Origin: Eledone cirrhosa
Lineage: Eukaryota
Assembly: GCA_964016885.1 (NCBI GenBank)
Contig: OZ024740.1
Coordinates: 68,510,001 to 68,574,000, forward strand
Length of the DNA stretch: 64,000 bases
Direction of reading: 5' to 3'
The position numbers and the translations under genes were made by a program. How positions within the stretch are numbered: position 1 is the stretch's first letter; the number at the start of each line of letters is the position of its first letter. Shown here piece after piece: positions 1 through 64,000 of the stretch. The notes beneath the pieces were generated by a model that made no database searches, was not told the DNA's origin, and saw nothing but the letters and a program-made list of their open reading frames with translations.

Positions 1-64
1 TGGCAAACGAATCGAATATTATTATTAATCTTCGAAAAACTTAGATTACATGTATGCAAATATG

Positions 65-120
<56 letters not shown>

Positions 121-149
121 CGCGCGCGTGTGTGTGTGTGTATGTGTGT

Positions 150-330
150 ATCACGGGTTTAATTGGGGGTATCCACAGTAAGTAAGGTACTGAATACATA
201 ACAGAGTATAAATAGTTATTATGGAAATCGCGTCTACAGGACTAGAACTGTTTCATTCGAAGGAAATCATTCGCTTTCCTGATGATTTCCTTCTAATGAA
301 ACAGTTCTAGTCCTGTAGAAGCCATTTCTA
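150..330. mobile_element. Family A palindromic remnant with hammerhead at 274-322 (+)
   Basis: Inverted repeat 234-270/281-318; CUGAUGA at 279, GAAA-CAG..CUG-UA-GAAG. Confidence 0.75.
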
Positions 331-351
331 TGTTAGATATATATGTATATA

Positions 352-823
352 CAGGGTGCGGCAAAACGATCTGACTTTCGCGAATGCCTTCGACAGTGTG
401 TCGACAATAACGACGGTCTTTAGGTTGATGTAATATTTAAGACAAAATAAAACAAAATGGATTTAAATGTATATTTAAATAGTTACATATCACTGAAATT
501 CGAAGTAGTTGCCACAATCATTTACGTTCAATAATGAGGGCGGTGGATTGGCAGTATCGGTAGAGGATCGGACGCCATGCTTTGACGCATAGAGTTACGG
601 CCCTTGCCATTCTGAGTTCAAATCGCACCGAGGTTAACTTTGCCTTTCATCCTTACGGGGTCGATAAAATAAAGTACCTGTAATGCACTGGGTAATTGCT
701 AGCCTTGTGCAAAAGTAGAAACAATTATATGTATATTTAGAAAATAAAAATACTTTGTTCATTCTTTATTCTATTTCGCTTTTATTAAAGGTACAAATGT
801 GTCAGATCATTTTGCCGCACCTG
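352..823. mobile_element. Tc1/mariner-type MITE with nested SINE
   Basis: TIR CAGGGTGCGGCAAAACGATCTGAC (352) versus GTCAGATCATTTTGCCGCACCTG (801-823); TA at the left end. Confidence 0.75.
537..728 (+). mobile_element. tRNA-derived SINE (body GCCTTTCATCCTTACGGGGTCGATAAAATAAAGTACC)
   Basis: A box TGGCAGTATCGG, B box GAGTTCAAATC; five or more copies in the window. Confidence 0.85.
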
Positions 824-1678
824 AATTTATAAACAAAATACACATTACTTTATTAGAATATAATATCCATTTCGATGTTTTTTTTAATCGTACTAAATTG
901 GTGGAGCCCCAGACAAAATGCTTTCCCTTTACAATTACTTGTTTCTTTATCTTCTAGTTTTATATTTCGCCAGGGTTGACTTTGTCTTTCATTCTTTAGA
1001 CATTGATAAAATAATGTACCCGTTAAAAACTGAGGGTTATCTTAATTGATTATCCTCGCCCCTCAGTAAAACTAAAGATAAAATAAACGCGTGGCTTTTT
1101 GTCTAAGGTAGATATCAATATCATTTCAATGGAGTTTATAAATATTAATATTTTAGATTTTAGGCAAGTTTCCAAATTTTAGATAGTTACATATTACTGC
1201 AAATCGAAGTTGTTGCCAAGATCATTTACGTTCTATAATCCAGAATAACACATCGGGTGTAATATATTGGACAATTTGTGTACAAGTCAAAAATGCATAA
1301 AACATGTAAGCTGTATGCATCCATTAGATCAATACATATATTCATTCTTGGTACGAAATATATTTCTCTTAAGAAATGTGTAAAGTGAATATGAGTTTCC
1401 CTACAGAATTATTAATGTGAATATAAAATACTAGGTGCATCCATGAATATTTCAAATTGTAGTCCACAGTTTCGAACCTATGTGGCTATAATATTGTAAG
1501 GTATATAAATATATATATATATATATAGTCTTCACATAGTCTTCTCTTAATGCATGACCGGCCTTGCACCCACAGCTCAGAATGTCATCTTACTCCGTCC
1601 CATTTGTTCTACACGCCAGTTCAGCCCCGCTATGAAGGAATTAACAATGTACATGATGACATCCCCAAATCAATGACC

Positions 1679-1743
<65 letters not shown>

Positions 1744-1748
1744 TATAC

Positions 1749-1871
<123 letters not shown>

Positions 1872-3149
1872 TTGATTTCTAAAAGATTGTTGGTGTCTAT
1901 TATGTGATGTGGTCATTTAGTATACTGAAGAAGCTAGTTAGACTGTAATAGAAGATGCAATCATTGTTTAACCTCATATCATTCAGCATATCAATGATCG
2001 GGTAATTTATATCTATGAACATATAGTCTTATATATAAACACCTCCTACCGGGAATGATCGAAGCATCATGTCTTATATTCAGATACACTATACCCACTA
2101 CGACATTGTCCTATACATTCTTCAGATTCTTTCCTTTATTTTAAGATAGAAGGGTATGATTTCAAGATGGTTTATATGGTTGTCATATTTTATAGATCAA
2201 GCAAGAAAACTGAGAATAACTTGTTGGCTCACCCAATACAATATTGTGTTGCTTGCCCTTGGTACTGTTTGATGGAGATTTAGCTGCTATATCTATTAGG
2301 TCAATCAACATATTAAAGAACTTCCTCTTTGCTTCGGTTCGATAAGAAATAGTAAGACAGCGTGTATCTTTGAGATTTACCAGAAAAGTAAAATCTGATA
2401 TTTTCTTAATGGAGTAGCATCGAGACAGAGATAAAGATCTTGGAAGAAAACAAAGACAAAGAGACAAAGAATTAATTGATTTTCCAGACAGTTGAAAGAT
2501 GGAAAAGTGTTTAAGCAATTGAATGATTAAAGTTGTATAACATTCAAATGACATTCATTGTTGAACATGAAACTTTTCGTGTTAAAGTACTTCTCTAGTA
2601 CAATTACAAGAAAAGGCCAGACACTAAGTGATACAACAAAATTCAGACAAAATGGTCAAGCATACGATTTAAGGATAATATGAAATATAACACCAAGCAA
2701 ATTATGATATAATCGTCTTGAAATGAAACGATGCAAAATCATGACAAGCGGAACATAGAACTTTGGTTGGCATGGTTTAGATTAAGGAAATGTGATGGGA
2801 AGTGAAAATTACGAGTGAAGCAAGTTAGTAGCTTGTAGCTTGTTTCCAGCTCACTCAGTGTGAAGTATAAATGGATACGAAGCTGCTAATCATTATTTTC
2901 CATTACTTCCACTGCGATGACTATGAAATCTGAGTGGTCTAACGTCCATGATTTTCACTAGGCTGAATTAATTATTTTATTCATTTTTTTTCCAGTTTCC
3001 AGTACTTAAAACGCAGCTTTGCTAGTGGAATGCCTTCATTTAGCTGATTTGATTCACAATGGTACTCATGTTTTCAAGTCTGGTATTTATGTTAGTGATT
3101 TCTTCATTGTAGAACCGATAAGTTTCAAAACATAGCCACCGACCCAATC

Positions 3150-3283
3150 GTAGACACAAATATTGACAAACATATTAGTCAAGGCGAGGTGCTATAGCAG
3201 GAAAGGCGTGCCCTACGTGCCGCGCAGTGTGACTTGAACCAGAACCACGTGGTTGCGAAGCAAACATCTTAATCATACAGCCT
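3150..3283 (-). mobile_element. Decayed tRNA-derived SINE (CORE-like)
   Basis: Reverse complement ggctgtatgattaag...gtggttctggttcaagtc (A/B boxes) followed by ggcacgtagggcacg..ctatagc. Confidence 0.6.
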
Positions 3284-3595
3284 AGATTGGGGCTAATGAA
3301 ATAGTTGAAAGAAACACATGAGAAAACTATCGAATATTCACACACCCAGTGAGCCATATCAACAACAATGGACGGTATCGAAAAGAAAGGTGAGACAGTA
3401 TTCACTCGCCCTCTCCCCAAAGCAGATGAATGTATGAGAGTTTAAGAGAATATTTTGTAAATATATAAGAGTTTGAAATTCGCACCCTTTTCGTTATCAC
3501 AATTTATTTCAATCATGTCGTTGAATGATTATACTACATATCTCCACCACTAAATATCACTATTTTATGTCGTCATCGTCGTAGTTTTCTTCTTC

Positions 3596-3687
<92 letters not shown>

Positions 3688-3689
3688 GT

Positions 3690-3836
3690 TGTTATTCCTT
3701 GAATCTCAGTCATTGATGTTGGTTAACTGGAAAGTCCGTTGGAATGAATATCAAGCCACTACCTGCAGCCTCAGATATTCAGTACGTATCGGAGGGTTCT
3801 TGCTGTTCCAAGCAAGAGTGCCTTTTGAAGCGTTCA
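3690..3836 (-). mobile_element. Short 3'-end copy of the same Dong/R4-like element
   Basis: Near-identical to 3900-4045 (ttccttgaatctcagtcattgatg...ccttttgaagcgttc), flanked by (TTA)n on both sides. Confidence 0.9.
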
Positions 3837-3837
3837 A

Positions 3838-3871
<34 letters not shown>

Positions 3872-3899
3872 CATTATTATTATTATTATTATTATTGTT

Positions 3900-6110
3900 T
3901 TTATTCCTTGAATCTCAGTCATTGATGTTGGTTAACTGGAAAGTCCGTTGGATTGAATATCAAGCCACTACCTGCAGCCTCAGATATTCAGGACGTATCG
4001 GAGGGTTCTTGCTGTTCCAAGCAAGCATGCCTTTTGAAGCGTTCCAAAAAGCGTGAAGCGGCCGATTTTCTTTAACCATCCCTGGAAACTTTTGGAGATA
4101 GTCCCCAGTGCGCCTATGACAATCGGGATCACTTTGACTTCATGGCAGTTCCAAATCCTTTTCACCTCCCACTTTAGGTCCTGGTATCGGTTAATTTTCT
4201 CCCTCTCCTTCTCTTGCACTCTCGTGTCGAACGGGCAGGCCACATCCACAATCAGACACGATCTTTTTTCTTTGTCCACAACCACCAGGTCAGGTCTATT
4301 GTGTTCCAGTTTCTTGTCCGTCTGTATTCTAAAATCCCACAGCACCTTCACCTGATTGTCCTCCATCACCGCCTCTGGCCTATGCTCATACCATTTCTCA
4401 GAATGTGGTAGATTGTTTACTTTGCACAGGTGCCAGTGGATCACCCTGCCCATCACATCGTGTCTCCAGCCCTTATAGTGGGTCTGGGCTAGGTGTTTAC
4501 ACTCGGACACAATGTGAGCCACAGTCTCCTCTCTCTCTCCACAGATCCTGCACAGTGGGCTAGCCTCCTCCTTATAAATATGGTGCTTCAACCACTTCGT
4601 TTTGAGGGCCTGCTCCTGCGCAGCCATTAGCATTCCTTCTGTAGCCTTGTTGAGGTCTCCTCTTCTCAACCAGTTCCATGTCTGTGGATCTCTAAATTCA
4701 GTTTTCTCAAAGAAGGTACTATGAAGGGATTTTCGCTTAAGGCTGCTCTTCCTCCTTGATGTTATTTCCTCCTTGGACATCCCCTGGCCTACTGTCCCCT
4801 CCTTCAGTACAGTTCTGAGCATTGGCTCCTTACTATAGGTCACGTATTTGTATAGGTTGTTTTTCTCCATCTGAACACAGTCCTCTATGCTGATAAGACC
4901 TCTTCCACCCTCAGATCTCCTTAGGTAGAGTCTATCGACATCACTCCTCTTGTGGAACATGTTGTAGATAGTCAATAGCTTCCTAGTCTTCCTATCCATT
5001 TCTTTTTGTTCAGCAACATTCCATCTCAGAATTTCCGCACTGTACCTAATAATAGACACAGCTCGGGAATTTACTGCGCTTATGGCATTTCTGCTGTTCA
5101 GATGTGACTTCAATACGCTCCTTACTCTCCGAATGTATTCAGTTCTTAACAATTCCTTCATTTTTTTGTTCTTTATGCCATCAGCCTCCAGAACGCCCAA
5201 ATACTTGTATCCTTCCTCAGAGTCAATTTTCTTTATCATCTCACCTGTTGGTATCTGGATCCCATTACTTCTGTTCAACCTACCCCTCCTCATCACAATG
5301 ATTCCACATTTACCAATACCAAACTGCATACATATATCACTGCTGAAAATACGGACAGTGTCAACAAGCACATCCAACTCCTTCTCACTTTTCCCGAAGA
5401 GCTTAAGATCGTCCATGAAGAGGAGGTGATTGATGGTAAGCTCTCCCCTTCCCAACTTGTATCCTGCTCTCACTTTTCGCAGCATAATGGTCAAGGGCAT
5501 CAGGGCAAGGACAAACAACAGAGGGGACAGGCTATCTCCCTGGAAGATACCTCTCTTGATCTTCACGCTTCCCAAGGATACTCCAGTTGATGTCAACTCT
5601 GTCTCCCAGGACCCCATACTCCTGCCTAGCAACTGTCTGATGTTATCTGCCACCCTGAAGATCTCCAGTCTTTTGGTGATCCAAGAATGAGGCACCATGT
5701 CAAATGCCTTTCTGTAGTCTATCCATCCCATGGCAAGATCAGTGTGTCTCCTCCTGCAATTCTCCATTACCATCTTATCAATAAGTAACTGGTCCTTTGT
5801 AACACGTGACTTCTTTCGGCATCCCTTCTGTTCGTCCGGTAACAAGTTGTTTGTGTGGAGGTGATGGCAGATTTCCTCAGACACAATGCTCGTCAACAGT
5901 TTCCACATTACGGGCAGACATGTGATAGGTCTATAGTTGGTAACATCATTACCCTTGGTTCGGTCTTTCATTATCAGAACTGTGGTACCTTTTGTCAACC
6001 ACTCTGGCACCTCACCCGACACCAAGCAGTCATTGAACATGGCCGTCAGCTTCGGGTGGAGGGATGTTAAATGTTTAATCCAATATCCCTGCACACCATC
6101 TGGGCCTGGT

Positions 6111-6111
<1 letters not shown>
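3900..6111 (-). mobile_element. 5'-truncated R4/Dong-like RLE non-LTR retrotransposon inserted in (TAA)n
   Basis: ORF with RT motifs (PGPDG, NYRPITCL, IDYRKAFDMV, GIFQGDSLSP, LFMDDLKL), CCHC knuckle (CRICGEREETVAHIVSEC) and RLE nuclease (RPDLVV..IVDVACP..EKINRY); short 3' UTR then (AAT)n; 5' junction also in (AAT)n. Confidence 0.92.
3980..6111 (-). CDS. RT + CCHC + restriction-like endonuclease of Dong/R4-like element (uninterrupted but lacking native N-terminus)
   Basis: Frame open from TPGPDG (6111) to RYVLNI* (3980); residues upstream in the ORF track come from microsatellite and the Tx1 5' UTR. Confidence 0.85.
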
Positions 6112-6145
<34 letters not shown>

Positions 6146-6355
6146 GACGAAAGTGGATGTACGTTTTTTGAAGCTCCGTGAGTAAGCAATTTTTTGAGGA
6201 TTAATTGTGGAGAATTGTTTATTTTTTTGTACCGCTGAAGCATTATAAGACATTCATTTGTATCCTGTGAAGGAATAACTCATAATATTTGGGCCTTTTG
6301 GCCCAAATATTTGAACTTTACTTTGGAAAAATAATAATTTTTTTCTCAAAAAAAC

Positions 6356-8268
6356 ATGGCGGAGCCACGCCCCCTAGAGGCGGGTCTGCTGTCGTGCAAC
6401 GGCGACTTGAGCGTTGAGAGGAGAGGTGGGGCGAGGAGCGCCACCACCACGAGTGTGAGCAGCGACAGTGCCAGCACCAACGGGCCGAGCGGCGCGGAAG
6501 GTGGTAACAGCGACCACACCAACACCAACAAGCCGAACAGCGCAGAAGGTGGTAATAGCGAGAGCACCAACAAAACGAACAGCACAGAGAGTAATAGTAG
6601 CGACAGCAGCAGCACCAACAAGGCCAACAGCACAGAGGGTAACCACGACACAGGGGAGAACAACAACAGCAATAGCAGCAGCAACACCAACAAGAACAAC
6701 AAAAGTGACAACACCAACAAGAACACCTTCGCTGCTGTGGCAGCGGCTAAAAGGAGACCATGCTACAGCATCGACTTAACCAACAGAGAGGAAAAGTTGG
6801 CCCAGGCCTGGAAAATCATAAATCAAGAGCAGACCTGGGCAAACTTAACTGTCCCGGCAGAAGCCATTGAGGCAGTGGAAAAAAGAACGGTGCATTTCAG
6901 ATGCATCTCAGTAGAGACAAAGAAGGCAGCGATAATCGCCCAAGCTGATATAGAAGCCGCACTTAAATACATCAGAGAGGACACAGACTTCATAGAGAGG
7001 GGCAGGCAATACGGCACCGTTTCGGTGCTGTTCAAGTCTGAAGCCCTCGCTGTGAAGCATTCAATGACCCCTTACAAAACCAGCAAGGTCATAATGTACC
7101 CCTCCCACATGGGAAAACGAATAGCACGTGTGCGCATTCCCAGGATTCCACCAGGACTTGATATGTGGTGGATCCTGGGTTGCGTAATCGTGGAAGGAAC
7201 GGATACAGTCCCGGTACAGGCAACGAGAACTGCCAGGGACGACTGGTCCGGGGTTGATCTGGAGATACTGCTCCAAATCAGACCCGAAAACGTAAAAGCA
7301 ATCCCGGACCACATCCGCCTCCAAAACGGGAGGGTGTTGCATATAATGACTGAGGGCAAAAGGCCGCATTGTTTCCTTTGTGGGGAAACGACACACTTGC
7401 GAGCCTTCTGCCCTCAACTGCCGAAAAGCGCAAGGGGTCGAAAGATTCCACTGCTGGCGACGCCGGGACAAGGACCACCAGCAACACCGTCAACAATGGA
7501 ACCACCAAAATTGCACACCCAGGGGGGAAACGAGGAAAGCTCTCCCATTCCCCCCCCCCCCCCCGAAATACACACACGAACAAGAACATAAACACTCACT
7601 CAGACACAAACACGCTCACAGCCACAGACCCCTCATCCTCCAGCAGTGAAGATGAGGGAAAACCAAAGTCCCCCAAAATACAAAAAACAAAACACAAAAA
7701 AAAAAGAAATCCACAAAGCACAAACACCCCCACAAAAAAAAATACACACACCACCCACACAAACATTTTCCCCACAGCATCACCAACACAACCACCAAAA
7801 TCCCCCAAACGCAAACAAGCTAAACAGACACAAGAACAAATAGACACACAAACATCAGAAACTACAGACACCCCACCCACAACAAACGCAGACACAATAG
7901 AAACAACACTAACAAAGCTATCACCACCACAATCACACGAACAAATAAAACCCGAGCAACAAAACATTAAAAACTTCGTGCTTGCCAGAAGGGCCAACAA
8001 GGAATTGATGGCCCATGTAGCACGAAGCACAAACATCGAAAAAGAGGGGGAAACATTTGAAGCGAGCACATTTCGCGTACCAGATAATTTGCTTCTGATG
8101 CGAATGTCGCTCGCTTCATACAAAGAAATTCGAAAGAGCTTTCCTCGGGATGTGGGAACCCCGAACGTAAAACCCACTTCAAGACTATTAAAGGGGTTCC
8201 CAAAAGAAACCCCACAAACCATGGAGGTCGAACCACCCGACCTTCACAAGACCCCGGAAGGTAAGTAA
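6356..8268 (+). pseudogene. Tx1-A ORF1 (N/S/T-rich N-terminus, CCHC zinc knuckle, T/P/K-rich tail), frameshifted at poly-C
   Basis: 6356-7591 carries CFLCGETTHLRAFC; continues in the 7369-8268 frame after the C run at 7550-7564. Confidence 0.85.
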
Positions 8269-8297
8269 ACCTTTCCTCTCCCATTCATCCTGCCAGC

Positions 8298-11200
8298 ATG
8301 GCCATAAGAGTAGGAAGTTTAAATGTTCGTGGCCTGGGGTCGCCCAGGAAGCAAGGTCACTTGCTCAACGACCTCAGGTCACTAGGAATGGATGTAATTG
8401 CCATCAGCGAGACCAGAATTTCCGACACACGCGCACTGGCGCCGATTTTCGACGATTATCAGATCTTTGCATCTGTTAGTCGGCCGGGAATGGGAGGTGG
8501 AGTGGCTGTGCTGTTTAGGAAATGTCTGGATCTCGAGGTAAGGTCAATCTTCCGGGATCCTGACGGAAAGTTGGTGGTCCTGGACGTGAGCAATAGCGAA
8601 GGTGGTGCCTTTAGACTGGTGGCCGTCTACGCCCCTACTGGGGCCGGTCGGCCGGACTTCTTTAGGCGCCTGGAAATCTTTCTGCTTACGTCTCGCCCTT
8701 TACTGTTAATAGGGGATTGGAATGGCATCTTAGAAGCACGCTGGGATTGTGTGGGAGTATCTGATAGGAGCGGGGGGTGCAAAAGACTCAAGTACCTGAT
8801 CAGCCAGTTTCAACTGTCTGACAGGTACCGACTAGATTTCCCTAATGCGCCAGTATGGACCTGGACCAATCGCATAGGGTCATCTAGATCGTACATAGAT
8901 AGGATTTTCATTAGGAAAAGAGATAGAAATAGTGTAGGATGTCCACATTTTAAAACGGTTGCCTATTCAGATCACAAGCTTGTGATCTGTATGGTCGACC
9001 TAGACAAGACACGTAGGTTAGGACCCAGCTACTGGAAGCTAAACATGTCGTTTCCGGCACGTAAAGCTTACAGGGACCGGGTCAACAACTTAGTTAAGCA
9101 AAAGTTGACAGGGGGGGTTGTCAACAACAGGTGGTGGGGGGCTCTCAAAAGAGAGATTAGAGCAACCTCGATAGGATTTAGCAAAGAAGTAGCAATAGAG
9201 AAAAATAGAAAGGAGGAGGGGCTGATAGCTAAGTTAGACGAGGCTATTTGTAGTGGCATTGCAACAGACGTGCTAGCGGCGAGAATGGCACTAGACCATT
9301 TCTTCAATGCGAAACACGAAGGTTGCATTGTCAGAGCTAAGGCGCGTGCTCTGAGGAACGAGGGAACCGAAGCTGCCCGATGGGCTCGCTTTGCAGAGAC
9401 GCAGCGTGGAAATAAAACCACAATTCGGTCTTTGACGGATCGAGATGGACACGAACTGAGCGATTCCAAGCAGATGTGTGAGGCCTTTCGCCAGCACTTT
9501 GCTCGATTGTTCGGGAGGATGGGTGAGTCGGAGACGGCGGCGGACTTCAGTCCCTACCTCGACGGCTTGCCACGCCTCTCGACGGCCGACGCTGAGCGCT
9601 GCGAAGAGCCGATAACATCAGTCGAAATTCAGGACGCCCTTGTCGGCTGCTCGAGTCGCAAGTCACCCGGTTTGGATGGTCTGCCCTACGAGCTTTACGT
9701 AAATATGCCAGACTTGTTCTCCGATCTCCTCCAAGCGCTCTACTGCAACTGGCAGCAGAACGGGAGCATTCCCAGTTCTGTGAGCCGTGGCGTAGTGACG
9801 CTGATAAGGAAAGACGAGAACAAGAGGGACACACTAGATAATTTCAGGCCCATAACCCTGCTCAACACAGAGTTTAAGATTTTGGCCAAGGTGTTAGCGA
9901 AAAGGTTGGCGCTTGTCGTCAAAGATTTGGTTGGGGAGGCGCAAACTTGCGCAATCCCGACCAGGTTCATACACGATAACCTCCACCTCATGCGATACAT
10001 CATAGAGAGGGTTGGGTGCAAACCTGGCTTCGGTGGGGCTCTGATCAATTTAGATCAATCGAAAACATTCGATAGGGTCGACCATCGGTACTTGGAGGCT
10101 GGCCTCGAGGCGGCTGGCTTCGGCCCCGTCTTCAGAAGCTGGATCACTGCAATGTACAGCGGCATCTGCTCGGTGGTCAAAGTTAATGGCCACCTCTCGG
10201 AACCGTTTCAGATCTCTCGATCGGTCCGTCAAGGGTGCCCTCTCTCCTCACTTCTGTACGTATTGACTCTTCAGCCTGTACTGCGGAAGCTGGAGTTGTT
10301 GCAGGGCATCCCGCTCGAACCGGGACGTAGAAAGGCTGCGTCCGCTTATGCGGACGACATCACCGTGATGGTGTCGGACACCTAGGAAATCGAGGTGATC
10401 CGCACCCATTTGGAGGAATATGAAAGGTTGACGGGAGCAACATTTAACCCGGAAAAGTGGGTGGGCTTGCAGCTCGGCACCTGGAGAGGCAAGTCCATGC
10501 CGTCCAACAGCGTCGTTGGGCGCTGGACAGACGGACCGGTAAAGTTGCTCGGGGTTTGGTTCGGACCAGACCTCCAGGTGGATAAGAATTGGGACGAGGT
10601 GACGAGCAGGATAGCCAACCTCACCCAGAAATGGGCTGAGAGAAAGCTATCACTGAAAGGGCGGGCGGAGGTGGCGAACGCGTACATCGCGTCCGTCATC
10701 TACTACCGCCTGACCGTCGTGCCTTTCCCCCGTCCACGCCTCGCCAATTTGGAACGGCTCCTTTTCAAATTTGTGTGGAGGGGACGGGTCCCGTTGGTGA
10801 GGCGGTCCATCTGCTGCCAGCACCCTCTTTGTGGAGGGCTGGGCATGCCGTGGCTAATGATGCGCAGACATGCGCTGAGGCTGCGACATCTCCAGATATT
10901 TTGCCTAAACGGTGAACAGGTGTGGTCGCCGTTTGTTAGACGGGCCTTCCCGCAGCTCATCTCTTTGACTGAGCTGCAGTCCTGGGTCAAGAGAGACCGA
11001 GACTGGGCGACTGGCATCTGGAATGTTGCAGGCGCTCACTGCACTCTGCAAGGTGGGCAATGCGGTCAGTGGAACTTCCACTCAAGATTTCTATAGAGGA
11101 TTAGTGGAGGGCAAGTACGATGACGTACTAGGAGAGGCTCTAGGCGTCAACGAAGTAGAACTGACCAGTATGTTCCGGAGGACTTTCAAGCCGGGGACGA

Positions 11201-11715
11201 TGGATAACTTCCAGAAATCCCTCGCTTGGCAGTGCTACCGGGGGGCGCTGCCGGTTCGAGATAAACTCTACAGGCACGGAAGTGCTGTCAGACGAACCTG
11301 TCCGAGATGCGCACAGAGCGACGAAACCGTTCTGCACGCACTCGTCCAGTGTCCGTGCATTGCTGACTTGTGGGGTTATGTCGAACAGCTATTGTCGCGT
11401 GTAGAACGGATCCGGCTATCGTCCGAGTCCATAGTGAAGATTGACCCGCCGCATTCTTTTGGTCAGGAAGGGCAGGCAATTTTCCTCTGCCTGGTGGCAG
11501 TAGCGAAAGAGGTTGCATGGTGGACCAGGTTTAAAGGACTGAAGACAGACACTTTTCTCTTCGGCCAATCCCTCATCAACTTCTTCAAGTTTCATTTGGA
11601 AAGGAAGGTGAGGGTGGAGAGAGAAGTGCTGTCCCCCAGTACATTTACTGAAAGGTGGGTGAATGTGGCGAGAATGGCCCGCGTGAGTGGGCCTACTCTG
11701 ATCATGCGCCTGTAG
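8298..11715 (+). pseudogene. Tx1-A ORF2 (APE endonuclease, RT, C-terminal CCHC) with stop at 10383 and a frameshift near 11000
   Basis: SLNVRGL, ISET, VYAP, GDWN, IDRIF, SDH (APE); PGLDG, RPITLL, DQSKTFDRV, RQGCPLS, YADD (RT); CPRC..ETVLHALVQC. Confidence 0.92.
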
Positions 11716-11966
11716 GCTGGTGAATTCGAGAAGGAGAGGGCTGCCCTTCCCGGGTGCCCTAGGAGCGTCGGGTGGCTCAGGACTGGTGGGGTGCTTGAGT
11801 CAACCCTGGGTGGTGATCCCTCTTATTGGGGAACTTTCATTGTTGTATTTTTATTGTTATTTTGTTTTTGTTATCTATACCTTTACTCGATGTCTATGTA
11901 AACCCCCACTGTCCCTTTCTATTGTGTTGTCCCCTATATGTCGGCCCTTGTGGCCAATAAATGAAA

Positions 11967-12001
<35 letters not shown>

Positions 12002-12515
12002 GTTCTTTGAGTCTCAGTCATTGATGTTAGTTAACTGGAAAGTTTGTTGAAATGAATATCAAGCCACTACCTGCAGCCTCAGATATTCAGGACGTATCGG
12101 AGGGTTTTTGCTGTTCCCAGCAAGCATGCCTTTTGAAGCGTTCCAAAAAACGTGGCGGGGCCAATTTTCTTTAACCATCCATGGAAACTGTTTGAGATAG
12201 TACCTAGTGCGCCTATGACAATCGGGACCTCTTTGACTTCATGGCAGTTCCAAATCCTTTTTACCTCCCACTTTAAGTCCTGGTATCTGTTAATTTTCTC
12301 CGTCTCCTTCTCTTGCACTCACATCCACAATCAGGCACGATCTTTTTTCCCTGTCCAAAACCACCAGGTCAGGTCTTATTGTGTTCCAGTTTCTTGTTCG
12401 TCTGTATCCTAAAATCCCATAGCACCTTCACCTGATCGTTTTCTATCACCGACTCTGGCTTCTGCTCATACCACTTCTAAGAATGTGGTAAATTGTTTAC
12501 TTTGCATAGGTGCCT
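12002..12515 (-). mobile_element. More diverged 3' fragment of Dong/R4-like element (RLE C-terminus + 3' UTR)
   Basis: Encodes EKINRYQDLKWEVKRIW...RYVLNI*; about 20-bp internal deletion near 12320; its (TAA)n tail hosts the Tx1 element. Confidence 0.9.
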
Positions 12516-13890
12516 GTGTCTGGCTTACTGGCCCTCTCATTTAAATTAGTCACCATCTGGAAGTGACTTTCATTTCACTTCTCCTATTATTGTACTGTCT
12601 CATTTTCCCTCCACCGGCCCTGAGTCCTGTTCTTTTATCTTTAAATCTATTATATCACAAATGTAACACCGTCATACGTCAGGGGGAGACAATCCACAAC
12701 TAAAACTAAAACTTTCATTAATGATAATTTAGTATTTTCCATTTGTATTCCAACAAATTTTCCAATCGCCAATTCTCGCTTAACTTGTAACAAATTTCAT
12801 TACCACCCAAATGTTTAATGAGGCCAACCAACAATACGCGTGTATTCACACGTATTGTCTTGATCGACTTACTATATTAATTTATATGACACAAGGACAT
12901 GACAATTAATTTGACAAACTCCACCCGCCTACTTTATCCTTGAGCCCTAGTTCGAATGCTGCCATCCGTTCATTGCAATACGCTCCATTAACGCAAATAA
13001 TTTCTTACTGCTTTCCTATAGTTTAGCGTTAATAATGAGACTTAAGCTTAAGATAATTAAACAGAGAGATAGAGGAGCATTGAAATTGGAAAGGCAGCGT
13101 TCCCATCGAAATGTAATAGGCAGCTCCATTATATTGGCTCTACTTACCAGCTGCGGCCATAAAGCTATCGTCGTCGATGATTTAAGGGGCAAACAGCCGT
13201 GAATGCAGAGTTGATGATTTAAGGGATCAAATATTGTTGTATATAAGGTGAAACTCAGCCGGTGATTCATGGTTGAACATTTCCGAGGGGGCTGTCGCCT
13301 TTACTCAACATACTGACTTAACTGATTTATTTCAAATATATTTAAAACAGTTCAAAAGAATCTAGAAAGACAGAAGACAGTTGTGCAATAGTAATCTATT
13401 AAATAGCATGGCTATAACACCCAAGAAATGTGACAGCGTGCCGCTTTATAATAAAGAATTGCTTCTGGCCAAATGGCTAACACAGAAGTCGGTCGGATAC
13501 CTTTGAAATGTCCCGGAAGATGTCAAAAGCAGATTGATCAAAAGAAATTAGTTTTATTTAGAAGCTAAGGCATGAATTGTTCCATTAGTCTAGTCAATAA
13601 ATAGAGTCAGAGAATTGGTATGGTGTCATGTCAGTAGAATCATTATCGAAATCCAGTTAAAAGCGAGACATATATAAAGTTCAAGAGAACTGATAAATAA
13701 GCGACAAACAGGCATACACATATACTCACATAAAAATAATGTACGCAACAAATACAATTACAGATATATACGTAAACAAGCATGATAGATATGTGTGAAT
13801 AGCTTAATCAGAATACATATTATTATAATAGATACCACTAGGCAAAGTCCTGTAGAAAGTCCTTTCATTTTAAGCAGAAAAGGGTATACG

Positions 13891-15292
<1,402 letters not shown>

Positions 15293-15302
<10 letters not shown>

Positions 15303-15923
15303 AAACTTTGGGAGGGTCATGTTGCCAATAAGAAACACACGCACCACTTGATTTCACTTCAATTTATTATAATAAATTTATAATAAATTTATAAATTTAT
15401 AAATTTCTGGTTGGTTGGTTGGTTCCACAACCAGATAGTTGTTTATATATAGTCATAGTTCTCTCGTCACACACTCTGTGACCTCTTCAGTGACTGGGGA
15501 TTTCCTTTCTTTGTTTCTGTGCCTGTCCTTTGTTCTGTCCTACGCCATTTTGTTTCTGTGTGTGTGTTGTGTGCTCAGTCTGCGCATGCGCCACATCCGG
15601 GTGTCTGTGTGTGTTTATGCTCATTTATTTATTTGTTTATTTACATGTTACTGGTTGGTTGTTTGTTCTATGTGTGTGTGTGTTTTCATTTTATCCTTAA
15701 TTGTATATAAACAACTATCTGGTTGTGGAACCAACCAACCAACCAGAAATTTATAAATTTATAAATTTATAAATTTATTATAAATTTATTATAATAAATT
15801 GAAGTGAAAGCAACTGGTGCGTGTGTTTCTTATTGGCAACATGACCCTCCCAAAGTATAACAATATCGGTTTCAACACACGATTTCAGATAAAGAATCTT
15901 GCTAAACAAATTCAGAAACGAAA
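15293..15923. mobile_element. Palindromic non-coding element (family F) with hammerhead at 15451-15495 (-)
   Basis: About 155-bp inverted arms 15293-15449/15703-15866; minus strand AGUCA-CUGAAGA-G GUCAC..GUGAC-GAGA-GAAC-UA-UGACU (GAAA mutated to GAGA); terminal atgaccctcccaag..taacaata shared with 56975-56998. Confidence 0.75.
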
Positions 15924-16124
15924 TATATATATATATATAATAAAAGTATGTTTTCCTACATGTAAATAATACATATATGGATACAAGTATAGTCTGACCG
16001 CACGGCTGTCTGGTTCAATGATTACTTAATAAATTAACAAGCCAGAACATATAAAATCAAGGGAAAGCAAATAAAGAAAAAATTGAAATAATTTTCAAAA
16101 AATTCATTGTACCTACTATATGGG

Positions 16125-16204
16125 CCTTTACCGCGGTTTCAGATCCGAAAACAAATAGATAACCGAAGCGGATTTCAATTGAGAAAGATATCCTCGTCAG
16201 TAGG
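16125..16204 (-). ncRNA. Hammerhead (family E relative) in element about 15990-16320
   Basis: CUGACGA-GGAU...AUCU-GAAA-CCGCGG-UA; weak stem I; flanks resemble 55890-56170. Confidence 0.68.
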
Positions 16205-16322
16205 TTATAACATTTCCGAGTTCAAATTACAAACTGACGCCATATAAAACTGTCCCAGCAAATGAATGATGAAACAATTTCGCCTAGTTCCGTGTGCAAA
16301 GACTGAAAGCAAGGACGACAGG

Positions 16323-16910
16323 TCAATCTCTTGCTACTGAAATCAACCCCGCACATTCCTTTCCTTCGTCGAGGCAATAAATTTGGTATGGTGTAGCTTC
16401 GTTGGATATCTTCAATTTCAGCGGTTTTTTATACTGTTGGACGACCACTGCTAAGACCAATGATCCAGTTGAACGAGGACTAATGTCATCCAGATTACCA
16501 ACATGGTCTCCCAATCCCTTGTCCTGAAAGTCCATGGAATCCGAAAAGCCCGTAGTCAGCACATTGCCACCACGTTGGTGATGAATCCTTGTTTCTGCGT
16601 GTGTATAGCAGAAGGCATGGAACATTTTGTCATTAAACTGTATATTATCCTTCTCAGTTGATACTAATGTGACGCACACTTCTCATTGTAATAGAGTAGC
16701 ACCAGCCGTTGTTTTATTTGCTTGTGCAACTTTTGTGTCATCTGCATAGATAGTGAGGGAGGCAATCTTACTACGGAAGTTTGGTGTGAAATATTCACCA
16801 AAATCAGATGTAATCCCAATATAGCGCCCTGGTACACACAACTTGTTAATTATGTTTCATTTGAGAGCGTTTCGTTGACTGCGACAATCAGCCTTCTGTC
16901 ATATTTCACC
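16323..16910 (-). pseudogene. Decayed CR1/L2-type LINE RT fragment
   Basis: Frameshifted QGAILG (compare GVPQGSVLG), IYADDTKV, IQFN. Confidence 0.7.
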
Positions 16911-17058
16911 TAATTGCACAAACAAACGGAATATATGGTGTCATTTCATTTCATGATCAACGCTTTTGAATCTTTCGCAAATACGGTATGCATCAAATTC
17001 ACGTTACAACATCAAACAGTTGTTTTACTAACCAGCTAAAATGTTGTAAGAGCTATGT

Positions 17059-17115
<57 letters not shown>

Positions 17116-17559
17116 TGAGAGTGAGAGTGAGAATGAGAGAGATAGATAAAGAGTTAGTTCCACAACAAATTAGCAAACATTAATCGAGGACACGCGTATC
17201 ACCGGGTAGATTTTCAACCCGTGTATGACTGCGATGAGAACGGAAGTATATATGAGCTAACTGGATTATGCTCGGCAGATGTCGTTAGTTAGGTGAGGAG
17301 GGAGATGTCTCAAATTAGACTGTTGCAGTATTATGCCAAGTATTATTACGTAATCACTCAAAGATATTTATTGTTTTTTCAAACACATACACAGCTCCAT
17401 TTCGGTTTACCCTGGATTTGGCTAGAAATGTCCAGTGAATGGAGAAATTCACGTATGCATCCTTCAGTGATGATCCGGGAAATGCCAACCTCGTGGAACT
17501 AACTCTATACCAATCTCGTCCGTTGTACTGAGTGCTCTACTAACAGTCCATATATGAAT

Positions 17560-18400
17560 GGTGTCATTCAACTTGATGCCTCTTCATCGGAGTCATTGAA
17601 CATATGCATCGGTGTGAAACAGGGCTGCGTGCTTGCCCCACTCTGTTTGGCATATTTTCGCAGTCATGCTAAATCATGCATTTGGAGCGTCAACTAAGGG
17701 TGTCTACCTCCACACCAAATCAGACTGGAGGCTATTAGAGTCTGTCAAGACAGATAGTGAAATCCAAGTTTCGCCAGGTACTCATCAGAGAAATGTTCTT
17801 TGCGGATGACACTGCACTGGCAGAGAACACTGAGGAGCAAATGCAACACATCATGAACACACTCTCGAGGGCCTGCCAGGAATTCAGCCTAACAATTAAT
17901 CTGAAGAAAACCAATGTACCTCCCACCATCAGCATGAACAACTACGAATTCCGCTACCTTGGCTCCACCATCACTAGCAACCTCTCCCCGGGCCCTGAAA
18001 TCAGCAACAGAGTTGGACGAGCATCCTACCCATTTTCGAAGAGGGTTTTGGGGAACAGACAAATAATAGCAAACATCAGGACTGCTGTCTACAAAGGGTG
18101 TCTCCTCAGCGTACTATATTACGGCAGCAAGACATTGAGCCTCTACTCCAGTCAAGAGCGCCGTCTCAATCCTTCCACCTTCATTGCCTGAGACGCATCT
18201 TGGATAACAAATGGCCTGAGCGGCTCCACAACATTGAAGTTCTTAACTGCGCCAAGATAGCCATCATTTACCCCCCCCCCCCCCTGCCCAAAGCGTGTCG
18301 TCTGCGCTAGCTCGGTCACGGACATCGTATGCCAGACGAAGGATCACAAAAGACTTACGACCTCATCTTCGCTTCAAAGACGTCTGCAGGAGGGATGTGA
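17560..18400 (+). pseudogene. Decayed RTE-clade LINE RT fragment
   Basis: GVKQGCVLAP, MFFADDTAL, LTINLKKT, FRYLGSTI, FHLHCLRRIL. Confidence 0.85.
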
Positions 18401-18558
18401 TGTCAATAGATCTGTACACACATAGATGGGCAAAGTTTGCTAATAAATAAACAACCATCTAGTTTTCAAACGAGCCAATTCGAAATTTGTAATAAAATCA
18501 ACAGAGGCGCGTGTGTTTTTATTGGCGGCAGGACCATCCCAAATCATATACATATATA

Positions 18559-18667
<109 letters not shown>

Positions 18668-18730
18668 GTTATTCCAGGTTGAATCGGAGGTAACCACAGT
18701 AAGTAATGTGCTCAATACATTGCAGAGTAA
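18668..18730 (-). mobile_element. Family A 3' tail fragment
   Basis: gttgaatcggaggtaaccacagtaagtaa matches 22332-22361 and the reverse complement of 61090-61120; lies between (TA)n tracts. Confidence 0.7.
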
Positions 18731-18774
18731 TGTATATATATATATATGCTTCCATCTATACACATATATATGTG

Positions 18775-18811
<37 letters not shown>

Positions 18812-19035
18812 AATTTCAGGTTATCAATAATGTAGTGATAATATATCGTTACGTTAGAGATGAACAGCGTACGTGCAGGTTTGCTCAACGAGTATAAATT
18901 ATATTCCGGAGAAATGTAGAAAGGATGAATATAAAATGAAAGTGCTTTTGTTAAAAAAGGAATTTATTAGGTATTGACATATGTTTCTGTAACAGACCGA
19001 ATACCTATGTATCGCTGCTTGCGTAATCATATAAT

Positions 19036-19130
19036 TGTTTCTACTTTTGGCACAAGGCCAGCAATTACCCAGTGCATTACTGGTACTTTATTTTATCGAC
19101 CCCGTAAGGATGAAAGGCAAAGTGAACCTC
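19036..19130 (-). mobile_element. 5'-truncated SINE inserted in PLE pLTR, TSD CATATAAT
   Basis: TSD at 19028-19035 and 19130-19137; empty site visible in the inverted copy at about 21680. Confidence 0.88.
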
Positions 19131-19659
19131 ATATAATGTTAGCAAGTATTCGATAGCAAATGTATAATCAGTTGTCACTTCTTCAGAGATTTTGGATAAA
19201 CTGGATAAAATCAGAAAAATTGAAGTATTTATATTAGTAAAAGAGGAAGGAACAGAGGGGATAGTATATGACAGATGGTAAAATAATTTACTGCTAAACA
19301 AGTATATAATGGGTTTTTAATGAGAATACCATGAGTAAATCTAAATAAGAATTTTGGGAGTGCCAATTTTAATCTCTACTTGACCAACTGGACAGTGGAC
19401 AGGGCTGGTCATTTGGTGCAGTAGTATTAATTATAAAGTGTCAATTGGGGAAGGGGGAGATTTCGATTGCTACTAAATAACATCAATGCTAGTAGCCAGC
19501 TGGTATATGCATTAGGGAATTGAATCAAGAAATCAGAAATCTCATTTTATCTATAGCAGTTTGTATTAAAAGGTAAATAATAGAAGAGTTGATAGAATTA
19601 AGACTAATAAAGAATGTTCATATTTATTTTGACAATCAAACGGGGATAGAGACAGGCGT

Positions 19660-21450
19660 TCAATCCTGGTAGTATTTATATGAAAATGTAGATTTTAAGC
19701 GATGGTTACAGTATAACGATCGCTCTATTCTGTTATTTAATAAAATGTTTTTGGATTTCATAATACAAAATAATTCTACATTACATAATTTACAAAATTC
19801 CTGTCCATGGGATATGGGGGGGGGGGGGGCAGCCGCTATTATATCCCATTTTAGGTGAAATTGTTGGTTATTTTCACGCAGCTGCCAAGCCTTGTCTGCG
19901 AGTGTTGTTACATAACGCTGGTTTTCATGTTTTATCGAATAACGATGTCTATAAAGGCGTGATTTGAAGGAGGTAGCTGTAGATCCCACATAGTACCACT
20001 TCTGTCTATCCGATTCGATAGTACATTTGTATACGATGTTGCGTTCAAGACACTGATTGTTCAACGGACACATTCCTGGTTGGACACAGTTGCAATTATA
20101 ATTTTGCGTTGTTGTACTGCCATGGATGGGTTGATGAGGTTGCTTATGTAGGACAGGATGTTGTTTGTTGTTTTGTGATGTTATAGCTAATGTTTTACGT
20201 GTATTGTTATGTGTTGGAAGGCGTTTATACAACCGTTTTGCGTTAAGCTTTTTTATATGTTGTTCAATATTAGGGGCGGTTGAATATGAAAGTCGAATAG
20301 TGTTAGGGTTTAAGATTTTATTATATTTATGTGATGTTGGAAAGTGTTTTCTAACTAATCGAAAGAATTTTGAGGGTAGATTGGTTTTAATAGAGTTGTT
20401 ATAGACCGGGTTGTACCCGATATACTCCTTACATCGCCTTCTGTTTGGTGGTGTGCGACTATTATTGTGTCTATTGCGGTAGTGTATGTATGGTGGTGAT
20501 TCTGTGCTATTTCTACTCATATGTGATTTATTTTGGGTGTTTTGGTGATCTTTGACTATATACTCTATATTATCTAGGTGACCGGCTTTCCTAAGTGCAT
20601 CATCATAATACTCGGCATGTTCTTTGAAGGTTTGTTGGTTGGACGATAGGCGGGAGATCCTAAGAGAAACATTTCTAGGGATGGATTTAATTATAGAGAG
20701 TGGATGGTTAGAACTCGTATTTACATATTTAAGGTTCTCATTTAGTTTATGGAACGGTTTAATCGTATCTGTATTGAGATTGAAAGTAACATCAAGGAAA
20801 TTGACCTCTTTGAGGTTATATTCAAATGTAATATTTAATCCTAGTTCCTTAAAAAGCTTTCTGATATTTTTACGCATCCTTTCTAAATTCTGGTTATTCA
20901 TATGCTTAACTAATAGGAGCGCATCGTCACGGTAAATTCCACCGTGGAGATCCTTGAATTTTCCTTGTAATCTGTGGGTGATATAAATTCCCACAAGATC
21001 TGTTACTTCCGCCGAATCATTAGAACCCATAGTGATATCAAAATTAGAAGGTCTATCTTTGCGAACCCAGTAGCTATCATCGAATTTAACTATAGTTTTT
21101 CTCGCTTCCATAATAATTTTAATTTCAGCATCCGTAAGGTCGGAATTATCCTTAGCGAACGAAAGAGCTTCATGTAGAGTATCAGGTGAAATTGAGGAAT
21201 AATATTCATCAATATCAAACTGAATAAATTTTGATTTTTTCTTATCAGTAATGTTATTAAACCATCTTATTGCTTCATGAGTGTTACCCCATAGTTTAAT
21301 CTCTATGTTAACCTTAACTTGGGGGATAATTCTGTCTAGTATATATTTGCTAATTTTACCTATATCAGATTTAGAGGGGCATATAAGTCTAATATTAGGG
21401 TTAGTATCGAAGTTTACCTTGTGGTCCTTCAGGTTGAAGGATGGTATAGC
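19660..21450 (-). CDS. PLE RT + GIY-YIG ORF, 5'-truncated but uninterrupted
   Basis: KDHK, FIQFDIDEYYSSI, ITMGS, GIYRDD, VNFLD, CNCVQPGMCPLNNQC, YYVGST, CKLC. Confidence 0.88.
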   Translation of the reverse strand, partial: AIPSFNLKDHKVNFDTNPNIRLICPSKSDIGKISKYILDRIIPQVKVNIEIKLWGNTHEAIRWFNNITDKKKSKFIQFDIDEYYSSISPDTLHEALSFAKDNSDLTDAEIKIIMEARKTIVKFDDSYWVRKDRPSNFDITMGSNDSAEVTDLVGIYITHRLQGKFKDLHGGIYRDDALLLVKHMNNQNLERMRKNIRKLFKELGLNITFEYNLKEVNFLDVTFNLNTDTIKPFHKLNENLKYVNTSSNHPLSIIKSIPRNVSLRISRLSSNQQTFKEHAEYYDDALRKAGHLDNIEYIVKDHQNTQNKSHMSRNSTESPPYIHYRNRHNNSRTPPNRRRCKEYIGYNPVYNNSIKTNLPSKFFRLVRKHFPTSHKYNKILNPNTIRLSYSTAPNIEQHIKKLNAKRLYKRLPTHNNTRKTLAITSQNNKQHPVLHKQPHQPIHGSTTTQNYNCNCVQPGMCPLNNQCLERNIVYKCTIESDRQKWYYVGSTATSFKSRLYRHRYSIKHENQRYVTTLADKAWQLRENNQQFHLKWDIIAAAPPPPISHGQEFCKLCNVELFCIMKSKNILLNNRIERSLYCNHRLKSTFSYKYYQD

Positions 21451-21631
21451 ATTGGCACTCCCAAAATTCTTATTTAGATTTACTCATGGTATTCTCATTA
21501 AAAACCCATTATATACTTGTTTAGCAGTAAATTATTTTACCATCTGTCATATACTATCCCCTCTGTTCCTTCCTCTTTTACTAATATAAATACTTCAATT
21601 TTTCTGATTTTATCCAGTTTATCCAAAATCT

Positions 21632-21747
21632 CTTAAGAAGTGACAACTGATTATACATTTGCTATCGAATACTTGCTAACATTATATGATTACGCAAGCA
21701 GCGATACATAGGTATTCGGTCTGTTACAGAAACATATGTCAATACCT
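21632..21747 (+). ncRNA. Hammerhead-like motif with about 85-nt stem II (PLE 19660 family); second copy 18968-19186 (-)
   Basis: CUGAAGA (intact in left copy, CUUAAGA here)-A GUGACA...UGUUAC A-GAAA-CAUAUG-UC; proximal stem I poor. Confidence 0.55.
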
Positions 21748-21797
21748 AATAAATTCCTTTTTTAACAAAAGCACTTTCATTTTATATTCATCCTTTC

Positions 21798-21829
<32 letters not shown>

Positions 21830-22244
21830 TATATACATACATATATATATATATGAATATTAAAACAATGAAATTAAACAAAAGACTGTTAATTCATAGT
21901 AAAACTCATTATTTTACGATCGTTTCTGTGCGTTAGTTCCCCGTATGTCCATTCTATTGCTGATGTAAAATATATTACAAAATATCATAGTAAGAAAATA
22001 TACATACATCTTCACTACCCGCCGTCTTCAGAAATAAGCGTGCTTGAATGGATATGCTTGCCACATAATGTTTACGAAACTATCCATTAATCTGTGTGTA
22101 TTTCCTTTCTTTCCATGGGAACATCCATCACATTCTAGAAAGATACATTCCCGCAAATGGTGTGGTAACTTATGTACGCACACAAGTAAACACACAATTA
22201 TACATATATATGTGTGTGTGTGCATGTGTTTGTGTAAATATGTA

Positions 22245-22321
<77 letters not shown>

Positions 22322-22407
22322 GTAGGTCCCGGGTTGAGTCGGGGATAACCACAGTAAGTAAGGTACTCAATACATGGCAGAGTAAATTTTTTTTATTTTA
22401 TAGAAGG

Positions 22408-22458
22408 AGCTTCTACAGGACTAGTACTGTTTCATTCAGATAAAATCTTCAGGAAGCT
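22408..22458 (-). ncRNA. Hammerhead ribozyme (family A, inverted copy)
   Basis: Reverse complement of 22651-22701 with one stem II change. Confidence 0.85.
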
Positions 22459-22650
22459 GGGTGTCATATTAAGTTCTGTTATTTATACATTTAGGTAGTG
22501 GTAAGGGAGGGGTGGTGGCTTGGGGGGGGGGCTTTGTTGGGGTAGGATGGTATTTAGATACACAGGACCACAACATGGCACAGGCCGTAGCCACCACCCC
22601 TCCCTTACCACTACCTAAATGTATAAATACCAGAACTTAATATGACACCC

Positions 22651-22701
22651 AGCTTCCTGAAGATTTCATCTGAATGAAACAGTACTAGTCCTGTAGAAGC
22701 T
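22651..22701 (+). ncRNA. Type I hammerhead ribozyme (family A)
   Basis: AGCUUC-CUGAAGA-U-UUCA UC UGAA-U-GAAA-CAG UACUAGUC CUG-UA-GAAGCU; all three stems pair. Confidence 0.9.
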
Positions 22702-22723
22702 CCTTCTATAAAATATAAAAATA

Positions 22724-22787
<64 letters not shown>

Positions 22788-23384
22788 CGTGTGTGTGTGT
22801 ATGTGTGTGTATGTGTGTGTATGTGTGCGTATATGCATGCATTCATATATACATACACATACATACACGCACACATACATACATACATACATACATACAT
22901 ACATACATACATACATACATACATACATACATACATACATACATACATACATACATACATACTGAAACGCAAAGAGATGAAAGCGTAGAAGTTAACATTT
23001 TAATAGAAATTTCTAGGAATCCGTTTTAAAAATAAACAGAATTGTAATTATATTACCTCCCAACCTGGGAACCACAGAAGTATTTAACAGCTCACTCTCG
23101 TTACGACTTACTTCACAGATAGAATTACAATGTAATTTAAAATGATGGCCTCCATATTGTTTTTGTTTACTAATTCTGTTTGTTATTGTTTTATTATTTT
23201 GTCTTTATTTAATTGTCGTCGTTGTTATATATTCTGTTTTGTTTTAATTATTTTTGTCATTGAGGACAAAGCACCTATTGTTGATCTTCACATATTCTGT
23301 AACGCTTATTTGCCTAAGGAATTACATTAAAGGTACGCATGTCTATTGAATAGGCTGGCAATTACACGTTCATTTAACTTCTTG

Positions 23385-23730
23385 CAGCTCAGTTGATTGG
23401 ATGTTCGGCTTTTGATCGAAAGAGTCTATGTTCCATTCTCGGCGGCACAATGTTTCCTTCTTAAAATCAATTTATTTCACATTGTCTCAGTACACTAACC
23501 TGGAAATATCGTACATTGTACATAAGATGTGTCACGCTGAATCACCTCGGAATTTCTGTTGTAGATGTGTCTCTTCAATACTCAGTCATTGCAGGTTCAT
23601 GTTATGCTGTTCTGTTGGTCATACACCTGGATCACTCCTCAACGGAAACGATAGAGTTTCAATGACGCACGTGGGTTTAGTTGATTAAACACCTCAACGT
23701 TCATCGTCGAAACTGACGGAGCATCCACCC
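23385..23730 (+). mobile_element. Decayed tRNA-derived SINE-like repeat
   Basis: gcagctcagttgattgg (A-box-like), gttccattc (B-box-like), tttatttcacattgtctcagtacact body. Confidence 0.45.
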
Positions 23731-25422
23731 TCATCAACATTCACTAACATCAATATATAAGATAATACTTGATATTTATATCTATTAATCAGAAATATAT
23801 TAGAATATATGGTAAACAAGTCGATATTAATGAAATGTTCGCTTCCAAAGAAAATTTCAAAAGACTAATTTGAAGCACTTAGAAGAGAATTAGCTATATT
23901 AATGAAGTGATTCGTAGAAATAAAGTGAAAATTATACGCTTAAGCGACGAAATAAATAACAGAAAATTATATAACGTTGCAAATGTATTTTTGGCAAAAT
24001 AATAGAGATAAGAATGAAAACGTTATCTACTTAAATATTGCAATTATATGGGCGATAACCCTAATCAGACTCGCATTAAAATGGAAATAAACAAATATAT
24101 ATTGGGCAACAGTAAATCGGTGTAAACTGATACAAGTATTTTTATCAGGTTTCTATTCTGAAGATAACACCCGAGTAGTTGTGTTTACCTGTGTTTTCCC
24201 TACCATTCTCAGAGGTCGTGCAAAAAGGTCTCTGGTGACTGTTAATTCAATTGTTGATTAAGCCAAAAAAACATGTTTGACGAACGAATTTCAAAATTTT
24301 TCGATGGTGTTCGATAAACCTATTAATGTTCATAGTAAAATCCCACAAATTATAATCGAAGGGTGGTCTTGCTTGGGGATTACGCCTGATCAATTGGTGA
24401 TAGATGTTATGACAGGACCCGCTAGCAGGCATGATAGAGGACTCTACCTCCATTATCTTCCAAGAAGAAGAAGAAGAAGAAGAAGAGAAGAATACTTTCA
24501 ACATATAGTTTGGTAATGTGACAAAACCAGTTTTTGACACTTCTTGCGCTAACAACATTTAGTTTCCACTAATGTGTCCACACTATCATGCAACAAACCA
24601 TGTTATAGGTGATTTATGTATTGATTACTAGAAGCTATTAATTACACAACTGTGCATACAATTATGTACATTTAAGTTTCTGTAAATTACGTCTTTCAGG
24701 TAGGCGCTCTCATTCGCTGCCTAGTTCGTCTCAATAGTAGCGTCTTCACTGCCAGTGTTCAGTAACGGCAGTAGGTAAATTTTCCGTGAAATATATAGTA
24801 TCAAGCATTCCGACAAAGATACACGTGTACAACACTAAATTTCAGATGTATACACAAAAAAAAAAAGAAAATCTTTTGAAGAGGTCATCTAATTTTTTTA
24901 TTTTTCTTGTATAGAATCAGCTCAGTCATATGATCAAAAACGCTTTAACCATCACTGTCTACGCCTTTGTCTTTGAACAACGTGTATAATAAGCTACATA
25001 AGCTAATGTTTTTTCTCTTTACGATTGATTTAAGACTGCGGTTTGAGAGGGATTTAGTTTCTATTTCTAACAAGCACACGGTAGAGGTTTATGCGTCGGA
25101 TCGTTACTTTGTAAATTGAGTCGATGAGAAGAAAGAAACTCATAATTAGTATTTATTTTATCACTTCGTTTTCTAGTTTTCATACTTGATACAGATATCC
25201 ATGAAGCTTGAATATGTTGTTATACCCAAGCTGCATTAATTATAACACACACACACACACTCACACACATTATTTCATGTATTATGATGTCTGTCTGTTT
25301 GTCATTCTCTCCTATGTATATCTCACCCACACCTCTCTCATATATATATACATATATATGTACACACATATATATATATACATATATATATATATATTTA
25401 TATATATATTTTTATATATATA

Positions 25423-25722
25423 AGGAAAAAAGATGAAATCGAAAATGCAGGTGTAGTCTTTTTTTTATAAAAATATATATTTATTTGGTTCCTTTACCGG
25501 TTTCGCAGTTTCTTCCAGATGTAAGAAAAAGCACAAACCCTCCATCTCAATTCTACTTTTGAAAAGCAGAAGAACTGCCAAACCGGTAAAGGAACCAAAT
25601 AAATATATATTTTTATAAAAAAAAGACTCCAGTTTCATTTTCGATTTCATCTTTTTCCTCATACTTTCCATCGTGTAGGACACCTCGGTTCTTTTTCATT
25701 TTGAAAACACCTCACTTTCTAA
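25423..25722. mobile_element. Palindromic remnant with decayed hammerhead (25556-25591)
   Basis: Arms about 25423-25512/25567-25660; CUU-uUGAAaA-GCAG AAGAA CUGC-(G/C)AAA-CCGG-UA-AAG; (TA)n flanks. Confidence 0.65.
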
Positions 25723-25800
25723 TATATATATATATATACACATATATATATGCATACATATTTATATATATATATATATTTATACATATATATATATAAT

Positions 25801-25837
<37 letters not shown>

Positions 25838-26091
25838 GTAAGTATGTATGTATACGTACATACATATATGTATACAGACGTATAGTAGCATGCATATATA
25901 TACATATATATATATATATACATATATATACATACAGGTACACATACATATATGCACGCATCAGTTTAGCGGACGTTTATTACAACGCCGCTTTGTTCGT
26001 TTGTTTATCAACAAACCGAACAGCCTGAATTTATGCCATACAGTGTTAAGGCAACCACGTCACCTTTTTGTTCAACACTGACACAGTTCAA

Positions 26092-26160
<69 letters not shown>

Positions 26161-29100
26161 GCGAGTAAACAAAGCAAAACGACGTGGATATATTAAAATA
26201 TATTAAAATGAGTTCATACATTTTCCTAGAAAACTGAATTTACGTTTATATTTACGTCGACTAAAATATTCACTAGAATATTGATCTTCGGTCTGTTTTT
26301 AAACTTATATCACCTTTGGTCTTTCGCTTTCCTGATCTAGATTATAGATCAGTGCTTAGTTTCCAGGGTCGAAAGGGAGGAGTTCGACAAATTTGGGCCC
26401 CAAACTATATATGTATATTTGTATAACATATTAACACAAAACACACGATATTTATTTGAATTAAATACGGAGAAAGAGTGGGAATATGAAATATCGAATG
26501 GGAATAACTTTTTATAGATCAAGATATCTCTGAACAAAATTTTCTACCATCATTCTATCTCACCCTCACACACACACTCATATACACACATACAACCCCC
26601 CTCCATATATATATATAATGTTTTGGTGACTTTATATACTGCTTAGCTATACAGCTACACATATGTTTCACAGTTACCCGTAGGGGTGGAGATGACTCTG
26701 CATATAATAAGATAAAACTTAGAGGAACTTCGCTGAAATACGAGACTCGGTTAGAAAATGAAAACCAAAAATGTTGAAGGGCTGAGATCCAATGAATTTT
26801 ATTGCCTCTGTTATATAACTTCAAAAAGACAAAACAGAAATTTGATAGAAAATTGCTTTCTCTCCTAAAAATGTTCTGCATCTGGAAAGAAAACTATGTG
26901 AAAACTGTTGAAAGTTTTGGTGTGTTTGTTCTTACGTTACATGATTATGTTTGTTTAGTATATAGTACAACATAGGTATATGTATTTATTTTGCATGTGT
27001 GACTGTTTCGGTGCATTAGCATGTAATCGTCTCTGGGAATGTAAAATGTTTGTGTTTCATTTTTTATGTATTCTATCGTGCTCATAATTATTATTTGGTT
27101 TGTGTAGACGCGCATCAGAGGATGTTAAGTCTTTTATTTGTATTTAGGTGTTTTAACACTACATGATGGTGTTCAAATGGACAACAACATTGAAACTATG
27201 CGGTCGTAATTGCGTAAGAAATGTTTCGTCTGTTATATATATATTTTAGGAGTAGTAGTATTGGTGTAGCGTTTATATTTTTTCCGTGGGTTTTCTGTGT
27301 TAACGTGGAGACGTGTAAAACATGGGAATTTATTTTGTAAACTGTGGTGTTTGTTTGGGGTACGGTTTTCATTCAACCTCTAATTTCATGTATGTGTTTT
27401 CCGGGTATTGAATTTACGTTCTGTTAACATTATACGGGTGAACGTTGGAGCTGTGAATATACGGGAATGAACTTGTCTACACGTGGGTAACTTGTGACAA
27501 ATTTCAGTTGGTGAGGGAAAAGCTGTTTTGTACTTTTCTTATATTTGAAGAAGGAGACAGATGGTGAACATTTCCCGAATACGGCCAGAATTAAATATCT
27601 GGTGGATATTGGTGTGCATCTTCTTAGAGGAAAGCTATACAACCCTGGAGCGGAAACAGACACGGAGAGAGATCTGCTCTGTGGTCAGTGTGTAGGCACT
27701 AATAAACATCAAACAAGACGACATCTACAAGATCTTAGACCTTATTCTCCTTTCAGTAGGTGTGGACTTGCATGTTATATCTGATGACAGACGACCCCGT
27801 TTCCATCTACATGGCCAAAATAGACCTAAGCACAAGAGAGTAAATCACAAGGTACCCTTACTGCCAACAGCATGTAGCAACAATATGTGCCCCTAAACCA
27901 CAACAACAACAATAATGGCACCGACATGGCAGCAATATATCACTACATTTAATGTACACGTGGATTTTAGGAAGAAAATACGCATCCAATCTGCACTTTA
28001 CTTCATTCTGTCTATCTTTCGGTTATTCGAATCATCAACTCATCAATAAGTCATTAAAGTAAAGTACATCATAATAAATACTAGCTATTAATATTTCTCG
28101 CTGTTTCTATATTTGTATAGAGTAAAATCCCTTTTGTTGGGGCAGAAAACGTAGCAGTTACAATTTACCTCACTAAGTCACTTTTTATTTCATACTAGTT
28201 TATATTTCAAATATTTTTAAAGTAAATAAGTTTGTGAATAAGCGTCGAAATGGTTAACAAGCAGATTTATGCAATATACTTCATAGGGTAAATATTCGAA
28301 ATGTCATACGTGAATTTAAAGGTTGAAATACAATTTATATTTGGATAATGTGAATTGCTTCTTATGTATATACATACTTTTCTATATGGATAAAAATTAA
28401 TTGGAATATATCTACTACGCACACCTATCAACTAAGAAATCATAACTGACATGATATAACCTTAAACGCCAAACCAGAAAAAGCTATTCTCATAGAAAAC
28501 ATGAAAGAGAGGTTAGCTATAAACGAATCATTTCTTCAGTACTATACACGGTAATATACGTCATAAGACCTTTCTTAGAATGAAATAATGTTCGAGACAG
28601 CTGTACTATTCTATAATTTCGCCCTGAAATAGAGTGATTTTAAATTAAAAAACTATAATTTATTATCATTGTTAAGCAAAACAAACCACAACCCGAAAAA
28701 TACATAATTATGTTTTCTGTTTCCAATCACCTTTCAATATTTGAAAGGTAAGTATTTCATATGGTGAAATACTTACTTTTACTGACTATAAAATAACTGT
28801 CATCTTAACACAAGAACCATACACCATTTAAGAAGTAAACATACAGAGTTCTGCAAGCGTGACATCCAAATAAGAAATACACAAACATCTAGAAACTCAT
28901 AACAGCCGATAACAAACTTAACTGAAATATATAAAAATTCATGACATTTAAGTAGGAAATTCTTTACAAAAGATAATTTTTAGAATGCTATGACATATAT
29001 GGAAACTAAAGGAGTTAAATATAAACATAAATATAATCTATCCAATTATAGAAATAGTAAATAAATAATTGCAAAAATCTCGTAAACTCACCTGTAAAGA

Positions 29101-29893
29101 GGACATAGTTAAACCTCGGGTTTTGACCAACAATCTAATTTTACATAAGCATTGTGAATGATCAGCCTATTATTATTTCTTGTCCTAACTTTTATTTCTG
29201 TTCTAAGCGATAAATATGTAAATATACAACCAAAACTTTTGCAGCTATATGCAGAGGACTCTCTGCAATATATTTTGAATTATTGCCTGAATGAAATCCT
29301 AGATTTGTCGGAATACATAGAGAAGTATTTTCGGTTCGATAAAATTCATTACAGGTTTTTATGATATTTCCTATATGTTTTCTCTGAACTTTAATGAGAT
29401 TTATAAGAACCTGAAGATAACTGGGGCCTAGCGATGATTGACACTGTTGACTGTAGGCATGTAGAAAATAAAATTGCATATTGACACAAAATTCGATTAT
29501 GGAATATCATAAATGGAATTGCTTAACGTTACATTCAATAACGATTCAACCATGTATTGAATTGATTTACAGTCTCTTCCCAAATGATATATAAATGAGA
29601 GTAGCTGTGTAACAATTATTTCATTTGTTATTTTGCCTCTTGGTAGTGATGAGGCTCTTTATATTTTCTAGTATATTGTATGAGGAGTAGACATGTGCAG
29701 AACGAATACAATTGATAAGTATTGTGCAATTTGTCCAAGATAGCACTAGAAACTAGAGTAGTAAATACTGATTTAGAAATTTGAGGAGAGACCCTACAAA
29801 TGACATACGTGATATATATTAAAATCACAATATGTTGTAATAAATGAGTTTTTTAGTTCCACATACCGCTATGTCATATTTGCGAACACTTAC

Positions 29894-29936
<43 letters not shown>

Positions 29937-29974
29937 ATTAAATAAATGGAAAACTATATTTATAAAACCATATT

Positions 29975-30040
29975 TATTTCATTATATATATTTCGGGGAT
30001 ATCATATTAACAATATGCTATGCCTTCATCAGACAAAATA
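29975..30040 (-). ncRNA. Hammerhead ribozyme, inverted pLTR copy
   Basis: Reverse complement of the 39295 motif (tcatcag at 30026-30032). Confidence 0.8.
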
Positions 30041-30411
30041 CAATATAAACAGTTTTATAGATAAATATATTCGACATACCGTAATAAACATCAACTTCAT
30101 TTGAAGAGGTTCACTCTAGCAGTGAAAATACAGAGAGAAAGAAAGAGAGAGAGAAAAGAGGGAAATAGGAAAGAAAGAAAGACAGAACGAAGAAAAGGAA
30201 GAAAAAGAAGAAAAAGAAAAAGAAGAAATGCATGGGACAAAATAGAGAGATGGAAAAATAGATAAAGCGAAGAGCTTCATGTAAAGAGACAGAAAGATAT
30301 ATATATATATATAGAGAGAGAGAGGAAGTAGAGATAGATACATATATAAATATAGATATAGAAAAATTAGGTAGTGGGAGGTCATTTTGAGTAAGTGTAT
30401 CAATGATGCAT

Positions 30412-30446
<35 letters not shown>

Positions 30447-31726
30447 GCTCAAGTATTAATGTAAGGGAGATATATAGAGAGATATAGAGAGATATAGAGA
30501 GAGAAAAAATTTAAAAATAGCCAGACATATTCGAGGCGTAGAGAACCCTATGTTTTAATGTATTAGTATTTATAAAACTTACACTATATTGTAAATATCA
30601 GTATTCCTGAATGAAACAAGTATTCACAATGCGTGAAAATTCATTATCTTATGTTTAGTTTTTTAAAAAAATTCATATGTCTATGTGAATCCAACTGATT
30701 CACTCCGCAAATTCAAAGTTACCGGAAAACATTCTCAATGTGGTATAACAATTTGAGCGTATTATTATTCTTGCGATTACTCTACAAGATTATCTATCAA
30801 GCAGAAATAGAGAGCAGATTTCAATATACTAATCGAAAATATATATTATATTATAAGCAGAGATAACAATAATAATGATAATAAGTAAAAATATATAAAA
30901 ATATAAAAATATAAAAATATAAAAATATAGAATAGAAAACTAAAAGAGAATATTACGAAAGAATATTACATAATAAAAATATTGCATATTAAAAATACTA
31001 CGTATTAAAAATATTACGTATTAAAACTTTACATATAAAAATATTAAAAATAAAAAATAAAAAATAAAAATTTACATATAAAAATATTAAAAATATTAAA
31101 AATAAAAATAAAATAAAAATAAAATAAAGTAAAAAATAAAAATATTATAGAATACTACAATACTAAAAGAATAAGAATAAAAATAAAAATAAAAATAAAA
31201 ATAAAAATAAAAATAAAAATAAAAATAAAAATAAAAATAAAAATAAAAATAAAAATAAAAATAAAAATAAAAATAAATAAAAATGAAAATAAAAATAAAC
31301 CACAAAGAACAACCCTTCAAAGTTAATTGACAATATATTGCCAAGTTCACTACAAGACAAAGCCAAAAATTATCTATCAAATCACATCTAGCAAGGAATA
31401 TCGCAAAAAAAAAAAAAGATTATGATGTCCAATAATGTCTACATATGCTCCTATATTTAATATATAAGTTTATCAAGTGTAAGGTTAATTCAAAAAATTT
31501 GGAGCATCGGCTTTTAGGGTAGCTTAATTTTTCATGAGGAATGTTTAAATAAAAATAAAAATAAAAATAAAAATAAAAATAAAAAATAAAAATAAAAATA
31601 AAAATAAAAATAAAAATAAATAAAATAAAATAAACAATAAAAAGAGTAAAAAGAGGGAATCAAAGATTTAGGAATCAAAAGAATTATCGGCTAGTTCTCA
31701 TATAAATATAAATCATACTAAATATA

Positions 31727-32959
31727 CTACATTTTAAATTTAAATTTATATTTAAACGTTGAGTTTAATCTATGTTTGCAACAACTGAATAAATTTGTCC
31801 GTAGGTTAAGGGAATTTTTAGATTTTAGTATAAAGAATATCTCCTCTGCGCAGAGGTCACATGTCTCAGAGGATGAATTAAAAGGAATCCCTCTTGAGAC
31901 TATATTCCAAGCCGTCGAATATCTAACGTTATCTAGCTTAAGTTGCCAGAGTACACCTGATAGTGCCGTTGAAGATTTTTTATTTGGATCTGTGAAAGAA
32001 TTCTTGTGGTTATTATAGCGAAGTTTAAATTCCGTCGATGTGGAACCGACGTAGTTAAAAGAATTAGAGTCAGTATTAACATTACAATTGTATACTATAT
32101 TTTTAACTAAGCAGTTGTTATTTAACGGACATTTAGATCTATCTCTACAGTTACATTTGTTAACTTGTATATTATTTATGCTATTATCAGTAGGTTTTAA
32201 GTTCCTATTATTTATTCTATTAATATTTTGTGCTAAATTTTTGGTGGATGAGTAGGTTAATTTAATTGTATGCCTATTGAAGATTGAGTGGTACCTATGT
32301 GTTCTAGGGAAGCGATTATCAAGAGCTTTGAAAAATAATTTAGCGATGTGGGTTTTAATGTTTAGTGAGAAAGGGGGGGCAAACCAAATTATGTTCCTAG
32401 TTCTATTTCTTTTTTGTCCTTTGGAATTATTGTAATGCTTTCTATTATAGTTGTTAATGTTGTTGCCGTCATTAAAAAAGTTGTTACTTTGTTTAGTTTG
32501 TTTATCATTATCTATGTACACAATCTTATCAGCATACCCTGCCCTAGCTAGTGCATCATTATAGTATTGGGCCTTTTCGTAAAAAATCTTTCTATTCGAC
32601 GAGATCCTAGAGATACGTTTTTGGACTGAGTTTACTATAGTGTTTTTGACAGATCTGGGGTGGTTAGAGTTAAAGTTGACATAGTTTAAGTTTTCATTCA
32701 ACTTGTGAAAAGGATAGTGGAGACATGTGTTGAGATTTAATGTTATATCTAGGAAATTGACTATTCTATGGTTGTTCTCAATTTCTATTTTAAGGTTAAA
32801 GTAATTAAAAAATTTTGTAATTTGTTTACATTTTCTATTTAGTTCAGGGTTATTATTATTAATAAGTAAAAGCATGTCATCCCTATATAAACCTCCGGTA
32901 GTACCAGGTATTTTCCTATGTAGCGAATTGATTAAAAATAAGCCCACAAGGTCAGTTAC
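31727..32959 (-). pseudogene. Inverted 5'-truncated copy of the PLE ORF
   Basis: 406-aa match to the C-terminal part of 35421-37634 with two visible amino-acid differences (T/K, H/N). Confidence 0.92.
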
Positions 32960-34769
32960 AAAATATTAATAGAATAAATAATAGGAACTTAAAACCTACT
33001 GATAATAGCATAAATAATATACAAGTTAACAAATGTAACTGTAGAGATAGATCTAAATGTCCGTTAAATAACAACTGCTTAGTTAAAAATATAGTATACA
33101 ATTGTAATGTTAATACTGACTCTAATTCTTTTAACTACGTCGGTTCCACATCGACGGAATTTAAACTTCGCTATAATAACCACAAGAATTCTTTCACAGA
33201 TCCAAATAAAAAATCTTCAACGGCACTATCAGGTGTACTCTGGCAACTTAAGCTAGATAACGTTAGATATTCGACGGCTTGGAATATAGTCTCAAGAGGG
33301 ATTCCTTTTAATTCATCCTCTGAGACATGTGACCTCTGCGCAGAGGAGATATTCTTTATACTAAAATCTAAAAATTCCCTTAACCTACGGACAAATTTAT
33401 TCAGTTGTTGCAAACATAGATTAAACTCAACGTTTAAATATAAATTTAAATTTAAAATGTAGTATATTTAGTTTGATTTATATTTATATGAGAACTAGCC
33501 GATAATTCTTTTGATTCCTAAATCTTTGATTCCCTCTTTTTACTCTTTTTATTGTTTATTTTATTTTATTTATTTTTATTTTTATTTTTATTTTTATTTT
33601 TATTTTTATTTTTATTTTTATTTTTTATTTTTATTTTTATTTTTATTTTTATTTTTATTTTTATTTTTATTTTTTATTTTTATTTTTATTTTTATTTTTA
33701 TTTTTATTTTTATTTTTATCTAAACATTCCTCATGAAAAATTAAGCTACCCTAAAAGCCGATGCTCCAAATTTTTTGAATTAACCTTACACTTGATAAAC
33801 TTATATATTAAATATAGGAGCATATGTAGACATTATTGGACATCATAATCTTTTTTTGCGATATTCCTTGCTAGATGTGATTTGATAGATAATTTTTGGC
33901 TTTGTCTTGTAGTGAACTTGGCAATATATTGTCAATTAACTTTGAAGGGTTGTTCTTTGTGGTTTATTTTTATTTTCATTTTTATTTTTATTTTTATTTT
34001 TATTTTTATTTTTATTTTTATTTTTATTTTTATTTTTATTCTTATTCTTTTAGTATTGTAGTATTCTATAATATTTTTATTTTTTATTTTATTTTATTTT
34101 TATTTTATTTTTATTTTTAATATTTTTAATATTTTTATATGTAAATTTTTATTTTTTATTTTTTATTTTTAATATTTTTATATGTAAAGTTTTAATACGT
34201 AATATTTTTAATACGTAGTATTTTTAATATGCAATATTTTTATTATGTAATATTCTTTCGTAATATTCTCTTTTAGTTTTCTATTCTATATTTTTATATT
34301 TTTATATTTTTATATTTTTATATATTTTTACTTATTATCATTATTATTGTTATCTCTGCTTATAATATAATATATATTTTCGATTAGTATATTGAAATCT
34401 GCTCTCTATTTCTGCTTGATAGATAATCTTGTAGAGTAATCGCAATAATAATAATACGCTCAAATTTTTATACCACATTGAGAATGTTTTCCGGTAACTT
34501 TGAATTTGCGGAGTGAATCAGTTGGATTCACATAGACATATGAATTTTTTTTAAAAACTAAACATAAGATAATGAATTTTCACGCATTGTGAATACTTGT
34601 TTCATTCAGGAATACTGATATTTACAATATAGTGTAAGTTTTATAAATACTAATACATTAAAACATAGGGTTCTCTACGCCTCGAATATGTCTGGCTATT
34701 TTTAAATTTTTTCTCTCTCTATATCTCTCTATATCTCTCTATATATCTCCCTTACATTAATACTTGAGC

Positions 34770-34804
<35 letters not shown>

Positions 34805-35175
34805 ATGCATCATTGATACACTTACTCAAAATGACCTCCCACTACCTAATTTTTCTATATCTATATTTATATATGTATCTATCTCTACTTCCTCTCTCTC
34901 TCTATATATATATATATCTCTTTCTGTCTCTTTACATGAAGCTCTTCGCTTTATCTATTTTTCCATCTCTCTATTTTGTCCCATGCATTTCTTCTTTTTC
35001 TTTTTCTTCTTTTTCTTCCTTTTCTTCGTTCTGTCTTTCTTTCTTTCCTATTTCCCTCTTTTCTCTCTCTCTTTCTTTCTCTCTGTATTTTCACTGCTAG
35101 AGTGAACCTCTTCAAATGAAGTTGATGTTTATTACGGTATGTCGAATATATTTATCTATAAAACTGTTTATATTG

Positions 35176-35241
35176 TATTCTGTCTGATGAAGGCATAGCA
35201 TATTGTTAATATGATATCCCCGAAATATATATAATGAAATA
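35176..35241 (+). ncRNA. Type I minimal hammerhead ribozyme upstream of the PLE ORF
   Basis: Stem I / CUGAUGA (35184) / long stem II (CAUAUU-AAUAUG) / GAAA / palindromic UAUAUA / UA; predicted cut after 35233; one stem I mismatch in this copy. Confidence 0.8.
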
Positions 35242-35420
35242 AATATGGTTTTATAAATATAGTTTTCCATTTATTTAATATTGTAAATATACTCCAAGTA
35301 TTTGTCGAGTGCTTTTATATCAGTTATAAATATTTACTAGTTGTAACCCAACAATTTTAAATATAACTTTACATGTATCTTGCTCCAATACTGTTGAGCG
35401 CTTTATATTATAACTGAAAA

Positions 35421-37634
35421 ATGGAATTCTTTAAGATTACTTCCTCTCTAAAAGACATACCTCTACCTAGAAACAAAGACTTTGTAAAACAACTAACAGA
35501 TAAATCTGACTCTTTTATAAGGAGAATCAGGTGGCGTGCATTCCACTTTGATAAATTTAATGCAGACGAAAATATCTCGGACTTAAACAAAGTTTTCAAA
35601 TCTAAAAGAAATCCACCCCCTAACAAACTTTTATCTGACTTTGAAAACGATATAATTTCTATCATACAAGGGGTCAAATTCAAGAGAAACTTTAAAAGCC
35701 AGGAATATCTGAAAGGCATTAACGATAACATTGAGAGCTTAGAGAAAACTGAGAAGATCTTGGTGAAATCTGACAAGACCAACAATCTCTATGGAGTGCA
35801 GAAAGACATGTATAATGGCCTCATACTGAAAGAGCTGAGGAAAAAATACAAGGTAGCAGATAAGACCGAACTTGAGAAAATGAATGTTGAAGCATCTTGT
35901 ATAATGCATGAGTTAGAAATTGAGAACAGAACACAACCTTTCGTGCCCAGGAAACCGAAGATCAATATGAAGGACCACAAGAGGAATTTTGAGATTGACC
36001 TGTCAGTTAGATTGATCGCACCTTCAAAATCTGACCTGGGCAAATTAAGCAAAAACATTCTTGACAGGGTGATACTGCAAATTAAGAACTTGGATTATGT
36101 ATCTAACCTGAGCTTGTGGAAGGGAACTGGAGAGGTTGTTGAGTGGTTTAGGCAAATTAAATATGACAATAATAATAGGTTTATTCAACTTGATATAGCT
36201 AACTATTATTCTTCTATTACCCCTAGTCTACTAAATAAGGCACTAAATTACGCATTCAAACATACGGACCTAACTAGCAAAGAAATGCATATTATATTAT
36301 CGGCTAGGAAAACTTTGATAGAATTTGATGACAAATTATGGACCAGAGCAGATAGAGATAGCAATTTTGACATAACTATGGGATCTTCCGACTCAGCTCA
36401 GGTAACTGACCTTGTGGGCTTATTTTTAATCAATTCGCTACATAGGAAAATACCTGGTACTACCGGAGGTTTATATAGGGATGACATGCTTTTACTTATT
36501 AATAATAATAACCCTGAACTAAATAGAAAATGTAAACAAATTACAACATTTTTTAATTACTTTAACCTTAAAATAGAAATTGAGAACAACCATAGAATAG
36601 TCAATTTCCTAGATATAACATTAAATCTCAACACATGTCTCCACTATCCTTTTCACAAGTTGAATGAAAACTTAAACTATGTCAACTTTAACTCTAACCA
36701 CCCCAGATCTGTCAAAAACACTATAGTAAACTCAGTCCAAAAACGTATCTCTAGGATCTCGTCGAATAGAAAGATTTTTTACGAAAAGGCCCAATACTAT
36801 AATGATGCACTAGCTAGGGCAGGGTATGCTGATAAGATTGTGTACATAGATAATGATAAACAAACTAAACAAAGTAACAACTTTTTTAATGACGGCAACA
36901 ACATTAACAACTATAATAGAAAGCATTACAATAATTCCAAAGGACAAAAAAGAAATAGAACTAGGAACATAATTTGGTTTGCCCCCCCTTTCTCACTAAA
37001 CATTAAAACCCACATCGCTAAATTATTTTTCAAAGCTCTTGATAATCGCTTCCCTAGAACACATAGGTACCACTCAATCTTCAATAGGCATACAATTAAA
37101 TTAACCTACTCATCCACCAAAAATTTAGCACAAAATATTAATAGAATAAATAATAGGAACTTAAAACCTACTGATAATAGCATAAATAATATACAAGTTA
37201 ACAAATGTAACTGTAGAGATAGATCTAAATGTCCGTTAAATAACAACTGCTTAGTTAAAAATATAGTATACAATTGTAATGTTAATACTGACTCTAATTC
37301 TTTTAACTACGTCGGTTCCACATCGACGGAATTTAAACTTCGCTATAATAACCACAAGAATTCTTTCACAGATCCAAATAAAAAATCTTCAACGGCACTA
37401 TCAGGTGTACTCTGGCAACTTAAGCTAGATAACGTTAGATATTCGACGGCTTGGAATATAGTCTCAAGAGGGATTCCTTTTAATTCATCCTCTGAGACAT
37501 GTGACCTCTGCGCAGAGGAGATATTCTTTATACTAAAATCTAAAAATTCCCTTAACCTACGGACACATTTATTCAGTTGTTGCAAACATAGATTAAACTC
37601 AACGTTTAAATATAAATTTAAATTTAAAATGTAG
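35421..37634 (+). CDS. Intact PLE RT + GIY-YIG endonuclease (737 aa), Naiad-like
   Basis: N-terminal SLKDIPLP...RRIRWRA, KDHK, QLDIANYYSSI, ITMGS, GLYRDD, VNFLD, IIWFAPPF, CNC-x5-C-x5-C finger, VY..NYVGST..FKLRY, CDLC, KH. Confidence 0.95.
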   Translation: MEFFKITSSLKDIPLPRNKDFVKQLTDKSDSFIRRIRWRAFHFDKFNADENISDLNKVFKSKRNPPPNKLLSDFENDIISIIQGVKFKRNFKSQEYLKGINDNIESLEKTEKILVKSDKTNNLYGVQKDMYNGLILKELRKKYKVADKTELEKMNVEASCIMHELEIENRTQPFVPRKPKINMKDHKRNFEIDLSVRLIAPSKSDLGKLSKNILDRVILQIKNLDYVSNLSLWKGTGEVVEWFRQIKYDNNNRFIQLDIANYYSSITPSLLNKALNYAFKHTDLTSKEMHIILSARKTLIEFDDKLWTRADRDSNFDITMGSSDSAQVTDLVGLFLINSLHRKIPGTTGGLYRDDMLLLINNNNPELNRKCKQITTFFNYFNLKIEIENNHRIVNFLDITLNLNTCLHYPFHKLNENLNYVNFNSNHPRSVKNTIVNSVQKRISRISSNRKIFYEKAQYYNDALARAGYADKIVYIDNDKQTKQSNNFFNDGNNINNYNRKHYNNSKGQKRNRTRNIIWFAPPFSLNIKTHIAKLFFKALDNRFPRTHRYHSIFNRHTIKLTYSSTKNLAQNINRINNRNLKPTDNSINNIQVNKCNCRDRSKCPLNNNCLVKNIVYNCNVNTDSNSFNYVGSTSTEFKLRYNNHKNSFTDPNKKSSTALSGVLWQLKLDNVRYSTAWNIVSRGIPFNSSSETCDLCAEEIFFILKSKNSLNLRTHLFSCCKHRLNSTFKYKFKFKM

Positions 37635-38888
37635 TATATTTAGTTTGATTTATATTTATATGAGAACTAGCCGATAATTCTTTTGATTCCTAAATCTTTG
37701 ATTCCCTCTTTTTACTCTTTTTATTGTTTATTTTATTTTATTTATTTTTATTTTTATTTTTATTTTTATTTTTATTTTTATTTTTATTTTTATTTTTATT
37801 TTTTTTTTTTATTTTTATTTTTATTTTTATCTAAACATTCCTCATGAAAAATTAAGCTTCCCTAAAAGCCGATGCTCCAAATTTTTTGAATTAACCTTAC
37901 ACTTGATAAACTTATATATTAAATATAGGAGCATATGTAGACATTATTGGACATCATAATCTTTTTTTGCGATATTCCTTGCTAGATGTGATTTGATAGA
38001 TAATGTTTGGCTTTGTCTTGTAGTGAACTTGGCAATATATTGTCAATTAACTTTGAAGGGTTGTTCTTTGTGGTTTATTTTTATTTTCATTTTTATTTTT
38101 ATTTTTATTTTTATTTTTATTTTTATTTTTATTTTTATTTTTATTCTTATTATTTTAGTATTGTAGTATTCTATAATATTTTTATTTTTTATTTTATTTT
38201 ATTTTTATTTTATTTTTATTTTTAATATTTTTAATATTTTTATATGTAAATTTTTATTTTTTATTTTTTATTTTTTATTTTTTATTTTTAATATTTTTAT
38301 ATGTAAAGTTTTAATACGTAATATTTTTAATACGTAGTATTTTTAATATGCAATATTTTTATTATGTAATATTCTTTCGTAATATTCTCTTTTAGTTTTC
38401 TATTCTATATTTTTATATTTTTATATTTTTATATTTTTATATATTTTTACTTATTATCATTATTATTGTTATCTCTGCTTATAATATAATATATATTTTC
38501 GATTAGTATATTGAAATCTGCTCTCTATTTCTGCTTGATAGATAATCTTGTAGAGTAATCGCAAGAATAATAATACGCTCAAATTTTTATACCACATTGA
38601 GAATGTTTTCCGGTAACTTTGAATTTGCGGAGTGAATCAGTTGGATTCACATAGACATATGAATTTTTTTTTAAAACTAAACATAAGATAATGAATTTTC
38701 ACGCATTGTGAATACTTGTTTCATTCAGGAATACTGATATTTACAATATAGTGTAAGTTTTATAAATACTAATACATTAAAACATAGGGTTCTCTACGCC
38801 TCGAATATGTCTGGCTATTTTTAAATTTTTTCTCTCTATATATCTCTCTATATCTCTCTATATATCTCCCTTACATTAATACTTGAGC

Positions 38889-38923
<35 letters not shown>

Positions 38924-39294
38924 ATGCATCATTGATACACTTACTCAAAATGACCTCCCACTACCTAATTTTTCTATATCTATATTTATATATGTATCTA
39001 TCTCTACTTCCTCTCTCTCTCTATATATATATATATCTCTTTCTGTCTCTTTACATGAAGCTCTTCGCTTTATCTATTTTTCCATCTCTCTATTTTGTCC
39101 CATGCATTTCTTCTTTTTCTTTTTCTTCTTTTTCTTCCTTTTCTTCGTTCTGTCTTTCTTTCTTTCCTATTTCCCTCTTTTCTCTCTCTCTTTCTTTCTC
39201 TCTGTATTTTCACTGCTAGAGTGAACCTCTTCAAATGAAGTTGATGTTTATTACGGTATGTCGAATATATTTATCTATAAAACTGTTTATATTG

Positions 39295-39360
39295 TATTTT
39301 GTCTGATGAAGGCATAGCATATTGTTAATATGATATCCCCGAAATATATATAATGAAATA
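39295..39360 (+). ncRNA. Hammerhead ribozyme, 3' pLTR copy
   Basis: Same fold, CUGAUGA at 39303, stem I UAUUUUGU/AUGAAAUA, cut after 39352. Confidence 0.82.
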
Positions 39361-39488
39361 AATATGGTTTTATAAATATAGTTTTCCATTTATTTAATAT
39401 TGTAAATATACTCCAAGTATTTGTCGAGTGCTTTTATATCAGTTATAAATATTTACTAGTTGTAACCCAACAATTTTAAATATAACTT

Positions 39489-39522
<34 letters not shown>

Positions 39523-39999
39523 GATTTTGTATTCATAATGTACACACCCTTAATATTATTGAATGAGTAAGGGAAGGCCGAAGCGGTACCGATTTGTAAA
39601 CACACGCACACACTCACACACATACATATATACATGCATACATATATATGTATATATACCACACCATAACTCTCTTAGGAGACTTGTTAGAATTCCAAAC
39701 GTTAGTGTCTCACGTTTTTAACCATCTTTTCGTAGTTCTGACATGATGACATCTTAATACATCGACGTATGCGAATTGATTACACATAAACATACGCCTC
39801 TAATACATATGTATTTGTCGGAGCAAACACCATTATTTGCAAATCAAACACTAGTTTTACGCTTTTACATGTATACTGATTGCAATACCTTGACTGCGAC
39901 TATACTTTTACCATTGCTTCAAGAATATCGATATGATAATTGCTAAAATGAAAGGGCTAAAGTGCAATACCACCCTCATGGCAGGTTGTATTGCACCAG

Positions 40000-40990
40000 C
40001 AGGCCTTGCTGCAGTGGCAGCTGACATCAGCAGCTGTCAACTTGCAATCGAGTCGGCATTAAGACATCAGAGCAAAGGAGAAATAAGTAGTGGGAAGAAA
40101 GAGGAGCATGCAGACGTTAGAGAGTGGAATCAGTGCCTTTGGAGGACATCGTCTTCACATGCAGTAACTGCAATAGGACTTGCCGGTCGAGGATCGAGCT
40201 CTACGCACACAGCAGGCGCTACATTTCCATGGCACAATCTCCATTGTCTCGTGAGAAAGACAGATGCCAGAAATATATGTATATGTCAAATGTCAACATG
40301 CTAAGACTGACTGGGCTGGTGTGGGGGAGTGGAGCACTGACGGAACACATCAGGATTCGAGTCTGCCATTCCTGTATTCTTGGCGCTTTGCTCTGCGTTG
40401 GTGGAACCTGGAGCATCTGCATAAGATGAGAGCGGGGTCTCAGACGCATCCTCGGAGTCAGCTGGCAGGCCCATATCCCACACAATGACATCCTATGTGC
40501 CAGGATTCTCAGCATGTATTCCTGGCTGAACCACCCCCGTATTCGTTGGGTAGGAAATATTCAGTCTATGGAAGATGGGAGGTTGCCAAAAGACAACCTG
40601 TAAGGACAGCTGGCCACAGGCACCAGGATAGTGGTTCAACCATCTTTCCGTTCCAGGGACGCATGCAAGAGAGATATGAAAGCCTGCAACTTCCCACCTT
40701 CCAGCTGAGAGAGACAGGCTGGAGACCGCGATGTCTGCCGTCAGACTGTCGGCAAGGACATTGCAGATGCAGATGCGAAAAGATATGAACATGCAGTAGA
40801 AAAGAGAGACCGAAAAAAGCGCATCGTAGACATACCAACAACTCGGGATCCTACATATATCTGCCTAGTGTGCAACCAGATCTGTCACTCACGCATCGGT
40901 CTGCACAGTCGCGGTAGACAATGCCAAATACTAGCTATGCATCCAGTTCGCTTTAAGTAAGGTTTTCCGATACTGAGCTGCCAATGATGA
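40000..40990 (+). mobile_element. Two adjacent RTE 3'-end fragments (about 40000-40270 and 40330-40990)
   Basis: C-terminal RTE zinc-finger-like CSNCNRTCRSRIELYAHSRR and CLVCNQICHSRIGLHSR. Confidence 0.75.
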
Positions 40991-41100
40991 TATATAGGTA
41001 TGTATTATGTATGCAAAAGGGAAATGCTAATAGCAAAGCAAACACCACAGTTCGATGAAGTAATATATTGATTTAATGCCTTATGTAGTAGGATGAAAGA

Positions 41101-41134
41101 CTTTACGTTTCAGACATTCGTCCTTCACCAGAAG
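41101..41134 (-). ncRNA. Degenerate minimal hammerhead
   Basis: CUU-CUGgUGA-A GGAC GAAU GUCU-GAAA-CG-UA-AAG. Confidence 0.5.
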
Positions 41135-41602
41135 ATAGAATGAGAAATAAAAGATGAAATAGAAAAATAGAGAGTGAGAAGAGAAAGAAATGGACAAATT
41201 AATTGGAGAAAACGTACAAGTATATTCAGTCAGCCATTTTGGGGGTAAAAGTCACATGCTCAGAAACTCGTGGGAGTAAAACTATATAATGATACACATA
41301 TGCGTACAAATACACGACTAACAAGCAAACATGTGCATACAACAGAGATGCTACTATAAAGACAAAGCGAAAAAGAAACCAAGAAGGGCTATCTGTAAAA
41401 GATTTGAAATGAAGATATTCACAGGATGAAATTATCCATTGAAAACGTTAGAGAATGTGTGACGAAAGGGTTTTGGCAAAGATTCGGTTGACAATACACA
41501 CATGTATGTATGTGTGCATGTGTGCAAGTGTGTCTGTGTGTTTGTATCTATGCTTCTCATTATATATTGGTACTCCGAAAGAGGTGTCTGTGCTGTATGT
41601 GG

Positions 41603-41703
<101 letters not shown>

Positions 41704-41771
41704 ATATATATATATAGAGAGAGATGTATGTATATATATATATTATTAGATATATAGTTAAATAGATAGAC

Positions 41772-41824
<53 letters not shown>

Positions 41825-42065
41825 TATTTCTTTATTAGCCACAGGGGCACAAAAGAAGGGGACAAATACAAAGGGGGAAGTTTACATACAATAAAAACGT
41901 GTAAAATGTTATCACAAATGTAATTTAAAAAGTTAGTCGATTTTCCCCAATAGAGGGAGACAGTTTATATGGGTAACACATACCCCCGAAAAAAAATGTG
42001 CAACCCTCATCACCAGGAGTACGAAGAGGTTGTACTCCTTTCCTCTCCTCCTCCTTTTCCTCAAC

Positions 42066-45000
42066 CTACAGGCTGATATAGAGAGAAGGCCCATTCACTC
42101 GGGCCATTCTCGCCACCTTCACCCACCTTTCATAAAACTTGCTGGGGTACAGCACCTCTCTCTCCATCCTGATTCTTCTTCCAAAGTGGTATTTGAAAAA
42201 AAGAATCAGTTGTTGGCCGGAGGGAAAGGTGTCTGACCTCAGCCCTTTCAACCTTGTCTGCCATACAACCTCTTTCGCCATAGCTATCACACAAAGGAAA
42301 ACCGCCTCTCCTTCGTTTTTGAAGGAGGGTGGCGGTTTGATCATGACAATGGACTCGGTGGCCAACTGGATTGGTCCCACCCGCGGCAATAGTCGTTCTA
42401 CATAGCCCCACAGGTCAGTGACGCCCGGACAGTGTATGAATGCGTGCACGACGGTTTCTTCGTCTCGCACGCACCTCGGACAGATCTTTTTTGCAGGGTC
42501 CCTGCCCGGGCGCCCATGTCTGTAGAGCCTGTCTCGAACTGGTAGAGCTCCTCGATAGCATGCCGGCCCAGAGACTTTTGGAAGTTGTCCATCGGTCCCG
42601 GGCGGAAGGTCCTACCGGACAGACTGGCCAGTTCATCTTCCTCTACGCCTAGAGTTTCACCGAGCGCGTCGTCGCACTTGCTGCAGACCAACCCTCTATA
42701 GAATGAGGAAGTGGAGTCTCCACTGATCGCCGGGTCCGCCTGCCAGAGGGCTGTGAGCGCCTGAGCACATTCGAGGTGCCAGTCGCCCATTTTCCTCGGT
42801 CTTTGCTTGACCCAGGACTGCAGCTCGGTCAGCGAGACGAGTCGTGGGAAGGCTCGCCTCACGAACGGGGCCCACACCGGTTGTCCGGTGAGGAATACGT
42901 AGAGATGCCGCAGCCTGAGCGCTAGTTTGCGCATCGTCAACCACGGCAACCCCAGCCCTCCGTTAGAAGGGTGTTGGCAGCAGATGGATCTTCTCACCAA
43001 AGGAGCCAGCCTCTTCCAAAGGAATCGGAAGAGCGCGCGCTCCATTTTGGCGAGCGTTTTGTCTGGACAAGGCACGAGGGTCAAGCGGTAGTATATGGTT
43101 GACGCTATAAAAGTGTTCGCCACTTCCGCTCGACCTTTCAAGGATAGTTTGCCCTCGGCCCACTTCTGGGTGAGTGCAAAGACCTTGGCCGTCACTTCGT
43201 TCCAGTTCTTCTCGACCTGGAGGTCCGGACCAAACCAGACCCCGAGCAGCTTTACCGGTCCTTCCGTCCAGCGTCCGACGATGCCATCGGAAGGCATCGG
43301 TTTGCCTCTCCACGATCCGAGTTGCAAACCGATGGACTTGTCCCGGTTCAGCTTCGCTCCTGTGAGACTTTCGTATTCCTTCAGTAAGGTGCCGACTTCC
43401 TCGATTTGTGAGGCGCTCGACACCATTACTGTCACATCGTCGTCGTAGGCCGACGCCGCTTTCCGCAGTCCCGGTTCCAGAGGGATACCCTGCAATAGCT
43501 CCAGCTTCCGCAGTAGTGGCTCGAGAGTCAGTACGTACAGAACTGAGGAGAGAGGGCATCCCTGTCGAATGGATCGCGTAAAATGGAACGGGTCCGAGAG
43601 GTAGCCGTTCACATTGACCCTTGAGCAGATGTTGCTGTTGTGCATTGCAGTAATCCAGCCCCTGAACAGGGGTCCGAAGCCTGCCGCCTCGAGCACCGCA
43701 TCCAGGTAACGATGGTCAACCCTATCGAAAGCCTTAGACTGATCCAAGTTGATCAGGGCCCCACCGAAGATGGGTTTACACCCTACGCTCTCTATGATGT
43801 ATCGCATGAGGTGGAGGTTGTCATGTATGGAGCTGGTCGGGATTGCGCATATCTGCGCTTCTCCCACCATGTTCTCGACGACAAGCGCCAGCCTCTTTGC
43901 CAACACCTTGGCCAAAATCTGTAACTCTGTGTTTAGCAGAGTTATGGGCCGGAAGTTGCATATGTCATCCCCCTTATTCTCGTCCTTCCTGATTAGTGTG
44001 ACCACGCCCCGGTTACAGAACTGGGAATTCTCCCGTTCAGTTGCCAGTTGCAGTAGACTGCTTCCAGGAGACCGGAGATTAAGTCCAGCATTGCTACGTA
44101 AATTTCGTAGGGTAGACCGTCGAGACCAGAAGATTTTCGTTTGCCGCATTGGCTCAGCCCCTCCCCTATCTCAGTGGCTGAAATCGGCCTTTCGCAGAAC
44201 TTTGCCTCGCTGTCCGAGAGTCGCGGTAGGCCGTCGAGGTATGGACCGAAATCCATAGCCTCCCCCGGAGCCCCCCCCCCCCCCCCCACCCCGAACAGCT
44301 GAGCAAAGTGCCGCTGAAAAGCCGCACACATCTGCTTCGGTTCACGTATCACGCGGCCGTTTTCGTCCTTCAGAGACCGAATCGTGGACTTGTTGCCACT
44401 GTTTGCCTCTGTCACTCGGGCCCAGCTAACAGCTTTGGCTCCCTCGTTTCCCAGAGCACGTATTTTGCTTCTGACAACGTAGCCCTCGTGCTTTGCGTCG
44501 AAGAACTGGTCCAAGGCCGTTTCCGTTGCTAGCACGCTGGCTACGTTGCCACTTCTAATTGCCTCTTCTACTTTATCTACCAGTTCCTTCTCGGTTCTAT
44601 TTCTATCTACCGCTAATTCTTTACTAAAAACTATCGAGTCTAATCTAACTGCCCTCTTGAGAGAGTACCACCATCTGTTGTTGACAATGGCCCCTGTCAA
44701 GTGCTGTTTAACTAAAGTGCTAATCCGTCTACTGTAGGCTTTGCTTGTCGGTAACGACAAGTTCAGCTTCCAGTAGCCGGGTCCTTGTCTATGGGTTCTA
44801 TCAAATTGGCCATGCAGGTCACTAGTTTGTGATCAGAAATAGCAACCAATGACATTTGTGGACAGCTTAACATGTTCCTATCCTTATTTCTAACTAGAAC
44901 CCTATCTAGGTACGATCTAGATGTTCCGCTACGGAAAATCTAGTCGGAAAATCTAGTCGATATCTATCGGCCAGGTCAAATTGGTCGATTAACTGTTTGA

Positions 45001-45467
45001 GGCTGTTACACCCCCCTTTATCGGGACATGCTCCCACATAGTCCCAACGTGAATCTAGGATTCCATACCAGTCCCCCACTAAAAGCAAGGAGCTGGACGC
45101 TCCCAGAAAAGTCTCTAGACAATTGAAGAAGTCTGGCCGCGGTGTCCCGGATGGGGCATATGCGGCCATCAGCCTGAAGGCTCCACCTTCACTACCGTCA
45201 ACGTCTAGGAACACCAGTCGACCCTACGAGGCCCAGGTGTTTCCGCAGCAAAACGGCAACTCCTCCCCCACCCCCCGGTTGACAGAGAGATGCGTAGATC
45301 TCAAAGTCATCGAAGATGGGGGCCAGCTGTCGCTCGCCGTGGATCCTGGTCTCGCAAATGGCTACCACATTCATACTGTGCGACCTGATGTCGTTTAAGA
45401 GTTTGCCCTGTTTCCAGGGCATCCCCAGGCCGCGTACCTTCACACATCCAACTCTTATATTGGCCAT
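42066..45467 (-). pseudogene. Tx1-B ORF2 (APE-RT-CCHC), several frameshifts
   Basis: MANIRVGCVKVRGL, GDWYG, NFRPITLL, DQSKAFDRV, RQGCPLS, YDDD, EETVVHAFIHC spread over five ORF-track pieces. Confidence 0.9.
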
Positions 45468-45498
45468 GTTGGTGCTGAAAAGTTAAAAGAGGAAAGAG

Positions 45499-47370
45499 AT
45501 CACTCACCCTTCGCCTCCTGGGGATCAGGCCGCACGATATCCATGGGGGTGTTGGAGGGGTTGTCTGGATGGGTGGTGGTTTCCGGCGGGGTGGGGACGC
45601 AGATGTATGGTGGGGTGGGGGTGTCTTGGTGGGGAGACATTTGAGATGGACGCGGTTGAGTGGTTTCACGCAGGAATTCCCCACATCCTTCTCAAATGTT
45701 TCTTTTAGGGACCTATAAGTTTGTATAGGGACCCTAATCAGATTTAGGTTCAGTTTTTTTGCTATTTTTGATAGAGTGGGCGAAAGTTTTCCCTTCGGTT
45801 TTCACTGAAGGGTCGTTCGTGATGGTCTCCATTAGTGTTTTGTTTTCAGTGTTTATGTAAGTGTAAGTGCAATTTTCTTGTGTTGTTTTTGTTTTTGTCT
45901 GTAGTTCTTGTGTGTGCTTTCGTTTTGTTGTAGGTATTTTGTTTTCAGGAGGTGGGGGTTTTGTTTGTGATGTTTTTGTTGTTTGTGTTGGTGGTTGTAT
46001 GTTTGTGTAGTGTTTGCTGGTTTTTTGCTTTTGTGATGTCTTTCCTTTCTTTTCGAGCGATGGGGTTCTCCCTCGTCTTCACTGGGTGATGGCGAGATAG
46101 CCTCATCTGTTGTATCGTCTGTGTGATTGGGGAGGGGTATGTCTGCAGTGGTTTTAGGTGGAGTGGGGTTGGGTGGGAATGTGTTTGTTGTGGTTATTTT
46201 TGTGTGTTGGTGTTGTTGTTGTTGTGGTGGTGTTGGTGGTTGTGTTGTTTTGATGGGAGTCGGCAGAAGAGCCTTTTTTGGGTTCATTAATTTAGGACAG
46301 GAAGCCCTCAGGTGACCCCTGCTAAAGCAATGGTAACATGAAAGCCGCCTACCCTCAACCGAAAAATTTATGTAGGTGAGTCCGTCCAGGAGTACACGCT
46401 GTGGGATCATAGCTATTCGCTCCGGGCTCATTTGCACCAGAACTTCAATGCTAGTCCCATTGAATACATCTCTGGGGGACTTGCCTACTGACAGTATTCT
46501 GTCTTCATCAAAATGGATGAAGCCGCACAGTATCCACCATATGTTCACCTTTGGCGTGACACTCGTGATTCTGATCTTTTGTGTCCTTTATCCCATGTAT
46601 GTAGGGAAAAAGGTGTACAGGTTGTATACAATTGGCGACACAGAGTAATTTTGGGCCGTCAATTGATCCTTCATGAGTACCGAAATACTCCCAAAAAGTT
46701 TGCTTCTTTGAATGAATGCAATATCATTCATTGAATTTTTGAAAACCGGTTCCATTTCTTTCTGTGACAATTGGACTGGTTTTCGGGTAGAATTGGAAAC
46801 TGTCCTAAAAACAATCGTTTTGAGAGCAGTTTCCTTGCGAATTTCTACCAGAGAATTGATGCTGAAAGCACCATTTTTTTCGAAACTGACATATCGCCTA
46901 GCCTCCTTTAAAAGTTGTTCAGCATTTGTTATGTCGAGATATATCAATTCTTCCTTTTTTTGAACTTTCTCTGCAAAGGAGCTTTTTGGTTTCTTTGTGG
47001 AATCCGTATTGGTGGTGTTGTCATTATTGTTGTTATTGTTGTTGTTATTCTTGTTGTCACCGATGTTGGTATTATCCGTATTTTCCTTGGTGTTGTTGTT
47101 GTCTTTGATGCTGGTGTTATTGGTGTTGTCTTTATTTTTTTCTTTGTTGTTGTTATCATTGTTGCTTTTATCATCATTATTGGTGTTGCTGTTATTTTTG
47201 TTGTCAATGAATTGTTTGGTGTCATTTGTGTTGTTTGGATATGAATTCGTTTTTACATTTTCATTTCGTCTTTCCATCTCTATAGTATCTAGTGAAGAAG
47301 ACGTTGTTGACTGCGAGCTTGGTAGTCTTACCGCCTCTCCACCACCATTATCGTTGGACGCAGCGTTCAT
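45499..47370 (-). pseudogene. Tx1-B ORF1 (Asn-rich N-terminus, CCHC knuckle), frameshifted
   Basis: ORF pieces 46588-47370 and 45853-46548 (CYHCFSRGHLRASC) align with Tx1-A ORF1 (PTYMG/PSHMG, WWILC/WWILG, EGRR/EGKR). Confidence 0.83.
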
Positions 47371-47588
47371 AACGTAATCAAAATTTTAAAATATTTTTTC
47401 CAAGATTCGATGGAGAAAACATTTTCAAATGGATATTCCGCGCCTGTAGGGGCGAAAATGAGTTGACCCACCACCTGAAGGTTCAGACGTGGAGTCAAGT
47501 TACACAATGATATACAATTTAACTAAAAACTCACGGTTTTTTTCTTACATAAATTAACGGAAACTTCTCCGCGAAGTTACACACGTCT

Positions 47589-47683
<95 letters not shown>

Positions 47684-48518
47684 TCATTGATAGATATAAA
47701 GGAAGCTAGAGAAAGTAAGAGAGAGAGAGGCAGAATGTTAGGGAGATATATTTATATATAAATGCCTATCTTAACTTACGGCGCCAACACATCTTTTTTT
47801 TTTTCGAAATACCAAATCAACGTGTTCCTAAAGCTGTGTGTGTATTACGTCATTTCCAATATTTCTGTGAAGTAGAGCTTTCTTCTCCTCTGTATTAATT
47901 TCCCTTTGTTGCATATTATATATATTATATATCTGTTATTTCGATACTAATTTAAATCTAATTTTAAGTGGAAACCATTTGAAAATATGGCAAACTTGAT
48001 TGCTATTTTATCTTTATTTTAACTATCAATAATTTAGAAATAAAGTTTTGAAAGTCCCGTAGTTTTAAAAGGTTTTTTAAATACATTTTCAATCATTTTT
48101 ATTATACACTTATTTTTATATTCTTGTTTTCATTTAATCATGAATGATTTCTCTTTCTTTAGTAATTGTGCAGCTCACCGTTTTGTTTTCCTCTTACGAT
48201 ATTCTTTATTCTCTTACTTAATATAGTGTATATATTTTCCATCATTAAACATATAGCCGAACGCGTGCATATACAAACACGAATGCAAATTCACAGTAAT
48301 AATTATAGTTATTTTTCACAGGAAATACAGTTTTCATTGACTTCGAAAAGCCGATCTTAGCTAAAAATGTCTAAGTGAATGTCAACCTTTCCACTATAAA
48401 AATAAATTTCAAGATTTTCTGTATATACTAAGGCGATTTTAACTTAATATGTTACTGTTTGGGGGTAGGATTATACCTTGCACACACTCACGCGCGCGCA
48501 CGCACGCACACACGCACG

Positions 48519-48622
<104 letters not shown>

Positions 48623-50562
48623 CATATATGTCTGTACATGTGTCTGTTTGCGTGTCTGTATGTATGCTTAGAGAGGTATTTCGTTCCTTTTATTGCCTTC
48701 TTTAAAGTTTTAAAGGGAAAATCGTGGAACAAATACGAAATACTGGCTTTTCCAATTGAAATTACTGAAATTTTCGCAAAGAACCATTGCTGCTGCTTTC
48801 CTGGAATAGTAAGTTACGTTGTCTAAAAACAGACAGACTGTTTGCTTCCTTAAGTGTAGTGAGTAAGGAAGTGTTTATTGTCTGTTTAGCAAGGAAGGCC
48901 AAAGCCTGTACATTCCGTCTTTCGCATGCCACCAGCCGCTCAGTATCGGAATAACCAACGCATTTGTTAATTAACAACGACAGCTGCAGACTGGCTGCAG
49001 GCCAATTGTCTTTCTTTTACTCTTCCTCTACCAAATCCTCTATCTTTCCCTAGCTTTTTGTCTCCCTCCCTCTTTACATACATTCTACCTTCTTTCTAAG
49101 TCGTTTCCCCACACTTCTCTCAGTATTTCTCTTTCTCATATAGGCTAGGTTTCTTTACACATGCCAACAAAGACACACTTACACGTATACACATACATAC
49201 ACACCCCTTCTTCTCACATTAGCAGCATTTTGTTACTCATACCTTTATATACACTACTTCAAGTACACACGCAAACACACATACACGCATACACTCATGC
49301 ACACACAGATAAGAAACAAAATACGCGTGTGTATATGCACCCATATGTATGTTTGTGTATGTATGTGTGTGAGTATTTTTCATTGTGTATGTGTGTGCAT
49401 GTGTGTGTTTGGGGGTATGAATGTGTAATTTTATTTCTTAGCCGCCAGTGCAATTTAATCAATACTTCACGTTGCGTAGGCGAGTGAATAGTCTAAGGGA
49501 GCGAACTCACCCTGTCTCTCTTAACATATCTTACATATTTACTTACAACACCATCTCCATTGACACACACACAACACAACGCAACACACGCGTAGACACT
49601 GGTTTTCTATCTCCCTTTCTATTTCACCTCTCAACCCTCTCTTACGTTGCACTGCAGGCAGCTAAAATTTAGCTTGCACATTTGTGTACACTCCTCGTCC
49701 CTTCTTTAAACCTAGGTTGCCTGGGTTATTAATGAAGAGGCGGACCTAAGTCATATTATTCAATACAGTCATGTTCATTTATTCTGAGGTCAATTATGGC
49801 ATAGCCAGATACTCACTGAAATGTATTTCAGTTCATTTCAATTCTGTTTCTGTCATTATATACAAATAAAAGGAACACGGCATTACCGTCCGATCTACAA
49901 CAGCAAAATTTATACAAATCGAATGACAATGATAATTTTCTTTTTTGCTTTAATTAACACAAGGCTACATATATTCTATGATGAAATCGGCCTTTGATCT
50001 TCCCTATTGGCAACAACTTTTTTTAAAGATTTAATCAGAGCATGTTGATCTCTTTCCATGATCATTTTAAAGAGCATTCGAAATGAGGAAGGGGAATTAA
50101 TGAAGAAACCAAAACATTTTTGTTTTCCTCAGACAATTGACAAGGTCCTAATGGTTTGAAACAAATGGCTATTGTTAAAGATATCTCCTGGCCAAACGAG
50201 TGTGTTAATGGTGTTAAACTAGGCAACAGATGACGTCTAAAAGCTGAAAATTGAAACGGGGTAGCCGTTGGGACCCCTCAAATTCATTGTGTATGTGTGT
50301 GTGTGCGTGTGTGTATGCGTGTGTTTGTGTGTGTTTGTGTGCGTGTAGAAGGTAGAAACCAGTTAGACCACTAGAGTGGGAAATTTGTACCCGGACGGAG
50401 CTCAGCCGTCCGTTTCAACAGCTAGATCTGAATTCGGGGTCCTAGATTTGTTCATATATACACGCACACACACACACACACACTCACTCACTCACACACA
50501 TACCCCCCCCCACACATATATATATATATATTATTATTATTGCAGCACAGTTAAGTCCCTTT

Positions 50563-50910
50563 ACGGACTGAGTTCAAATCACGCCGAGGTTAACTTTGCC
50601 TTTCTTCCTTACGGGGTCGATAAAATAAAGTACCAGTAATACACTGGGATAATTGCTAGCCTTGTGCCAAAAGTATTAACAATTATTATTATCACGAATA
50701 AAGAAACCATTATTATTACTAATGGTGAATTGGCAGTATCGGTAGAGGCTCGGACGTTTGATTTTCAGCAGGGTTACGTGCCTTTACGGTTTGAGTTCAA
50801 ATCCCGTTGAGGTTAACTTTGCCTTTCATCCTTACGGGGTCGATAAAATAAAGTACTAGTAATGCATTGGTGAACTGCTGGCCTTGTGCCCAAAATAAAA
50901 ACAATTATTA
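50563..50910 (+). mobile_element. Two tandem copies of the same SINE (partial 50563-50690, full about 50721-50910)
   Basis: Both carry the B box and GGGGTCGATAAAATAAAGTAC body and end in (ATT)n. Confidence 0.85.
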
Positions 50911-51123
50911 CCCGTCGGGGTAAAACATTTTCCTATATATATACCTGTGTGTGTGTGTGTGTATACCAATCCTCCTTGTAATCTTATTTCACTATAATAC
51001 ACTCTGTCTAGCTATACCCCTCTACACTGAACTGAACTTAAACATCGAGTGCTCACACGGGTGAACCTACAGTAACTCCAAGTTGCACTCCCTGGATATA
51101 TATATATATATGTATATATATAT

Positions 51124-51442
51124 ATTAATTCAAAATATTAATAAATATAGACATTCAGTGTATTCAAAATATATTTTATTATATATATTTCGGAGGTACT
51201 GTGCTATTTTTTCAGTACGTCCTCATCAGGTAAAATATATAAATTGATGTATGACATACCTCAACTGTGCTGCCCAGACTGGAATTGTACCATCAGCACA
51301 GTTGAGGTATGTCATACATTAATTTATATATTTTATCTGTTGAGGACGTACTGAAAAAACAGCACAGTACCTCCGAAATATATATAATAGAATATATTTT
51401 GATTACGTTGAATGTCTATATTAATTAATATTTTGAATTAAT
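51124..51442. mobile_element. Palindromic element (family D) with two hammerheads (51169-51240 -, 51326-51397 +)
   Basis: Arms 51124-51272/51294-51442; CUGAUGA-GGA C GUACUG..CAGUAC C UCC-GAAA-UAUAUA-UA; plus copy core mutated to CUGUUGA. Confidence 0.85.
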
Positions 51443-51760
51443 ATTAATAACTCAAAAAAATGTTTACTGTTATAGTGTTTCTAATCTATTGTAAAACTAT
51501 ATTCATTGATTAATCAATGAACCTTGTTTTTGTCTTTGCGTGTAATTGTTTCACCGCTAAAATAATGAGGTTTTATCTTCGTTTTTTTTCCGTTCTTTGC
51601 CAGGGAACGTTTCCACGAACCAAAGTATCGTTTCCTGTCTCCCTCCGGTTGCAACGTTTTTGAAATATTTACTTCTGCGTTCGCAGATTGACTTTTTTAG
51701 TTTCAGAAGATCCCCTTAGGTGTGAAAGCAGCGATTCTTTGCTTAAAGTTTAATCTGTTA

Positions 51761-52423
<663 letters not shown>

Positions 52424-52504
52424 GAGGTGAGTTTTATTGTACCGCAATAAAGCAATGCAAATATCGGATAAGTAGCACTCTACAGTTTGTAGGACAGGAG
52501 TATA

Positions 52505-55500
52505 AATAATATAAGATAAAAAGATGGTTAAAAGAGTTCCAAGTATTTTATTATGCGGATTTCAAAAATAAATATCATCATGAGATGATAACTGCGTTTT
52601 TACCAGATAAAATAGGGATACATGATATGAAGGTTAAACAACAATTGTGAATAGTGAAGTTTTAAATCAACATATGAAAAATAATTTAAGATTGATGTGT
52701 CATATTGGGAAAAAGTGAAGGGGGTGGGGGTAAGGAAGAGAAGGAAAAGAGAGTAAAGAATGGTGGGGGAGGAGTATAAGAAGGAAGGATGAGAGAGGAG
52801 GAGAGATGGTTGATATAGAGAGAGAGATAGGAGACAAGATGGTTGATAGAGAGAAAAACAACTGAGACAAATATATATTGTCTCACAGAGAGAACTTAAA
52901 AAGCCGTTGGAAGATAATAGATAATTTAAAAGAATTTGAAATTATAAGTTGATGAAGAGAAAAAAGGGGGTAAGAATAATTTGAAATTAAGGTTTGTATA
53001 TTGAAGGGTTTAATAATATGTTCGAGGAAAAGAAATTATTAATACGTATTATTAAAATAAAAATATTAATGTTATTAAGGATATAATGTGAAAAGAAGTA
53101 GAAGAATGCATGAGTTATGAATTTAGAGGAATTAGTTAGTGTTTAAGTTTGTTTTTATGTAATGTAATATGTGTGCGTAATATATGTACGTAAATAGTTT
53201 GTTTAAAAATGAGCGCATATATTACCCTTACCATAAAAACAATGAGAATCTAAATTATGTTAATTTTAAATATAACCACCCCACTAACATTAAAAGTGCT
53301 ATAGTCAGTAATATTGGAAAAAGAATATCAAACCCATCCTCTAATAAAAAATATATTTGATGCTAACGCCAATTACTATAATAATGCGCTTTCTAAAGCC
53401 GGTTATCCTGATAAAATTAAATACAGTAAAGAAACCAATCCTAGAAGGTCTTACAGTAAAATAATTAATTATGATCATTCCAATAACTTAAATAAAAGAC
53501 CTATATACAATAATATAATCTGGTATAATGCTCATTTCTCTATTTCTATTAATAATAATATTCCTAAACTATTCTTTAGGGCCTTAGATAACTGCTTCCC
53601 TCCGTCACATATCTATAGTAAAATCTTTAACAAACATACAATAACATTTTCCTATTCCACCTCCTCCAACATCTCTAACATTATCTCTAAACACAACAAT
53701 AACATATTAAATAATAAATAACATGCTTCCAACACTGAGTGTCATAATAATTGTTTCTATTTTAGGCACAAGGCCAGCAATTACCCAGTACATTACTGGT
53801 ACTTTATTTTATCGACCCCGTAAGGATGAAAGGCAAATTAACCTGAGTGTCAATATAATAGAAGTGGTACTCCCGACGTCATTGTTAACTCTAGGCTAGA
53901 TTCTGCAAATTCAAATACGACGTCAAACGTAAATTCGTTGAATGTTCATAATACCAATCTAAATCAGGAAACTATTATTCCTATCGTAAATAACTTCTCC
54001 AATCCAATTCCTCCTATAAATAACACTAGGTCACTTGTTAATAACTCTGTCAAATCCTCTAATCGCAATTGTAATTGCTCTGTTAGAAGTAAATGTCCTC
54101 TCAATAACTATTATCTTGAAAAAAATTAGTCTATGAATGTAAGGTTATAACTGATACCAATTCCTTTACCTATTTCGGTTCCACTTCCACCTCCTTCAAA
54201 GAGAGATTTTATAATCAAAATTCGTATTTTAAATACCAACTTAAAAGAACAAACACGGCACTCTCAGAACGCATATGGTCCTTGAAAGACAAACATATTA
54301 ACTATAACATCTTTTGCAGGAAGGTTTGTTCTGCCTTTCCTTACCTGAATTCTTCCCTATCCAGAACATGTAATTTCTGCCTAGACGAGAAATTTACCAT
54401 TATATCTAATTTCAATTATATAATAAATAGACGCACGGATTTATTTTCTCTCTGCTTGCATACATTCCACAGAATATTCCATAAAGTATACAGCTAATAC
54501 CTAATACCTTACTAGTTTAAAATCCTTTTTCTGAAAGGCTTGTATATTTTTTTTAAATATACCCATCTTTCTACCTTATTTCAATATTATTTATTATATA
54601 TTATATAATACAATTTACTCATTCTATATCATTCCTCTTTATAACTTTCCTTTCTTCCTCTTTTCTTTTTTCTTTTTAATTACTAACCTCTAATCTGTAC
54701 TTTTTCTTCCTAACTACTTCTCAATTCTTATTATTACTCACCACAACATTCTCCATTCTATCTTTTTTCATATCATTGGCCATACAAATGATTATTATCT
54801 TTTTAATACATTATAGTAATACCTTTAATAGTCCTTCGTAAACACAAACATTTTTTTTTTACGTTAGATTTTTCTTCTTTAAATTCCTTAACTATTCCTT
54901 TCATGCTCGTTTGACTTTTACATATAACAATACATAAAAACAAACTTAAACCCTAACTAATTTCTTTTAATATATTATAGTATTACCATCAGAAAATAAT
55001 TTGTAAACATATATATTTTTTGATATTAGATATTTTCTTCCTTAAACATTATTTTCTTCTTTGCATTCTGCGCTCATTTTTAAACAAACTATTTACGTAG
55101 ATATATTACGCACACATATTACATTACATAAAAACAAATTAAACACTGACTAATTCCTATAAATTCATAACTCATCCATTCTTCTACTTCTTTTCACATT
55201 ATATCCTTAATAACATTAATATTTTTATTTTAATAATACATATTAATAATTTCTTTTCCTCGCACATATTATTAAACTCTTCAATATACAAACCTTAATT
55301 TAATATTATTCTTAACCCCTTTTTCTCTCCATCAACTTTTAACTTCAAATTCTTTTAAATAATCTATTATCTTCCAACGGCTTTTTAACTTCTCTCTGTG
55401 AGACAATATATATTTTTCTCAGTTGTAAAGGCCATCTCTCTCTCTCTCTATCACCCATCTCTCCTCCTCTCTTATCCTTCCTTCTTATACGCCCTCCCCC

Positions 55501-55722
55501 ACCATTCTTTACTCTCATCTCCTCCTATTCCTTACCTTTTCCAACACCCTCACTTTTTCCCAATATCACAGATCAATCTTAAATTAGTTTTCATATGTTG
55601 ATTTAAAACTTCACTATCACAAGTGTTTTTTAACATTCATATCATGTATCCCTATTTTATCTGATGAAAACGCAGATATCATCCCATGATGATATTTGCT
55701 TTTGAAATGCATCTTTTGACCT

Positions 55723-55725
<3 letters not shown>
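52505..55725. mobile_element. Decayed PLE (third family): inverted terminal copy 52505-53217 (-) plus truncated ORF and 3' UTR 53218-55725 (+)
   Basis: ORF remnants YYNNALSKAGY, IIWYNA, CNCSVRSKCPLNN, CNFC; 52505-53217 is the reverse complement of about 55068-55725. Confidence 0.85.
53745..53842 (-). mobile_element. 5'-truncated SINE inserted in PLE ORF, TSD CTGAGTGTCA
   Basis: TSD at 53735-53744 and 53843-53852; empty site in the paralog at about 59285. Confidence 0.85.
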
Positions 55726-55773
<48 letters not shown>

Positions 55774-55777
55774 GATG

Positions 55778-55826
<49 letters not shown>

Positions 55827-55832
55827 CAAAAG

Positions 55833-56471
55833 AAGTTAATATGCCCACGGGTACTAAGTACCCCTGGAAATATATAGGTTGTCTATGATTCAGGGTTGTT
55901 CAATGGTATTAATTTGACATACCAGAGCTATAATATTAAGATAAGCAGAACAAGCAAATTTAACCAATTTTTTAAAATAAATTAAAAAATATAATTTAAA
56001 TATTTACCCATTCCAATGGCCCTTACCGATCGGTTTCCCTTTGTAAAACACTAGAAATCCAATGGATTTCTAATGGAAAAGCAAAGTTCATCAGAGAAGC
56101 ATTTTCCTTTCCTAGGGCTAAAGTCACAGGAACGGCAAAATATATCGCCATCTTCCAGCTAGCACAAATTGAGTGAGGTCGAAAATTGACCCGTACGTGA
56201 ACCAGTCCGTAGTAAAAGCGGAAGTAACATAGACATGTTGTCTAGTACACTACTAAAAATAGCAGCTAAATAGAACAACAGATTTGTTCTCTACATAACG
56301 GAGGATATTAAAATAAGTTAATATGCCCACGGGTACTAAGTACCCCTGGAAATATATAGGTTGTCTATGATTCAGGGTTCTTCAATGGTATTAATTTGAC
56401 ATACCAGAACTATAATATTAAGATAAGCAGAACAAGCAAAATTTAACCAATTTTTTAAAATAAATTAAAAA

Positions 56472-56478
<7 letters not shown>
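55833..56478 (-). mobile_element. Partial tandem (482-bp period) hammerhead-bearing non-coding element, retrozyme-like
   Basis: 55833-55995 repeated at 56315-56478; hammerhead in the unique part; (TA)n flanks. Confidence 0.75.
56015..56103 (-). ncRNA. Type I hammerhead with extended stem II (family E)
   Basis: AAUGCUUCU-CUGAUGA-A CUUUG..UAGAAAUCC AUU GGAUUUCUA..CAAAG G-GAAA-CCGAUCGG-UA-AGGGCCAUU. Confidence 0.87.
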
Positions 56479-56545
<67 letters not shown>

Positions 56546-56763
56546 AATATATATATACACAAGCACAATAACAATAAAGATATGTGAACATACACCAGTA
56601 AACTGAGATAGAATACGATAAACGAAACGCAGTCAACCGCACGCAGTCGCACTAAACAATATACACACCCGAAAAGGCGTGCGCAGAGAAGAGGACAAAT
56701 ATAAATGAATAAATAAACAGACAAAATAAAAATCGCGTAGATACAACAGGAGGAACATAATAA

Positions 56764-56807
56764 TACCACTGATGATGTTGCAGATGTCCAACGAAAGAAC
56801 TTTGTTA
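56764..56807 (+). ncRNA. Degenerate hammerhead (family F) in element about 56555-56998
   Basis: UACCA-CUGAUGA-U GUUG..CAAC-GAAA-GAAC-UU-UGUUA. Confidence 0.6.
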
Positions 56808-56992
56808 GACTATGTATATCTAAATTATATCTGTATTTTTGACAGTTGGTCATTCATTGGTAAACATTGAGGACCGATTGAATTAACTGTGGAGATATAA
56901 ATGATACACAAACGAAAACTATCCAAACACCGATTGTGTTCTGTTATTAATTCTGGCAATATTATTACAACAATATGACCCTCCCCAAGCAT

Positions 56993-57033
<41 letters not shown>

Positions 57034-57034
<1 letters not shown>

Positions 57035-57313
57035 TAAAGATATTAAATACATTATCTAGCCTAATAGTGGGGTTTAGAACGCTCGGAGAAATGGAAAAAG
57101 CTGAGTATTGACATACATGTACGTAAATACTCATCATGTACGTCAATACTCATGTACGTCAATACCCATGTACATCAATACTCATCTTTTTCCATTTCCC
57201 CTAGGGTTCTTAACCCCACTATCAGGCTAAATAAGTTCTTTAATATCTTTAGTCATAATACGGCGATAGCCTACATTTCTAATAATTTCAAACCCACTCG
57301 TGGTTTCGAAATT

Positions 57314-57318
<5 letters not shown>
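57034..57318. repeat. Inverted repeat with internal ~16-bp tandem (TACTCATGTACGTCAA) at its centre
   Basis: Arms about 57034-57118/57168-57252; centre has about 4 imperfect units; (TA)n flanks. Confidence 0.7.
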
Positions 57319-57404
<86 letters not shown>

Positions 57405-57409
<5 letters not shown>

Positions 57410-60400
57410 AGATCAAAAGTTGGTTAAAAGAGTTCCAAGTATTTTATTATGTACATTCCAAAAACAAATATTATCATGGGATGATATCTGCGGCCTCATC
57501 AGTTAAAATAGGAATACATGATATGAAGCTTAAACAACACTTGTGAATAGTGAAGTTTTAAATCAACATATGAAAAATAAATTAAGATTGAAGTATGACA
57601 TTGGGAAAAAGTGAGGGGGTTGGAAAAGGTAAGGAAGAGGAAGAGATGAGAGTAAAGGATGGTGGGGGAGGAGTATAAGAAGGAAGGACGAGAGAGGGGG
57701 AGAGATGGGTGATAGAGAGAGAGAGATAGCCTTTACAACTGAGAAAAAAATATATATTGTCTCACAGAGAGAAATTAAAAAGCTGTTGGAAGATAATAGA
57801 TAATTTAAAAGAATTTGAAATTAAAAGTTAATGAAGAAAAAGGAATTAAGAATAGTATTAAATTAAGGTTTGTATATTGAAGAGTTTAATAATATGTGCG
57901 AGGAAAAGAATTTATTAATATGTATTATTAAAATAAAAATATTAATGTTATTAAGGATATAATGTGAAAAGAAGGAGAAGAATGAATTAGTTATGAATTT
58001 AGAGGAATTAGTTAGGGTTTAAGTTTCTTTTTATGTAATGTAATATGTATACGTAAATAGTTTGTTTAAAATGAGCGCGGATGGAAAGAATAAAAGAATG
58101 TTTAAGGAAGAAAATATCTATCATAAAAAAGTATATATGTTTACGAAATATTTTCTAATGGTAATAATATAATATATTAAAAGAAATCAGTTAGGATTTA
58201 AGTTTGTTTTTATGTATTGTAATATGTAAAAGTCAAATTAAGTAGTAGTTTAAAACGAGCATGAAAGGATGGAGGAGATAAGAAAAATTTAAGGAAGAAA
58301 AAAATCTAACGTCAAACAATTATATGTTTACGAAGGACTTCTAATGGTAATACTATAATTAATTATCAAAATAATTTTTATGGCCAATCATATGAGGAAA
58401 GATAGAAGAATGGATAATGTTGTGGTGAGTAATAATAAGAATTGTAGTTGGGAAGAAAAAGTACAGATTAGAGGTTAGAAATTAAAAAGAAAAAAGGAAG
58501 AAAGGAAAGAGGAATGATACAGAATGAGTAAATTGTATTATATAATATATAATATTGAAATAAGGTAGAAAGATGGGTATATTTGTAAAGGATATATAAG
58601 CATTGAGAAAAAGGATTTTAAACTAGGGTATTGAGATATTAGCTGTATACTTTATGGAATATTCTGTAGAATGTATGCAAGCAGAGAGAAAACAAATCCG
58701 TGCGTCGATTTATTATAGAATTGAAATTAGATATAATGGTAAATTTCTCGGCTAGGCAGAGATTACATCTTCTGGATAGGGAAGAATTCAGGTAAGAAAG
58801 GCAGAACAAACATTCCTCCAAGAGATGTTATAGTTAATATTTTTGTCTTTCAAGGACCATATGAGTTCCGAGAGTGCCGTATTAGTTATTTTAAGTTGGT
58901 ATCTAAAAGACAAATTTTGATTATAAAATCTAGCTTTAAAGGAAGTGGAGGTGGAACCGAAATAGGTAAAGGAATTGGTATCAGTTATAACCTTACATTC
59001 ATAGACTAAGTTTTTATCAAGACAATGGTTATTAAGAGGACATTTAGTTCTAACAGGGAAATTACAATTACGATTATAGAAATTAACAGAGTTATTAACA
59101 AGTGACCTAGTGTTATTTATAGAAGGAATTGGATTGGAGAAGTTATTAACGATAGGAATAATAGTTTCCCGATTTAGATTGGTATTATGAACATTCAACG
59201 AAGTTACGTTTGACGTCGTATTTAAGTTAACAGAATCTAGCCTAGAGTTAACAATGACGTCGGGAGTACTACTGCTATTATTAAGACGCTCAGTGCTGGA
59301 AGGATGTGATTCATTATTTAATATTTTATTGTTGTGTTTAGAGATAATGTTAGAGATGTTGGAAGAGCTGGAATAAGAAATGTTATTGTATGTTTGTTAC
59401 AGAGTTTACTATAGATAGGGAGGGAAGCATTTATCTAAGGGCCTAAATAATAGTTTAGGAATATAATTATTAATAGAAATAGAGAAAGGAGCATCATATT
59501 TTTGTATCTAGGTCTTTATTTAACTTATTGGAATGTTCATAATTCATTATGTTACTGTAAGACCTTCTATGATTGGTTTCTTTACTGTATTTAATTTTAT
59601 CAGGATAACCGGCTTTAGAAACCGCATTATTATAGTTATTGGCATTAGCATCAAATAAATGTTTATTAGAGGATAGGTTTGATATTCTTTTTCCAATATT
59701 ACTGACTATAGCATTTTTAATGTCAGTGGGGTAGTTATATTTAAAATTAACATAAATTAGATTCTCATTGTTTTTATGGTAAAGGTAATATAGGCCAGTG
59801 TCAAGATTAAGGGATATATCCAAGAAGTTATCTAGTTTGACGTTGTTATCAACTTCAATTTTAAGGTTATGTTGCTTAAAGAGATCACGTATATTGTTCT
59901 TAATAATATGAAGGTTAAATAAGTTGCATTTTAAGATAGTAAAAGTCCATCGTCACGAGAAGTTCCGCCACGAAATTGAGGAATTTTCCTATTTAAAGAA
60001 TTCAAAATAAAAATACCAATCAAATCAGTCAATTGCGATGAATCGGAAGCACCCATTGTGATATCAAAGTTGTTGAAAGTATCGTCTCTAGTCCAGTATT
60101 CCTTGTTGAATTCTAAGATAGTTTGACTTGCGGTGAGAATGATGTAAAGTTCATCTGCGGTGATGTCAGAATATTTAAATGCGAAGATAGAGCGTTGTTG
60201 AGAAGTGAAGGCGAAATAGAACAATAATAGCTGGCAATATCAAATTGAATAAATTTTCGTTTGTTTTTCTTATTCAGATTGTTGAACCAGCCAATTACAT
60301 CAGATGTACCATACCATAAATTTAAGTTAGAAATAGAGCAATTAGAACGAACCTGTGGGATAATTCTATCCAAGATGGCTTTACTAACAACCCCCAGATC

Positions 60401-60860
60401 TGATTTAGAGAGGCCGATTAGTCTAACAGGCAGTTCCGTTCGAAAATTACTTTTATGATCCTTGAGATTTATCCTCGGATTTCTTGGGAGGAATGGTTCC
60501 GTCTTTTTTCCAATGCCAAGTTTACACATAATCTCAGGAGCTTCAAAGTTTAATGATTCCAAATTGTCATGGTTAGTTTTACAATAATTCTTCCTTAGTT
60601 CCTTAAGGATAATGTTATTATAGTTATCCCTAGATACGCCATATAAATTATTAATTTTGTCGGAGTGGACGAAGACATTTTTAGAGGAATTAAGGTTTAA
60701 AATCGTATTCCTGAGATTTACAAGGTGCTCTTGACCTCTGTAAGGGATTCTCTTGAATGTAAGACTTCATATAATATCAGTTAATTATTCCTCGAAATGC
60801 ACTAGATTTTTGTTGGAAGGAGGATTTCTTCTAGAGTTAAATAAATGATCATTCTAAATA
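57405..60860 (-). mobile_element. Decayed near-full-length PLE of the third family
   Basis: Frameshifted pieces KDHK, FIQFDIASYY, ITMGAS, RDD, TYFGSTST, CNLC; 3' UTR homologous to 54500-55725; ends in (TA)n. Confidence 0.87.
57440..57510 (-). ncRNA. Hammerhead of third PLE family (damaged relatives at 55653-55713 + and 52544-52605 -)
   Basis: UAUUUUAA-CUGAUGA-[GCAGAUAUCAUC hairpin]-GGAA-UGUACA-UA-AUAAAAUA; the 55661 copy keeps CUGAUGA, stem II and GAAA but has lost its 3' strand. Confidence 0.7.
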
Positions 60861-60995
60861 TAAATTATAGCCTTAAAGAATTAGCTTTTAATGAATTCCC
60901 TTTTCTTTCAAACAATGGCCTCCACCCATCCCACTCCCCACCCTCTCCTACCACCTGAAAAGATATAAATACTACAACATTTATTTTGAAAAGCC

Positions 60996-61046
60996 AGATT
61001 CCTGATGATTTCTAAAGAATGAAACAATTCTAGTCTTGTAGAATCT
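60996..61046 (+). ncRNA. Hammerhead ribozyme (family A) in solo element about 60915-61128
   Basis: AGAUUC-CUGAUGA-UUUC UAAA GAAU-GAAA-CAA UUCUAGUC UUG-UA-GAAUCU; compensatory changes in stems I and III versus 22651. Confidence 0.9.
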
Positions 61047-61131
61047 CATCTACATTAACACTTTTATACTCTGCTATCTATTGAGTACCTTACTTACTTT
61101 GGTTACCTCCGATTCAACCCGGAATAACTTA

Positions 61132-61166
<35 letters not shown>

Positions 61167-61196
61167 CAATACATATATATATATATATATATATGT

Positions 61197-61247
<51 letters not shown>

Positions 61248-61487
61248 TAAATATCGCTCTCTCTCACTCTCCCTGTCTATCTCTCTCTCTCTCTTTATAT
61301 ATATATTTATATATATATATATATATATTTGTATATATATATATATAGTTATGTAATAAACAACATAAGATATTTATTTCATTTACCAGTGGTTTAAAAG
61401 TTCGGAATTAAAGTATTCCGCAATTCACAGTAATAATAATATTGGATCAAAGAAGAACAGAGAATTTTCATCTGAGCTCAAATACAA

Positions 61488-62037
61488 ATATATTACACAG
61501 AGACAAGCGTGTTACACAGTGAGAAGTGTGTAAAAAATTATTATATTATTATTATTGTGACTGCGGAATACTTTAATATCCGATCTTTGTATATTTAACG
61601 AACTCCAGATTGTTGAGCTAAGAATTTCGAATGGTTGGGCTCTCCTCTCTAGCATTTCCCCCAATTCATGAGAGCCATTATTTGATGCAAGTAACACGTG
61701 ATTTCGCCCTACCCTTGGAAGCGTGCTTATTAGCTTTCTCTCTATCCATTAGGCTAGATGTGTCGTGAACATCACCCATATTTGCTGACTGAGGAACCTA
61801 TGGGCTGTTATAACGCACATTTCTGTGGTGAAACGAACTAAATTCGTATGAACAAGCTTATAGTTAAAAGGTTAATAATTTAAAATTCCACTTCAGGTAT
61901 TTTATTCTGACTTAGTTTTTTTCTATTTAATTGCTAACCTGTAGGTATTGTTCTCGATACAGTAACGGTTAAACTCACATGTAATAATTTTTTACACACT
62001 TCTCACTGTGTAACACACTTCTCTCTGTGTAATATAT
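61488..62037. repeat. About 56-bp inverted repeats around a 440-bp spacer, overlapping a second IR (61397-61443/61537-61589)
   Basis: atatattacacagagacaagcgtgttacacagtgagaagtgtgtaaaaaattatta versus its reverse complement at 61982-62037. Confidence 0.7.
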
Positions 62038-62092
62038 GTGTATATATGTAAAGCGAGATAGCGAGAGAGAGATAGACATAGATATATACAGA

Positions 62093-62124
<32 letters not shown>

Positions 62125-62479
62125 TATATAGGGAGGGAGAGAGAGAGAGAGAGCGATATTTATATATATAAATATATGTGTGTATATGAATTTACACACG
62201 CTTCATTTAAGCTATAGCTGTGTTTGTACCTAGGTGGAGGTGTTGAAACATTTATAGAATAAGTCATATGTCATTGTGTTGTTGTGTCGGCCATCATTTC
62301 ATACGGTATTCTTTCTTAATAAACTTACTATTGATCTGTCTGCTCTGCGTTACTTCTTTTCTTGCTTCAGTAGACTGATGCAAAACTTCGTTTCCCCGTG
62401 AGTGCACTGCATTATATCGGTAATAGATAGATAGTTCACTTACTCCTATTCCTTTCATCCTCATAATCATATCGTTATT

Positions 62480-62626
62480 TCTTCTTCTTCTTCTTCTTCT
62501 TCTTCTTCTTCTTCTTCTCGTATGCAGTAGCAGCAACAGCAACAGTCTTTTTAGTTGTTGTAGTAGCACAAACAGTAGAAGTAGTTGTAACAGCAGTACA
62601 CTAGTAGTAATAGTAGTAGTAGTAGT

Positions 62627-62676
<50 letters not shown>

Positions 62677-62690
62677 TAGTAATGGTAGTA
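62480..62690. repeat. Trinucleotide microsatellites (TTC)n, (GCA)n, (GTA)n
   Basis: Direct inspection. Confidence 0.9.
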
Positions 62691-62869
62691 AAATTCATTA
62701 GCTTTTTTTCGTCTGTCATCACAACATCATTGCTTCTTGTAGACATATCTTCGGTCCACGTCCGTGTTATTTATTATAATGACACACATATTCATGCACG
62801 CACACAGAGTCACACCCATATATATATATATATTCATTCATAATACATACATACACACACACACACACA

Positions 62870-62939
<70 letters not shown>

Positions 62940-63477
62940 GGCCTTCCTATTTCATTTTATATTATATACATGTCTGTGTATATTTTAATCATTCAAAAAT
63001 CATTTTTAAGTGAACTTGATTTTAAAAAATATTTTTAAGCGAACGTGACCCAATGGGTCACGTGTGGTCTATTACAGATATGAAATGTACTGTATATTTA
63101 TAAAATGATATACCAACATTCCACACATGGTGTTGTTCTATTCACAGATTTACACGGTGGTATTACTACGAACAACCGAGAACATATCCAAACAAAATCC
63201 ACCCAGGCGATTGACAACGACACACACAGTGATCTCCAGCCCACCGATGTGCTGTCCCTCCCTTCTGCTTATTCTGGAACGACTACAATTAACCGCTAAT
63301 TCATGATTGGTAATTCCATAATAAATATACTTGCAATCGATTGAAACCATGTCCGTATAGCATAACCATTCTTCCCCACACTCAATACAAAATGCTGTTG
63401 CGTATGAAAAGTCGATTATATTGATAAGAGTTGTTTAAATGCACTTAAAAGAATCGATCTTAGAACGATGATAGGTA

Positions 63478-63555
63478 AAATTAGCCTGAAAGGAATTTGA
63501 ACTCAGAACGTAAAGTGCGGGAACATATACTTCCAGTTTTTTGTCCGACGTTCTT
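63478..63555 (-). mobile_element. SINE head fragment
   Basis: Reverse complement tttacgttctgagttcaaattc matches the SINE B-box region. Confidence 0.55.
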
Positions 63556-64000
63556 ATGTGTCTATCTGAACTCCCCAACCGAAAGCATGTAGTCCTTCAT
63601 CATTCCACACGGCAGTATTATCAATTTGCAACTAAGTGTATTGGACTTTTGGATATTAACTTGAATATCTAAAATTGTAGTAAATAGATGCAGACCACCG
63701 ACTCATAAGCATAGGTGTCCTGAATATATCAAGGGTAGCTTCATATCAATCCTATTTTGGCATGTCGAACAATGTTTCTTCTTTTTATTTAACCAAATTC
63801 AGACGAGTCAATGGTCCCCGGAGAGAACCCTATATTTTGGAATAGGGATTATTTAACATGCCGGTTACAGTTTTTTCATCATCAGTTGGGATATTTATAC
63901 ATTTTCCTATGGTGTGCTTTTATGTCGAGAATTGCTGTGAGTATTCTATATTTGTTTAAATTCATATTTGCGTTACTTATCTCCGCATACTCTATGCTAA

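What the first reader, a model, noticed from the sequence alone, without database searches (positions are those of the whole stretch)
6146..11723. Tx1 LINEs with splice sites bracketing each ORF: predicted mutually exclusive ORF1-only and ORF2-only mRNAs
Seen in sequence: both diverged Tx1 elements carry the same four signals at equivalent positions. D1 is a 5' UTR donor CC|GTGAGT (A 6178; B 47534 minus). D2 is a donor overlapping the ORF1 stop (A GAAG|GTAAGT 8261; B AAGG|GTGAGT 45507). A1 is a pyrimidine tract + CAG just before the ORF2 ATG (A 8296, B 45475). A2 is CCTGTAG|G, where the AG is the ORF2 stop codon (A 11715, B 42066; pyrimidine tract clear in B, weak in A). D2 and A1 are only 36 and 33 nt apart. 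Inference: that distance is probably too short to splice, so D1>A1 would delete ORF1 (ORF2-only mRNA, ATG in C(A/G)CATGG context). D2>A2 would delete ORF2, and ORF1 would then stop almost at once in both elements (G|GC TGG TGA; G|GT TGA). Established: L1-group ORF2 is normally translated from unspliced bicistronic RNA by reinitiation, although spliced L1 RNAs are known in mammals. A conserved splicing switch would be a different expression strategy.
Basis: partly seen in the sequence, partly recalled or inferred. Interest (0 to 1): 0.85.

Follow-up and report, generated by a model that had tools for sequence, protein, structure and literature searches.

The report
Octopod LINEs with spliceable ORF2
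A large family of octopus-type LINE retrotransposons keeps a strong splice-donor motif at the end of its first gene and an acceptor-like site at the end of its second, which likely lets it cut out the enzyme gene to make a message for the first protein alone, a strategy known from copia-type elements; no spliced RNA has been seen yet.

Summary
All four motifs are at the stated places. The two copies belong to a clade with about 12,400 ORF2 starts in this genome, which I split into 16 families.

D2, the donor at the ORF1 stop, is present in 16 of 16 families, in three reading phases, and ranks first or second among about 270-306 GT sites in 12 of 12 scored. A2 (ORF2 stop TAG) is kept in 14 of 16; the two losers carry another acceptor-like site in the 3' UTR. 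A D1-like motif is in 12 of 13 5' UTRs.

A1 is not conserved: 4 of 16 families. The ORF2-only mRNA is therefore unsupported.

Best reading: ORF2 is an optional 3.45-kb intron, giving an ORF1-only mRNA (0.55). The main rival is U1 binding without splicing (0.25).

Against: no junction was seen. There are no spliced genomic copies in six families, and contigs bridge both sites unspliced.

The parts
6146..11968 (+). Element A, full-length L1-group (Tx1-like) LINE inserted in an (ATT)n tract; young family with about 98.5% identity between copies
6178..6183 (+). D1, 5' UTR donor-like hexamer at +33, followed by an AT-rich stretch; AGs 63, 72 and 95 nt downstream
6356..8268 (+). ORF1 (636 aa in intact copy L043; frameshifted near 7550-7565 here); RRM-like region plus CCHC knuckle
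8261..8266 (+). D2, strongest donor of the element, phase 1, overlapping the last ORF1 codons and the first base of the stop (8266-8268)
8269..8296 (+). Pyrimidine-rich inter-ORF spacer ending in CAG (A1); tract shared by all families, AG not conserved
8298..11715 (+). ORF2 (APE endonuclease, RT, zf-RVT; 1139 aa in intact copies); lies inside the predicted intron 8261-11715 (3455 nt); nonsense codon at 10383-10385 and frameshifts in this copy
11676..11693 (+). Predicted hairpin near the ORF2 end, inside the predicted intron; predicted in 11 of 12 families, one compensatory pair in family H
11714..11715 (+). A2, AG of the ORF2 stop TAG; first downstream base 11716; purine-rich stretch follows
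11716..11968 (+). 3' UTR with AATAAA at 11956-11961
41827..47588 (-). Element B, full-length copy of an older family (92-96% between copies at the junction), inserted in (TATC)n
47529..47534 (-). B D1 donor-like hexamer; acceptor-like AGs 60 and 91 nt downstream in the family copy scored
45502..45507 (-). B D2, phase 1, ORF1 stop at 45502-45500
45475..45477 (-). B A1 (CAG); fixed in B but absent from most families
42066..42067 (-). B A2, AG of the ORF2 stop; best-scoring AG downstream of D2 in the family copy scored

Best explanation
These Tx1-like LINEs keep a strong splice donor at the ORF1 stop and an acceptor-like AG at or after the ORF2 stop, and they likely treat ORF2 as an optional intron of about 3.45 kb. 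Unspliced RNA would be the genome and the ORF2 template, translated by reinitiation as in other L1-group elements. Spliced RNA would join the ORF1 end to the short 3' UTR and make nearly full-length ORF1p alone, raising the ORF1p:ORF2p ratio as the spliced gag RNA does in copia. The spliced RNA would make no ORF2p, so cis preference would keep it from being copied back. A hairpin inside the intron could add to that exclusion (speculative). D1 is likely a separate 5' UTR signal (a 59-72 nt intron or a U1 site), not a partner of A1. Shown: motifs, their conservation, phases and ranks. Inferred: that the spliceosome joins D2 to A2, and the purpose.
For: (1) D2 in 16 of 16 families: -1G, +1G, +2T and +6T in 16, +3A and +5G in 15, +4A in 12 (G in the other 4); positions +7 to +11 drop to 6-10 of 16. 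(2) It persists in phase 1 (5 families), phase 2 (10) and phase 0 (1), with different C-terminal residues, so neither an amino acid nor the stop explains it; +5 and +6 are non-coding in the phase-2 families. (3) D2 ranks 1 or 2 among 267-306 sense GT sites in 12 of 12 families scored (donor weights recalled, approximate). (4) No downstream AG (of about 250-270) outscores A2 in B, D, G, I and K; 1-4 do in A, E and E2 (crude score). (5) After a D2>A2 join, ORF1 would stop within 4 codons in 10 of 14 TAG families, against 6 of 28 mismatched frames (permutation p 0.02, not corrected for kinship). Between B and the D/K/E/G/I clade the donor phase shifts from 1 to 2 and the stop behind A2 shifts with it by one base. 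(6) C and C2 lost TAG; they and J carry a U-tract plus CAG in the 3' UTR that ranks second downstream in C and C2, while sister H keeps TAG and has CAC there. (7) Three of 4 database ORF1 relatives that include the C-terminal domain have Gly-Lys within the last 8 residues, the phase-1 donor's peptide trace; two are named from Argonauta hians and Octopus sinensis (DNA not seen). (8) Precedent: PMC5580714 (passages read) describes spliced gag-only RNAs and the ~3-kb intron of Drosophila copia.
Against: (1) No junction was observed. None of the 15 listed joints of 935 matches a predicted one, and in run X4 (kind not on record) contigs bridge D2/A1 (8217-8792) and A2 (11652-11956) unspliced. (2) No spliced genomic copy: 0 of 342 exact A ORF1 ends. 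One-sided patterns for E, D, C, B and G gave 1, 0, 1, 7 and 0 hits; all 9 were small indels or one deletion that misses the splice position by one base. Denominators for these five were not counted. (3) TAG retention alone is not significant: 11 of 36 comparable synonymous A/G sites in ORF2 keep G in 10 or more of 12 families. The last four-fold sites of ORF2 show no excess conservation (rank 110 of 394). (4) The stop-phase match fails in E2, E3, F and J (25-98 codons; F checked in 6 of 6 new copies with a 3' end). On the tree it rests on about one clear compensatory change among four phase shifts. (5) A2 is weak in A2 and H (17 and 12 better AGs), and no consistent branch point is evident. 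(6) U1 sites in retroelements can act without splicing (PMC5580714), and a conserved L1 5' UTR donor is kept for a transcription-factor site (PMC5860796, discussion read).
Confidence: 0.55

Rival explanations
1. D2 and D1 are U1 snRNP landing sites that act mostly without splicing: they block premature polyadenylation or support transcription or export of the full-length RNA. A2 is then just a stop codon in a pyrimidine-rich codon run.
For: The donor is far better conserved than the acceptor. No spliced copies were found. The ORF1 part holds 1-7 poly(A)-like hexamers in the 11 scored families with D1 and none in H, the one family without D1 (a single case). U1 suppresses premature termination in the Arabidopsis copia element EVD (PMC5580714).
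Against: ORF2 holds only 0-3 such hexamers downstream of D2, so there is little to protect. It does not explain the stop behind A2 moving with donor phase, or the replacement acceptor in C/C2/J.
Confidence: 0.25
2. The D2 motif plus pyrimidine tract is a translational element for ORF1 termination and ORF2 reinitiation that resembles a donor by coincidence.
For: It sits 28-50 nt before the ORF2 start in the families measured. Family G has ATA in place of the ORF2 ATG, overlapping its ORF1 stop. Termination-reinitiation is proposed for L1 and SART1, and tolerance of non-AUG restart codons is described for caliciviruses (PMC5972666, passages read).
Against: The variation follows the donor rule exactly (A/G at +3 and +4, fixed +5 and +6), and the motif keeps no fixed position relative to the stop (stop at +2, +6, or about 35 nt later).
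Confidence: 0.08
3. No function: the motifs are inherited from one ancestor and have not yet decayed.
For: The families are one clade (mean four-fold-site identity 0.62). TAG retention is within the neutral range. Only 6 of 39 distant relatives examined (of 80 loci) have a donor-like motif before ORF2.
Against: Neighbouring spacer and ORF1-end positions are largely scrambled and at least four phase shifts occurred with the donor intact. A D1-like motif is in 12 of 13 otherwise divergent UTRs against 2.25 expected from shuffles (kinship not corrected).
Confidence: 0.07
4. One reading: a two-way switch that also makes an ORF2-only mRNA by D1>A1.
For: A1 is fixed within families A and B and an AG also occurs in A3 and J. 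The ORF2 ATG has a good context in most families.
Against: Absent in 12 of 16 families, including A's sister (G has only an AG that replaces the ATG). 0 of 322 A 5' ends and no E/E2 5' end are joined onward; human L1 yields about 1.8% spliced full-length copies (PMC5860796), which would be about 6 here.
Confidence: 0.05

Closest known systems
Drosophila copia and plant Ty1/Copia spliced gag RNA (shGAG of EVD; PMC5580714, passages read)
   Same: One transcript is either left whole as genome and enzyme template or spliced into a structural-protein-only mRNA; the copia intron is ~3 kb and ends before the natural 3' end; a U1 site may also protect the long RNA.
   Different: Those are LTR elements with a Gag-Pol polyprotein, and splicing is shown. 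Here it is a two-ORF LINE whose ORF1 already has its own stop, and splicing is only predicted.
Human L1 spliced RNAs and SpIREs (PMC5860796, abstract, introduction and first part of discussion read)
   Same: L1-group element with a conserved donor in the 5' UTR; most RNA unspliced.
   Different: L1 splicing is 5' UTR-internal or UTR-to-ORF1, leaves genomic copies and is judged a dead end. Here the strongest donor is at the ORF1 stop, its likely partner is at the ORF2 stop, and no spliced copies were found.
Microsatellite-targeting Tx1 elements Kibi and Koshi (PMC4494074, passages read)
   Same: APE-RT LINE inserted in simple repeats; here (ATT)n for the A/C/H/J group and (TATC)n for most of the B-K group.
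   Different: Different host phylum and targets; the passages read mention no splice sites. No reference Tx1 sequence was available for a tree.
Termination-reinitiation in L1 and SART1 (PMC5972666, PMC3894237, passages read)
   Same: Short inter-ORF spacer; ORF2 most likely made from bicistronic RNA.
   Different: A word search of PMC3894237 finds no 'splic'; the model here adds a spliced ORF1-only RNA on top.

Membership tests
L1-group non-LTR retrotransposon | ORF2 with N-terminal APE endonuclease, RT and C-terminal zinc domain | tested here: met
   Pfam Exo_endo_phos, RVT_1, zf-RVT; best solved relative is human L1 ORF2p, E 8e-57, against 3e-22 for R2
L1-group non-LTR retrotransposon | Separate upstream ORF1 with RNA-binding and zinc-knuckle region | tested here: met
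   636-661 aa intact ORF1s with an invariant CCHC; Atlas hits are CCHC/RBD clusters at 0.89-0.92; Pfam zf-CCHC only weak
Tx1 clade | RT phylogeny groups with named Tx1 references rather than L1 | not testable with these tools
Tx1 clade | Target preference, e.g. microsatellites | tested here: met
   19 of 20 A copies printed begin directly after (ATT)n, and the 20th shows the same; other families follow (ATT)n or (TATC)n
Copia-type spliced subgenomic RNA strategy | Conserved donor at the end of the structural ORF | tested here: met
   16 of 16 families
Copia-type spliced subgenomic RNA strategy | Conserved acceptor that removes the enzyme ORF and leaves a promptly terminating structural ORF | tested here: inconclusive
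   AG in 14 of 16, prompt stop in 10 of 14, TAG retention not above neutral
Copia-type spliced subgenomic RNA strategy | Spliced RNA demonstrated | tested here: inconclusive
   Only contigs of unrecorded kind; no predicted joint among 15 shown of 935
SpIRE-forming L1 | Spliced copies integrated in the genome | tested here: not met
   None found
   4 of 16 families

The most novel reading that the evidence does not exclude
A whole clade of octopod LINEs, over ten thousand near-full-length copies in this genome, has evolved a retrovirus-like split of RNA pools: ORF2 is a regulated intron, the spliced RNA is the dedicated ORF1p message, a short 5' UTR intron marks that message, and the RT-recognition hairpin lies inside the intron so that only unspliced RNA is copied. 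Splicing would then be an on/off switch for retrotransposition and could supply ORF1p without mutagenic ORF2p in somatic tissue.
Probability: 0.3. Interest if true: 0.8.

Novelty: new variant of a known kind. Interest (0 to 1): 0.6.

Why it matters
How two-ORF LINEs set the ratio of ORF1p to ORF2p is usually put down to inefficient reinitiation, and LINE splicing is regarded as harmful to the element (PMC5860796). A donor held through 16 families and three reading phases indicates selection for a U1-type site at the ORF1/ORF2 border. If it is used to skip ORF2, LINEs have converged on the copia solution. It is cheap to test: one junction per family in existing cephalopod RNA-seq. It also bears on reports of LINE transcripts in octopus neurons (cited in PMC13282606, passages read), since reads from an ORF1-only RNA would not indicate retrotransposition potential. 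I found no description in the searches (listings only; open-access library only; supplements not read; Repbase not available).

Tried and rejected
RNA: no RNA holder listed (5 runs, kind not on record). Contigs of 4 runs were laid on A. In X4 the contigs over 7088-8246 and 11652-11956 carry depths of about 190-350 against about 6-24 for the listed ORF2 contigs and 20 for the 5' part of ORF1. Contig depth cannot rank parts of a gene, X4 is not on record as RNA, and the break is at 8246 rather than 8260, so I do not count it. Which genomic copy those contigs come from was left open.

Spliced genomic copies: none. L215 looked like the B junction but is a one-base insertion; L217 is a ~130-nt deletion one base off a splice. 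C2, F, H, I, J and K were not searched, and exact patterns miss diverged copies.

Other searches: ORF1 word search found nothing. Rfam has no match in the window. Earlier findings: none.

Revised along the way: the first phase tally (10 of 11) fell to 10 of 14 after adding A3, E3 and J and re-checking F. My first D1 pick for A by score was another GT at +14; D1 has a weak exon side.

Rejected: D2>A1 as a mini-intron or ORF1-ORF2 fusion, since in A and B the join is out of frame with ORF2 (read from the sequence) and most families lack the AG. Distant metagenome relatives do not share the pattern, so it is not general to L1/Tx1.
Full report
What the elements are. The window holds two full-length, broken LINEs: A (6146-11968, +) and B (47588-41827, -). 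ORF2 has APE endonuclease, RT and zf-RVT, and its nearest solved relative is human L1 ORF2p. ORF1 has a CCHC knuckle. Named ORF1 relatives come from Octopus and Argonauta, so the host is likely an octopod. A is young: 18 of 20 copies fetched match the window over most of its length at 97.5-98.9%, three have an intact 1139-1140 aa ORF2 and one an intact 636 aa ORF1. The genome holds 322 exact A 5' ends and 342 exact ORF1 ends. The Tx1 label fits the microsatellite targeting but was not tested by a tree.

Observation.

Comparison across families. Degenerate patterns found 11,367 + 1,081 ORF2 starts and 22,817 ORF2 ends; only the first 100 places of each were listed. From these I fetched natural copies and defined 16 families by eye, most represented by one copy in the tables, with a tree. 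Several 3' end types seen only as truncated copies were left out because their donor phase is unknown.

D2 is the firm result. It is present in 16 of 16 families, with G-GT and +6T invariant, +3A and +5G in 15, and A or G at +4, while the next five positions fall to 6-10 of 16. It lies in phase 1 in A, A2, A3, B and H, phase 2 in ten families and phase 0 in G, under different C-terminal residues. With recalled, approximate donor weights it ranks first or second of 267-306 GT sites in all 12 families scored. Three of four database ORF1 relatives that include the C-terminal domain have Gly-Lys near their end, consistent with the donor in other octopods, though their DNA was not seen. Only 6 of 39 distant relatives examined show such a motif, so the trait appears limited to this clade.

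A1 fails. A YAG before the ORF2 ATG exists in A, A3, B and J only; A's sister A2 has CAA; G has an AG only because its ATG became ATA. The pyrimidine tract is universal regardless. No A 5' end is joined onward (0 of 322), nor any E/E2 5' end (denominator not counted). The ORF2-only mRNA is not supported.

A2 is suggestive, not proven. The ORF2 stop is TAG in 14 of 16 families, and no downstream AG outscores it in 5 of 10 scored TAG families; it is near the top in 3 and weak in 2. C and C2 have TAA, but with J they carry a U-tract plus CAG in the 3' UTR that sister H lacks. After a D2>A2 join ORF1 would stop within 4 codons in 10 of 14 families, against 6 of 28 wrong frames (p 0.02, ignoring kinship). 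The best single case is the one-base shift behind A2 that accompanies the phase 1 to 2 change between B and the D/K/E/G/I clade, which leaves the protein end unchanged in D, E, I and K. Against this: E2, E3, F and J would gain 25-98 codons; TAG retention is matched by 11 of 36 ordinary synonymous sites; and the ORF2 end shows no excess four-fold conservation.

D1. A donor-like hexamer lies at +22 to +77 in 12 of 13 5' UTRs (2.25 expected from shuffles, kinship not corrected; H has none). In 11 of the 12 an AG lies 59-73 nt after the first such hexamer, and in C one lies 66 nt after a second GT. Its exon side is weak. It may bound a short UTR intron, act as a promoter-proximal U1 site, or overlap a transcription-factor site as the L1 donor does (PMC5860796).

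Direct tests were negative or blind. No spliced genomic copy was found for A, B, C, D, E or G. This is expected if the spliced RNA lacks ORF2 and cis preference is strong, but it gives no positive support. Contig data listed 15 of 935 joints, none predicted, and contigs in run X4 bridge both sites unspliced; the run's kind is not on record, and contigs drop rare or short connections.

Mechanism. I commit to ORF2 as an optional intron giving an ORF1-only mRNA beside the unspliced bicistronic RNA (0.55). Shown: a conserved, phase-independent donor, a mostly conserved acceptor-like site, and no conserved A1. Inferred: splicing itself, its purpose (ORF1p excess or decoupling ORF1p from ORF2p), and exclusion of spliced RNA from reverse transcription. 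A hairpin 20-40 nt before the ORF2 stop, predicted in 11 of 12 families and with a compensatory pair in H, could be an RT or packaging signal inside the intron; that is speculation.

Relation to known systems. It would work like the spliced gag RNA of copia elements (PMC5580714, passages) but is not a member of that group. It differs from human L1 splicing, which is described as a dead end (PMC5860796: abstract, introduction, first part of discussion). Other papers were seen as passages (PMC4494074, PMC5972666, PMC3894237, PMC13282606, PMC8770142) or only as search listings; no supplements were read. Searches listed nothing whose title or abstract start describes this for a LINE; subscription papers and Repbase notes were not covered.

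Verdict. It is a new variant of a known kind, interest 0.6, decidable by one junction count in raw RNA reads.

Noticed in passing
window 6146-11968 family; G000:C1:423.36-423.42 Mb: Family A is unusually often full length (322 exact 5' ends against 342 ORF1 ends) and forms head-to-tail arrays, including ten 5' ends spaced about 5.8 kb apart, because each tail recreates the (ATT)n target.
   Followed up: partly
L123, L124 (family G), ORF2 start: The ORF2 start codon is ATA in all listed copies of this family and overlaps the ORF1 stop TAG; this suggests non-AUG reinitiation or a non-autonomous family.
   Followed up: partly
window 11676-11693 and equivalents: Predicted hairpin in the last ORF2 codons; family H changes both arms and two amino acids while keeping the pairing.
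   Followed up: partly
5' UTRs of A, A2, B, C, C2, E, G: Otherwise divergent 5' UTRs share two or three stem-loops, some with GNRA-like loops; no Rfam match in the window.
   Followed up: no
L036, L251, L252, L260: Chimeric or nested copies: 5' part of one family with ORF2 or 3' end of family C.
   Followed up: no
L113, L114 (family D): Family D sits in an ~80-nt tandem repeat rather than a microsatellite, so target choice differs within the clade.
   Followed up: no
window 3980-6112 (-) and 12079-12318 (-): A different non-LTR element (RT plus weak zf-RVT and, by recall, a restriction-like endonuclease end) flanks A; the listed ORF start at 6253 runs into A's 5' UTR and is probably spurious. 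A second 3' fragment lies just after A.
   Followed up: partly
window 35421-37634 (+), 31727-32875 (-), 19660-21111 (-): Long ORFs that look like Penelope-type RT plus GIY-YIG elements (label recalled; no Pfam support); two are near-identical inverted copies.
   Followed up: no
G000:C1:88940859-88940947 (-): An H-like copy with almost no spacer, which by eye puts the ORF1 end in frame with ORF2; single row.
   Followed up: no
window 7088: In run X4 a contig starts exactly after an AG inside ORF1, just upstream of an in-frame ATG; possible internal acceptor, unverified.
   Followed up: no
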